Shown piece by piece: positions 1 to 64,000 of a DNA stretch of 64,000 nucleotides. The DNA lies in assembly GCF_964213995.1 (NCBI RefSeq), contig NW_027590190.1, forward strand, positions 248,001-312,000, given 5' to 3'. Source of the stretch: Mustelus asterias. Lineage: Eukaryota. Each line of letters opens with the position of its first letter. Position 1 is the first letter of the stretch. A program made the position numbers and the translations under genes. The notes beneath the pieces were generated by a model, which saw only the letters and a program-made list of their open reading frames with translations, was not told the origin of the DNA and searched no databases.

Positions 1-130
1 CGGGGCTCCCGAGTCCGCGCACCCGGGCTTGCGCATTGGAACCCGGAGACGATTCTTATTGGCTGATTCAGGCAGGGCTCCATTGTGACGTCAGAATACG
101 GAAGTTGTCCAATGAACTTCAGAGTGAAAC
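1..130 (+). promoter_or_regulatory. CpG-rich promoter module upstream of ZNF gene 1
   Basis: ATTGG (CCAAT) boxes, TGACGTCA (CRE) at 86-93 and CGGAAGT (ETS); closely similar to 23133-23270. Confidence 0.6.
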
Positions 131-699
131 TCCCTCCTCTGTGTACATCAGGGAGGAAATCAATGTTTCCCCCTTTCCATTTCTTTTCTCATTCTGGGGG
201 AAATTGGGGACTTGCAGCAACTGAAGGGAAAGGAAGTGAATCCAGGAAGGCTGCAGACTCTGAAAAGCTTACAGACGAACATCGGAATTAGGAGCAGGAC
301 TAGGCCCAGGTATCTTTTTCTTTCTCTCTCAAAGATATTGACATCCTTTAGCCCCCTCAGTTTGACACATTTATTTATGTGGCTAATAGGATAGCCTCTT
401 ACCCAATGTTCACAATTAAAGGGGGAATTTTCCCAGGAGAAAGCTAACATTTAAATGAACAGAAAATTCGTGTGGGACAGAGATATGTACAATGTAGTTA
501 TATTGCATCTACTACGTTATTTATGATCCCTTATTTCTTGTCTTGAAATATATAGCAATGTGGCTACTTTACTTATTTCCAGTGATGGAGACGTTACAAC
601 ATAGAAGGAATCAGTTTGGCAATTCAGATCCATGCCAACTCTCTGTGGAGCAATTCAGTCAGTCCCATTCCTCTCTATATTCCCATTCCCCTGAGTTTC

Positions 700-900
700 A
701 CATCACAATGGAATGGGTGAGAGTGCCAGATAATCTGGGACTGGGGTGGAGTTGTGCAATGTCACTGAGGAGGAACAAAATGGTCTTGATGATGATGTGG
801 ATATGTGGCTGGAAGCTCATCTTGGGGTGAAATATTTCACCATGATTGTGAACAGCCTGGTTCAGCCTCAGACAGTTGCCAGGAAGACGGAGAGAGTTTT
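700..900 (-). mobile_element. Decayed L2-type LINE remnant, co-duplicated with the ZNF unit (paralog at about 9700-9935)
   Basis: The paralog's plus strand reads HIIIKTVYFHLSTIARLHP, which resembles L2 RT; the two loci are inverted homologs. Confidence 0.5.
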
Positions 901-911
901 TTTTAAAAAAG

Positions 912-1012
912 ATTATTTATTAGTCGCAAGTAAGGCTTACATTAACATTGCAATGAAGTTACTGTGAAATTCCCCTAGTCGCCCCACTCCGACGCCTGTT
1001 CGGGTCAATGCA
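912..1012 (-). mobile_element. Isolated 3' tail of the variant-tail SINE or of its partner LINE
   Basis: Reverse complement matches the tail at 42825-42915 (CACAGTAACTTCATTGCA...AATAAATAA). Confidence 0.55.
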
Positions 1013-1663
1013 CTTTTTTAACCAGCACATCTTTCAGTTGCTGGCGAGGAAGTGGAGTTTGTATTCAGACTGAAGACACTGGGTTCAGTTTTCCCAGTAT
1101 TTATACAAAATAAATTTCTGTTCTTTTAGTACTGCAAGTCAGATAAGTCAGGATGGTGTGTGAGTTGGAGGAACTTGGAGGTGATGGTGTTTATATCCAC
1201 CTGCTACCTTGGTCCTTCTAGATGCTGGAGGTTGAGGGTTTAGGAGATTCTGTCAAAGTTCTTGTCAAGATGCAGATGTATAAATCCCTCTCTTTCACCC
1301 CAGCCACTCCTACTTCTCTCTGTCTCCTCCCACAGTGCCACAGTGGGTCTTGTGTAGACCTAGACTGTGTGGCAGGGTTCCTTCCCTGAAGGACATCAAT
1401 AAACCAGTTGTGTTTTTATGACAATTCAGCAGCTTTCATGGTTACTTTTTCCTCATGCTGACCCCACAAATTACCAGATTTCCAGATTCATTCAGCTCAA
1501 TTTAACAACCCATCTTTGCATTTTTGTGGGTTCTTTTTCACTCTGTTTTCTGTTTTAAATCAATTTCGCACTGTTTTAGAAGAGGGGGATTTGCAGTTGA
1601 GAAACTGAAACCAAACATGACATCAGAACCTGATGGAGTCGGCCAATTTATTGTATTTTGAAC

Positions 1664-2562
1664 ATGGAAGAAAAAAGTGCCATTCACAGTAGAGAGAAAA
1701 TGTACACGTGTTCTTTGTGTGGAGAATCATCTGGCCTTTCGGAACATAGTTGCAGTCACAACAGGAAAATAGCATGTGAGGATTGTGGGAAGGAATTCAA
1801 TTACCCATCCCTGCTGGAAACTCATCGACGCAGTCACACTGGGGAGAGGCCATTCACCTGTTCCCAGTGTGGGAAGGGATTCACTCAGTTATCCAGCTTA
1901 CATATGCACCAGAGGACTCATGCTGAGGAGAGGCCATTCACCTGCTCCCAATGTGGGAAGGGATTCAATCAGTCATCCAACCTCGCAACACACCAGCGAG
2001 TTCACACTGGGGAGAAACCGTTCACCTGCTCTGAATGTGGGAAGGGATTCGCTCACTCATCCACTCTGTTGATACAGCACGAACTCACACTCAGGAGAAG
2101 CCATTCACTTGCTCCCTGTGTGGGAAGGGATTTGCTGACTTAACCAATTTGTTGAAACACCAGCAAGTTCACACTGGGGAGAGGCCATTCACCTGTTCCC
2201 AGTGTGGAAAGGGATTTGTTCAGTCAGCCACTTTGTTCACACACCAGCGAATTCACACTGGGGAAAGGCCATTCACCTGCTCTGTGTGTGGGAAAGGATT
2301 CAGTCGGTTATCAACTCTCCTGACACACCAGCGAGTTTACACTGGGAGAAGTCACTCATCCAACCTAGCAATACACCAGCGAATCCACACAGAGGAGAAG
2401 GCATTCATCTGCTCTGTGTGTGGGAAGAGATTCAATCAATCATCTAAACTAGCAATACATCAGTGGGTTCACAATGTGGAGAGACCATTCACCTGTTTGC
2501 AGTGTGGGAAGGGATATGTTACCTCATTGAATCTTCTGACACACCAACAAACTCACAAGTGA
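1664..2562 (+). pseudogene. C2H2 zinc-finger gene 1, frameshifted near 2078
   Basis: CxxC/HxxxH repeats with HTGERPF linkers, split between ORFs 1658..2143 and 2035..2562; one finger internally deleted near 2350. Confidence 0.85.
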
Positions 2563-2584
2563 CTGTTGTGACTGGATTTCAAAT

Positions 2585-3320
2585 TAGGGAGAAACCGTGA
2601 AAATGTGGAGACTGTGAGGAGAGTTTCAGTTACCCGTCAGAGCTGGAAGCTCATCGAGGATTCTTTGTTGATAGAGGTTTTCTACAAGCTACTCTGAGAC
2701 TTGTCTTCTCTCTGGAAGTTTCAAGGCAGTCTATACTCATTATAGCAAATATATTTATGGTTGCTAACTATTTAAAGTGGGATTTACTTTGATAAGAGGA
2801 ATGTTGCTTATTTGGGACTGAAATTGTGATAAGTTAGAAATTAAAGTTCTTTCCTTTCACTTTTAAATATTATTCAACTGTTAATAGTCAAACTGTTTCA
2901 TTTGTTGGAATTATATTTGAACTTTTATTTAAAAATGTTTATTTTACCATGAAAAATCCCGAATTTGTCAGTGGAATCATTCCTGGAGTGAAGCATCCTA
3001 TCCTCACACTTATGCCAAAATAGAAAAATTGTTGGGGTCTACTCTGATTTCCTAATGTAATTTAGAGGTTCTGGTCCAGGACCCGAACAGAAAGGATTCA
3101 CTCAATCATCCACCCTGCAAACACTCTGGTTTCACACTGGGGAGAGACCTTACAAATGCCCAGACTGCAGGAACTGCTATAAAAGTTGTGGAGAACTGAT
3201 GTCTCATCAGCGTATTCACACTGATGAGAGACATTCAGATGCTTTTACTGTGAGCCTGGGTTCAGGGGATCATCTCAACTCACTGTACACCAGTGAGTTC
3301 ACACTGGGGAGAGACCGGGT
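2585..3320 (+). pseudogene. Decayed ZNF array interrupted by an LTR fragment
   Basis: GEKP*KCGDC at about 2590 and degenerate fingers at 3090-3320 on either side of the LTR. Confidence 0.7.
2665..3089 (+). mobile_element. Partial LTR, same family as 15145-15815
   Basis: Ends CCCGAACA; reverse complement aligns with 15145-15560. Confidence 0.65.
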
Positions 3321-3379
3321 CCCGATGGACTTAATCCTGGGATCTTAAGTGCGGCTATTGAGATAATAGCAAAAGTTTG

Positions 3380-4180
3380 ATAATCTGAAATAAAAACAGA
3401 AAATTGGAAAAATTTGGCCTGGCAGCATCTGTGGAGAGAGAAACAGAGTTAATGTTCGAGTCCGAATGTCTGTTCTTTAGTTGAAGAGGGGTAGAAATGG
3501 TGAGTAAGATAGTGACACTGACATCAACTATCAGTGCAGGATAGAAATTCAGAACAGACAATTCCACTTTCTCGGAACATTCTTTCCTCTCCTTCACCCA
3601 AACATGTGGTTCAATCAAACAAAAAGACCAAAATCGGCAACAAAGTACCAATAGAATCCCCCTCCCCAGGGCCACCTGGGCACAGGCAAGATCACAGAAA
3701 ATCAGTCGGCAGCCAGAGTGACCCCTGCCTCCCCCTTCAGCCCCACCCATCCTGGATCTACAGATTGCTGTTTTAACCAGGGTCTAGAGCAGGTCCAGAA
3801 GATTCTCCCACTCACCCACCCCCTCCACACTACAGCCTTCTGGACTCAACATTCAGTCCAACAGTTTCAGAGAGTAAACTCTCAGCCCGTTCTGTTTCTT
3901 TGTCTTTGATTGTTTCATTTTTCTTTCTTTCAGTCAGCAGCCCCCCTGCTCCAGGCACGGCTTCTGTTTCTTTTCTCGCTCCATCTCCATTCCCTTTGGC
4001 TCTTGGGGATTCACTTTTCTCTCATTCGATCTCTCCTGTCTTCCACCCACCCCTTTCTCCAAACCTGTTACATTTCTAACTTTTCCCAGTTCTGGTGAAA
4101 GGTCACAGACTTGAAATGTTAACTCTGTTTCTCTCTCTGCACAGATGCTGCCTGACATATTGAGTTTTTTTTCCAACACA
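3380..4180. mobile_element. Penelope-type non-autonomous element with inverted termini
   Basis: GGCAGCATCTGTGGAGAGAGAAACAGAGTTAA near 3421 is inverted at about 4118-4152; a degenerate hammerhead-like motif (CTGGTGAAAGG...GAAATG) lies in the right arm. Confidence 0.55.
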
Positions 4181-4184
4181 CCAT

Positions 4185-5545
4185 TTGCCTTTTTTACTGT
4201 CTTTTACACCTGCATGCTTACCTTCAGTGATGAGTGTACGAGGACACCCAGGTCTTGTTGCATATTTCCTCCTCCTACTTTATGACTATTCAGATAGTAA
4301 TCTGTCTTCCCGTTTTTGCTCCCAAAGTGGATGACCTCACATTTATCCAAATTATACTGCATCTGCCAATCATTTGCCCACTCACTCAACTTGTCAAATT
4401 ACACTGAAGGATTGCTGCATCCTCCTCATAGCTCACCCTCCCACCTTGATTTGTGTCATTAGCAAATATGGAGATATTGCCTTTAGTTCCCTCATTTAAA
4501 TCAATAATATATATGTAGTAAATAGCTGGGGTCCCAGCTCTGATCCCTTCAGTACCCTATTAGTCACTTCCTGCCATTTGGAAAAAGACCCATTTATTCC
4601 TACTCTTTGTTTCCTGTCTGCCAACTAGTTTTCTATCCATCTCAACATACTGCCCCAATCCCATGTGCTTTAATTTTACACGTTAATCTTTTTTGACTTT
4701 GTCGGAATTCTTCTGAAAGTCGAAATAAACCACATCCACTGGCTCCCCCTCATCAACTCGACTAGTGATATCCTCAAAGAATTCGAATCGTTTTGTCAAG
4801 CACAATTTCCCTTTCTTAAATCCATGCTGACTCTGTGCGATCCTGCCACTGTTTTTCAAGTGTTTTGCTATAAAATCCTTTAAAATTGATTCTTGAATAT
4901 TCCCCACTAACAGTGTCAGGCTTACTGGTCTATAATTCCTTACTTTCTCCCTCCCCTCCCTTTTTAAATAGTGGGGCTACATTAGCTATCCTCCAACCTG
5001 TAGGAACTGTTCCAGAGTTTATAGAATCTTAGAAGTTGACCACCAATTAATCCACTATTTCTCAGGCATCTTCCTCATGTACTCTGGGATGCAAATGATC
5101 AGGTCCTGAGGATTTATAGGCCTTCAATCCCATCAGTTTCCCCAACACTAATTCTCGACTAATACTGATCTCCATCAGTTCCTTCCTCTCACTAAACCCT
5201 GTGTTCCCCAACATTTTTGTGTCCTCCTTTGTGAAGACAGAACCAAAGTAAGTAGTCAGTTGGTCAGCCATTTCTTTGTTTTCCATTATAAATTCCCCTG
5301 TTTCTGACTGTAAGGGACCTACATTTGTCTTCATCAATCTTTCTCTCTTCATACACCTGTAGAAATTTTTCCAGTCAGTTTTTATGTTCTCTGCAAGCTT
5401 ACTCTCATATTCCATTTTCCTCTTCTTAATCAATCCCTTGGTCCTCTGTTGCTGAATTCTAAACTGCTCCCAATCCTCAGGTCTGTTGTTTTCCTTGGCC
5501 AAATTGTATGTCTCTATCTTGGATCTAATGCTATCTCTAATTTCT
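4185..5545 (-). mobile_element. CR1 LINE fragment, decayed ORF2
   Basis: ORFs 4204..4389, 4683..4907 and 5062..5502 carry QHGF, VDVVYFDFQK and SSGPDHLHPRV motifs. Confidence 0.9.
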
Positions 5546-5559
5546 CAGAATTCTCTGTG

Positions 5560-6393
5560 TTGTGTCTCACTGCAAAATCCCTAAGTTCATCACATGATGA
5601 TATTTTGAGTCAGACCTGAAGCACTCGTTAATTGTTCCCCAGTCATTCCTGGGGTTCATTTGTTTATTAATGCTGTTCCAATCTGTCTTTTGTTGTGATA
5701 TCCAGATCTGCTATAGCTGCTTTCACCCCCTACAAAGCCTGTCAAAGTCTAACCATGTTTCATAACCATCCAGTAGATCATCTATCTTGTCAATCTCATC
5801 ATTGAACCCAAACAGAAGATCCAAACCTTTATCAGTGTCCAACTGACGGACATCCAGCTCACAAAATACTTTGCTTCTGATTTTCCTTTCGCTGGGAAGT
5901 GACAATGCCAAGGCCAGACCTTGGTTCCCCCTTGGTAGGGATGTAACCAGTATCCACATCTCCACTTTCACATGGTTCAGACTCTGAGAGCAGCAGCGGG
6001 TAATCTGACCCTGACAATTCCCACTCACTTTCAGCCATTTCTCACAAAAGCTGCTGGGATTGCAAAACTTCTGTCTGAAAAATATTTCCCTTTAGCTTCC
6101 AATCTCCACCATTAGAAAACATTCCCTCTGACCATGTTACAATCCTGACAGTCTTATGGTGAAAGAAGAAGTTGGAGCCAATCTTTATTTGGTACAGATT
6201 TATTTAGAGTGAAACTTCACAGGTATTTCCCTCCTAACTTCACACTATGTCAGTACATGTCTCTTTATTTGCATTCATAATCATCCAATCAATGCCCTCA
6301 ATTTGTATATACTTAATCTCAAATGATTTGTTATCCCCAAGAGTGGGAGCAGATAATAAGTCTAATCGGAGTGACTGCTGCGATGTCTCAACA
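5560..6393 (-). mobile_element. 5' remnant of a Ty1/Copia LTR retrotransposon, GalEa-like (LTR, PBS, gag)
   Basis: TG...CA LTR at 6393-6135 with AATAAA; PBS-like TGGTCAGAGG at 6134-6125; gag-like EMWILVTSLPRGNQGLALALSLP...DDLLDGYETWLDFD and a decayed knuckle MNPRNDWGTINECFRSDSKYH. Confidence 0.65.
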
Positions 6394-6469
6394 GAGGCTG
6401 AATCATTCAACGAATATGATTAACAGAAAAATCCCATCACAATAGTTACTTGTGAACTCGCTGGTGTGT

Positions 6470-7282
6470 CTACAGAGTGGATGACTGAGTGAATCCCTTC
6501 CCACATGTGGAGCAGATGAAAGGTCTCTCCCCAGTGTGAACTCGCTGGTGTAACCGCAGGTTGGATGAGCGAGCAAAACCTTTCCCACAAACGGAGCAAA
6601 TGAATGGCCTCTCCCCAGTGTGAACTCTCTGGTGTTTCAGCAGATTGGCTGAATGAGCAAATCCCTTCCCACACTGGGAGCAGGTGAACGGTCTCTCCCC
6701 GGTGTGCCCTTCCTTGTGTATTGCTAGGTTGGATGACTGATTGAATCCCTTCCCACATACAGAGCAGGTGTATGGTCTTTCCCCAGTGTGAATGCGCTGG
6801 TGCGTCCGCAATGTGTGAGAGTGAGCAAATCCCTTCCCACACTGGGAGCAGGTGAACGGCCTCTCCCCAGTGTGAACAGTCTGGTGTGTCAGCAAATTTG
6901 ATGACCGACTGAATCCCTTCCCACATTGGGAGCAGTTGAACGGCTTCTCCTCAGTGTGAATTTGCTTGTGCAATGCAAGGTTGGATGACTGAGTGAATCC
7001 CTTCCCACACACAGAGCAGGTGAACGGTCTCTCTCCAGTGTGCATTCGCTGATGTTTCAGCAGATTGGATGAGTGAGCAAATCGCTTCCCGCACTGGGAG
7101 CAGGTGAATGGTCTCTCCCCAGTGTGAATTCGCTGGTGTTTTACTAGGGTGGATGGGTGAGCAAAACCCTTCCCACACTGGGAGCAGGTGAATGGCCTCT
7201 CCCCAGTGTGACTGCGTCGATGAGTTTCCAGCAGGGATGGGTAATCGAATTCCTTCCCACAGTCTCTACATTTCCATGCCAT
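6470..7282 (-). CDS. C2H2 zinc-finger gene 2 (9 complete fingers; 10th cut by a premature TAG)
   Basis: ORF 6470..7411; first in-frame ATG at 7282 (MAWKC); the remainder of the last finger runs to about 6447. Confidence 0.8.
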
Positions 7283-7641
7283 CTCCCTGTTGTGACTGCA
7301 ATTGTGCTCCGAAAGGCCAGATGATTGGTTGAAGTCTTGTCCACACAGAGAACCTATGTATAGTTTCTCTCCACTGTGAACGGTGCTATTTTTTCCATGT
7401 TCAAAATACAATGATATTCAGGTTACAATAAATTGGCCGATTCCATCAGGTTCTGATATATTGTTTGAATCCTCATCTTCTAAAACCCTGTGAAATTGAT
7501 TAAAACAGAAAGAAGAGAGTAAGGGAACCCACAAAAATACAATGGTTGTGAAATTGAGCTGAATGAATCTGGGGCCAGCACTCGGAAAAAGTGACCATGA
7601 AAGCTGTTGGATTGTCATGAAAAACCCAACTGATTCACTAA

Positions 7642-9373
7642 GATAAAAGCAAAATACTGCGGATGCTGGAATCTGAAACAAAAACAGAAAATGCTGGAGA
7701 AACTCAGCAGGTCTGACAGCATCTGCAGAGAGAGAATAGGGCCAACGTTCTGAGTCTGGAAGACCCATTGTCGACAAGTTATGATCTTTCAAAAGTCACT
7801 GGAGTCAGGGAAAGTCCCAGAGGATTGGAAAATCGCTGTTGTAACCCCACTGTTCAAGAAGGGAACAAGAAAAAAGATGGAAAATTATAGGCCAATTAGC
7901 CTAACCTCAGTTGTTGGCAAAATTCTAGAATCCATCGTTAAGGATGAGATTTCTAAATTCTTGGAAGTGCAGGGTCGGATTAAGACAAGTCAGCATGGAT
8001 TTAGTAAGGGGAGGTCGTGCCTGACAAACCTGTTAGAGTTCTTTGAAGAGATAACAAATAGGTTAGACCAAGGAGAGCCAATGGATGTTATCTATCTTGA
8101 CTTCCAAAAGGCCTTTGACAAGGTGCCTCACGGGAGACTGCTGAGTAAAATAAGGGCCCATGGTATTCGAGGCAAGGTACTAACATGGATTGACGATTGG
8201 CTGTCAGACAGAAGGCAGAGAGTTGGGATAAAAGGTTCTTTCTCAGAATGGCAACCGGTGACAAGTGGTGTCCCGCAGGGTTCAGTGTTGGGGCCACAGC
8301 TGTTCTCTTTATATATTAACGATCTAGATGACGGGACTGGGAGCATTCTGGCCAAGTTTGCCGATGATACAAAGATAGGTGGAGGGGCAGGTAGTATTGA
8401 GGAGGTGGGGAGGCTGCAGAAAGATTTAGACAGTTTAGGAGAGTGGTCCAAGAAGTGGCTGATGAAATTCAACGTGGGCAAGTGCGAGGTCGTACACTTT
8501 GGAAAAAAGAATAGAGGCATGGACTATTTTCTAAACGGTGACAAAATTCATAATGCTAAAGTGCAAAGGGACTTGGGAGTCCTAGTCCAGGATTCTCTAA
8601 AGGTAAACTTGCAGGTTGAGTCCGTAATTAAGAAAGCAAATGTAATGTTGTCATTTATCTCAAGAGGCTTGGAATACAAAAGCAGGGATGTACTTCTGAG
8701 GCTTTATAAAGCACTGGTTAGGCCCCATTTGGAGTACTGTGAGCAATTTTGGGCCCCACACCTCAGGAAGGACATACTGGCACTGGAGCGGGTCCAGCGG
8801 AGATTCACACGGATGATCCCAGGAATGGTAGGCCTGACATACGATGAACGTCTGAGGATCGTGGGATTATGTTCATTGGAGTTTAGGAGGTTGAGGGGAG
8901 ATCTGATAGAAACTTACAAGATAATGAACGGCTTAGATAGGATGGACGTAGGGAAGTTGTTTCCATTAACAGGGGAGACTAGGACGCGGGGGCACAGCCT
9001 TAGAATAAAAGGGAGTCACTTTAGAACAGAGATGAGGAGAAATTTCTTCAGCCAGAGAGTGGTGGGTCTGTGGAATTCATTGCCACAGAGGGCTGTGGAG
9101 GCCGAGACGTTGAGCGTCTTCAAGACAGAAATTGATAAATTCTTGATTTCTCGAGGAATTAAGGGCTATGGGGAGAGAGCGGGTAAATGGAGTTGAAATC
9201 AACCATGATTGAATGGTGGAGTGGACTCGATGGGCCGAATGGCCTTACTTCCGCTCCTATGTCTTATGGTCTTATGGTCTTAAGTGTCATCCAGACTCAA
9301 AACATTGGCTCTATTCTCTCTCCACAGACACTGTCAGACCTGCTGAGTTTCTCCAACATTTTCTGTTTTTGTT
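7642..9373. mobile_element. Penelope-type hairpin element (arms about 7675-7770 and 9286-9373) with a 16-bp TSD
   Basis: Inverted arms of about 90 bp; direct repeat CCAACTGATTCACTAA at 7626-7641 and 9374-9389; empty site in the paralog at about 1390-1430. Confidence 0.75.
7780..9281 (+). mobile_element. Young 5'-truncated CR1 LINE with an uninterrupted RT reading frame (7781..9196)
   Basis: NYRPISLTS, QHGF, YLDFQKAFDKV, GVPQGSVLGP and FADD motifs; (GTCTTATG)n tail; AAGT duplicated at 7776 and 9282. Confidence 0.95.
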
Positions 9374-9934
9374 CCAACTGATTCACTAATGTCCTTCACG
9401 AAAAGAAACTTGTCACCCGGGCTGGGTCTACACAAGACTCTGGGCACTGTGGGAGGAGACAGAGAGAAGTAGGAGAGGCCAGGGGTGAAGGAGAGGGATT
9501 TTATACATCAACAACTCAATGAGAACTTTGACAGAATCTCCCAAACCCTCAACCTCCATCATTAAGAAGGACTAAGATAGCAGGTAGACGTGAACACCAT
9601 CACCTCCAAGTTCCCCTCCAACTCACACACCATCCTGACTTGTCTGATGTCCAGGACTAAGAGAACAGAAATTTCACCCATATAAAGACTGGGAAGTCTG
9701 AACCCATTGTCTTCAGTCCCCACTACAAACTCCACTCCCTCACCAGCAACTCTATCCCTCTTCCTGGGAACTGTCTGAGACTGAACCAGGCTGTTCACAA
9801 TCCTGGTGAAATATTTCACCCCAAGATGAGCTTCCAGCCACATTTCCACATCATCATCAAGACCGTCTACTTCCACCTCAGTACCATCGCCCGACTCCAC
9901 CCCAGTCTCAGCTCATCTGGAACCCTCATCCATT

Positions 9935-10800
9935 CTATTGTGACGTCACACTCTCACCATTGTGACGTCACACTCACTCTCCATTGTGACGCGTAACTGT
10001 CATGAATTCTATTGTGACGTCAGGACTTCACTCCCTGCCGGTCTTCCACACTCAGCCTCAATGGCGGCAGTCAGCCCAGGCCTAACACGACAAGTTGCGG
10101 CTCCATTTGGCACAAACGGGGGGAACCGGGAAGTTCATTTCCGGGGTTTGCCTTTGAACATGTTTAGGATGCTGTTCACCCACCCGCCATGTTCATCGCT
10201 CCCCGCGCGCCGCCCTCTTCCTGGTATTGATCTTGGTTCCGACTTTAAACCGTCCGTCCATCGCCATTACCCGCACTGCGCATGCTTCAGATCCCGCCCC
10301 TCATTCACTCCGATTGGTTGGAGGACCAGCCGCTCCCGCTCGGTCCTCCAGCCCCGCCCCCTCTTCCTATTGGTCCGGAGCTGCCGTCAATCAGTGCCCG
10401 GGCATTGTGATGTGGAGCATGCGCAGTGTCATTGCTGTCCTTGGCGCTTGTTTGTCCCGGAGAAGCGGAGTCAGCGTTAGGCGGTGGCTGGGAGGATCTG
10501 GAAACACTTTGTGGATCCGCAAACCCTTCAGAATCATTGTCAGCTCCCTGGTTTGCAGCTGCGGGGCTTCTCCCTCCCTCCCTCCCGGGAACAGGCCCAG
10601 GTTAACGGCCCCATCCTGGCTCAGCCACTGGAGGATGGTTCACATCAGAGGATGGGGGAGGGGGACAATAAATAAGAGGTTACACTTTGGCCTCAATTCA
10701 ATGAGGACTCTGATCTCTGGGAAGGAAGGAAACCCTGGGAGGTTGGCGGGGAGGATTCACAAACACCCGCTGGAGGCCCCAACATCCCCAATAAGACCCA
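9935..10800. promoter_or_regulatory. CpG island, candidate bidirectional promoter for ZNF genes 2 and 3
   Basis: Three TGACGTCA sites, NRF1-like TGCGCATG motifs, GC boxes, CCAAT boxes and YY1-like ATGGCGGC; 10340-10800 is an inverted homolog of 45750-46300. Confidence 0.7.
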
Positions 10801-10848
10801 TTGGTTTTATTGTCAGTCTGCAGACAGGAGCTGGAGAACTGAACCCAT

Positions 10849-10990
10849 GATGTGGAGATGCCAGCATTGGACTGGGGTAAACACAGTAAGAGTTTTAACA
10901 ACACCAGGTTAAAGTCCAACAGGTTTATTTGGCAGCAAATGCGATTAGCTTTTGGAGCGCTGCTCCTTTGTCAGATGGAGTGGATATCTG
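10849..10990 (-). mobile_element. Penelope 3' terminal (pLTR) fragment
   Basis: Matches 36586-36680; carries a hammerhead-like motif at 10947-10974. Confidence 0.75.
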
Positions 10991-11581
10991 CACCCAGACA
11001 GAGGAGAGGGAGGGAGAAAACTGGGAGTGGAGGAAAGAAATGGTGGAGATGGTGAGATGGGTTTGGATTTCAGCCCAGGGAGGAGGGAGAGTGTGTGGGA
11101 CGGGGATTTACAGATTTGGGGGAACAAAAGAGGAAAAAATGTTCCAGAAAAACTAGAATTATCTTTTCAGAACTTCTAATCCAGACTTAGTTATAATTTT
11201 CCTAAATTTCTTTTGCAGGGTGTTAGAAGGGGAGAATTTGCAGATAAAAAGTACAAAAGCAAACATCACATCAAGATTTAACAGAATCACCCGATTCGTC
11301 AGGATTTGAATATCATCAACCGTACACTGTGGAAGGAGGAGAATGTCTGTTCTGTCTGTGGGAAAAGATTTCAAACATCACTGTGACTGGAAAAGCACCG
11401 AGACACACACACCCGAATGAGAGTGTTCCAGTGAACTGACTGTGGAAAGAGCTTCAACCAGTTACACAGCCTGATAAAACATCACACCATCCACAGCGAG
11501 GAGAAACTGTACATGTGTTCTGTGTGTGGATGAAGCTTCAACTGATCGTGCAACCTGGAGAGACACAAGGACACCAGCACC

Positions 11582-12520
11582 ATGGAGAAACCATGGAAAT
11601 GTGGGGACTGTGGGAAGGGATTTAATTATCCATCCCGGCTGGAATATCATCGATGCACTCACACTGGAGCCAACATCACACACAGGCCACTGAAATGTGG
11701 GGACTGTGGTAAAGTGATCAGATCCCCATCAGATCTGGAAACTCATCGACGTGGTCACACTGGGGAGAGACCATTCACCTGCTTCAAGTGTGGGAAAGGA
11801 TTTGCTCGGACATCCACCCTGCTGAGACACCAGCGAGTTCACACTGGGGTGAGGCCGTTCATCTGCTCCCAATGTGGCATGGGATTCACTCAGTTATCTC
11901 ACCTCACTGTACATCAGCAAGTTCACACTGGGGAGAGACCATTTAGCTGCTCTGTGTGTGGGAAGGGATTCACCAGTTTAACTAATCTCACTTCTCATCA
12001 GCTTGTTCACACTGATAAGAGACTTTTTAAATGTTCGGACTGTGGTAAGAGCTTCAAAAGTACAAGGAATCTCCAGAGACACCAATACATTCACTGTAGT
12101 CAGAGCCCATTCTCCTGTTCTGTGTGCGGTAAGGGATTCACTCGGTCATTCAGTCTCCTGCGACACCAGCGAGTTCACACTGGGGCGAGGCCGTTCTCTT
12201 GCACTAAATGTGGAAAGCGATTCAGTCGGTCGTGCAGCTTGCAGAGACATCAACAAATTCACTCTGCGGAGAACCCATTCATCTGTTTCATCTGTGGTAA
12301 GGGATTCACTCAGTCAGCTCTCCTCCTGAGACACCAGCGTGTTCACTCTACAGAGAAGCCTTTCATCTGCTCTGAGTGTGAGATAGGATTCATTCAGTCA
12401 TTCCAACTGCTGAGACACCAGCGAATTCACACTGGAGAGAGGCCATTCATTTGCTCCCAGTGTGGGAAGGGATTTACTCAGTCCTACCACCTACTGAGAC
12501 ACCAGCGAGTTCACGAGTGA
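11582..12520 (+). CDS. C2H2 zinc-finger protein, 11 fingers, intact (gene 3)
   Basis: 312-aa ORF starting at ACCATGG (MEKPWKC) with 11 C2H2 units; acceptor TTTGCAG near 11218. Confidence 0.9.
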   Translation: MEKPWKCGDCGKGFNYPSRLEYHRCTHTGANITHRPLKCGDCGKVIRSPSDLETHRRGHTGERPFTCFKCGKGFARTSTLLRHQRVHTGVRPFICSQCGMGFTQLSHLTVHQQVHTGERPFSCSVCGKGFTSLTNLTSHQLVHTDKRLFKCSDCGKSFKSTRNLQRHQYIHCSQSPFSCSVCGKGFTRSFSLLRHQRVHTGARPFSCTKCGKRFSRSCSLQRHQQIHSAENPFICFICGKGFTQSALLLRHQRVHSTEKPFICSECEIGFIQSFQLLRHQRIHTGERPFICSQCGKGFTQSYHLLRHQRVHE

Positions 12521-12789
12521 TTGCAGGGTTGGATTCTGCTATTATTGCTCCTGTTAATCACATCCGGGACTGGACTATGTTCATTCTGACAGGGCTCATT
12601 CTTTTCATGATGTTAATAATTCCTGTGACTGCACTGGAGTTAATATTTTCTTATAGTATTAAGTCTAACAGCGTTTTGACTGTGTGTTGGGTAAAAGTTT
12701 AAAGTTTCAAAGTTTATTTATTGTTGATTTCCCCAAGATAAGACACAAATTGATGTCCTTGTTGTGATATGAAGTTGAGGAAATATACA

Positions 12790-14275
12790 TACGAACAAGT
12801 AACCAGGATGTGAAGCAGCATGTGACTGAAGTGTTACTGGGGAGCACTTTGGGATCAATGGCCATAATTCGATTAGTTTTAATATAGTTTTGGAAAAGGA
12901 TAGGTCTGGTCCACAAGTTAAAGTTCTAAATTGGGGCTTGGCCAATTTTGATGGTATTGTACAGGAACTTTCACAAGCTGATTGGGGAAGGCTGTTCACA
13001 GGTCAAGGAACGTCTGGAATGTGGGATGCTTTCAGAAGCGAGATAGCGAGAGTTCAGGGCCAGCACCTTCCTGTTACTGTAAAGGACAAAGCTGGCAGGA
13101 GGAGGAAACACTCAATGACGAGAGATATTGAGATTCTGGTCAATAAAAAGAAGGAAGCATATGTCAGGTTCAGACAGCTGGGGCCAAGTGAATCCCTTGA
13201 GGAGTATCGGGAGTGCAGAAGTCCACTTAAAATGGAAATCAGGACGGCAAAAAGGGAACATGAGATAGCTTTGGCAGATAAGGTAAAAGAAAATCCAAAG
13301 AGATTCTACAAGTATATTAAGGGCAAAAGAGTAACTAGGGAGAGAATCGGCCCCTTAAAGATCAACAAGGTCATTTATGTGTGAAGCCACAGGAGATGGG
13401 TGAGATCCTAATGGAATATTTCTCATCAGTATTTACCCTGGAGAAAGACATGAAAACTTGGGAATTCAGGGATGTAAATAGTGATGTCTTCAATGGCGCC
13501 CACATTACAGAAGACAAGGTGCTGGAAGTTTTAAAACACATAAAGGTAGATAAATCTCAAGGACCTGATCAAGCGCATCCCAGGACATTGTGGGAAGCTC
13601 GGGAAAACATTGTGGCGCCCCCTAGTGTATATATTTGTATCATCAACAACCACGGGTGAGGTGCCAGAAGACTGGAGAGAGGCAAATGTTACAGCTATTT
13701 GAGAAAGGCAGCAGAGAAAAGCCAGGGAACTACAGACCGGTGAACCTAACATCAGTGGTGGGTAAGTTGTTGGTTGGTAGTCTGAGAGACAGGATCTACA
13801 TGCATTTGGAAAGGCAAAGGCTGATTACAGATTGTCAGCATAGCTTTGTGCATGGGAAATTGTGTCTTAAAAATTTAACAGAGCTTTTTGAAAGGGTGAC
13901 CAAAAAAAAATAGATGAGGACGGTGCAGTAGATGTTGTCTACATGGACTCCAGCAAGGCCTTCGACAAGGTATCTATGGTAGACTGGCCAGTTAAGGTTA
14001 GATCACAATGGATCCATGGAGAACTAGCCAGACTTATAAATGGTCCTACCTTGCACTAAGTTGATCTTTCTCGACACCCTAGCTATGACTAACGCTACAT
14101 TCTGCACTCTCTCGTTTCCTTCTCTATGAATGGTATACTTTGTACAGCGTGCAAGAAACAATACTTTTCACTGTATATTAATACATGTGATAATAAATCA
14201 AATCAAAAATTGAATACAGAATTGGTTTGCTGGAAGGAGACAGAGGGTGGTGGTCGAGGGTTGCTTTTCAAACTG
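12790..14275 (+). mobile_element. Decayed CR1 LINE
   Basis: ORFs 12890..13384, 13381..13659 and 13635..13913 (KENPKRFYKY, NYRPVNLTSVVGK). Confidence 0.9.
14030..14208 (+). mobile_element. LINE 3' tail, Rex1/Babar-like, inserted in CR1
   Basis: CAATACTTTTCACTGT...AATAAATCAAATCAAA; interrupts the CR1 RT sequence; same tail at 43717-43785. Confidence 0.6.
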
Positions 14276-14733
14276 GAATTAGAGCAAGAGATGGATGGTC
14301 AGTTCCCCTCTGTCCGGGGCTGGGGGATTCACACTCATTTCCCCAGGGCACTCATTCTCACTGCAACTTTACAGGAGAAAGTCCCCGCTTCAATCCTGCC
14401 TGCAAACTTTGTGTTTAAAATTGTTACTGAGGAGGAATTAACAGTGAGTTTAGTTTCATGTTGAACAGGATGAGAGTTACTGTTGTCTCCTTCTTAAAAC
14501 TCCTTCTTCATCTTTAAACAGATAACGGTAAGTCAGAGAAAACTATCCACAGTGACCCCAAAACTAGATACTGCAAATCCGACCTCAAAACAGTGAATAT
14601 CTTCCCAAACTCAAAGCAGGTGAACAGCCCCTCCCCAATGTGAACTTGGTATACAGTGAGTTGAAATGATCCCCTGAACCCAGTCTCTCATCAGTGTGAA
14701 AACATTGATGAGACATTAGTAATCCACAATTTT

Positions 14734-15050
14734 GGGGTGGCACGGTGACACAATGGTTAGCACTGCTGCCACATAGTGCCAGGGATCTGGGTTCAATTCT
14801 GCCTTCGGGTCAGTGTCTGTGTGGAGTTTGCACATTCTCCCCATGTCTGCATGGGTTTCCTCCGGGTGCTCTGATTTCCTCCCACAGTCCAAAGATGTGC
14901 AGGTTTGTTTGATTAGCCATGCTAAATTGGCCCGAGTGTCAGGAGAATTAGTAGGGTAAATATGTGGGGTTTGGGGAATAGGGCCTGGGCGGGATTGTGG
15001 TCAGACTCAATGGGCCAAATGGCCTCCTTCTGAATGTAAGGATTCTATAA
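14734..15050 (+). mobile_element. HE1-like V-SINE
   Basis: tRNA-like head with A/B boxes, conserved core and CR1-type tail. Confidence 0.85.
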
Positions 15051-15144
15051 AACTTTTATAGCAGCTCCCACAGTCTGGGCAAATTTAAGGTCTCTCCTCA
15101 GTATGAAACTGGGGTGTTTGCAGGATGGGTGAGTGAATCCCTTC

Positions 15145-15815
15145 TGTTAGGGTCCTGGACCAGAACCCCTAAATTACATTCGGAAGTCAAGCTAGATCCC
15201 ATCAATTTTTCTATTGGCATAAATGTGAGGATCGGATGCTTCTGACGAGGAGAAATTCCACTGACAAATTAGGGATCTTTCATAGTAAAGCTAACTTTAT
15301 TTAATATCACAGTTTAAATATAACTCTAACAAATGAATCAGCTTAATCATTAACAGTTGAACAACATTTAAAAATGCAAAGGAACAATCTTAATTTCTAA
15401 CTTATCACTATTTCAGTTCCAAATAAGCAACATTACTCTTATAGTTGTAAGTGCCACTTTAAATATAGTTAGTAACCATAAATATACTTGAGTGTAGACA
15501 GTCTTAAAGCTTTCAGAACGACAACAAGTCTCAGAGCAGCTTGTAGAAACCCTCTATCTTCAAACGATCAGAACTGCAAAAGCTTCTTTCTCCCTGCAAA
15601 GACCCACTATCACATGACCTGTCAATCAAATCTAGAAATCCCAGAGGAATGTCTTGTTTAAACAAAAGCCCATCAGCTCTATCAAAGTAACTGATTCCCA
15701 GCTTTCACAACCCTTGAGAGACACAGACACACCAGATACCTGCAGAATAAAGCTGGATTTTTAAACATTCCCCCTCAGCAGAAAAACATACACCCACTGC
15801 AACACGACCATCACG
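15145..15815 (-). mobile_element. Solo LTR with a 4-bp TSD (CTTC)
   Basis: Starts TGTTAG and ends TCACG; CTTC at 15141-15144 and 15816-15819; splits a GKGF finger codon run. Confidence 0.7.
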
Positions 15816-16164
15816 CTTCCCACACTTGAAGCAGATAAATGGCATCTCCCCAGTTTAAACCCACTGGTGTCGCTAACAAGCTGAGAAGACTGAATGACCC
15901 CTTGCCGTACTCAGAGCAGGTAAAGGGCATTTCCCCAGTGTGGTTTCCAGCTCTGACGGTTAATTGAATGTCTCTTTATAGTCTCCACATTTCCATGGTT
16001 TCTGCCAAATGTGACTGGTTATCAATGATGCTGATTTCTTCCATGTTCAAAACTTTCTACTTTTCAGGTTATGATAAATTCTGTGGCTACATCCAATCCT
16101 GATCTGATGTTTTGTGAGAGTTTCCTGGCCACAAATCCTCTAAGACCGACTGTATTAACATTAT

Positions 16165-18450
16165 CTCAGGATTACTACCAGTGCCATGTGCTATTCAGAG
16201 TTGAAACAGCAGGATATATTGGGTGAATACCTGGCTGAAAAGATGATGTGAGAGGCAGGGTTTCAGATTCCTGGGACATTGCGACTGGTTCTGGGGAAGG
16301 TGGGACCAGTACAACTGGACAGGGCCAGGACTGATGTCCTTGGGAGGTTGGGGGTGTACTTGTTGAGTCATTGGGAAGGTTTAAACTAAAATGGCAGGGA
16401 GATGGAAACCTATGTAAGGATTCAGAGCAGAGGGTATCAAGAACAAGAGAAAAATACAGCAAGAAGAATAAGAAAAGTGGTAGGCAGAGAATCGAGAGCC
16501 AGAATCACATACGGACACAGTAAAAAATAGTAAGAATGGGACAACAAATGTTAAAAGGACTAGCCTTAAAGTTTTGTACGTGAACGCCTGGAGCATTCAA
16601 AATAAAATGGATGAATTAGTTGCATAGATAGATGTAAAGGGGTATGATACAATTGGGACCACAGAGACATAGCTCCAATGTGACCAAGGATGAGAACTAA
16701 ACATTGGGGGCTATTCAGTGTTTAGGAAGGACAGACATAAACAAAAAAATGGTGGAGTTGCATTGTTAATTAAAGAAGATATTGATACAATATTAAGGAA
16801 AGATAGCACAGAAGATGTGGAATCTGTATAGGTCAAGTTAAGCCAAACCAAGGGGCAAAAAACATTTATGGGTGTGGTATACAGACCACCAAACCAGTGG
16901 TAATGTTGGGAAAAGCATTAGACAGGAAATCAGAGATGCATGTGTTAAAGGAATATCTGTGATTACAGGGTGACTTTGATCTGCATATAGATTGGGTGAT
17001 CAAATTAATCACATTACAATAGAGGAGGAATGTTTGGAGTGTATAGAGGATGGTTTTCTGGACCAATACTTTTGAGGGACCAAGGGAACATGCCATCTTG
17101 GACTGGGTATTGTTCAATGAGAAAGGACTAGTTGGCAAACTAGTTGTGAGAGAACCCTTGGGGACGAATGACTATAATATGATAGAATTTTTTGTCAAGG
17201 TGAATAATGATGTAGTTGATTCTGACACCAGTGTCCTGAATCTCAGCAAAGGTAACTATAATGGATTGAGGCATGAGTTGGCTATGATGGACTGGGAAAC
17301 ATTACTGAAAGGAAGGACAGTGGACAGACAATGATAGGCATTTAAGGAACAAATAGGTGAACTCCAAAAGTTGTTTTCTCCTATTTGGCGCAAACATGGA
17401 AATGGAACTGTAGCCAAACCATGTCTTACAGGGGAAAATAGAGAGAGCACTGGATTCAAAGAAGAAGCAGACAAATTGGCAAGAAAGAGCAACAGACCTG
17501 AGGATTGGGAGCAGTTTAAAATTCAACAAAGGAAGATCAAGGGATTGATTCAGAAGGGGAAAATAGAATATGAAAATAAGCCAGTGGGGAACATAAAAAC
17601 TGAGTGTAAAAGTTTCTATGGTAAAGAGAAAAAGGTTGACAAAAACGAATGTGGGCCCTTTACAGTCAGAAACAGGAATTCATAATAGGGAAAAAAGAAA
17701 TAGCTGAAGAACTAAATTCGTATTTTGCTTCTTTCTTATGAATCCCATGATTCAAAAAGGGAGGAAGAGATAAAATAGGGAACTATGGACTATTGAGCCT
17801 AACATCAGTAGGAGGGAAGTTAACTTAGAAATCATAGAAACCTTACAGTACAGAAAGAGGCCATTCGGCCAATCGAGTCTGCACCGACCACAATCCCACC
17901 CAGGCCCTACCCCCATATCCCGACATATTTCCCACTAATCCCTCTAACCTACACATCTCAGGACACTAAGGGCAATTTTTAGCATAGCCAATCAACGTAA
18001 CCCGCACATCTTTGGACTGTGGGAGGAAACCGGAGCACCCGGAGGAAACCCACGCAGACACGAGGAGAATGTGCAAACTCCACACAGACAGTGACCCAAG
18101 CCGGGAATCGAACCCAGGTCACTGGAGCTGTGAAGCAGCAGTGCTAACCACTGTGCTACCGTGCCGCCCCTGCTCGAGTTTATTATCAAGGATTTCATAG
18201 CTCAGCATTTAGAAAGCAGTGGCATAATCAGACAAAGTCAGCTTGGATTTACAAAAGGGAAATCATGCTTGACAAACCTACTGGAATTCGTAGAGTTCAC
18301 CAGGGAGATGTTGTTTAGACTTTCAGATGGCTTTTAGCAAGATCTCACATGACAGATTACTATGTAAAGCTAAAGCACATGGGATTGCGGGTAATGCCTT
18401 GAGATGGATGGAAAACTGGTTAGCAGACAGGAAGCAAAGAGTTGGCATAA
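16165..18450 (+). mobile_element. Decayed CR1 LINE (ORF1 end, endonuclease, partial RT), with a SINE inserted
   Basis: LKVLYVNAWSIQNK, GDF and AILDWVL endonuclease motifs; RT pieces to about 18450. Confidence 0.85.
17826..18170 (-). mobile_element. HE1-like V-SINE
   Basis: Full-length copy, near-identical to 25952-26299. Confidence 0.9.
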
Positions 18451-18513
18451 CTTGGTCATATGGACATATGTCTGTCTGGCAGCCTACCTGGAGATTTCCA
18501 GCTCTCTGTGTCC

Positions 18514-18581
18514 AGGGCAGGAAGCAGTGAGCATGGATCTGTCAATCAGCCTCAATCAGCACTTTCAGGAGAATCGGGAGG
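18514..18581 (+). other. Candidate mini-exon of ZNF gene 4 (encodes MDLSISLNQHFQENRE)
   Basis: TGTCCAG acceptor, GG|GTGAAT donor and a downstream TTTTACAG acceptor at 18720; repeated at 23777-23845 and 22288-22325 (minus). Confidence 0.5.
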
Positions 18582-19077
18582 GTGAATATTAGATACAGCA
18601 GAGTGAGAATGGAGGGAGAGTGTGTGGGATGGAAATTTGGGAATGAGAGAGGAAGTAATGTTCTGTTCTGAATTTCTATCCTGCACCAACAGTGATGGCT
18701 TTTATAAACTCCTTTTACAGGATATCAGAAGGTGAGGAATTACAGACAGAAATTTCAAACCAAACCATCAACATCTGACAGAGTAACTCAATTCATCAGG
18801 AGCTGAATATCATTGGCCTTTGAATCTAGAAGGAGAAATGTTTCTCTATTCTGTCTGCTTCAGAAAAGTTTAAACATCAATGTGACTGGGATAGCACCGA
18901 AAAACACACACACACCCAAGTGAGAGTGTTCCAGTGCACTGAGTGTGGAAAGAGCTTTAACCAGTTACACAGCCTGAAAATTCATCGCAGCATCCACAGC
19001 GGGGAGAGACTGTACCCGTGTTCTGTGTGAGATTTAACTGATTGTTTAACCTGGAGAGTCACAAGGACACCCGCATC

Positions 19078-19908
19078 ATGGGGAGACTGTGGAAATGTGA
19101 GGACTGTGGGAAGAGATACAGAATTCCATCTGAGCTGCAAATTCATGAATGCAGTTACAAGGGGGGGACACCATTCACCTGCCCTGACTGTGGGAAGGGA
19201 TTCACTCAGTTATCCAGCCTGCAGAGACACCAGCGAGTTCACACTGGGGAGAGGCCATTCACCTGTTCTGACTGTGGGAAGGGATTCACTCGGTTATTCC
19301 AGCTGCTGAGTCACAAAGTCACTCACAGCCAGGAGAGATCCTTTAAATGCTCTGACTGTGGGAGCGGATTCAAAAGCTCTCGGGTACTGATTTCCCACCA
19401 GCGCATTCACACTGAGGAGAGACCGTTCAGCTGCTCTCACTGCTCAAAGAGGTTTAGAACGTCATCCAACCTGCGAGTACACACTGGGGAGAAACCATTC
19501 CTTTGTTCTGAGTGTGGGATGGGATTCGCTCAGTTATCCACTTTGCGGAGACACCAGCGAGTTCATACCAGGGAGAAACCGTTCACATGCTCAGTGTATG
19601 GGAACAGCTATGTTCACTTATCCAGCCTGCTGAACCACGAAGTCACTCACACCAATGAGAGACCCTTGAAATGCTCTGAGTGTGGGAGTGGATTCAAAAG
19701 CTCTCAGGATCTGGTGTCCCACCAGCGCATTCACACTGAGGAGAGACCGTTCAGCTGCTCTCACTGCACAAAGAAGTTTAAATTGTCATCTGCCCTGCGG
19801 ACACACCAGCAAATTCACTCTGGGGAGAGACCATTCACCTGCTCCATGTGTGGGAAGGGATTCACTCAGTCATCCCACCTGCTGAGACACCAGCGAATTC
19901 ACAAGTGA
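19078..19908 (+). CDS. C2H2 zinc-finger protein, about 10 units, some degenerate (gene 4)
   Basis: ORF 19042..19908; ATG at 19078 (MGRLWKC). Confidence 0.8.
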   Translation: MGRLWKCEDCGKRYRIPSELQIHECSYKGGTPFTCPDCGKGFTQLSSLQRHQRVHTGERPFTCSDCGKGFTRLFQLLSHKVTHSQERSFKCSDCGSGFKSSRVLISHQRIHTEERPFSCSHCSKRFRTSSNLRVHTGEKPFLCSECGMGFAQLSTLRRHQRVHTREKPFTCSVYGNSYVHLSSLLNHEVTHTNERPLKCSECGSGFKSSQDLVSHQRIHTEERPFSCSHCTKKFKLSSALRTHQQIHSGERPFTCSMCGKGFTQSSHLLRHQRIHK

Positions 19909-20799
19909 TGACAGGGGTTGGATTCTGCTGTTATTGCTGCTGTTGATCACATCCAGGACTGAAGCATGTTCATTCTGACAGTGGGTGAAGTGGGAGGGTC
20001 GGAGGGTATCTTTCTGCTGGACTGGCCGGTCTCATGACTTTGCTTCCAGTGGGCTGATGCTCTTTGAGCCTGGGAGAGCACATTTCCAATGAAATGCTCC
20101 ACAAAGCTGATGAAAGACATATATTTTATCCTGGATGTAAATAGTTTTTCTCACCACTACAGACAGATCTAAAATAAATAAACTTGTCTCTGTTCCATTG
20201 AATCTACAGCACAGGGCCGGGCCAGTCGTGTAACTAAGTCTGCACGCTAGATTTTAGTGAAACCCAACCATTTTCAATTTAATTCCAGTTACATTGACAG
20301 CAATGAAAGGTCAAAATGTCATTTTGTTCTCGCACAGAGATAAGAAGCCGTTTAGTGTTCAGTATAATCACTCCCATGTATTCATGAAGGGTTATTACAT
20401 CAATAGGAATCAGCCAGAAACAGGTGACTGACCAAATAGTGAACCTCAGTTAAGTTTCAGTTGAAGGATAAGTTATTAATAATCAGCAGTTAATGGGAAG
20501 TCACTTTGGGATATTTCTGTATTTCTCCATCAGCTTTTCTTATGAGGACATGAAGGTGGTGTCAGAGCTGGGAAAGAAATGGGATAAGCCTTGGACTCTC
20601 TCCCTATCAGGAACACACACACTGTCCTTGACTGTTGAGTCTGTCTGAATGAATGGGATTCCTGTAAAGACATCAAGATAACAGACAGAGCTGAAAGGAA
20701 GGCATTGTCCGAAGTTGAAGAGATTGTGCGTGATTAGCTGGAACCAATGGAGTTGACTCTACTGACAAATTATAGACCAATCAGCCGTTTCCAACCACT

Positions 20800-21065
20800 T
20801 AGAGTCATAGAGGTTTACAGCATGGAAACAGGCCCTTTGGCCCAACTTGTCCATGCCGCCTTTTGTTTTTAAAAAAACCCTAAGCTAATCCCAATTGCCC
20901 GCATTTGGCGCATATCCCTCGATATCCATCGTACCCATGTAACTATCTAAATGCATTTTAAAAGACAAAATTGTACCCGCCTCTACTACCACTTCAGGCA
21001 GATTGTTCCAGACTCTTATCACCCTCTGTGTGAAATAATTGCCCCTCTGGACACTTCTATATCTT
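20800..21065 (-). mobile_element. CR1 3' end
   Basis: NYFTQRVIRVWNNLP and 3' UTR; same subfamily as 26827-28066 and 40160-40755. Confidence 0.85.
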
Positions 21066-22325
21066 GACATGTGCCTGAGGTGGGCTCACAACATCTTTTG
21101 AGTGTAAAGAGAGGGATCCACCTTTGTGAACATGGAGTGTGGAGAAGCGGTTTGGATCTTCAGGGACAGTTGAGCTTCCTCCTATCAGCGTGAAGGTTGT
21201 TTCCAATACAGCTCAGGGGCAGATGAGTCGTTTGTCCTGGCACTGGTTCAGTGATGGGTTCCCTGCCAGTCGAAACCCCAGGAAGGTGCCGCCTGTGCTT
21301 CTCAGAGGCAGTGACTGTTTCTCTGTCAGCCCCAGGAGTTCACGTTGTCGTCCACTTCTCTTGGATTGATCACTGATTAGAAAGTGGAGTTGGTAGAGTT
21401 TCATTGATGAGTAAACTTTACCTTATTTCCCACTCCGTTAGTTAGGTGATAAAGAACAAAGAAAATTACAGCACAGTAATAGGCCCTTCGGCCCTCCAAG
21501 CCTGCAATGACCATGCTGCCCACCTGAATGAAAACCCTCTGCCCTTTCCGGGACCATGTCCCTCTATTCCCAAGTTATTCATTTATTTGTCAAGACACCC
21601 CTTAGAAGTCACTATCGTATCTGCTTCCACTACCTCCCCTGGGAAGGGGAGTTTCTAAATGTTACATATAAACAATAAACTTTGATAGTATTGACTGATT
21701 TGATATCTGAGTCTTTGCTTGATGGTTGAGTCGGTGCAGACTCAATGGGCTGAGTGGCCTCCTTCCGCATTGGAGGAATTCTATGATTCTCAATGGAGAT
21801 CACAAATGCTGACAATACTCCCAGTGCAGTATAACCATGCTTCTAAACAAGTTGAATATAACATCCCTGCTGTTCAATTCTATCTCTCGAAAATAGAACC
21901 CTATTTATGGGCCCCAGACCTTCGGGAAGATGTGAAGTTCTTAGAGAGGGTGCAGAGGAGATTTGCACGAATGGCATCTCACATCATTAAAAAGTAGCTG
22001 GATCAGCACTTGGCAAGTCAGAACAGTTAAGGCTATGGGCCAGGTGCTGGTAAATGGGATTCGGAGGGAGGTCAGGTGTTTCTTGCATGTCAGTGCAGAC
22101 TCGATGGGCTGAAGGCCCTCTTCAGCACTGCACGATTCAATGATGAGGCAATTCAGTTCGTTGGAGAGACTGGAGCAGCTGAAATATCTCTCTTTAAATC
22201 AGTCAAGACATTAGGGTCTAGAATGGGGTCATTCAGTCCACTGATTCAATGCTGGCACTTTGCATGTCAAACTCTTGTCCGTTCTATTTATTGACAGATC
22301 CATGCTCACTGCTTCCTGTCCTGGA

Positions 22326-22605
22326 GTGGAGATGCCGGCGTTGGACTGGGGTAAACACAGTAAGAAGTTTAACAACACCAGGTTAAAGTCCAACAGGTTT
22401 ATTTGGTAGCAAAAGCCACACAAGCTTTTGGAGCCTTAAGCCCCTTCTTCAGGTGAGTCGGAATTCTGTTCACAAACAGGGCATATAAAGACACAAACTC
22501 AATGAATAATGGTTGGAATGCGAATACTTACAGCTAATCAAGTCTTTAAGACACAAACAATGTGAGTGGAGAGAGCATCAAGACAGGCTAAAGAGATGTG
22601 TATTG
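22326..22605 (-). mobile_element. Penelope 3' terminal fragment
   Basis: Near-identical to 36590-36875. Confidence 0.85.
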
Positions 22606-22675
22606 GACACTTTCAGCTCTCTGTGTCCTGGACACAGAGAGCTGGAAATCTCCATGCAGGCGGCCAGACAGATAT

Positions 22676-23051
22676 TTTTTTAAATACTTTTCCAATTCAA
22701 TCAAATCAAATCCAATTCAGAGTCTCAACAAGTTGAGACATCCCAGATCCAGGCCGACAAGACAGGGCAAGCGACCAAACCACCCTGTCCTGGGCCTGAT
22801 CCACATGAGCCAAGCTGACCGGAGAAGGGGGAGGTTCCTCCTCCAAGACTTGGGCTCATCTGCATCTTAGCCAAAAGGCCGAGACGCCGCTTTTAAAAAT
22901 TGCTTCATATGAAACACATGAAGCTTCAGTGCAACCCAATGACCCCAACCAAGCGCAGGCGATCCATACTACACTTGATCTTAGCCAAAAGGCCGAGAAG
23001 CGATAGCCTGTAAACTTACAGATACTACACTTGATCTTAGCCAAAAGGCCG
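22676..23051 (-). mobile_element. U2 snRNA-fragment chimeric retroposon (SINE-like) with an 18-bp TSD
   Basis: U2 5' fragments at about 23018-23053, 22966-23004 and 22864-22884; short A-tail; AGGCGGCCAGACAGATAT at 22658-22675 and 23052-23069. Confidence 0.8.
22966..23004 (-). ncRNA. U2 snRNA nt 1-39 fragment (not a full gene)
   Basis: Minus strand reads ATCGCTTCTCGGCCTTTTGGCTAAGATCAAGTGTAGTAT. Confidence 0.9.
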
Positions 23052-23099
23052 AGGCGGCCAGACAGATATATGTCTATCTGACTGGAGTAACAATGTGTG

Positions 23100-23540
23100 G
23101 AATGTACAGACTGGGGGGAACAATGGGTGGGGGCGGGGCTCCCGGGTCCGCGCGCCTGGGTGGGGGCGGGGCTCCCGGGTCCGCGCGCCTGAACCCGGAG
23201 ACGTCACCACGGAGCAGAGTGATTGCTATTGGCTGATTCAGGCAGGGCTCCATTGTGCCGTCACAATGACTCAGAGGGGCGTTCCCAGCACACAGTGTCC
23301 CATTGGCAGCAATACCACTGGTTACAGAAGCAAAACACTGCGGATTGGACACCAGCTCAGCGCGGCTGGCGGTCAAAGCCCCGCCCACTCCTACTTGGGC
23401 TCGGCTTCCGCCCCCTCATTGTCCACATGCGGGAGATTAACCAATGGCAACGCGTGGAGGACCGGATGGGCGCTGGTCCTCCAGCCAATCAGAGTCCGGG
23501 CCCTGTGTCAATGGCTGCGCGGAGCTTGGTCCATTGTCTG
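23100..23540. promoter_or_regulatory. CpG island promoter containing an exact 33-bp tandem duplication (23125-23190)
   Basis: Multiple GC boxes and CCAAT boxes; GT donor-like GTGAGT near 23540; homologous to 1-100. Confidence 0.7.
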
Positions 23541-24342
23541 TGAGTAAAGTGTTTGAATTCTGCGCTCCAGAGGACTGTGGAGCCTCAGTCATCAAATATT
23601 TTCAAGAGAGAGATTGGTAACTTTTGAGGCATTGAGTAACCTGGGGGATAGTTTGGGAAATATTGGCCCTGTGGAAATGATGCTGCGGTAGATCAGCCAA
23701 TTCTCAATCAATGGTTGAAGCAGGTCGATGGGCTGAATGGCCAACTGCAGCTCCTATTTCTTACGATTTCTGTGCTGGACAGGAAGCAGTGAGCATGGAT
23801 CTGTCAATCAGCCTCAATCAGCACCTTCAGGAGAATTGGGAGGGTGAATATTAGATACAGCAGAGTGAGAATGGAGGGAGAGTGTGTGGGATGGAGATTT
23901 ACAGCTTTTGGGGAATGAGAGGGGAAAGAATGTTCCATAGAAACTAGAATTGTCTGTTCTGAATTTCTATTTCTATTTCTAACTCATTTTACAGGATATT
24001 GAGCGAGGAATTACAGGCTGAAATCTCAAATGTCACGTCTAGATCTGGCAGTCATATTCCTTGGGAGCGAAATATCATCGGCCTTTGAATCTGGAAGGAG
24101 AAATGTTTGTCCAGTCTGTCGATTTGAAAAAAAATTCAAACATCAGTGTGACTGGAACAGCACCAACACACTGTCACACTCGAGTGAGAGTATTCCAATG
24201 AACTGACTAAAGAGCTTTAACCAGTTACACAGCCTGAATAAATATCACACCATTCACAGTGAGAAGAGACCGTACTGGTGTTGTGCCTAGACGAGGCATC
24301 AACTGATTGTCCACCCAAGAGAGTGGCAAGGACACCTGCACC

Positions 24343-25395
24343 ATGGAGAAACCATGGAAATGTGTGGATTGTGGGAAGAGATACAGAGCCCCATCTCAGC
24401 TGGACGCTCATCGGCGCAGTCACACTGGGGAGAGGCCGTTCATCTGCTCTCAGTGTGGGAAGGGATTCACTCTGTCATCCAGCCTGCAGACACACCAGCG
24501 AGTTCACACTGGGGAGAGGCCGTTCACCTGCTCTCAGTGTGGGAACAAATTCACTCAGTTATCCAATCTGCAGGCACACCAGCGAGTTCACACTGGGGAG
24601 AGGCCATTCACCTGCTCTCAGTGTGGGAAGGGATTCACTCAGTTGTCCAGCCTGCGGACGCACCAGCGAGTTCACACTGGGGAGAGGCCATTCATCTGCT
24701 CTCAGTGTGGGGAGGGATTCACTCGGTTATCGAACATGTGGAGACACCAGCGAGTTCACACTGGGGAGAGGCCATTCACCTGCTCTCAGTGTGGGAAGGG
24801 ATTCAGTCAGTTTTCCAGCCTGCAGACACACCAGCGGGTTCATACTGGGGAGAGGCCGTTCACCTGCTCTCAGTGTGGGAAGGGATTCAGAGCTTCATCC
24901 AGCCTGCGGACACACCAGCGAGTTCACACTGGGGAGAGGCCGTTCACCTGCTCTCTGTGTGGGAAGGGATTCACTCGGTCCTCCCACCTGTGGAGACACC
25001 AGCGAGTTCACACCGGGGGGAGGCCCTTCACCTGCTCTCAGTGTGGGGAGGGATTCAGAGCTTCATCCAGCCTGCGGACACACCAGCGAGTTCACACTGG
25101 GGAGAGACCGTTCACCTGCTCGCAGTGTGGAAAGGGATTCACTCGGTCATCCAGCCTGCGGACACACCAGCGGGTTCACACTGGGGAGAGACCGTTCACC
25201 TGCTCTCAGTGTGGGAAGGCATTCATAACTTCATCCAGCCTGCGGACACACCAGCGAGTTCACGCTGGGGAGAGACCATTCACCTGCTCTCTGTGTGGGA
25301 AGGCATTCACTCAGTCATCCCACCTGCGGAGGCACCAGCAAGTTCACACTGGGGAGTGGCCTTTCACCTACTCTGTGTGGGAAGCGGTTCAGTGA
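24343..25395 (+). CDS. C2H2 zinc-finger protein, 12 highly homogeneous fingers (gene 5); 3 more fingers lie out of frame to 25603
   Basis: ACCATGG start (MEKPWKC); 2-nt deletion near 25372. Confidence 0.85.
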
Positions 25396-25951
25396 TTCAT
25401 CCAACCAGCAGAAACACCAACAAGTTCACGCTGGGTGGAAACCGTTCACCTGCTCTGTGTGTGGAAAGGGGTTCTCTCGGTTATTCTGCCTGCAGACACA
25501 CCAGGGAATTCACACTGGGGAGAGACCGTTCAGCTGCTGTGTGTGTGAAAAGAGATTCAGTCTTTCATCTCAGCTGTTGGTACACCAGCGAGTTCACGAG
25601 TGATTCCAGTGGTCGATTTTGCTGTTATTGTTTCTGCTCTCAATTATATTGGTCAATGGGAACGGTCGGAGGGTTTCTTTCTGCTGGACTGGCCGGTCTC
25701 ACAACTTTGCCTCCAATGGCTGATGCTCTTTGAGTCTTGTTGCGAATACCTGGTTTCAAATTTCACACGGATCACAGAGTGACAGGGTGCTCGGAAGTTC
25801 AGAGATATTTAGTCACTATTTCTGTTTGCAACTCCCCCAATGCCCATCCAATTTCCTTTGTAATTGTTTATTGTCTCCACTTCCTCCTCCCTCGTAGGCA
25901 GCGAGTTCCAGGTCATTACCATTCACTGCATCAAAATATTCTTCCTCACAT

Positions 25952-26299
25952 GGGCAGCACGGTAGCACAGTGGTTAGCACTGCTGCTGCACAGCTCCAGG
26001 GACCTGGGTTCGATTCCCGGCTTGGGTCACAGTCTGTGTGGAGTTTGCACATTCTCCTCGTGTCTGCGTGGGTTTCCTCCAGGTGCTCTGGTTTCCTCCC
26101 ACAGTCCAAAAATGTGCGGGTTAGGTTGATTGGGCATGCTAAAAATTGCCCCTTAGAGTCCTGAGATGCGTAGGTTAGAGGGATTAGCGGGTAAATGTGT
26201 AGGGATATGGGGGTAGGGCCTGGGTGGGATTGTGGTCGGTGCAGACTCGATGGGCCAAATGGCCTCTTTCTGTACTGTAGGGTTTCTCTGATTCTATGA
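25952..26299 (+). mobile_element. HE1-like V-SINE
   Basis: Full-length head, core and CR1 tail. Confidence 0.9.
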
Positions 26300-26826
26300 T
26301 CCCACCCAAAACTTTAAATTTGCTTGTCATCCTTGTCCCATCAGCTAATAGGAACAGATTTTCTTTGTCCACCTTATCTAAACCTGTCAGAATCTTGTCC
26401 ACCTCTATCAAATCTCCCCTCAACCTCCTTTGCTCCAAGGGGAACAACCCCAGCCTGACATTGACAATAAAGATCAATCCAACAGAATATGTTGCCTTCT
26501 GAAATCAAATGGGAATGTTCAATTTCTGTTTTAAAGATATTGTGAATATATTGTCCTGGACAATAAAGGAATTGGAATAACTCATCTTGGGAGTGGTTGA
26601 ATGGAATATATCAATCTGGAACCCACTTACATTCTAGTGAAAGTCAGGAATGTGTAGCTGGAAATCCCTCCCTAACAGCACTTTGGGTCACCTATACCTC
26701 AGGCATTGTAGCAGTTCAGGAAGGCAGTGTTGGGGTTGACCATGGCCGAGGCAGCTACATACAGCCACATATTCTCTTATCATTGATGGACTGTAGTTTG
26801 AATGTGAGGCACTATAGGACTGGACT

Positions 26827-28066
26827 ACGGAGTCATCGAGGTTTACAGCATGGAAATAGGCCTATCAGCCCAACTTGTCCATGCTGCCCTTTTCTTTAAA
26901 CCCCTTAGCAAATCCCAATTGCCCGCATTTGGCCCATATCCCTCTATACCCATCTTATCCATGTAACTGTCTAAAAGCTTTTTAAAAGACAAAATTGTAC
27001 CCGGCTCTACTACTACCTCTGGCAGCTTGTTCCAGACACTCACCACCCTTTGTGTGAAAAAATTGCTCCTTTCGACACTTTTGTATCTCTCCCCTTTCAC
27101 CTTAAACCTATGCCTTCTAGTTTTAGACTCCCCTACTTTTGGGAAAAGATATTGACTATCTACCTTATCAATGCCCCTCGTTATTTTATATAAACGAGGT
27201 CACCCCTCAGCCTCCTGTGCTCCAGAGAAAAAAGTCCCAGTCTATCCAGCCTCTCCTTATAACTCAAACCATCCAGTCCCAGTAGCATCCTCGTAAATCT
27301 TTTCTGCACTCTTTCTAGTTTAATAATACTCTTTCTATAATAGGATGACCAGAACTGCACACACTATTCCAAGTGTGGCCTTACCAATGTCTTGTACAAC
27401 TTCAACAAGACGTCCCAACTCCTGTATTCAATGTTCTGACCGATGAAACCAAGCATGCCGAATGCCTGCTTCACCATTCTGTCCACCTGTGACTCCAATT
27501 TCAAGGAGCTATGAATGTGTACCCCTCGATCTCTTTGTTCTGTAACTCCCCAACGCCCTACCATTAACTGAGTAAGTCCTGCCCTAGCTCAATCTACCAA
27601 ATTGTCTAAATTAAACTCCATCTGCCATTCGTCAGCCCACTGGCACAATTGATCAAGATCCCGTTGCAATTGGAGATAACTTTCTTCACTGTCCACTATG
27701 CCACCAATCTTGGTGTCATCTGCAAACTTACTAACCGTGCCTCCTATATTCTCATCCAAATCATTAATATTAATATATAAATGACAAATAACAGTGGACC
27801 CAGTACTGATCCCTGAGGCACACCGCAGGTCACAGTCCTCCAGTTTGAAAAACAACCCTCTACAACCACCCTCCGGCTTCTGTCAAGAAGCCAATTTTGT
27901 ATCCATTTAGATACCTCACCCTGGATCCCGTGAGATTTTAACCTTATGCAACAACCTACCATTCGGTACTTTGTCAGAGATCTTGCTAAAGTTCATGTCG
28001 ACAACATCAACTGCACTGCCCTCATCTATCTTCTTAGTTACCCCTTCAAAAAACTCAATCAAATTT
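26827..28066 (-). mobile_element. CR1 LINE 3' portion, decayed
   Basis: GVPQGSVLGP, FADD, LYKTLVRPHLE and FFTQRVVSVWN. Confidence 0.9.
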
Positions 28067-28703
28067 GACCACAGCTCAGTTTCTGCGATCATGGACCATT
28101 AAAGCTGCTTAGCAGTGCCCTGACAGAGGACCTGGTGAGAATATTTCCTCATTGAGTTAGAATTAAACTTATTCCAGGACTGGCTGGTGTTCAGTGGCTG
28201 AGATACCCGAATCTGTGAAAAGGGGGTCTGACCAATCAACAAACAGTGGTAGGTAGTTGATTAAGAAGTTAAGAAGCGTTCTCAGGCATTGTTTAAGTTA
28301 TTTTATCATAAATTTGTGATGAGAACTGTGAGGGACTATGACCCGATAGTCACTGAAGTGACGGTATACTCCAAGTAGCACTGGACTGAAAAACGAGAGT
28401 AGATTCTAATGAATGGTTATAAACCTACCCTAGCATGGCCAGTGAAAAATCTGAGCTCGAGTGATCAAGAATAATAATGTGATAAGGTGCGAAGGAATAA
28501 GATCTCACCGTGTAAAAATCAAGTTGGGATGACATTTGTATCACATAGGAGTCAATGAATGGAATACATTGGGTATTGCACATCCCCTAGCCTGGCCTGA
28601 TTGAACACATGAATGGGCTATTGAAACAACAAATCAAGCTTGACCACACACTCAAAGAGTGGCAAAGGCCTTACATAATTTGAATAATAGGCCACAAAAC
28701 GGA

Positions 28704-29022
28704 GGGGTGGCACGGCGGCACAGTGGTTAGCACTGCAGCCTCACAGCACCAGGGACCTGGATTTGACTCCTGGCTTGTGTCACCGTCTGTGTGGAGTTTG
28801 CACATTCTCCCCGTGTCTGCGTGGGTTTCATCCAAGTGCACCGGTTTCCTTCCACACTCCAAAGATGTGGGTTAGGTTGATTGGCCATGATAAATTGCCC
28901 TTTAGTGTCAGGGTGTTATAGGGTAAATAAGTATGGTTATGGGGGTAGGGCCTGGGTGGGATTGTGGTCGGTGCAGATTCGATGGGCCGAATGGCCGCCT
29001 TCTGCACTGTAGGGATTCTATG
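28704..29022 (+). mobile_element. HE1-like V-SINE
   Basis: Same family as the other copies. Confidence 0.85.
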
Positions 29023-29479
29023 AACCCTCTTGAGTAAGATGATAAAACAACCTGTCTCTTCAATTCTTCCCCCAGACAGGGAATATGACACACCTGTATG
29101 TAAGGGTGGCAAGGTGTGGGTACATATCTCAAACCAAACCCCACAGAAAAGAGGAGATAATTGCTGCTCGACATGCTTGGCTTGTACCTCCTAAGCTGCG
29201 TTCACTCCCTATGCATGGGGGATGGAAGGCATCCAGTAAAATATGCACTCAAAACAAATGTACTTGGGCAGAAGGACAGAAATATTATTTGTATAACATC
29301 ACTGTCCAGGCATCCGTGCTCAATGTGGCGGATTGTAGCCAATGGCCTTTTGTGGTGGTATGTCCTCTACATAACTCCTCATACATGAAGCTTGTACCTT
29401 ACAGCTGAGTCATGGCCAATGTCAATAGGAATTATCGCCAGTTAATGATACTATTATGCATGAAATTGGACAAGTTTGG

Positions 29480-29729
29480 TGGGGAAGCGATGGTCTCGTG
29501 ATATTATCGCTAGATTACTAATTCAGAACTCAGCTAATGTTCTGGGGACCCAGGTTCAAATCCCACCACAGCAGATGGTGAAATTTAATGAAAAAGATCT
29601 GGAAATAAGAATCTCCTGATGACCATGAAACCATTGTCGATTGTCAGAAAAAAACCCATCTGATTCACAATGTCCTTTCGGGAAGGAAATCTGCCATCCT
29701 TAACTGGTCTGGCCCACATGTGACTCCAC
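29480..29729 (+). mobile_element. Second tRNA-headed SINE family (possibly SacSINE1-like)
   Basis: B-box GGTTCAAATCCC and core TGTCCTTTCGGGAAGGAAATCTGC; second copy at 47967-48268. Confidence 0.65.
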
Positions 29730-30717
29730 GAATAATTTAAAAAAACTATGTCTGCATTACCAGCACTCTCAATGTACATCTGAATGCCAGATAGCTTGAA
29801 CCCCCTGTAAACCAATGTTGGAAAGATGCATGGGACATATTTGATGTACATACTAATAGAACATATTATTTGATATAGACACACCCACGGTATTGTGCAT
29901 CTGCCTTCAATTGAACTTAATAAATTATGCAGGTTTATTGAACAAAATACACAAGTTTCTGCACACCTAAGTTAAGACAGGCAACATCTTCTTAGGCAGA
30001 GTGTGGAAATGACCTATGCTTAAGGCAAACTTCACCAAACATCGGGTGAACTTAATTGCCTCAGTTTTCACCTTTGGTGGGATGTTTGTAATGTATGGTC
30101 ATCCAAAGCATCCACTGTTTTTACTTTAATGTTACATCCTGTTGTCATACTGCTACTTTGTACCCTTTTGTTCATCTTAATTGTCTTGTGGCACAGAGTG
30201 CGTGCATTGTTCACACAGGTCATTGTTGTGAAGGAACTTATACAGGTACAGATGGGATTGCTGCGTTAACTGCTGAATCTCAGGGTGGAATGTATAGAAA
30301 GTAAAGAGTTAAGATATTCACCAGTCAACTCAGCATTTATTCATGCTGTGAGAACCGAAAGAAGCAGCTGCGCTACAGAAACAAGCTGACCTTCCAGTGC
30401 TGTATTTGTATATTGTTTCCCAAGCCTGGGAATTGACCAAATCTCCTGTCAGGTTGTTTGTGCCGCACTGTAAAACACGGGGGGCGGGGCTTCGACCCGG
30501 GTACGTTGGTCTTCACCTTGGACCGGGATCACGAATGTTGCCGGGACCTCTCGAGCTCCAGACCAGCGTCGTTAGATTAGTCTCCGACAGGCAGAAGGCA
30601 GTGAGACTCATTGTTTTAATTTCTCTCGTATTATTTACTCTTTTTGAATAAACCATTATAATAGTTGAGAGATTATAATTCTGGTCTGTCTCTTATTTAA
30701 CATTCACGTGGATCATT

Positions 30718-31010
30718 GGTGGCACGGTGGCACAGCAGTTAGCTGCCTCACAGTGCCAGGGACCTGGGTTTGATTCCCAGCTTGGGTCACTTGTCTGTGT
30801 TCTCCCCGTGTCTGTGTGGGTTTCCTCCGGGTGCTCCGGTTACCTCCCACAGTCTGAAAGACGTGCTGGTTAGGTGCATTGGCACCTAACCTAACTGGGT
30901 CCAGTGCTAAATTCTCCCTCAGTGTACCCGAACAGGCACCAGAGTGTGGCGACTAGGAGATTTTCACAGTGTCTTCATTACAGTGCTCATGTAAACCTAC
31001 TGTGACACTA
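30718..31010 (+). mobile_element. V-SINE with an alternative tail, followed by an inverted SINE head (31010-31125)
   Basis: HE1-like head and core, but the tail reads CTCAGTGTACCCGAACAGG...CCTACTGTGACACTA. Confidence 0.75.
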
Positions 31011-31667
31011 CCCAGAGGAAACCCATGCAGACATGGGGAGAATGTGCAAACTCCACACAATCACCCAAGGCTGCAATTGAACCCGGGTCCCTGGAGCTGT
31101 GAGACAGCAGTGCTAACCACTGTGCCAGCCCATGTTTGTGACCGGGTGTCCCTAGAGAGGGAGCATGTGGTGACTACCAACACAAGATCTTCCGTGGGCA
31201 CTGCGGGGGCTGGAGTTCTTCATTTCTCACCAGAACCACATCATAGTTTTAAGTTTTTAACTTTTCATTCACGGTTTAGTTTTTGTCCCTTTAAAGGACT
31301 CCCCCCCCCCGAACCCCCCCGCCATTCATTTAATTTGATTGTTTAATTTGATAATTTGATCCAAATTCTGATATTAAAAAGAAGGGCAATTCATTATTGA
31401 CCCCAAATAACAGAGAATATGGAACTTGGTCCATGGTGAGTGGTTGAGGTGAACAGCATGAATACATTGAAAGGAAAGTTAGATCCACACATGAGGGACA
31501 CAGTAACAGAAGGATATGCTGATCGGGAGGAGATGCAGTGGGGTAGGTGGAGGCTGATGTGGAGCAAATTACTGACAGACCAAAAGAGCTGACTGGCCCG
31601 GCCCTGTGCTGGAGACTCAATGGAACAGAGACTAATGTATTTATCTGAGAACTACCTGTAGTGATAG

Positions 31668-32521
31668 ATACAGAATCTATCAATAAATTCAGGCCAGGCT
31701 TAAGGTTCATGGTGTTGTAATCTCAGTGAAAACAGTATGGAGCAGCCCCAGCATCTCGGTTACAATGAATACTCATCTCCTGAAAGTCCTTGTGTGGCCA
31801 GTGACAATGTGCGTCTGTGAAAGCTGGACCATCGAGACGAGCGGCACAGTGGTTATCACTGCTGCTTCACAGCTCCAGGGACTTGGGTTCGAATCCCGGC
31901 TTGGGTCACTCTGTGTGGCGTTTGCACATTCTCCTCGTGTCTGCGTGGGTTTCCTCCGGGTGCTCCGGTTTCCTCCCACAGTCCAAAGATGTGCGGGTTA
32001 GGTTGATTGGCCATGCTAAAAATTGCCCTTAGTGTCCTGGGATGCGTAGGTTAGAGGGATTAGCGGGGGGATATGGGGGTAGGGCCTGGGTGGGATTGTG
32101 GTCGGTACAGACTCGATGGGCCGAATGGCCTCTTTCTGTGCTGTAGGGCTTCTAAGATTCTAAGAGTGACGAGGTTCCAATAAAAGTGTTTGAAATGAAA
32201 GGACTCAGACGGATATTCCGTGTGTCACGGACGGCAAAGTGGGTGAATGAGTGGGTGCTGGAGAAAGCTGGTGTTCACCGGAACCTGTCTGAGGCTCTCA
32301 CATCCCGGAAGCTCACCTATTTTGGACACGTGTTGTGAATAGGGAGGGAGTGTTTGGAAAGAGGTAATGCAAGACAAACACCTGGAAAATGTGTGCAAGG
32401 AAGGCCCGAGACGGGTGGATAATATCGGAATGTGGACCGGCCTCTCGATGGGACAGGCAGTGGAGAAAGATTGTCCAGAGCACGGCCAACCCTCAGAACG
32501 AGGACGGATAAAAGACAAGAC
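31668..32521 (+). mobile_element. RTE-clade LINE 3' fragment with a 14-bp TSD
   Basis: LKVLVWPVTMCVCESWTI...VFEMKGLRRIFRVSRTAK; ACCTGTAGTG(A/G)TAG at 31654 and 32522; AAGAC repeat tail. Confidence 0.75.
31840..32163 (+). mobile_element. HE1-like V-SINE nested in the RTE fragment
   Basis: Same family as the other copies. Confidence 0.85.
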
Positions 32522-33012
32522 ACCTGTAGTGGTAGGAAAAAGACTATTTACTATCCAGGGTAAAATTAATGTACTCGATAGAAACTAGGAGCAGGCCATT
32601 CAAGTCTGCTCCACCATTCAATATGATCATGGCTGATCCTCGATCTCAATGCCATATTCTCCCCATACCACCTGAAGCCATTAAAATCTAAAAAAAATCT
32701 ATCTCTTCCTTGAATATATTCAGTGACTTGGATTCCACAGCCTTCTGTGGTAGACAATTCCACAAGTTCACTACCCTTTGAAGAATTTTTTCCTCATCTC
32801 AGTCTCATCTGACACCTGCTTTTGTGGATCATTTCAGTGGAAATGTGCCCTCGCTCAAAGGGAATCAGCCACTGGAATGAAAATTGAGAGACCGGTCAGT
32901 CCAACAGCAAGAAACCCTCCGACCCTCCCACTTCACCAACTGTTAGAATGAACATGGTTCAGTCCTGGATGTGATTAACAGCAGCAATAACAGCAGAATC
33001 CAACCCCTGTCA

Positions 33013-33546
33013 TCACTCGTGAACTTGCTGGTGTGTCAGCAGCGTGGATGGCCGAGTGAATCCCTCCCCACAGTCAGAGCAGGTAAATCGTCTCTCCCCA
33101 GTGTGAACTCGCTGGTGTCTCCGCAGGGTTGATAAATCACGGAATCCCTTCTCACACTCTGAGCAGGTGAATGGTCTTTCCCCAGTGTGAACTTGCTGGT
33201 GTCTCAGCAGACTGGAGGAATCTCCGAATCCTTTCCCACACACGGAGCAGGTGAACGGCTTCTCTCCAGTGTGAACTCGCTGGTGTGTCAGCAGATGGGA
33301 TGACTGAGTGAAGCCCTTCCCACAATTGGAACAGGTGAACAGTCTCTCCCCAGTGTGAACTCGCTGGTGTTTCAGCAGAGTAGATAAATCACTGAATCCT
33401 TTCCCACACACGGAGCAGGTGAACGGTCTCTCCCCAGTGTGACTGCGTTGATGTGTTTCCAGCACAGACGGGAATCTGAATCCCTTTCCACAATCCCCAC
33501 ATTTCCACGGTTTTCCCATGGTGTGGGTGTCTGCGTCTCGGTGCAT
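33013..33546 (-). CDS. C2H2 zinc-finger protein, 6 fingers, intact (gene 6)
   Basis: 177-aa ORF; acceptor TTTTACAG near 33664; shared 3' UTR module downstream. Confidence 0.85.
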
Positions 33547-33959
33547 TTCCTGACACTCTGATGGTTAAACAGGCAATGGTTTCCCCGTCCTAATGAGTGA
33601 CTCTGTCAGAGCTTGGTGTGAAGCTTTGAGATTTCTGTTGGCAAATCCTCCCCTTTTAATATCCTGTAAAAGGAGTTTAAAATCTCATCACAGTCAATAC
33701 AGCTCAGAAACTGAGAATAGACAATTCAAGTTGCTGTGGAACATTCTTTCCTCACTGGCTTAAAGTGAATAATGAATTTAAAACATTATTGCAAGTCAGC
33801 AAATCAATCAAAATGCTCACAAAGGAGTGGAATTTCTCTCCAGATGTACAGAAATCAGAAATAGTAAAATTATGTTTAATTCATACAGAATTTTAAGAAC
33901 TCATAATCTCTACAGTGCAGAAAGAGGCTCTTCATCCCATCAAGTCTGCACTGATGACT

Positions 33960-35120
33960 CAGATGAATGAACATGGTTCAATCCTGGATGTAATTAACAG
34001 CAGCAATAACAGCAGAATCCAACCCCTGTAACCACTTGTGAACTCGCTGGTGTCTGAGCAGGTGGGATGACTGAGTTAATCCCTTCCTACAGACATAACA
34101 GGTAAATGGCCTCTCCCCAGTGTGAATTCACTGATGTGTCAGCAGATGACACTAAAATAGGTGGTATTGCAGACAGTGAGGAGGTTATCAAAAATTGCAG
34201 CAGGATCTTGATCAGCTGGGGAAGTGGGCCGAGAAATGACAAATGGAGTTCAATACAGATAAGTGTAAGGTGTTGCATTTTGGAAAGTCAAATCAAGGTT
34301 GGACTTTCACGGTGAATGGCTGGACCTGAGGGAGTATCGAGGAACAGAGGGAACTTGGAGTTCAAGTGCACGGTTCTCTAAAAGTAGAGTCACAGGTAGG
34401 TAGGGTAGTGAAAAAGGTTTTTGGCATGCTGGCCTTCATCAGTCAGGGCATTGGGTATAGAAGTTAGGAAGTTATGTTGCAGTTGTACAGGAAGTTAGTG
34501 AGGCCGCAGCTGGAATATTGTGTTCAGTTTTGGTTGCCTTGCTATAGGAAAGATGTTATTAAAGTGGAAGGAGTGCAGAAGAGATTTACAAGGATGTTGC
34601 CAGGACTCAAGGGACTGAGTTATAGAGAAAGATTGGATACACTCGACTTTTTTCTTTGGAGCGTAGGACACTGAGGGGTGATCTTATCGAGGTGTATAAG
34701 ATCATGAGAGGCATGGATAGGGTGAACATACTCAGTCTTTTTCCCGGGGTTGGGGAATCAAGAATGAGAGGGCATAGGTTTAAGTTAAGGGGGGAAGAAT
34801 TAATGGGAACCTGAGGAGCATCTTTTTTACACAGAGGGTGGTACGTATGTGGAATGGACTGCCACAGGAAGTGGTTGAGGCAGGGACATTGACAACATTT
34901 AAAAGGTATTTGGACAGATACATGGATAGGAAACGTTTAGAGGGATATGGGCCAAATGCAGCCAAATGGGGTCAGCTTGGATGGGCATTTTGATCGGCAT
35001 GGACCAGTTTGGGCCGAAGGGCCTGTCTCCGTTCCATCGATTCTATGATTGGATGACTGAATCCCTTTGCACACACAATGCAGGTGAACAGCCTCTCCCC
35101 AGTGTGAACTTGCTGCTGAA
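33960..35120 (-). pseudogene. ZNF remnant split by a CR1 insertion
   Basis: 3' UTR module and last finger at 33960-34140; finger remnant resumes at 35050-35120. Confidence 0.65.
34141..35048 (+). mobile_element. CR1 LINE 3' fragment
   Basis: ADDTKIGG, LYRKLVRPQLEYCVQFW and 3' UTR. Confidence 0.9.
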
Positions 35121-36585
35121 TCACACCAGCCCCAGAGCCAAGGAACCTCTCAGATAACAGAGCACAGCACTAAAAACTCTGAATTGTGGGTGAATGTTCA
35201 ATAATACTCACCTCTGGAACAATTTCACTCTTTTCAAATTTAAAACCTCCTCCTGGAGCCTGCAGCTGGAAAGATATCAGAAGTACTGGAGTCAGGGAAA
35301 AATAGCAGTCATCAAATCTTCCAACTCCCTGTAAAAGGAGGTTACAAGAGTCATTTGTCAACTGTGGTTAGAAATTATGAGATAAACATTTTCCTTGTTT
35401 GAGATTGCTGTGTAAATCCTCCCCTTGCAACTCCCTGCTAAAGGAGTTTCCAAAATCCATCAGTCAGTCCAAGATAGAAATTTGTAACATTCTCTCCTAT
35501 TTCCTTGTGTACAATTATTTAAGATCAATATGCTTACATTGGGAGCAGTTCAGACAAGATTCACTAAGCCGATTCCAGGCATAAATGTGTTTGTTTTATG
35601 AAGAAAGTTTGGGCAGGGTGCATCTGTACTCATTAACTTTTAGATAAATGAGAGATGAGCTTACTGAAGCATGTAAGATTATGTTGGTGCTTGACAAGAT
35701 AAGTCCTGAAAGAATGTTTCTCCAAAACGGGAAATCTAGAACTGCAGGCAATTTAAAAATAAGGCTCTAAGACAGAGATGAGGAGAAATTTCTTCTCTGA
35801 GGACCAATAGCCTGTGGAATTCTCTCCCGCAGTGAGCAGTCAAGGCTGGTTCATTGAGTATATTCAAGACTGCTTTCTACACCATTTTCACTCCCAGTCA
35901 TGGGTTAGGGAGGTTGGGGCTGGAGGAAAATACAATGATCAGATGAGACATGAGTTTACTGAATGGTCGAGCTGAATGTGTCAATGTGTACTGAATGTGT
36001 ACTGAATGTGTCAATGGCCTGCTCCTGCTCCTAATTCTGATGATCCTTTTCTTCTGTTATTCGGATGGCCACACATTCACCCTGCATAACCACCCCCTCT
36101 GAAGAGGGTGTACAGTAACCCAGCCCTGTTGGTCAACGAATCAAACATCTTCTCTCCTGGTCACCAGGACCCTGGAGCTCCACCCATTGCAGATGCCAGA
36201 ATCTGAAACAAAAAGAGAAAATGCTGGAAAATCTCAGCAGGTCTGACAGCATCTGTGGAGAGAATAGAGCCAACGTTTTGAGTCTGGATGTCCTTTCGTC
36301 AGAGCTAAGGACAAAGAAAATCAAAAAGAAATTGAGGGTGGGGGAGGGGGAGCTGTAAAACGACAAAAAGAATGTAAATTAGGGTAAAGATGACAGAGAG
36401 AAGTGCTAAAAGTGTCCATTAAGGGATCATAATGTGTGAATGGCAGAATAGAGGTACAGATGGTTCAGGCAGTTGGCTTGAACGGTGGGGTGGGGGTGGG
36501 GGAGGCAAGGAGAGTGGGATTGGAAAAGTGGAAAAATGAAAGAGAGAAAGAAGGATGATAAAAATGGATGAATGAGATGAAAAGA

Positions 36586-37135
36586 AGATGTGGAGATGCC
36601 GGCGTTGGACTGGGGTAAACACAGTAAGAAGTTTAACAACACCAGGTTAAAGTCCAACAGGTTTATTTGGTAGCAAAAGCCACACAAGCTTTCGAAGCTC
36701 TAAGCCCCTTCTTCAGGTGAGTGGGAATTCTGTTCACAAACAGAGTTTATAAAGACACAGACTCAATTTACATGAATAATGGTTGGAATGCGAATACTTA
36801 CAACTAATCAAGTCTTTAAGAAACAAAACAATGGGAGTGGAGAGAGCATCAAGACAGGCTAAAAAGATGTGTATTGTCTCCAGACAAGACAGCCAGTGAA
36901 ACTCTGCAGGTCCACGCAACTGTGGGCGTTACAAATAGTGTGACATGAACCCAATATCCCGGTTGAGGCCGTTCGCGTGTGTGCGGAACTTGGCTATCAG
37001 TTTCTGCTCAGCGACTCTGCGCTGTCGTCTGTCGCGAAGGCCGCCTTGGAGAACGCTTACCCGAATATCAGAGGCCGAATGCCTGTGACCGCTGAAGTGC
37101 TCCCCAACAGGAAGAGAACAGTCTTGCCTCGACAA
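36586..37135 (-). mobile_element. Penelope 3' fragment (end of GIY-YIG plus pLTR)
   Basis: ORF 36929..37135 matches the C-terminus of 38167..39609. Confidence 0.9.
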
Positions 37136-37139
37136 TCAC

Positions 37140-37316
37140 CAGGTGGTGGTGGAGGCAAACTCGTTGGGGTCTTTTAAGAGACTTCTGGATGAGTACATGG
37201 GATTTAATGGGATTGAGGGCTATAGATAGGCCTAGAGGTGGGGATGTGATCGGCGCAACTTGTGGGCCGAAGGGCCTGTTTGTGCTGTGGCTTTCTATGT
37301 TCTATGTTCTATGTTC
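37140..37316 (+). mobile_element. CR1 3' tail
   Basis: Similar to 51270-51437; (TTCTATG)n tail. Confidence 0.85.
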
Positions 37317-37814
37317 TTACTATGAAAAGAAGAAACAGGATTAAATAAAATAAATGGAAATGGGGTGATGGTGGAGGGGAGTGTTCATGCTCTGAAGTTG
37401 TTGAACTCAATGTTCAATCCAGAAGGCTTTAAAGTGCCCAATTGTTCCTCCAGTTTGCGTTGGGGTTCACCAGAATATTGCAAGGATGGACATGTGGACT
37501 AGAGCGTAGTGTGGTCTGTTGAAGTGGCAAATGACAGGAAGGTCTGGGTCCTGCTAGAAGGTGCAACACCTGCCCCTTTACCTCCTTTCTGCTCACCATC
37601 CAAGATCCTAAACACCCCTTTCAGGTGAAGCCGTGCCATCTTTATCCTAATTACATTCCCTTTGTCCCATTCCACCCCATAGTATAAATCTTTTCTGATT
37701 CTCTTTACCCTTAGCTCTGACAAAGGGTCATCCAGACTGGAAACATTGGCTCCATTCTGATTCTGTCCCCACAGAAGCTGTCAGACCTGTTGAGCTTTTC
37801 CAACATTGTCTGGT

Positions 37815-38140
37815 TTAGCTCCGCCCACTGACTGCGCATGCGCCCTGCTCCCCGCGGAACAAAGATGGCGACCGCGGCACAGGGCCTGATCCCGGATAAA
37901 ATCCCCGCAGCTGCAAACCCGAGACCCGTAGGGTCTGATTCCGACCTTGCGGCCTACAGCGGGTGTTTGTGAAGCCTCCGCTCCCTCCCCACCCCGGCTC
38001 TGCACCGCCCTCCGCCCCATCGACTCTCACCGCTGGAAAAACAGTCTCCCGCACTCGCAGGGCTCCGAGTAAAGTGACACTGCGCCTGCGCATTGGGCGC
38101 CTGTGGCGTAAATAGGGCACTTTCACACCCGCAGCGAATG
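37815..38140. promoter_or_regulatory. CpG island promoter module
   Basis: TGCGCATGCGC (NRF1), AAGATGGCG (YY1) and GC boxes; homologous to 53270-53365 and 45770-46000. Confidence 0.65.
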
Positions 38141-38173
38141 CTGGGTGATAACTGGGTGATAGCTGGGTGATAA

Positions 38174-39990
38174 CGACGGACTTCCTACAGAAACTCGGCA
38201 CACATGGAGCAGTTGAGCCAGGAGCGCTCCTCGTCACAATGGATGTCTCAGCACTCTACACCAGCATCCCCCATGACGATGGCATTGCTGCAACGGCCTC
38301 AGTGCTCAGCGCCAACAACTGCCAGTTTCCAGATGCAATTTTACATCTCATCCGCTTCATCCTGGACCACAATATCTTCACCTTCAACAACCAGTTCTTC
38401 ATCCAGACACACGGAACAGCCATGGGGACCAAATTTGCACCTCAATATGCCAACATCTTCATGCACAGGTTCGAACAAGACTTCTTCACCGCACGGGACC
38501 TTCAACCGGTGCTATACACTAGATACATCGATGACATTTTCTTCCTTTGGACTCATGGTGAACAATCACTGAAACAACTCTATGATGACATCAACAAGTT
38601 CCATCCCACCATCAGGCTCACCATAGACTACTCTCCGGAATCGGTTGCATTCTTGGACACGCGCATCTCCATTAAGGACGGTCACCTCAGCACCTCACTG
38701 TACCGCAAGCCCACGGATAACCTCACGATGCTCCACTTCTCCAGCTTCCACCCTAAACACGTTAAAGAAGCCATCCCCTACGGACAAGCCCTCCGTATAC
38801 ACAGGATCTGCTCGGATGAGGAGGATCGCAACAGACACCTCCAGACGCTGAAAGATGCCCTCATAAGAACAGGATATGGCGCTAGACTCATTGATCAACA
38901 GTTCCAACGCGCCACAGCGAAAAACCGCACCGACCTCCTCAGAAGACAAACACGGGACACAGTGGACAGAGTACCCTTCGTTGTCCAGTACTTCCCCGGA
39001 GCGGAGAAGCTACGGCATCTCCTCCGGAGCCTTCAACATGTCATTGATGAAGACGAACATCTCGCCAAGGCCATCCCCACACCCCCACTTCTTGCCTTCA
39101 AACAACCGCACAACCTCAAACAGACCATTGTCCGCAGCAAACTACCCAGCCTTCAGGAGAACAGTGACCAAGACACCACACAACCCTGCCACAGCAACCT
39201 CTGCAAGACGTGCCGGATCATCGACACAGATGCCATCATCTCACGTGAGAACACCATCCACCAGGTACACGGTACATACTCTTGCAACTCGGCCAACGTT
39301 GTCTACCTGATACGCTGCAAGAAAGGATGTCCCGAGGCATGGTACATTGGGGAAACTATGCAGACGCTGCGACAACGGATGAATGAACACCGCTCGACAA
39401 TCACCAGGCAAGACTGTTCTCTTCCTGTTGGGGAGCACTTCAGCGGTCACGGGCATTCGGCCTCTGATATTCGGGTAAGCGTTCTCCAAGGCGGCCTTCG
39501 CGACACACGACAGCGCAGAGTCGCGGAGCAGAAACTGATAGCCAGGTTCCGCACACACAAGGACGGCCTCAACCGGGATATTGGGTTTATGTCACACTAT
39601 TTCACATAAATATTTCTGCTTTTTTCCTCCTGAGTCTTTATCATGCGATCCTAGAATCAGAATTTATGTCACACTATTTGTAACTCCCACAGTTGCGTGG
39701 ACCTGCAGAGTTTCACTGGCTGTCTTGTCTGGAGACAATACACATCTTTTTAGCCTGTCTTGATGCTCTCTCCACTCCCATTGTTTTGTTTCTTAAAGAC
39801 TGGATTAGTTGTAAGTATTCGCATTCCAACCATTATTCATGTAAATTGAGTCTGTGTCTTATAAGTTCTGTTTGTGAACAGAATTCCCACTCACCTGAAG
39901 AAGGGGCTCAGAGCCTCGAAAGCTTGTGTGGCTTTTGCTACCAAATAAACCTGTTGGACTTTAACCTGGTGTTGTTAAACTTCTTACTGT
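38174..39990 (+). mobile_element. 5'-truncated Penelope-like element (Neptune-like) with an open RT + GIY-YIG frame (38167..39609)
   Basis: MDVSALYTSIP, GTAMG and RYIDDIF RT motifs; Cys linker CHSNLCKTC; NVVYLIRC...WYIGET...RMNEH; pLTR with AATAAA. Confidence 0.95.
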
Positions 39991-40159
39991 GATAACTGCA
40001 CCATTGAATTCTCAAACAGTTAATACAAAATAAAATTGTTAACATTTGAGATAACAAAATATTGTGAATTGGTGATTTGCTGTGCTCTATTTCTGGAAGA
40101 TCTGCTGTGGATCACACAGAGGTATCAAAGTTTTTACACCGTTTCCCCTCTCACTCATT

Positions 40160-40755
40160 GAGTCATAGAGGTTTACAGCATGGAAACAGGCCCTTCGGTC
40201 CAACTTATCCATGCCGCCCTTTTTTTAAACCCCTAAACTAATCCCAATTGCCCGCATTTGGCCCAGATCCCTCTATACCCATCGTACCCATGTAACTAAA
40301 TGCTTTTTAAAAGACAAAATTGTACCCACCTCTACGACTACCTCTGGCAGCTTGTTCCACACACTCACCACCCTGTGTGTGAAAAAAATGCCCCTCTGGA
40401 CACTTTTGTATCTCTCCCCTCTCACCTTAAACCTAAGCTCTCTAGTTTTAGACTCCCCTACCTTTGGGAAAAGATATTGATTATCGAGCTGATCTGCGCC
40501 CTTGATTATTTTATAGACCTCTATAAGATCACCCCTCAGCCTCCTACACTCCAGAGAAAAAAGTCCCAGTCTATCCAGCCTCTCCTTATAACTCAATCCA
40601 TCAAGTCCCGGTAGCATCCTAGTAAATCTTTTCTGCACTCTTTCTAGTTTAATAATATCCTTTCTATAATAGGGTGACTAGAATTGCACACAGTATTCCA
40701 AGTGTGGCCTTACCAATGTCTTGTACAACTTCAACAGGACGTTCCAACTCCTGTA
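40160..40755 (-). mobile_element. CR1 3' fragment
   Basis: ORF 40273..40638 (RRLRGDLIEVYKI). Confidence 0.9.
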
Positions 40756-40949
40756 TCCAAACTCCTCTGTTGATGGTGCTGATTCTGGCTGGGTTCAATC
40801 GCACAGTCACTGGTTCCTCTCTCTGTCCCCGATACTGAATATTCACTCTTCTATATAATGATACAACACAAATAGAAACCATTTGGCCCATTATGTCTGT
40901 GTTGGCTCTCTGGAAGATCTATCCAATTAATTCCACCCCTGCTGGCAGA

Positions 40950-42470
40950 GTCAGAACAATGCATATCTGCTGCAGTAATCTGCGACCTTAATGGAAAAAG
41001 TTTTCCAGTCGGATAGTTCTCAGACACAATTGCCCCTGTGGAAAGATTGATTATCCAATTCATTGAGCAGATATAAAGTGCCCATTAAGCACACAAAGTG
41101 CCTGCCAGAGATTAATTATATATTTCTGCAGACCCCCATATACTGTAGTGATATTATCCTAAAGGGACAAGGGAGTATTCCAGTGTGTTAAGAGTAATTG
41201 ATTGATGGAATTACAAAGAAAAAGAATTCATGTCCTGAATCTTCAGAATTATTACTTGGCTGGGATGTTTCAGTATGAAAGAATCCCACATATTAGTCAG
41301 GCAAAGAGATCATGTCCAATGGACCTGTTAACTACAAATCACTGTTAGATTGCACTGGGGTTTATGTGATCTGGTTTATGAACAAGGTCCGTATCAGACT
41401 GGAGCTGTGTCTTTGATTCTCCACAACAGTTGTCATATCCTCACTAAATATCCACCACAACCACAACAGTTAGCCCAGAAATCTGAATTTCTTGTGATCA
41501 CAGCCTTCAAACTGTTACTGATACAATCACCAAATATTCTGAAAGCTCCTTTGGTTGTAATTCCCTCACAGAAAACCTACCCCTTTGGGGGAGAAAACAT
41601 GGCTTCTCCACAGCAGAAAGGAAACCACTCCTCACCACTCCAAACTGAAAGATTGGGGATGTTGCTGGTAAGTGTCCAGGACAAATTGCTATTTGTGAGG
41701 TGAAGGTAGATCAGCAGCAAGAGTTAGTGAAGGGAGTGATGGTAATAACCAGGCAAACTGAATCACCAGGAAAGCTGCTCTAGAGGAGATTCCATGGGAT
41801 CCACTCAAAACACAATCGTTGGGACTTGTACGACAGACTCCAGGTAAATGTCTTTTAAAAACTTATCAGGACGCTGACCCAAATGTGACTGTGGGCAAAG
41901 AGGGTGGGCACCATAGAAAAAACTTCCCCTCATCACTCACAGCAAGTAAGGACTCACTCATCTGACATAGAGTTTTTAAAAAATCACAAGCATGGTTTGA
42001 ATTTGACTTTAGTCACACCTTAGAAAGGTAGTATAAGATCAAAGCAAGGCATATTTCTTGTTTTTTGACTCCTCAATATTATACAAGATGATCATACTAT
42101 CAGCAGCTGAGGATGCATCAGAATGTCCATCAGCACCTGAAGCTGTGCCTCATCTGTATCTAAACTAATCAGATCCTGCAAAATGCATTGTCCTAATGAA
42201 CACATCCCATATTATTGATCTTCCCTGGGAAACACTGCAGCTTGATTATACCGGCTCACTCTCCACACTAAAAGGAGGAGACTGGTATATCCTGCTAATT
42301 ACAGGTATATTTAGCTGGTGGGTTGAAGCTTTCCCTGTTTGTAAAAATGATGCAGACACTACAGCTAAAATCCTGTGGGAACAGATCTTTACCAGATGAG
42401 GTTTCCTGAAATGGATGGAGAGTGATAATGGTTCCTCAGCAGAAATAATGTAAAAGTTCTGTAGTCTTTG
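40950..42470 (+). mobile_element. Decayed retroviral/LTR-element pol (RNase H and integrase)
   Basis: GNNQAN near 41740; PWETLQLDYTG...FSWWVEAFP...TTAKIL...IFTR*GF...ESDNG. Confidence 0.8.
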
Positions 42471-42618
42471 GAAAAGAAAAAATCCAGAAAAATATATATA
42501 TTTTTAAAAGTTGATGAATTTCATATTTATCCAGAAGTAAAGCCCAGTCAAGATAGGATGGTTATTATTGTCAGAAGCAAAACCTGACTCGCAGAATGAA
42601 CATTGTTCAGTCCAACTG

Positions 42619-42925
42619 GGTGGCCCTGTGGCACAGTGGTTAACACTGCTGGCTCATAGTGTCAAGGACTCAGGTTCGATCCACAGCTTTTGTCACTGTC
42701 TTTGTGGAGTCTGCACGTTCTCCCCATGTCTGTGTGGGTTTCCTCTGGATGCTCTGGTTTCCTCCCACAGTCCAAAAGACATACTGGTCAGGTACATTGG
42801 CCATACTAAATTCTCCCTCAGTGTACCCGAACAAGCGCCAGAGTGTGGTGACTAGGGGATTTTCACAGTATCTTTATTGCAGTGTTAAGGCTACTTGTGA
42901 CACTAATAAATAAACTTCAAACTTT
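42619..42925 (+). mobile_element. V-SINE with the alternative tail
   Basis: Same structure as 30718-31010; ends AATAAATAAACTT. Confidence 0.75.
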
Positions 42926-42929
42926 TTTT

Positions 42930-43605
42930 AAAAACAGCAGTAATGACAGCAGAAGCCAACCTCTGCAGTCACTTGTGAACTCACTGGTGTCTAACCAGGT
43001 TCATAGAAATCCGACAGTACAGAAAGAGACCATTCGGCCCATCGAGTCTACACCGACCACAATCCCACCCAGGCCCACCCCCATATCCCTACATATTTAC
43101 CCGCTAATCCCTCTAACCTACCTATCTCAAGACACTAAGGGGCAATTTTAGCATGGCCCATCAACCTAACCCGCACATCTTTGGACTGTGGGAGGAAACC
43201 GGAGGAAACCGACGCAAACACGAGGAGAATGTGCAGACTCCACACAGACAGCGACCCAAGCCGGGAATCGAACCCAGGTACCTGGAGCTATGAAGCAGCA
43301 GTGCTAACCACTGTGCTACCGTGCCACCCAGGTTGGATGACTGAATGAAGCCTATCCCACACCCAAAGCTGATAAAAACTACTCCCCTCTGTGGACTAAT
43401 TGGTGTCTCAACAGGTTGGAAGAAAGGGAAAGTCCTTTTGCATCCATGGATCAGGTGAATGATATCTCCCTCATGTGAATGAGTTGGTGATGCGCATTTC
43501 ATGTCTGCTTTTAAAGGTTTTCACACATTGGGAACATGTAAACACTCCTTTCAGTGTGAGCAAGGTAAGGGTCAATGAGACACGGTGACTGAGCAAATCC
43601 CTTCC
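42930..43605 (-). pseudogene. Decayed ZNF remnant with an HE1-like SINE (43003-43329, minus) inserted
   Basis: Finger remnants on both sides; CCAGGTT duplicated around the SINE. Confidence 0.65.
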
Positions 43606-43716
43606 AGCACAAATGTTCGGGTTTGGAATGCACTGCCCAGATTGGGTGGAAGCAAGTTCAACTGAGGCACTCAGGAGGGACTTAGACTGTTATCAGAAAA
43701 GGAAGAATGTGCAGGG

Positions 43717-43785
43717 TTTGATTTGATTTGATTTATTGTCACATGTATTCATAGACAGTGAAAAGTATTGTTTCTTGCGTGCTGT
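43717..43785 (-). mobile_element. Rex1-like LINE 3' tail
   Basis: Reverse complement of 14143-14207, ending (TCAAA)n. Confidence 0.65.
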
Positions 43786-43788
43786 GAA

Positions 43789-44469
43789 GGAAGGGATTCA
43801 GTCAGTTGTGCAGCTTGCGGACGCACCAGCGAGTTCACACTGGGGAGAGGCCGTTCACCTGCTCTCAGTGTGGGAAGGGATTCAGAGCTTCATCCAGCCT
43901 GCGGACACAACAGCGAGTTCACACTGGGGAGAGACCATTCACCGGCTCTCAGTGTGGGAAGGGATTCACTCGGTCATCTAGCCTGCGGATACACCAGCGA
44001 GTTCACACTGGGGAGAGACCATTCACCTGCTCTCAGTGTGGGAAGGGATTCACTCGGTCCTCCCACCTGTGGAGACACCAGCGAGTTCACACTGGGGAGA
44101 GGCCGTTCACCTGCTCTCAGTGTGGGAAGGGATTCACTCGGTCCTCCCACCTGTGGAGACACCAGCGAGTTCACACCGGGGAGAGGCCCTTCAGTTGCTC
44201 TCAGTGTGGGGAGGGATTCAGAGCTTCATCCAGCCTGCGGACACACCAGCGAGTTCACACTGGAGAGAGACCATTCACCTGCTCTCAGTGTGGAAAGGGA
44301 TTCACTCGGTCATCTAGCCTGCGGATACACCAGCGAGTTCACACTGGGGAGAGACCATTCACCTGCTCTCAGTGTGGGAAGGGATTCACTCAGTCATCGC
44401 ACCTGCGGAGGCACCAGCAAGTTCACACTGGGGAGAGGCCATTCACCTACTCTGTGTGGGAAGCGGTTC
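43789..44469 (+). pseudogene. Orphan internal ZNF array fragment closely related to gene 5
   Basis: About 8 finger units; no start, acceptor or 3' UTR module; shares the ACCTACTCTGTGTGGGAAGCGGTTC frameshift lesion. Confidence 0.85.
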
Positions 44470-44688
44470 TGTCCTGTGGACAGACTACTCAGGAAATGGA
44501 ATAGGTTGTTCAGCCCTTCAAGTCTGCTCTGTTATTCAATTAGACCCTGGTTGATCCATTAGTCCATCTGATCTTGAACAAATACCTGAATTGTTAACTC
44601 AAGCTGGTTACAGCAATTATTAACAGCAGCAGAAACACACCATAGCTATCAGAATGCACATGGGTCAGTGCAGGATGTGATTACCTGT

Positions 44689-45195
44689 TCAATAACTGGG
44701 GAATCTGCCTCCAGAAGACTTGTGAACTCGCTGGTGTCTCATTAGGTTTTGTGACTGAGTGAATCTGTTCCCACATATGGAGCAGGTGAACGGCCTCTCC
44801 CCGGTGTGAACTCGCTGGTGTATCAGGAGATCAGATGAGTTAGTGAATCCCTTCCCACACACGGAGCAGGTGAAAGGCCTTTCCCCAGTGTGAGCACGCT
44901 TGTGTTTCAGCAGGTGAGATGAACTGCTGAATCCCTTCATACACACAGAGCAGGTGAATGGCCGCTCCCCAGTGTGAAGTCGCTGATGAGTGCGAAGGTT
45001 GAACATTCGACTAAAACTCTTCCCACACACGGTGCAGATGAACAGACTCTTCCCAGTGTGGCTGCGCTGATGTGCTTCCAGCTGGGATGGAGAACTGAAT
45101 TCCTTCCCACAGTCCCCACATTCCCATGGGTTCTCTATGGTGTAGATGTCCTCGTGTTTCTCCAGGTTGGATGATTTAATGTGTGTATATTTCAA
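44689..45195 (-). CDS. C2H2 zinc-finger gene 7, 5 fingers; start codon uncertain
   Basis: Open frame from the acceptor TTTTACAG near 45201; the usual ATG position reads ATA. Confidence 0.65.
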
Positions 45196-45749
45196 ATATC
45201 CTGTAAAAGGAGTTTAGAAACATCATCACTGTCAGTACGGGATCGAAATTCAGAACAGACATTTCTACTTTCTGTGGAACATAGTTTCCTCACTTGATCC
45301 TGTAAAGCAGTAAATCCTCATCCTGAACACTTTCCCACCTCCCTGTCCTGCAACCAACTCCCACATTGAACAACCATCTCATATTTCAATGATTGTCCCG
45401 TGTTTGAGTCCAGTGTGCCAGGCTGCATGGCGTATGGGTACTGTTTCACCCATAAGATGGATCTGTGCAGCACCCTCTTCCAACTGTTCTGGCTGCCAAC
45501 CAGCCCATGCCCACCCTCGCAGTTCCAGCAGCACCGCACACAATACTGCTCACCTGCTCTAACAGACTCATGAAGGATGTCCTTTCATTTTCTCTGAGAG
45601 AGTTGGTCAGCCTGGCAAACCCAGTGTGAAATATCTTCACAAATCTTTTCTCCCACTCTCTATTCTGGCTGGGTTCAGTTCTTTTGTACAGAGTCAAAAT
45701 AAAATCAATCAATTATTTTCTCTCCTGGTCACTGCAGGGAGCTGCAGCT

Positions 45750-46620
45750 TTTTACTGGGGGTGTTGGGGCCTCCAGCGGGTGTTTGTGAATCCTCCCCGC
45801 CCACCTCCCAGGGTTTCCTTCCTTCCCAGAGATCAGAGTCCTCATTGATTTGAGGACAAAGTGTAACCTCTTATTTATTGTCCCCCTCCCCCATCCTCTG
45901 ATGTGAACCATCCTCCAGTGGCTGAGCCAGGATGGGGCCGTTAACCTGGGCCTGTTCACGGGAGGGAGGGAGGGAAGGAGAAGCCCCGCAGCTGCAAACC
46001 AGGGAGCTGACAATGATTCTGAAGGGTTTGCGGATCCACAAAGTGTTTCCAAATCCTCGCAGCCACCGCCTAACGCTGACTCCGCTTCTCCGGGACAAAG
46101 GACTCTCGCTCCCGAGGCGAACAAAGGAATTGCGCATGCTCCACATTCAAACCGAGTGTCCGGCCTCATCAGCCGGAGCGGACTGCGCATGTGCCAGATC
46201 ACAATGCCCCGGGGAGGGTGATTGACTGCAGCTCTGGACCAATAGGAGGAGGGGGGCGGGTCTGAAGGACCGCGGGGGGCTGGTCCTCCGACCAATCAAC
46301 ATGAAAGAGGGGCTCCGACTGAAGCATTGCGGGCAATGGCGACGGCGAATACTTCTTACCTCGGATCCGTAATTTGTAATCGGAAAATCGCCGACCGGTA
46401 GGTACGATGGAACCGGCGAGTGGACGGGAAGGCTTCGTAAACAGATTGTGCGGATCTGTAAACTGCCCCCAAAATTCTCCGGTTACCCCATTTGCATCGA
46501 GCGGGTCAAAGATCCCTGAGATCGGCCCACGCATTAACGACCTCCATCTTTATTGGGGGCAATATGCGGCAGTGCGCATGGGTGATCGCCATCTTTGTAG
46601 GGGGCAATATTGTCAATGAG
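45750..46620. promoter_or_regulatory. CpG island promoter and first-exon region of gene 7
   Basis: Inverted homolog of 10340-10800; NRF1-like, YY1-like and CCAAT motifs; minus-strand donor GAG|GTAAGA near 46360. Confidence 0.65.
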
Positions 46621-46670
46621 TGGGAGGGGCTTGTTCTCCATTGTTCAGAATACCGGAACACCAAACCCAG

Positions 46671-46760
46671 GGACCACTTACACTGAGACATCAAATCCAG
46701 GGACCACTTACACCGAGATACCAAATCCATGAGATCATTTACACTGAGACACCAAATTTA
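46671..46760. repeat. 30-bp minisatellite, about 3 units
   Basis: GGACCACTTACACYGAGAYAYCAAATCCA repeated without spacers. Confidence 0.8.
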
Positions 46761-46967
46761 AGCAATAATAAAAGGACATCTAAGCAAGCAGCCAATGCCA
46801 CAATAAAATAAAGCTGCTTACAAACTGCGGAGAACATGTTTTTAAAAAATACATTTCTTAAAGGCACATTAGCGTCACTTTCTTGGAAACATAAAAGGTG
46901 CAATCTTCCCCAACAAAAATTCTATTTGTCAAAAGAGTCTGACGAGTTTGACTGCAATCTTCCCAAA

Positions 46968-47564
46968 CAGGGGGTTGGAGTTTAAGAGCCGTGGGGTTAT
47001 GCTGCAACTGTACAGGACCTTGGTGAGACCACATTTGGAATATTGTGTGCAGTTCTGGTCACCTCACTATAAGAAGGATGTGGAAGCGCTGGAAAGAGTG
47101 CAGAGGAGATTTACCAGGATGCTGCCTGGTTTGGAGGGTAGGTCTTATGAGGAAAGGTTGAGGGAGCTAGGGCTGTTCTCTCTGGAGCGGAGGAGGCTGA
47201 GGGGAGACTTAATAGAGGTTTATAAAATGATGAAGGGGATCGATAGAGTGAATGTTCAAAGACTATTTCCTCAGGTGGATGGAGCTATTACAAGGTGGCA
47301 TAACTATAGGGTTCATGGTGGGAGATACAGGAAGGATATCAGAGGTAGGTTCTTTACGTAGAGAGTGGTTAGGGTGTGGAATGGACTGCCTGCAGTGATA
47401 GTGGAGTCAGACACTTTAGGAACATTTAAGCGGTTATTGGATAGGCACATGGAGCACACCAGGATGATAGGGAGTGGGATAGCTTGATCTTGGTTTCAGA
47501 TAAAGCTCGGCACAACATCGTGGGCCGAAGGGCCTGTTCTGTGCTGTACTGTTCTATGTTCTAT
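46968..47564 (+). mobile_element. CR1 3' fragment
   Basis: LYRTLVRPHLEYCVQFW; TTCTATG tail. Confidence 0.9.
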
Positions 47565-47966
47565 TGGGAGATTTGTGGGGGGTGTAGAGCTTTTGCATGC
47601 CAGGGAAGCCATCAAAATCAACAATGACAATTGAAAAGATCAGAACATTTCAAAGGCTCTCACATGCAGTACGTGTGATGGAGTTTTAATAAACAAGATT
47701 CCAAAAGGGTTAATTGATCCAGAAAATAACAGATTTCTTCTGCAATATTGTTCTACAATGGGTGGTTCACAGGAACTCCAGATGTGTGTAAAGTGAAACA
47801 TTACAGTTCAATTTGTCACACCCACAAGTGGAACACTCAAACAGAACAAGCTTGCGGTTTCTTTTCTTCTCCTGTCTGAGAGAAGAAGCAAAAACCGTGC
47901 TAAATATTAATCTCTGAGTTCGATATCCAGGTCAAAGCTTCTGGTGTAAGATTTCTTATGAGTTTC

Positions 47967-48268
47967 GGGGCAGCCAGTGGCGAAGTAGTATTGAACAAGT
48001 AATCCAGAAACCCAAAGTCATGTTCTGGGGATCTGGGTTCGAATCCCACCATGGCAGCTGGTGGAATTTGAATTCAATAACAAAAAAATCCGGAAATAAA
48101 CTTTTAATGAAACCATTGCCGATTGTCATAAAAAACTCATGTCCTTTAGGGAAGGAAATCTGCACCCTTTCCTGGTATGTTCCACATGTGACTCCAGATC
48201 CATAGCAATGTGGGTCTTTAAATGGTCCAGCAAGCCATTCAGTTCAAGGGCAATTAGGGTTGAGCAAT
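47967..48268 (+). mobile_element. Second tRNA-headed SINE family copy
   Basis: GGTTCGAATCCC B-box; homologous to 29480-29729. Confidence 0.65.
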
Positions 48269-49087
48269 GAGTATGGACAGAGTAAATAGTCAGAAACTGT
48301 TCCCACTCAAGAGAGCACCAAGAAGTAGGGCACAGATTCAAAGTATTTAGCAAAGGAGTAAGAGTGATGTGAGTAAAAATGTTTCACTCAGAGGTTGGTT
48401 GGAGTCTGGAACAAATTCACTGAGAAGGTCGTGGAGGCAGGTTCTATCGAGGTATTGAAAAGAAAATTAGATTGCTATCCGAAAAGAAAGAATGTGCAAT
48501 GTTACGGGAATAAGGCAGGGAAGTAGGACTGGGTACAATGCCCTTTCAGAGACCCAGGACAGACTCAATGGGCTGAATGATGTCCTTCTGCGCTGTGAGG
48601 ATTCTGTGTTTCTGTCAGCACAGACCCCACATCATCAGCATTGGAACTGAAACTCCCATCATTACATCAACACCAGAACCACGATGGAATTTCAGAAAAC
48701 TGGGAAATCTTCCGAAAGGCAACTGATCCCAACAGGTGGGTTTCACCAAGCACCCAATGTCTTCAATAGATTGATAGGATTGATGAAAGTTCAGAGTTTA
48801 ATCCGGGAAAAGATGAATCAGAGAACAGAAATAATCTTGAGCAAGAAAAGGCCCAAATAATGGCACTGTCAAAAACAGGAGATCAATCATTCTCCTCTTA
48901 TTATTGGAGAAATCCAAAACACTGTGTTTGAATCAAAGCTGATTTAATCAACATTTACAAACAACATCACTGCACACACCAGCTTTCATGCTTATTAATA
49001 TCAGCAGCAACAAACTCCAACTGTCAGAATGAACATGGTTCAGTCCTGGATGTGATTAACAGCAGATTCTAAATCCAATCCCTTCAG

Positions 49088-49957
49088 TTACTTGTGAACT
49101 CGCTGGTGCCTCAGCAGTGTGGATGAACGACTGAATCTCTTTCCACACACCGAGCAAGGAAATGGCCTCTCCCCGGTGTGAACTCGCTGGTGTGTCAGCA
49201 GGGTGGACGACTGAGTGAATCCCTTCCCACACACTGAGCAGGTGAACGGCCTCTCCCCAGTGTGACTCCTTTGGTGATTAAGTAGGTTGGACATCCAAGT
49301 GAAGCCTTTCCTACAGAAAAAGCAGGTGAAGGGCCTCTCCCTGGTGTGAGTGAGTTGGTGCATCAGCAGATCCATCTGGCTTTTAAAGTACTTCTCACAG
49401 TCAGGACATTTAAACAGTCTCTTATCAGTATGAACAAGTTGGTGTGTCAGTAGGTCGAATGAACGGGTAAATCCCTTCCCACACACGGAGCAGGGGAACA
49501 GTCTCTCCCCAGTGTGAGTGTGTTTATGGTTCAACAGATCATTTTTCCTTTTATAGTTTTTCTCACAGTCAGAACATTGGAAAGGTCTCTCCTCACTGTG
49601 GATTCGATGGTGTGACAGGAGGTGGGATGAGTTTGTGAAGTCTTTCCCACAGACGGAGCAGGTGAATGGTCTCTCCCCAGTGTGAACACGCCGGTGTCTT
49701 AGAAGGTGGGATGATTTAGTGAATCCTTTCTGACACACAGAGCAAGTGAATGGCCTCTCCCCAGTGTGACTGTGGTGATGAATATGTAACTCAGATGGGT
49801 AATCAAATCCCTTCCCACAATCTCCACATTTCCACGGTTTCTCCCCAGTGGGACAGCACTTGTGCTTTGACAGGTTTGTTGAGCGACTGAAACCTCATCC
49901 ACACACAGAACATGTAAACACCTTCTCCCCATTGTGAACGGTGCTTTTTGATTCCAT
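49088..49957 (-). pseudogene. C2H2 ZNF gene 8; in-frame TGA at codon 21, followed by 9 fingers
   Basis: ATG at 49957 (MESKSTVH), TGA at 49897-49895, same frame as ORF 49088..49738. Confidence 0.75.
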
Positions 49958-50304
49958 GTTCAGAAGTCGATGATGTTCAGGCCCTGATGAATTGAGTGAC
50001 TGTCAGATCCTGATGTGATGTTTGATCTGAGTTTCCCACCTACAAATCATCCTCTTCTAATATGCTGTAAAATTAATTCAAAAAGGAGAAAAAAACAGTG
50101 ATAAACACAAAGGTAGGTTGTGAAATTGAGCTGAATGAATCCGGTAATTTGTGGAGCCGGCACAAGGAAAAGTGACCACAAAAGCTGCTGGATTGTGATT
50201 AAAAACTCAAATGGTTTGCTAATGTCCTTCAATGCAGGAAACCTGCCACCCAGTCCAGATCGACACAAGAATTCAACCTTAATGGGAGGAGAAAGATAGA
50301 GACG

Positions 50305-51437
50305 GGTCCCCCATGCAAGGCTTCTAGAAAAAGTGAGAGGACATGGGATCCAAGGGGCTGCTGCCCTGTGGATCCAGAACTGGCTTGCCCAAAGGAGGCA
50401 GAGAGTGGGTATAGATGGGTCTTTTTCTAAATGGAGGTCGGTCACCAGTGGTGTGCCCCAGGGATCTGTTCTGGGACCCTTGCTGTTTGTCATTTTCATA
50501 AATGACCTGGATGAGGAAGCGGAGGGATGGGTTGGTAAGTTTGCCGACGACACGAAGGTTGGTGGGGTGGTGGATAGTCTGAAGGGATGTCAGAAGTTAC
50601 AGAGGGACATAGATAGGATGCAGGACTGGACGGAGAAGTGGCAGATGGACTTCAACCCAGATAAATGCGTAGTGGTCCATTTTGGTAGGACAAATGGGAT
50701 GAAGGAGCACAATATAAAGGGAAAGACCCTTAGTACGGTAGAGGATCAGAAGGACCTTGGGGTCCGGGTCTATAGGACTCTGAAATCGGCCCCGCAGGTG
50801 GAGGAGGTGGTTAAGAAGGCGAATGGTGTGCTGGCCTTTATCAATCGAGGGATTGAGTTTAGGAGTCCGGGGATAATGATGCAGCTATATAAGACCCTCG
50901 TCAGACCCCACTTGGAGTACTGTGCTCAGTTCTGGTCGCCTCACTATAGGAAGGATGTGGAAAAGATTGAAAGGGTGCAGAGGAGATTTACAAGGATGTT
51001 GCCTGGATTGAGTGGTATGCCTCATGAGGATAGGCTGAGGGAGCTCGGTCTTTTCTCCTTGGAGAGACGAAGGATGAGAGGAGACCTAATAGAGGCATAT
51101 AAGATGTTGAGAGGCATAGATCGGGTGGACTCTCAGAGGTTTTTTCCCAGGGTGGAAATGTCTGCCACGAGAGGACACAGGTTTAAGGTGCTGGGGGGTC
51201 GGTACAGGGGAGATGTTAGGGGTAAGTCTTTCACACAGAGGGTGGTGAGCGAGTGGAATCGGCTGCCGTCAGTGGTGGTGGAGGCGAACTCAATAGGGTC
51301 TTTTAAGAGACTCCTGGATGAGTACATGGAGCTTAATAGGATGGAGGGTTATAGGTAGGTCTAGAAGGTAGGGATGTGTTCGGCACAACTTGTGGGCCGA
51401 AGGGCCTGTTTGTGCTGTAGTTTTTCTATGTTCTATG
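50305..51437 (+). mobile_element. Young 5'-truncated CR1 (open RT frame 50333..51358)
   Basis: GVPQGSVLGP and FADD; near-identical to 59722-60650. Confidence 0.95.
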
Positions 51438-51595
51438 AAACAGGGAGGGAATGAACGGTAAGGACTTTATACATCTACAACTGGACAAGAACTTTGACAG
51501 AACCTGCCAAAGCACAACCTTCACCAACTCAAAGGACGCAGGAAAACTATCACCTCCAAATGTCGCTTTCAATCTCAAAACAACTTGTAATCCTG

Positions 51596-51809
51596 AGGTA
51601 ACCTGTAACCTCCTGCATTTAAGGGGCAATTTAGCCTGGTCAATCGACCTAACCTGCACATCTTTGGGGTGTGGGAGGAAACCGGAGCACCTAAAGGAAA
51701 CTCATGCAGTCACAAGGAGAACATGCAAACTCCACACAGTCACCCAAAGCTGGAATCGAACCCGGGTCCCTGGTGCTGTGAAACAGCAGTGTTGACCACT
51801 GTGCCACCC
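51596..51809 (-). mobile_element. V-SINE, diverged
   Basis: Head and core of the HE1-like family. Confidence 0.75.
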
Positions 51810-52593
51810 TGTGCCACTGTACTATGTTGCGCAGAAATAAGTTTTAGGATTCTGGCCGAGTGATTGTGAAGGCAGAGCAGTATACTACCAAGTCAGAATA
51901 GTGTGTGATTTTGAAGAGTAAATGCAGATAGTGAGGTTTCCACGGACAAACTGCCCTTATCCATGTTGGAGAAGAGGTGTGTAGTTTTGGAAGCTGCTGT
52001 CAAAGGAGGTTTAGCCAATTGCTGGTAATTCTAGTAATGTCCATGTTCCAGTTATTAATTTGAAATTTTTCTAAATGTAAATTTAATGAAAATCCCTGAC
52101 AGAACTACTTTTTCCTTACTTGAAACACAGCTTTAAATGGTCCGTTTGTTTCTAGATTCAGTTCCATGAGCAATGCCTTCAACTAAACACAATCAAAACA
52201 CTGCAACTGCTGGAAATCTGAAATGAAAAGAGAAAACGTTGTAAATACTCATCAGGTTAGACAGCATCTATGGAGACAGAAACAGAATTAATGTTTGCAG
52301 TCACTGATGCTCCTCTAATAAAACACATACCAATAGCTGCTGTTTAATGGGGCCGTGGATCCCACAATCCCCTGTGCCCCAGAAACAGCTCTATCCATCA
52401 CACACATTTCCCATTATGACACTTCTGTGTCAAGAGGGCGAGCTGTTTAAAAGTCGTCAAGTTCCATTTTTGCGTGTTGATGTTCATTAAAGATACGGAT
52501 CGATTTCCCCCTCATTATGTATCAATTTCAGATACTTTGGTCGAGAATTTCCATTCCCCTACTTCCTGGTGGATAATGAATGCCTTGAGTACT

Positions 52594-52914
52594 TAGAATC
52601 ATAGAATCCTACAATGCAGAAAGAGGCCATTTGGCCCATCGAGTCTGCACCAACCACAATCCCACCCAGGCCCTATCCACATATCCCTACATATTTACCC
52701 ACTAACCTATGCATCCCGGGACACTAAGGGGCAATTTAGAATGGCCCATCAACCTAGCCCGCACATCTTTGGACTGTGGGAGGAAACCGGAGCACCCGGA
52801 GGAAACCCAGGCAGACACAGGGAGAATGTGCAAACTTCACACAGACAGCGACCCGAGCCGGGATTCGAACCCAGGTCCCTGGAGTGCTAACCACTGTGCT
52901 ACCGTGCCGCCCCC
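52594..52914 (-). mobile_element. HE1-like V-SINE
   Basis: Same family as the other copies. Confidence 0.85.
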
Positions 52915-52999
52915 TAATTTGATTCCTAATTTATTGACTGCACCCCTATCCCTAATTTTCACATCGCAGCTAAAAAAGCTCACTGTTCACAAATGAGGA

Positions 53000-53450
53000 G
53001 TTTCGATGGCGTGCGCTTTACCCACCATTCCTCGCGGTGGGGAATGTCCCCTATCCACAGCACGGGGGGGGGGGAGTTGTGCATGCGCAGTGAAGCAGTG
53101 TTTGACGCATGCGTAGCGTGGATGCTGGCAATGGGGAGAGACATTCCTCTGTCTCATCAGCAACCGGTAAGGATGCGGATACATGGAGGGAGGATTGGAA
53201 CCAGCAGATGGACGGAGAGGGTTTCTAAATATCTGGTGAAGATCTCAAACCTCTAATAGTAATCCGCAGGTCCCGTGTTTGCAGCTTTGGGTCTTTTTCC
53301 CGGAACGAGGCTCAGGTTAACAGCCGCCATCTTGATTCAGCAAGGAGCGGAGCGCATGCGCTGGTGTCTTGGTGACGCAACAGTGAGTGGGTGGGGCTTC
53401 AGCGTTTTCTGCTCCCAACCGGGTCCCAGTGACCGGAATGCAGAGCAAAC
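53000..53450. promoter_or_regulatory. CpG island, candidate bidirectional promoter for ZNF genes 8 and 9
   Basis: Three GCATGCG NRF1-like sites, YY1 GCCGCCATCTTG and donor-like CAGTGAGT near 53381. Confidence 0.65.
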
Positions 53451-53534
53451 TGAGCAACAGGTTTTCAACAGCTTCACCCACTCCCAGGCTGCAGCTAATG
53501 TTTGCAGCCCAGAGGAATCCATGGGCCATGTATA

Positions 53535-54565
53535 TACTCCAGAAGTTGTTTATTCCTGTTTGGCGCAAGAGTGGTAAGGGAATTGTGGCCAAGCCATGGC
53601 TTACAAGGGAAATTAGAGATAGTATCAGATTCAAGGAAGAAGCATTCAAATCGGCAAGAAAAAGCAATAGGCCCGAGGATTGGGAGCAGTTTAAAATTCA
53701 GCAAAGGAGGACCAAGGGATTGATTAAGAAGGGAAAAATGGAGTATGAAAGTAAGCGAGCAGGGAACATAAAAACTGACTGTAAAAGTTTCTATAGATAT
53801 GTAAAGAGAAGAAGATTGACAAAGACAAATGTTAGAAATGGGAGAATTCATAACGGGGAATAAAGAAATGGCTGAGGGATTAAATTGGTACTTTGCTTCA
53901 GTTTTCACAAAGGAAGACGTGAATAATGTACCAGAAGTGCTGAGAGAAACATGTTTTAGTCAGGGGCTGAAGGAAATCAGCATCAGTTGAGAAGTTTTTG
54001 GGGAAATTGATGGGATTGAAGGTGGATAAATCTCCAGGTCCAGATAAGCTTCATCCCAGAGTACTTAAGGAAGTGGTCCTGGAAATAGTAGATACATTGG
54101 TGGTTATTTTCCCAAATTCTTTGGAATCGGTAATAGTTCCAAGAGATTGGAGGGTAGCTAATGTAAACCCACTATTCAAAAAGGGAGGGAGAGAGAAAAC
54201 AGGGAACTATAGACCAGTGAGCCTAACATTGGTACTGGGGAAGTTGCTGGTGTCTCTTATCAAGGATTTCACAACTCGGCATTTGGAAGACAGTGGTATA
54301 ATCAGATAAAGACAGCATGGATTTACAAAAGGGAAATCATGCTTGACGAATCTATTGGAATTTTGTAAGGATGTAAGTAGTAGAGTTGACCGAGGAGAAC
54401 CAGTGGATGTGGTTTATTTAGACTTTCAGAAGGCTTTCGACAAGGTCTCACATAACAGACTGCTATGTAAAGTTAAAGCACGTAGGATTGCTGGTAATGT
54501 CTTGAGATGGATAGAAAGCTGGTTCGCATATAAGAAGCAAAGAGCTGACATAAATGAGTCTTTTC
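53535..54565 (+). mobile_element. Decayed CR1 fragment
   Basis: KSPGPDKLHPRVLKE, NYRPVSLT and YLDFQKAFDKV. Confidence 0.9.
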
Positions 54566-56001
54566 CATGGTGCCGGTGTCCTTGTGTCTCTCTCGGTTAA
54601 ACAACCTGTTCAAGCCTTGTCCACACAAAGACCTTGTGTATTGTTTCTCAGTGAGGGAATCAAAGTTTATGGGGCAAGGTGGAAAAGTGGAGCTGGGGAT
54701 TATATCAGATCAGCCATGATCTTATTGAATGAGATCAAACAGTGTCATCACTGATCAGTCAAGAGGTGTTGCGGACCAGGCCCAATTTAAGATCATTAAT
54801 CAGACTCACAATGTGGCCCACTTATGCTGACTAGAAGATCCATATATCCCGACTCGGGGTCTGGTTCACTCCAGGCAAAAGCAACTTTCCAGGAAGTCTT
54901 GCTACAGCTGTACAAGGGCTTGTTAAGAACACACCTTGAGTATTCTGTACAGTTTTGGACTTCTTCCTTCAGGAAAGATATACTGGCATTGGAAGCAGTT
55001 CATAGAAAGTTCACAAGGCTGATTCCTGGGGTGAAGGGTTGTCTTATGAGGAAATGCAGAGCATGTTGAATCTTAACTCAGTGGAGTTTAAAAGAAAAAG
55101 TAGTGACATTATTGAAACAAATAGGATTTTGAGGGGGTTTGGCAGGGAGCTGCTAGGTGGATGTTTTCTCTCATGAGGAAATCTACAACAGTTTAAATAG
55201 ATGGAGATGAGGAGGAGTTTCTTCTCTCAGAGGGTTGTTAGTCTTTGGAATTCTGTTCCACAGAGAGCAGCGAAGGCTGGCTCATTGAATGTATTCAAGG
55301 CTGAGTTGGACAGATTTTTGACCAACAGGAGAGTCAAGAGGAATGGGTAACTGGCAGGAAAGTGCAGTTAAAGCCAGATCAGGTCAGCCATGGTCTCACT
55401 GAATTGCAGAGCAAGCTTGATGGAGTAAATGGCCTCCTTTTTACTCCCATTTCTTATGATCTCTGACTCCAGGACAGCAAACAATGAGCATGGATCTGGG
55501 AGCGTGTATATTAGGTACAGCAGAGTGAGAATGGAGGGAGTGTGTGTGGAATGGAGATTTACAGATTTTGGGGAATGAGAGAGGAAAGAATGTTCCATGG
55601 AAACTCGAATTGTCTGTTCTGAATGTCTATCCTGTACTGATACTAATGATCTTTGTAAACTCCTTCTCCAGAATATTAGAAGGCGAGGATTTGCCTCAAC
55701 TCAAGATCTGACAGAATCTGCAATTCACTTGACCTGAATATCATCGGACATTGAATCTAAAAGCAGAAATATTGGTTGTTCTGTCTGCTTCAAACTTCAA
55801 TGTGATTGGAAAAGCACCGAGATGTACACACACCCAAGTGAGAGTGTTCCGGTGCACTGACTGGAGAAAGCTTTAACTCGCTATACAGCTCCACAAACAC
55901 ATTAGACCGTTCACAGCGTGCAGAGACTGTACAGGTGTTCTGTGTGTGGACGAGGCTTCAACTGACCATCCAACCTGGAGAGACACAAGGACACCAGCGC
56001 C

Positions 56002-56884
56002 ATGGAAAAACCATGGAAATGTGGGGACTGTGGGAAGAGATTCCAATCCCCGTCTGCACTCGAGAAACATCGACGCAGCCACACTGGGGAGCGCCCATTC
56101 ACCTGCTCCAAATGTGGGAAGGGATTCACTCACTCATCGGCCCTCCTGACACATCAGCGAGTTCACACTGGGGAAAGGCCGTTCATCTGCTTTGTGTGTG
56201 GAAAGCGATTCTGTGATTCATCGGCCTTATTGGCACACCAGCATGTTCACACTGGGGAGAGGCCATTCACCTGCTCTCAGTGTGGGAAGGGATTCACTCG
56301 GTTGTCTAACCTGCAGACACCAGCGAATTCACTCTGGGGAGAGACCGTTCACCTGCTCTGACTGTGGGAAAGGATTCAGTGATTCATCCAACCTGCTTAC
56401 GCACCAGCGAATTCACACGGGGGAGAAGCCGTTCACCTGTTCTGACTGTGGGAAAGGATTCACTAATTCCTATAACCTGCTGAGACACCAGCGGATTCAT
56501 ACTGGCGAGAGGCCATTAACCTGCCCTGCTTGTGGGAAGGGATTCATTAATTCCTACAACTTGCTGATACACCAGCGAGTTCACACTGGAGAGAGGCCAT
56601 TCCCCTGCTCTGTGTGTGGGAAGGGATTCACTCAGTCATCCAACTTGCTGACACACCAACGAGTTCACTCTGGAGAGAGGCCGTTCACATGCACTGAGTG
56701 TGGGAAGGGATTCACTCAGTTATCCCAGCTAATAACACACCAGCGAGTTCACACCGGGGAGAGACCATTCGCCTGCTCTGTGTGTGGGAAGCAATTCACC
56801 CAGTCATCTAGCCTGCTAATGCACCAGCGAGTTCATAAGTTGGATTCTGTTGTTATTGCTGCTGTTAATCACATCCAGGACTGA
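56002..56884 (+). pseudogene. C2H2 ZNF gene 9, 10 fingers, 2-nt deletion near 56318
   Basis: ORFs 56002..56361 and 56192..56884. Confidence 0.85.
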
Positions 56885-59134
56885 ACCATGTTCATTCTGA
56901 CAGTTGGTGAAGTGGGAGGGTTGGAGGGTTTCTTTCTGCTGGACTGGCCGATCTCACAACTTTGCTTCCAGTGGGCTGATGCTCTTTGAGCCTGGGAGAG
57001 CACATTTCCACTGAAATGATTCACAAAAACTGACAAATTCATTAATTTTATCCTGGATAGTAAATAATGCTTTTCTTACCACTACAGCTAGATCCAAACT
57101 AAATATGTTTGTCTCAGTTCCATTGAATCTGTACCCAGTGCATCCATGTCCTAAATGGAGATCACTAATTTGGCAGAGTTCCCAGTGTTGTGTAACCCTG
57201 GTTTTAAACAAGTTGAACATAATCTTCCTGCTTTTCAATTCTATCCCTCTGGAATGGAACCCTATCTATGGGCCCGACACTTTAGGAAAGATGTGAAGTT
57301 CTGAGAGAGGGTGCAGAGGGGATTTACGGGAAGGAAACCAGGAATGAGGGACTTCAGTTAGTTGGAGAGGCTGGAGTAGCTGAAATTATTCTCTTTAGAT
57401 CACACAGTAATTGGGACAGGCCATTTGGCCTATTGAGTCCAGGCCAACTTTGTAGAAAAAACATTCAGTCCCATTGCCCTGTTCTAGTGCCATAATCTGC
57501 AGATTTATTCCCCTCAAGCGTCCATCCAATTTCCTTTTGGTATCGTTCAGTCTCTGCTTCCACCCCCTCATATTCAGCGAGTTTCAGTTCATTATCAGGG
57601 TCTGTGATAAAATGTTCTTCCTTACATCCCCTCTGCATCTCTTCGCCAAACCTTAAATCTGTGCCACCTCATCCTTGTACAACCAGCCAATGGCAACAGC
57701 TTTTCTTTCTCTGTCTGATCTAAACCTGTCATAAATTTCTACACCTCTATCGAATCTATCAAACCAAGAGAAATGTTTGTCTCTTCCAAATTTCAGACCT
57801 GGACATGACTGTGATGGATTTTGTAAATTTATTTTGTCGTGTATTGGAAAAGAAGTTGCAGGCAGTAACTCAAACTAGATCTCACATCAAAATCTGACTG
57901 AGTCACTGTTCAACAGGACCTGGATATTGAGTTCCAGGTCATTACCACTCACTGTGTAAATGTTTTTCCTCCAACCTCCTCTGTAGATCTTGCTCAAAAT
58001 CTTAAAACTGTGTCCGAAGCTGATGAGAACAGCTTTTCTTTATCTATCTTCTAAAATCTGTTATAAATGTGTACACCTTCATCAAATCTCCCCTCAATCT
58101 ACTTTGTTCCAAGGAGAACAACCCCAGTTTCTCCAGCCTAACATTGTTGTTAAAACCCCTCATCCCTGGTATTATTCTGGTAAATCTCCTCTGCACCTTC
58201 TCAAGGGCCCTCACTTCCTAAAGTGTGGTGATCAGAAATGGACTCACGACTCAAGTTGGGGTCTAACTGGTCCCAGAGGAAACCAATGCAGACAGGAGCA
58301 TAACATACAAACTCCACACAGTCACCAAAGGCCAGAATTGAACTGGCAGTGTGAGGCAGCAGTGCTAACCACTGTGCCAAAAGCAGGAGGTCATTTGATC
58401 CATTGTGCTTATGCCAGCTATCCGATTAATCCCATCGCTCTGCAATTTTCTTAGCGTTTACCCATTTGAAGCCCCCTCCCTTTATCTGCAGTGACAAAGT
58501 TTAATAATAAAACCCCAGTCTAAATAACATGTATCTGACTGACAAATGTTGAAGTGTTTGTTTGGAGCCACAAGTTTCAAGTTTCCATTTGAGCTTCGGG
58601 AACCTTTCTGCCCGTCTTGCTTCTTGTGTCAATGACAGCCGGGCGACAGAGCTGAGGGCTGAATTTAGCTGAGAATAACAGGGCCTGAGTCCCAGTTGGG
58701 AACCTGGGTGTCACACTAAGAGTGAGGCAAAAGGTGCTGGGGAACTGACTGGAAAAGGCCTTTAACTAATTGGGGCATGGGAGGGGTGACTGGGACATGG
58801 TGATATGACCCCCAGGGTTCAGTGTCCCTGTGTCCAAAGCAAGGGACCATGGGAACAGATTACAGAGGAGCTGAAGAGAAACATTGTTCACACCTTTTTA
58901 CCCTTGGCTTTGATCTGAAATAATTTTGTGTTTTTAACCATGTTCTGCTTCATGAATAAACTCTCAGGAATAACATTTTATTTAGCTGGGCTTTTCATGA
59001 CTAAGTTTATGTATTTTAGAGAAAGCGGGTGAAAGGGGTTGGCAGGCTCATTCTCACCTTCGAAGGTAATTGGTAAAGAGGGCGAGGAGGGAGATGAGAT
59101 TGTATTTTTTTGAGGCACCAAACACACACAGCTC

Positions 59135-60653
59135 GGTGTATGGAACCAGTAGAAATGGCAGAGGTGCTCAATGAGTATTTTGCCTCGGTTTTCACAGAGG
59201 AGAAGGACCTGGGTGGATGTACTGTGGGCTTGCGGTGGACTGAAAGGATTGAGTATGTGGACTTTAAGAAAGAGGTTGTGCTGGAATCTTTGAATGCCAT
59301 CAAGATAGATAAGTCGCCGGATCCGGATGGGATGGACCCCAGGTTACTGTGGGAGGCGAGGGAAGAGATTGCAGAGTCCCTGACGATTTTTGCGTCGTCG
59401 ATGGAGACGGGAGAGGTGCCGGAGGATTGGAGGATTGCGGATGTGGTTCCTATTTTCAAGAAGGGGAATAGGGATAGCCCAGGAAATTACCGACCGGTGA
59501 GTCTAACCTCAGTGGTTGGTAAACTGATGGAGAAGATCCTGAGGGACAGGATATATGAGCATTTAGAGAGGTTTAGTATGCTCAAGAATACTCAGCATGG
59601 CTTTGTCAAGGGCAGATCATGCCTTACGAGCTGGTGGAGTTCTTCGAAAATGTGACTAAACACATTGACGAAGGGAAGGCGGTAGATGTGGTTTATATAG
59701 ATATTAGCAAGGCGTTCGATAAGGTCCCCCATGCAAGGCTTCTAGAAAAAGTGAGAGGGCATGGGATCCAAGGGGCAGCTGCCCAGTGGATCCAGAAATT
59801 GCTTGCCCAAAGGAGGCAGAGAGTGGGTATAGATGGGTCTTTTTCTAAATGGAGGTCGGTCACCAGTGGTGTGCCCCAGGGATCTGTTCTGGGACCCTTG
59901 CTGTTTGTCATTTTCATAAATGACCTGGATGAGGAAGCGGAGGGATGGGTTGGTAAGTTTGCCGACAACACGAAGGTTGGTGGGGTTGTGGATAGTCTGG
60001 AGGGATGTCAGAAGTTACAGAGGGACATAGATAGGATGCAAGACTGGGCGGACAAGTGGCAGATGGACTTCAACCCAGATAAATGCGTAGTGGTCCATTT
60101 TGGCAGGTCAAATGGGATGCAGTAGTACAATATAAAGGGAAAGACTCTTAGTACTGTAGAGGATCAGAAGGACCTTGGGGTCCGGGTCCATGGGACTCTG
60201 AAAGCGGCCCCGCAGGTGGAGGAGGTAGTTAAGAAGGCGTATGGTGTGCTGGCCTTTATCAATCGAGGGATTGAGTTTAGGAGTCCGGGGATAATGCTGC
60301 AGCTATATTAGACCCTCGTCAGACCCCACATGGAGTACTTTGCTGAGTTCTGGTCGCCTCACTATAGGATGGATGTGGAAAAGATTGAAAGGGTGCAGAG
60401 GAGATTTACAAGGATGTTGCCTGGATTGAGTGGCATGCCTTATGAGGATAGGCTGAGGGAGCTTGGTCTTTTCTCTTTGGAGAGACGAAGGATGAGAGGA
60501 GACCTATAGAGGTGTATAAGATGTTGAGAGGCATAGATCGGGTGGACTCTCAGAGGCTTTTTCCCAGGGTGGAAATGTCTGCTACAAGAGGACACCAGTT
60601 TAGGGTGCTGGGGGGTAGGTACAGGGGAGATGTTAGGGGTAAGTGTTTGACAC
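59135..60653 (+). mobile_element. CR1 LINE fragment with frameshifts and stops
   Basis: ORFs 59110..59655 and 59619..60125. Confidence 0.9.
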
Positions 60654-61077
60654 ACTTCTGTTAAAATCCTGGTTGATTTGTACAAATAGAAAATCACTCT
60701 CTTTCTCTTCTTCTGCTTCCAATCCTCTCTCCCTCTTCTCCCTTCATAGAGATCATAATCTTGTCTCGGCTCAGATGGGGGTCAGCTTCCCTTCCCTGAA
60801 GGTTATTAATGAGCCAGTTGGGTTTTTAACAATCCAGCAGTTTCCATGCTCACTTTTTCCTTGTGCCAGCCCCAAAAATTGCCATATTTATTCAGCTCAA
60901 TTTCACAACCTGCCTTTGTGTTTTGTGGATTCTCTCACTTTTTTTTCTGTTTTAAATTCACTTGACATGGTCTTAGAAGGGGTGGTTTTGCAACAGGGAA
61001 ACCGGAAACCAAACATCATATCGGGATCTGACAAAGTTGCCCAAATTATTGGAACTGAATATCATCAAATTTTGAAC

Positions 61078-61997
<920 letters not shown>

Positions 61998-62169
61998 CTA
62001 CATTGATTGGATTTTCCTGTTAATCTCATCCACGACAACCATCTTCAGTGGAGTCTGTTTCTGTTCATGTGAATAAACTCCAGGCCTGTTACAGTTAATA
62101 TTGTTGATCAAAGGAAAATAAATCAGTTTTGTCTGAAGCACACAGTGCGGTAAATCTTTTTAATTTCTC

Positions 62170-62780
62170 ATTCATGTTAATTTCTTTGGAAGGGCTCTCC
62201 CTCTCCCCTGTCTCCTTCCATCCTCACCTCCAGTAACAAGTGTGAGGAGCTCATGGAGCTTCTTTGTCACTCAGATTGAGACAAATTGATCAACTACCTC
62301 TGCTGCTTCCCTTCCTTCCATTAGCCCATTGAGCCAGACTTTATAGAAAGTTCCTCATCCAAGTCCTAACCCCAGGTTTCTCCAGTTTCTATCCTATATC
62401 TCACTTATGCCCTCTCAGAGCACATACTGTCTTCTGTTGTATTGACCCTATTCCCACTAAACCACCGAGCACCCACCTTTCCCGTGTTAGCTGATACTGT
62501 TTGCAGCTCTCAATCTCTTTTAATCTCTTTTAATTCTGTCCCTCCTCCCTTCAAATTCACCACCATCACCCATCCTAAAAAATCAATCTGTGACCACACC
62601 GTTCTCGCCAACAACCGCTCCATCTCATATCACTTTTCTCTCCCAAGTCCCTGAACTCGGAGTCCCTCTGGGATCTATCCATGGCCCCTCCTATCTCTCA
62701 TCTACATGCTGCCACTATGTTATATCATTCAAAAGCACCGTGTTTGTTTTCACATGCACACTGGCAATGCCCAGTTCTAT
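62170..62780 (+). mobile_element. Decayed L2-type LINE remnant
   Basis: Pyrimidine-rich; ANNRSIS and GVPLGSIHGP motifs. Confidence 0.55.
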
Positions 62781-63019
62781 CATAGAGTCCATGCAGTGCA
62801 GAAGGAGGCCATTTGGCCCATCGAGTCTGCACCAACTCTGAGAGAGCATTTTATCAAAATTCATTGATTGTGACAAGGCAAGTTGACAAAGCTGTTTTTT
62901 TAAAAAAGCTAATGGGGTCCTCAGTTTATGAATGGAGGTATGGAGTGCAAAGCAGGGAGTTATCCTGAATCTTTATAAATTACTGATTACCCAGCAGTGA
63001 GGAAAATTGATCAGGTACA

Positions 63020-63250
63020 CCCTGCATACAAAAAGCAGGACAAATGCTACCCGGCCAATTATTGGTGCATTCAACCTCCCTTGATCATCAGTAAAGTGAT
63101 GAAAGGGGATATCTGCTGTTAAGTGGCACTTGCTTCAGAAGAAACTACTCACTGATGGTCAGTTTGGGTTCTGCAAGGGTCACTGAGTTCCTGACCTCAT
63201 TACAGCCTTGGTTCAAACATGGAGAAAAGAGCTGAACTGCCTCATAGAGG
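63020..63250 (+). mobile_element. Decayed LINE RT remnant (CR1/L2 group)
   Basis: KKQDKCYPANY and QFGFCKGH motifs. Confidence 0.5.
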
Positions 63251-64000
63251 TGAAAGTACCTTATTGTATCAGCTGATGTTACTACTGGCAATGTCAGATT
63301 CCAGGATGGAAGATGGCTTGATAGATCCTCACTATTATTTTGTTTAGATAGCTGGATGAGCAGACAGAGATTTTTGGTAAACTTTTATTAAACAAGAAAA
63401 CATTAAGTAGAATTAACTCTCCTTCACCCCAGCAATACCTTGACAGATATAAACAGATTTCTACCATTACACAAGTTACAAACTTTATCTTACACTCAAA
63501 TATTCTCAGTAAGTTCACAGTCCATGCAAACCAATCGGTGAAATGTGGCCAGACACCCCACACTCTGAAACCAAGTGACAGATGTCACCGAATACAACTT
63601 CTCTGGATTTCTCATCATTTCCCCAGATTGGTTGTCAAACTGTGAGCCAACTGATCTCACTGAAATTCTGTCTTCCACATGAGCATTTCCAATCCCACAC
63701 TCTCGAAGATGACACTTTGGAATCTTCTCCTATACAATTCTTTCTATTGGATGCCTTCACCAAGGATCCACCGCCAGGATTTCAACTTCTTTCTGTATTC
63801 GTCTGGCCTCGATCTCCATGTGCATTCAAGCTTCCAAACAATCTCTCAGGTACCCAACCACGCTAACAGAACACACTTGTTTCACAGGCTAGATTCAGGT
63901 GTCAGCAACTTTTTGATCACCTCGGATCCCAAAAGGCCAGTATACAGGAACAGCAAGTAATTAGGAAAGCTCATAGAATGTTATTGTTCATAGTGAGGGG

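Follow-up and report, generated by a model that had tools for sequence, protein, structure and literature searches.

A U2 snRNA-headed retroposon family in Mustelus asterias with probable sources in tandem U2 genes and a Keno-type LINE as candidate partner

The window analysed here, a stretch of 64,000 nucleotides (C158:248001-312000), contains clustered C2H2 zinc-finger genes along with LINE fragments and, on its minus strand, a short insertion in which pieces of U2 snRNA follow one another. The locus raises the question of whether such an insertion is a single chimeric accident or a member of a mobile family and, in the latter case, how a family of this kind would be transcribed and copied. 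The insertion proved to be one copy of a short retroposon largely assembled from U2 snRNA pieces, and the identical 412 bases are also found on a second contig, C118.

The copy is flanked by an exact 18-bp target-site duplication (TSD; 5' copy 23052-23069, 3' copy 22658-22675), which is present once at a paralogous site that lacks the insertion and precedes an exon of a C2H2 zinc-finger gene (18455-18519, plus strand; identified by alignment to the element flanks, with 90% over 52 nt on the left and 87% over 31 nt on the right). A preliminary description of the sequence had claimed both the duplication and the empty site, and both were borne out. Read along the minus strand, the last 2 nt of the 5' TSD copy overlap U2 nt 8-9 and lead into an extension made of U2 nt 8-43 (23018-23053, identical to the U2 of this genome) and a 13-nt piece (23005-23017) identical to positions -13 to -1 of a 448-bp tandem U2 unit at C21:28.05-28.08 Mb. 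These are followed by the family head, U2 nt 1-39 with the branch-point recognition sequence (22966-23004; 39/39 identity), a fold-back arm that is the predicted partner of head nt 11-36 (22933-22958; 22 pairs, many of them G-U), a short hairpin (helix 2) with an A-U5 stretch that is Sm-site-like without matching the consensus (22902-22924), and an internal U2 nt 4-27, or stem-loop I, recognised by comparison with U2 (helix 3; 22864-22887, with nt 7-27 at 22884-22864). Two long hairpins with subfamily-specific loops (helices 4-8; 22745-22860), a 3' module (22682-22744) comprising a hairpin at 22722-22739 and a TTGA-rich stretch, and a short A-tract read from the sequence (22675-22681) complete the copy. 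In most copies (103/120) the octamer ATGCAAAT comes after the internal stem-loop I; in the window copy it is altered by an A-to-G change. Rfam matched U2 in the window copy with E=3.2e-06 and 0.0048.

The order of the U2 fragments, the 13-nt piece, the A-tract and three named hairpins were thus all present as first described, and the interpretation changes in other respects. The 13 nt taken for a spacer come from immediately upstream of a U2 gene in a tandem array. The family unit is indeed U2-headed and starts at 23004 rather than 23053, the first U2 piece (nt 8-43) being locus-specific and outside it; similar extra-U2 arrangements occur at loci L227 (U2 6-48) and L062 (U2 12-52).

The family unit measures about 330 nt from its start at U2 nt 1 to a short terminal A-tract and has locus-specific TSDs. 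A 24-nt motif from its 3' part has at least 4,883 exact matches in the 3.68-Gb genome, a lower bound on copy number, with none for a control motif, and a DNA search with the element returned 45 matches at 87-100% together with 3005 first-look candidates. Copies of the body with distinct TSDs had been named as the mark of a SINE family, which is supported, and a one-off chimeric retrocopy with a single-copy body is ruled out by the same counts. Among 97 distinct copies, taken from the first 100 matches on contig C1, the 5' end lies at U2 nt 1-5 in 45, at nt 6-15 in 27, at nt 16-39 in 6 and further in in 19; head sequence is present in 78 copies, and 19 are truncated past nt 39. No shared foreign 5' flank was found in this sample, whose flanks appeared mutually unrelated by eye. 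TSDs of at least 8 nt were seen in 37 of the 97 (about four of them spurious tail-to-tail matches in tandems), 23 copies stand in tandem with another, often with one TSD repeated between them, and tails are short, with a median longest A-run of 7. Head-body junctions and loop variants define several subfamilies, in which junction types recur and are linked to body variants; the mean pairwise distance is 9.5% and the median nearest-neighbour distance 3.2%. Words from the body also occur in sequencing runs of six organism codes, at shares of 0.44-0.80, although one of these may be the source species; none of the runs listed is of RNA. At loci L013, L107, L142 and L178 copies have an inverted 5' part or form head-to-head pairs, as twin priming would give.

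No tRNA was found in the element, nor any tRNA, 5S or 7SL match in Rfam; an HDV-like ribozyme match (E=7.6) is at chance level, and comparison of the body with U1 loci and U2 spacers gave nothing significant. Derivation of the body from another RNA family was rejected, as Rfam gave only sub-threshold matches (SNORD94 antisense, E=0.007, 20.9 of 60 bits). The T4/T5 runs in the element argue against Pol III transcription, an argument also made for SINEU elements (PMC4494074).

The approximately 80 nt behind the head and the 3' body had at first been regarded as unrelated sequence, a view contradicted by pairing with the head and by homology to a second family. This sister U2-like family, found through a copy at C24:43078821-43078990 (L120/L234) with further loci L235-L253, is about 230 nt long, and 40 copies scored of 1409 first-look candidates differ by 12.8% pairwise. 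It retains U2 1-33, has a hairpin in place of the branch-point region, and continues with sequence resembling stem IIb, the Sm site and stem III (score 71 vs a shuffle maximum of 60). The 3' 120 nt of the longer family are homologous to it (score 91 vs a shuffle maximum of 60); in the window copy the second long hairpin is homologous to the sister family and the 3' module to its U2 stem IIb region, and direct alignment of that module to U2 nt 56-120 gave a score of 38, which 17/2000 shuffles reach. Because of this homology the 3' end of the element is taken to be U2-derived and not LINE-derived, and the sister family is likely older and either ancestor or sister of the element's 3' half. TSDs of at least 9 nt were found in 3/19 sister copies, most being ambiguous. 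The first 80-nt module was also tried as diverged U2 nt 56-125 and dropped (1760/2000 shuffles as good). For the fold-back arm, pairing alone and not an inverted U2 copy is claimed, since the identity score is insignificant (97/2000 shuffles).

The 325-nt core is predicted to fold strongly (z = -6.2, with 0/100 shuffles equally stable; z = -7.9 in another fold test), and element nt 47-72 are predicted to pair with head nt 11-36 and so to mask the branch-point sequence. Across 40 copies, 97.8% of cells are paired in the fold-back helix, and the overall share of 98.2% compares with 28-42% on sliding. Within the fold-back helix 15 of 22 pairs vary one-sidedly and none two-sidedly. Covariation is weak, with two-sided change in 2/82 pairs lying within shuffles (416/500) and the score at 13/500. 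As changes are mostly one-sided, selection on the RNA structure is suggested by these predicted folds rather than shown.

The element also occurs inside U2 genes themselves. Variant U2 genes, about 89% identical to the C24 type, form the 448-bp tandem unit on C21 (L073-L077), and a second array on C24 consists of 1.83-kb and 8-kb units. An intact element at C21:28064205-28064531 stands directly behind the upstream flank of the C21 unit with the host's U2 1-39 serving as head. Another at C24:43060550, with an internal deletion, stands directly behind the C24 upstream flank, again with the host's U2 1-39 as head, and an element at C24:43063890 lies within a TSD of U2 38-52 and brings its own head. 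As assembled, the two arrays hold three copies, one of them damaged. Exact junctions from the element tail to U2 nt 38 number six, and the 13-mer array flank is carried by eight genome copies, two of which are the window locus on C158 and C118. In addition, whole array segments have been retrocopied: L229 spans 1.66 kb with three element copies, spacer and the U2 3' half within an 18-nt TSD, further segments lie at L226 (10-nt TSD) and L112 (13-nt TSD), and L228 has the make-up of L229 and no clear TSD. These segments indicate that array-embedded copies were transcribed and reinserted, and that the arrays formerly held more element copies than the assembly shows. A TGT-N-AAAGA-like motif is found at -54/-52 of both U2 units and at -51 of U1; this motif near -53 may resemble the vertebrate PSE, and both U2 units have a putative 3'-box-like stretch. 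Neither U2 unit has the octamer in its upstream region; U1 genes have it at -196/-206.

Several other features of the arrays were observed. The C21 array contains inverted blocks, and a flanking TTGGA-type satellite loosely resembles the 3' stretch of the element. At C24:44.81-44.94 Mb (L080) a unit of 8,035 bp is repeated about 15 times and comprises an intact U2, U2 fragments, a full-length Keno-type LINE and U2 38-191, the LINE having been amplified with the array. In the 1.83-kb array (C24:43042158-43053408), four U2 variants of 207 nt have internal repeats of nt ~19-37 in place of nt 38-49, beside the Keno site.

Alternatively, the dispersed copies could be the sources, driven by the internal octamer or by chance flanking promoters, with the array copies mere passengers. 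The distribution of the octamer, frequent within copies and at U1 genes while missing upstream of the U2 units, would fit this unlikely explanation, as would the few array copies: junction and loop variants are many compared with three array copies, among which the subfamily of the window copy has no match. It would leave unexplained why 5' ends cluster at U2 +1 without a common foreign flank, why U2-array flank is the sole 5' extension that copies were found to share, and why array segments bearing the element were retrocopied; moreover, snRNA genes have no reported internal promoter (PMC4494074). Sources within the U2 arrays are thus preferred.

As to the enzyme, the arrays contain a 5.3-kb LINE with a CCHC ORF1 and an ORF2 of 1144 aa (APE endonuclease, RT and zf-RVT), the RT being 46% identical to the Danio 'transposon TX1 149 kDa protein'. 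In C21 all five of five copies have U2 1-33/35 at the 5' end and U2 38+ after the tail, and the C24 copies likewise sit at U2 37|38, the same 3' junction that the element uses in both arrays. This is the target of Keno (Kojima and Fujiwara 2004, as cited in PMC4640811 and PMC6136364), and PMC4640811 reports Keno and Utopia as its only users and assigns an APE endonuclease to Keno and not to Utopia. Utopia was excluded as the array LINE by this difference, its endonuclease being restriction-like in the same text. By its sequence features the array LINE is likely a Keno-type Tx1 LINE. Of four array copies checked, one has an unbroken ORF2 and is itself 5'-truncated. A second, diverged (79%) Keno-like 3' end lies before a U2 gene at C24:41743700-41744870 (L059/L079), which implies more than one LINE subfamily.

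This LINE does not appear strictly U2-specific, as about 22 of 95 exact matches to its 3' motif lie within the arrays and about 73 outside, and U2 follows none of 30 dispersed copies. Their TSDs (5-18 nt) cover the same range as those of the element. Nine of the 30 adjoin an element (two may be one duplicated locus), where about 3e-4 would be expected by chance for each, and the order LINE-TSD-element-TSD was found at L186, L187, L199, L206 and L208, in one case with three elements in a row; the stacking and junction comparison covered the Keno-type LINE alone among the Tx1/L1 families. A tie between a non-autonomous snRNA-headed element and a U2-targeting LINE, as initially proposed, is therefore supported by the common U2 37|38 junction and the common TSDs, and insertion now takes place mostly outside U2 genes, as also proposed (6 tail-to-U2 junctions vs at least 4,883 copies). 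A LINE with the 3' end of the element, for which a search had been suggested, is not supported, similarity to the Keno-type LINE being insignificant beyond the U2 head. A shared 3' tail was rejected, merely a short AAAGTAT before the tail being in common, and so was an origin of the element as a LINE deletion derivative, for which the U2 pieces alone match (best other match E=0.21).

The missing common tail would be expected if a different A-tail-recognising LINE, L1 or another Tx1, copied the element and Keno merely shared its targets, which we consider improbable. Dispersed target sites are unlike U2 (4.47/16 matches to U2 39-54 vs 4.51 when shuffled), the element outnumbers the LINE about 50 to 1 by exact motifs, and only 1 of 90 element loci in the sample lies within ~500 nt of LINE sequence. 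These observations are countered by the identical junction, reported in the source mentioned for Keno and Utopia alone, and by TSDs held in common and equal in length range.

The cycle we favour and regard as probable, drawn from these sequence comparisons, is that of a SINEU-type retroposon with its sources in tandem U2 genes, transcribed from the U2 promoter and mobilised by the enzyme of the Keno-type Tx1 LINE. It goes beyond what is observed directly, namely the structure, copy number and TSDs of the family, the element and LINE at the same junction in two arrays, the retrocopied array segments and the TSDs in common with the LINE. The LINE enzyme would occasionally insert the element at U2 nt 37|38, and a 5' join by homology, possible because the element carries U2 nt 1-39, would give the arrangement promoter, U2 1-39, body, A-tract and U2 38-191, the head restoring the 5' end of the host gene. 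Pol II would initiate at U2 +1, so that daughters begin at U2 nt 1 without a promoter and are mostly dead ends. Reverse transcription may prime at the genomic A-tract inside the transcript, which would yield short tails and sometimes carry U2 38+ along, and read-through RNAs could export whole promoter-bearing units. LINE specificity would be relaxed, with insertions often stacked at one site, and more than 99% of copies would therefore land outside the U2 target. Borrowing a U2-gene promoter and a LINE enzyme would explain how promoter-less elements are copied. Folding of the U2 head into a long hairpin might prevent the RNA from taking part in splicing and turn it into a substrate for ADAR, and evolution may have led stepwise from an altered U2 gene to the sister family and on to the element. 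The full proposal, in which a promoter-less SINE cycles through host U2 arrays while the LINE reseeds masters, the fold-back arm masks the branch-point sequence and ADAR edits become heritable, may equally turn out right or wrong.

The suggestion of an ADAR substrate comes from the window copy, whose private changes relative to its seven nearest neighbours are all A-to-G on the sense strand (11/11, against a background share of 0.15), at 22954, 22945, 22932, 22885, 22860, 22820, 22819, 22802, 22755, 22743 and 22742; a twelfth difference (vs L006) at 22937 is a family polymorphism. Clusters of 15 and 16 such changes occur in L083 and L161, the latter a composite whose count is less safe, and T-to-C changes reach at most 3 per copy. 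In the five richest copies A-to-G rates by 5' neighbour are.35 for T,.22 for A,.11 for C and.10 for G. ADAR prefers 5' neighbours in the order T > A > C > G. Across an unbiased set of 83 single copies the counts show no family-wide excess (79 A>G, 81 G>A, 62 T>C; 13/96 sample records having been dropped as short or composite), and one of these copies is hyper-edited. The cluster very probably goes back to ADAR, acting on the RNA before it was reverse-transcribed; its changes would then be RNA-editing scars and would point indirectly to a stage at which the RNA was double-stranded and nuclear. An origin in assembly error, DNA mutation or mistakes of the reverse transcriptase would be compatible with the lack of a family-wide strand bias and with several sites lying in loops or helix ends of the predicted fold, and is nevertheless quite unlikely given eleven changes of one class, the low T>C maximum, the clusters in two further copies, the ADAR-like neighbours and bases identical on two contigs. 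In L083 the A-to-G changes make the A-U5 stretch match what we take to be the Sm-site consensus. In the literature searched, no paper on ADAR-edited genomic retrocopies was found.

A strong fold and a retained stem-loop I, with relatives in the runs of six organism codes, could also point to a domesticated host gene for a U2-derived regulatory RNA, of which all copies would be retropseudogenes. This is very improbable in view of the many subfamilies and their 9.5% mean distance; a single conserved locus ending in a terminator of its own was not seen, and the array copies disrupt U2 genes.

For the window copy itself, two rounds are likely. In the first, a read-through RNA with 13 or more nt of array flank would have entered a U2 gene, and in the second the transcript of that gene (U2 1-43, flank and element), A-to-I edited, would have been inserted at the present site. 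For the 5' extension alone, template switching, which has been argued for SINEU-2 extensions (PMC4494074), has about the same probability as these two rounds. That every copy arose independently by a template switch from a headless body onto U2 snRNA, as differing head-body junctions between groups and the additional U2 pieces in the window copy and at L062 and L227 might suggest, is hardly credible and already refuted for the family, where junction types recur with linked body variants, 78/97 copies have the head and the body pairs with it.

Local consequences of the insertion appear small. It had been described as landing just upstream of a splice acceptor; an AG at 22629-22628, lying 30 nt beyond the TSD and about 48 nt beyond the tail, is predicted to be an acceptor by comparison with the paralog sequence, although the importance attached to it is not supported. 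Both branch-point recognition sequences noted earlier exist, one alone belonging to the family unit, where it is base-paired in the fold; having the same sense as the predicted pre-mRNA, it is not a branch site. The exon downstream is interrupted by a repeat of about 280 bp (22326-22605, 93% to 36590-36876), no zinc-finger ORF lies downstream of the element on the minus strand, and an effect on splicing is not indicated. Beside this repeat a palindromic junction occupies 22604-22654 (window 22326-22654). On the other side of the element, the GC-rich stretch 23100-23560 contains a 33-bp tandem as well as CCAAT and GC boxes and probably serves the zinc-finger gene at 24307-25395 as a (bidirectional) promoter. 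A 485-aa open frame at 38152-39609 may encode a Penelope-type RT with a GIY-YIG end.

With a U2 head, a length below 500 nt, no coding capacity, an A-tail, many copies, TSDs and 5' truncation, the element belongs by its features to the known SINEU class, the crocodilian families being compared by description. SINEU has been described from crocodilians only, with Mariner as target and transcription as an open question (Kojima 2015, PMC4494074); PMC5786205 calls the transcription mechanism not demonstrated. SINEU-1 and SINEU-3 likewise have a U2-derived head, fewer than 500 nt and an A-tail, with no tail of LINE origin found; in them, too, oligo-T runs speak against Pol III, one TSD is sandwiched between tandem copies and snRNA pieces were added repeatedly at the 5' end. 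Their partner is of the Tx1 clade (Tx1-Mar clusters with Keno, and some Tx1-Mar carry U1/U2 heads; PMC4494074), as is the candidate partner here, and the sister family consists mostly of altered U2, much as SINEU-3 does. The present element differs in its host lineage, in a candidate partner that targets U2 genes themselves, in source-like copies within U2 arrays, in younger copies (by the 3.2% median) and in a head that is folded back. The LINE found here fits these descriptions of Keno; the element shares its junction, yet has no coding sequence and is no internally deleted copy of it, and Utopia has the identical 3' junction with another endonuclease. Transcription of a promoter-less element with a targeted multicopy RNA gene recalls R2 in rRNA genes, as cited in PMC4494074, whereas here a Pol II snRNA gene would be involved, the 5' end of the target is kept as head and a ribozyme was not found. 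U2/U6-L1 chimeras also join an snRNA 5' piece to a TSD-flanked retrocopy and may explain the window's extension; as cited in that paper they are one-off products, unlike this family of thousands.

No snRNA-headed SINE outside crocodilians was found in the literature searched, which covered few subscription papers and no Repbase Reports, and to this literature both the lineage and the U2-array source model are new, though a curated Repbase or Dfam entry may exist. In the element, A-to-I edits would be preserved naturally as genomic DNA, and as a young SINE it supplies a marker common to several related species. As candidate master loci, promoters and an enzyme can be identified here, SINEU transcription becomes testable, and the proposed cycle, if true, would answer how snRNA-headed SINEs are transcribed and would mean an independent SINEU origin outside crocodilians.
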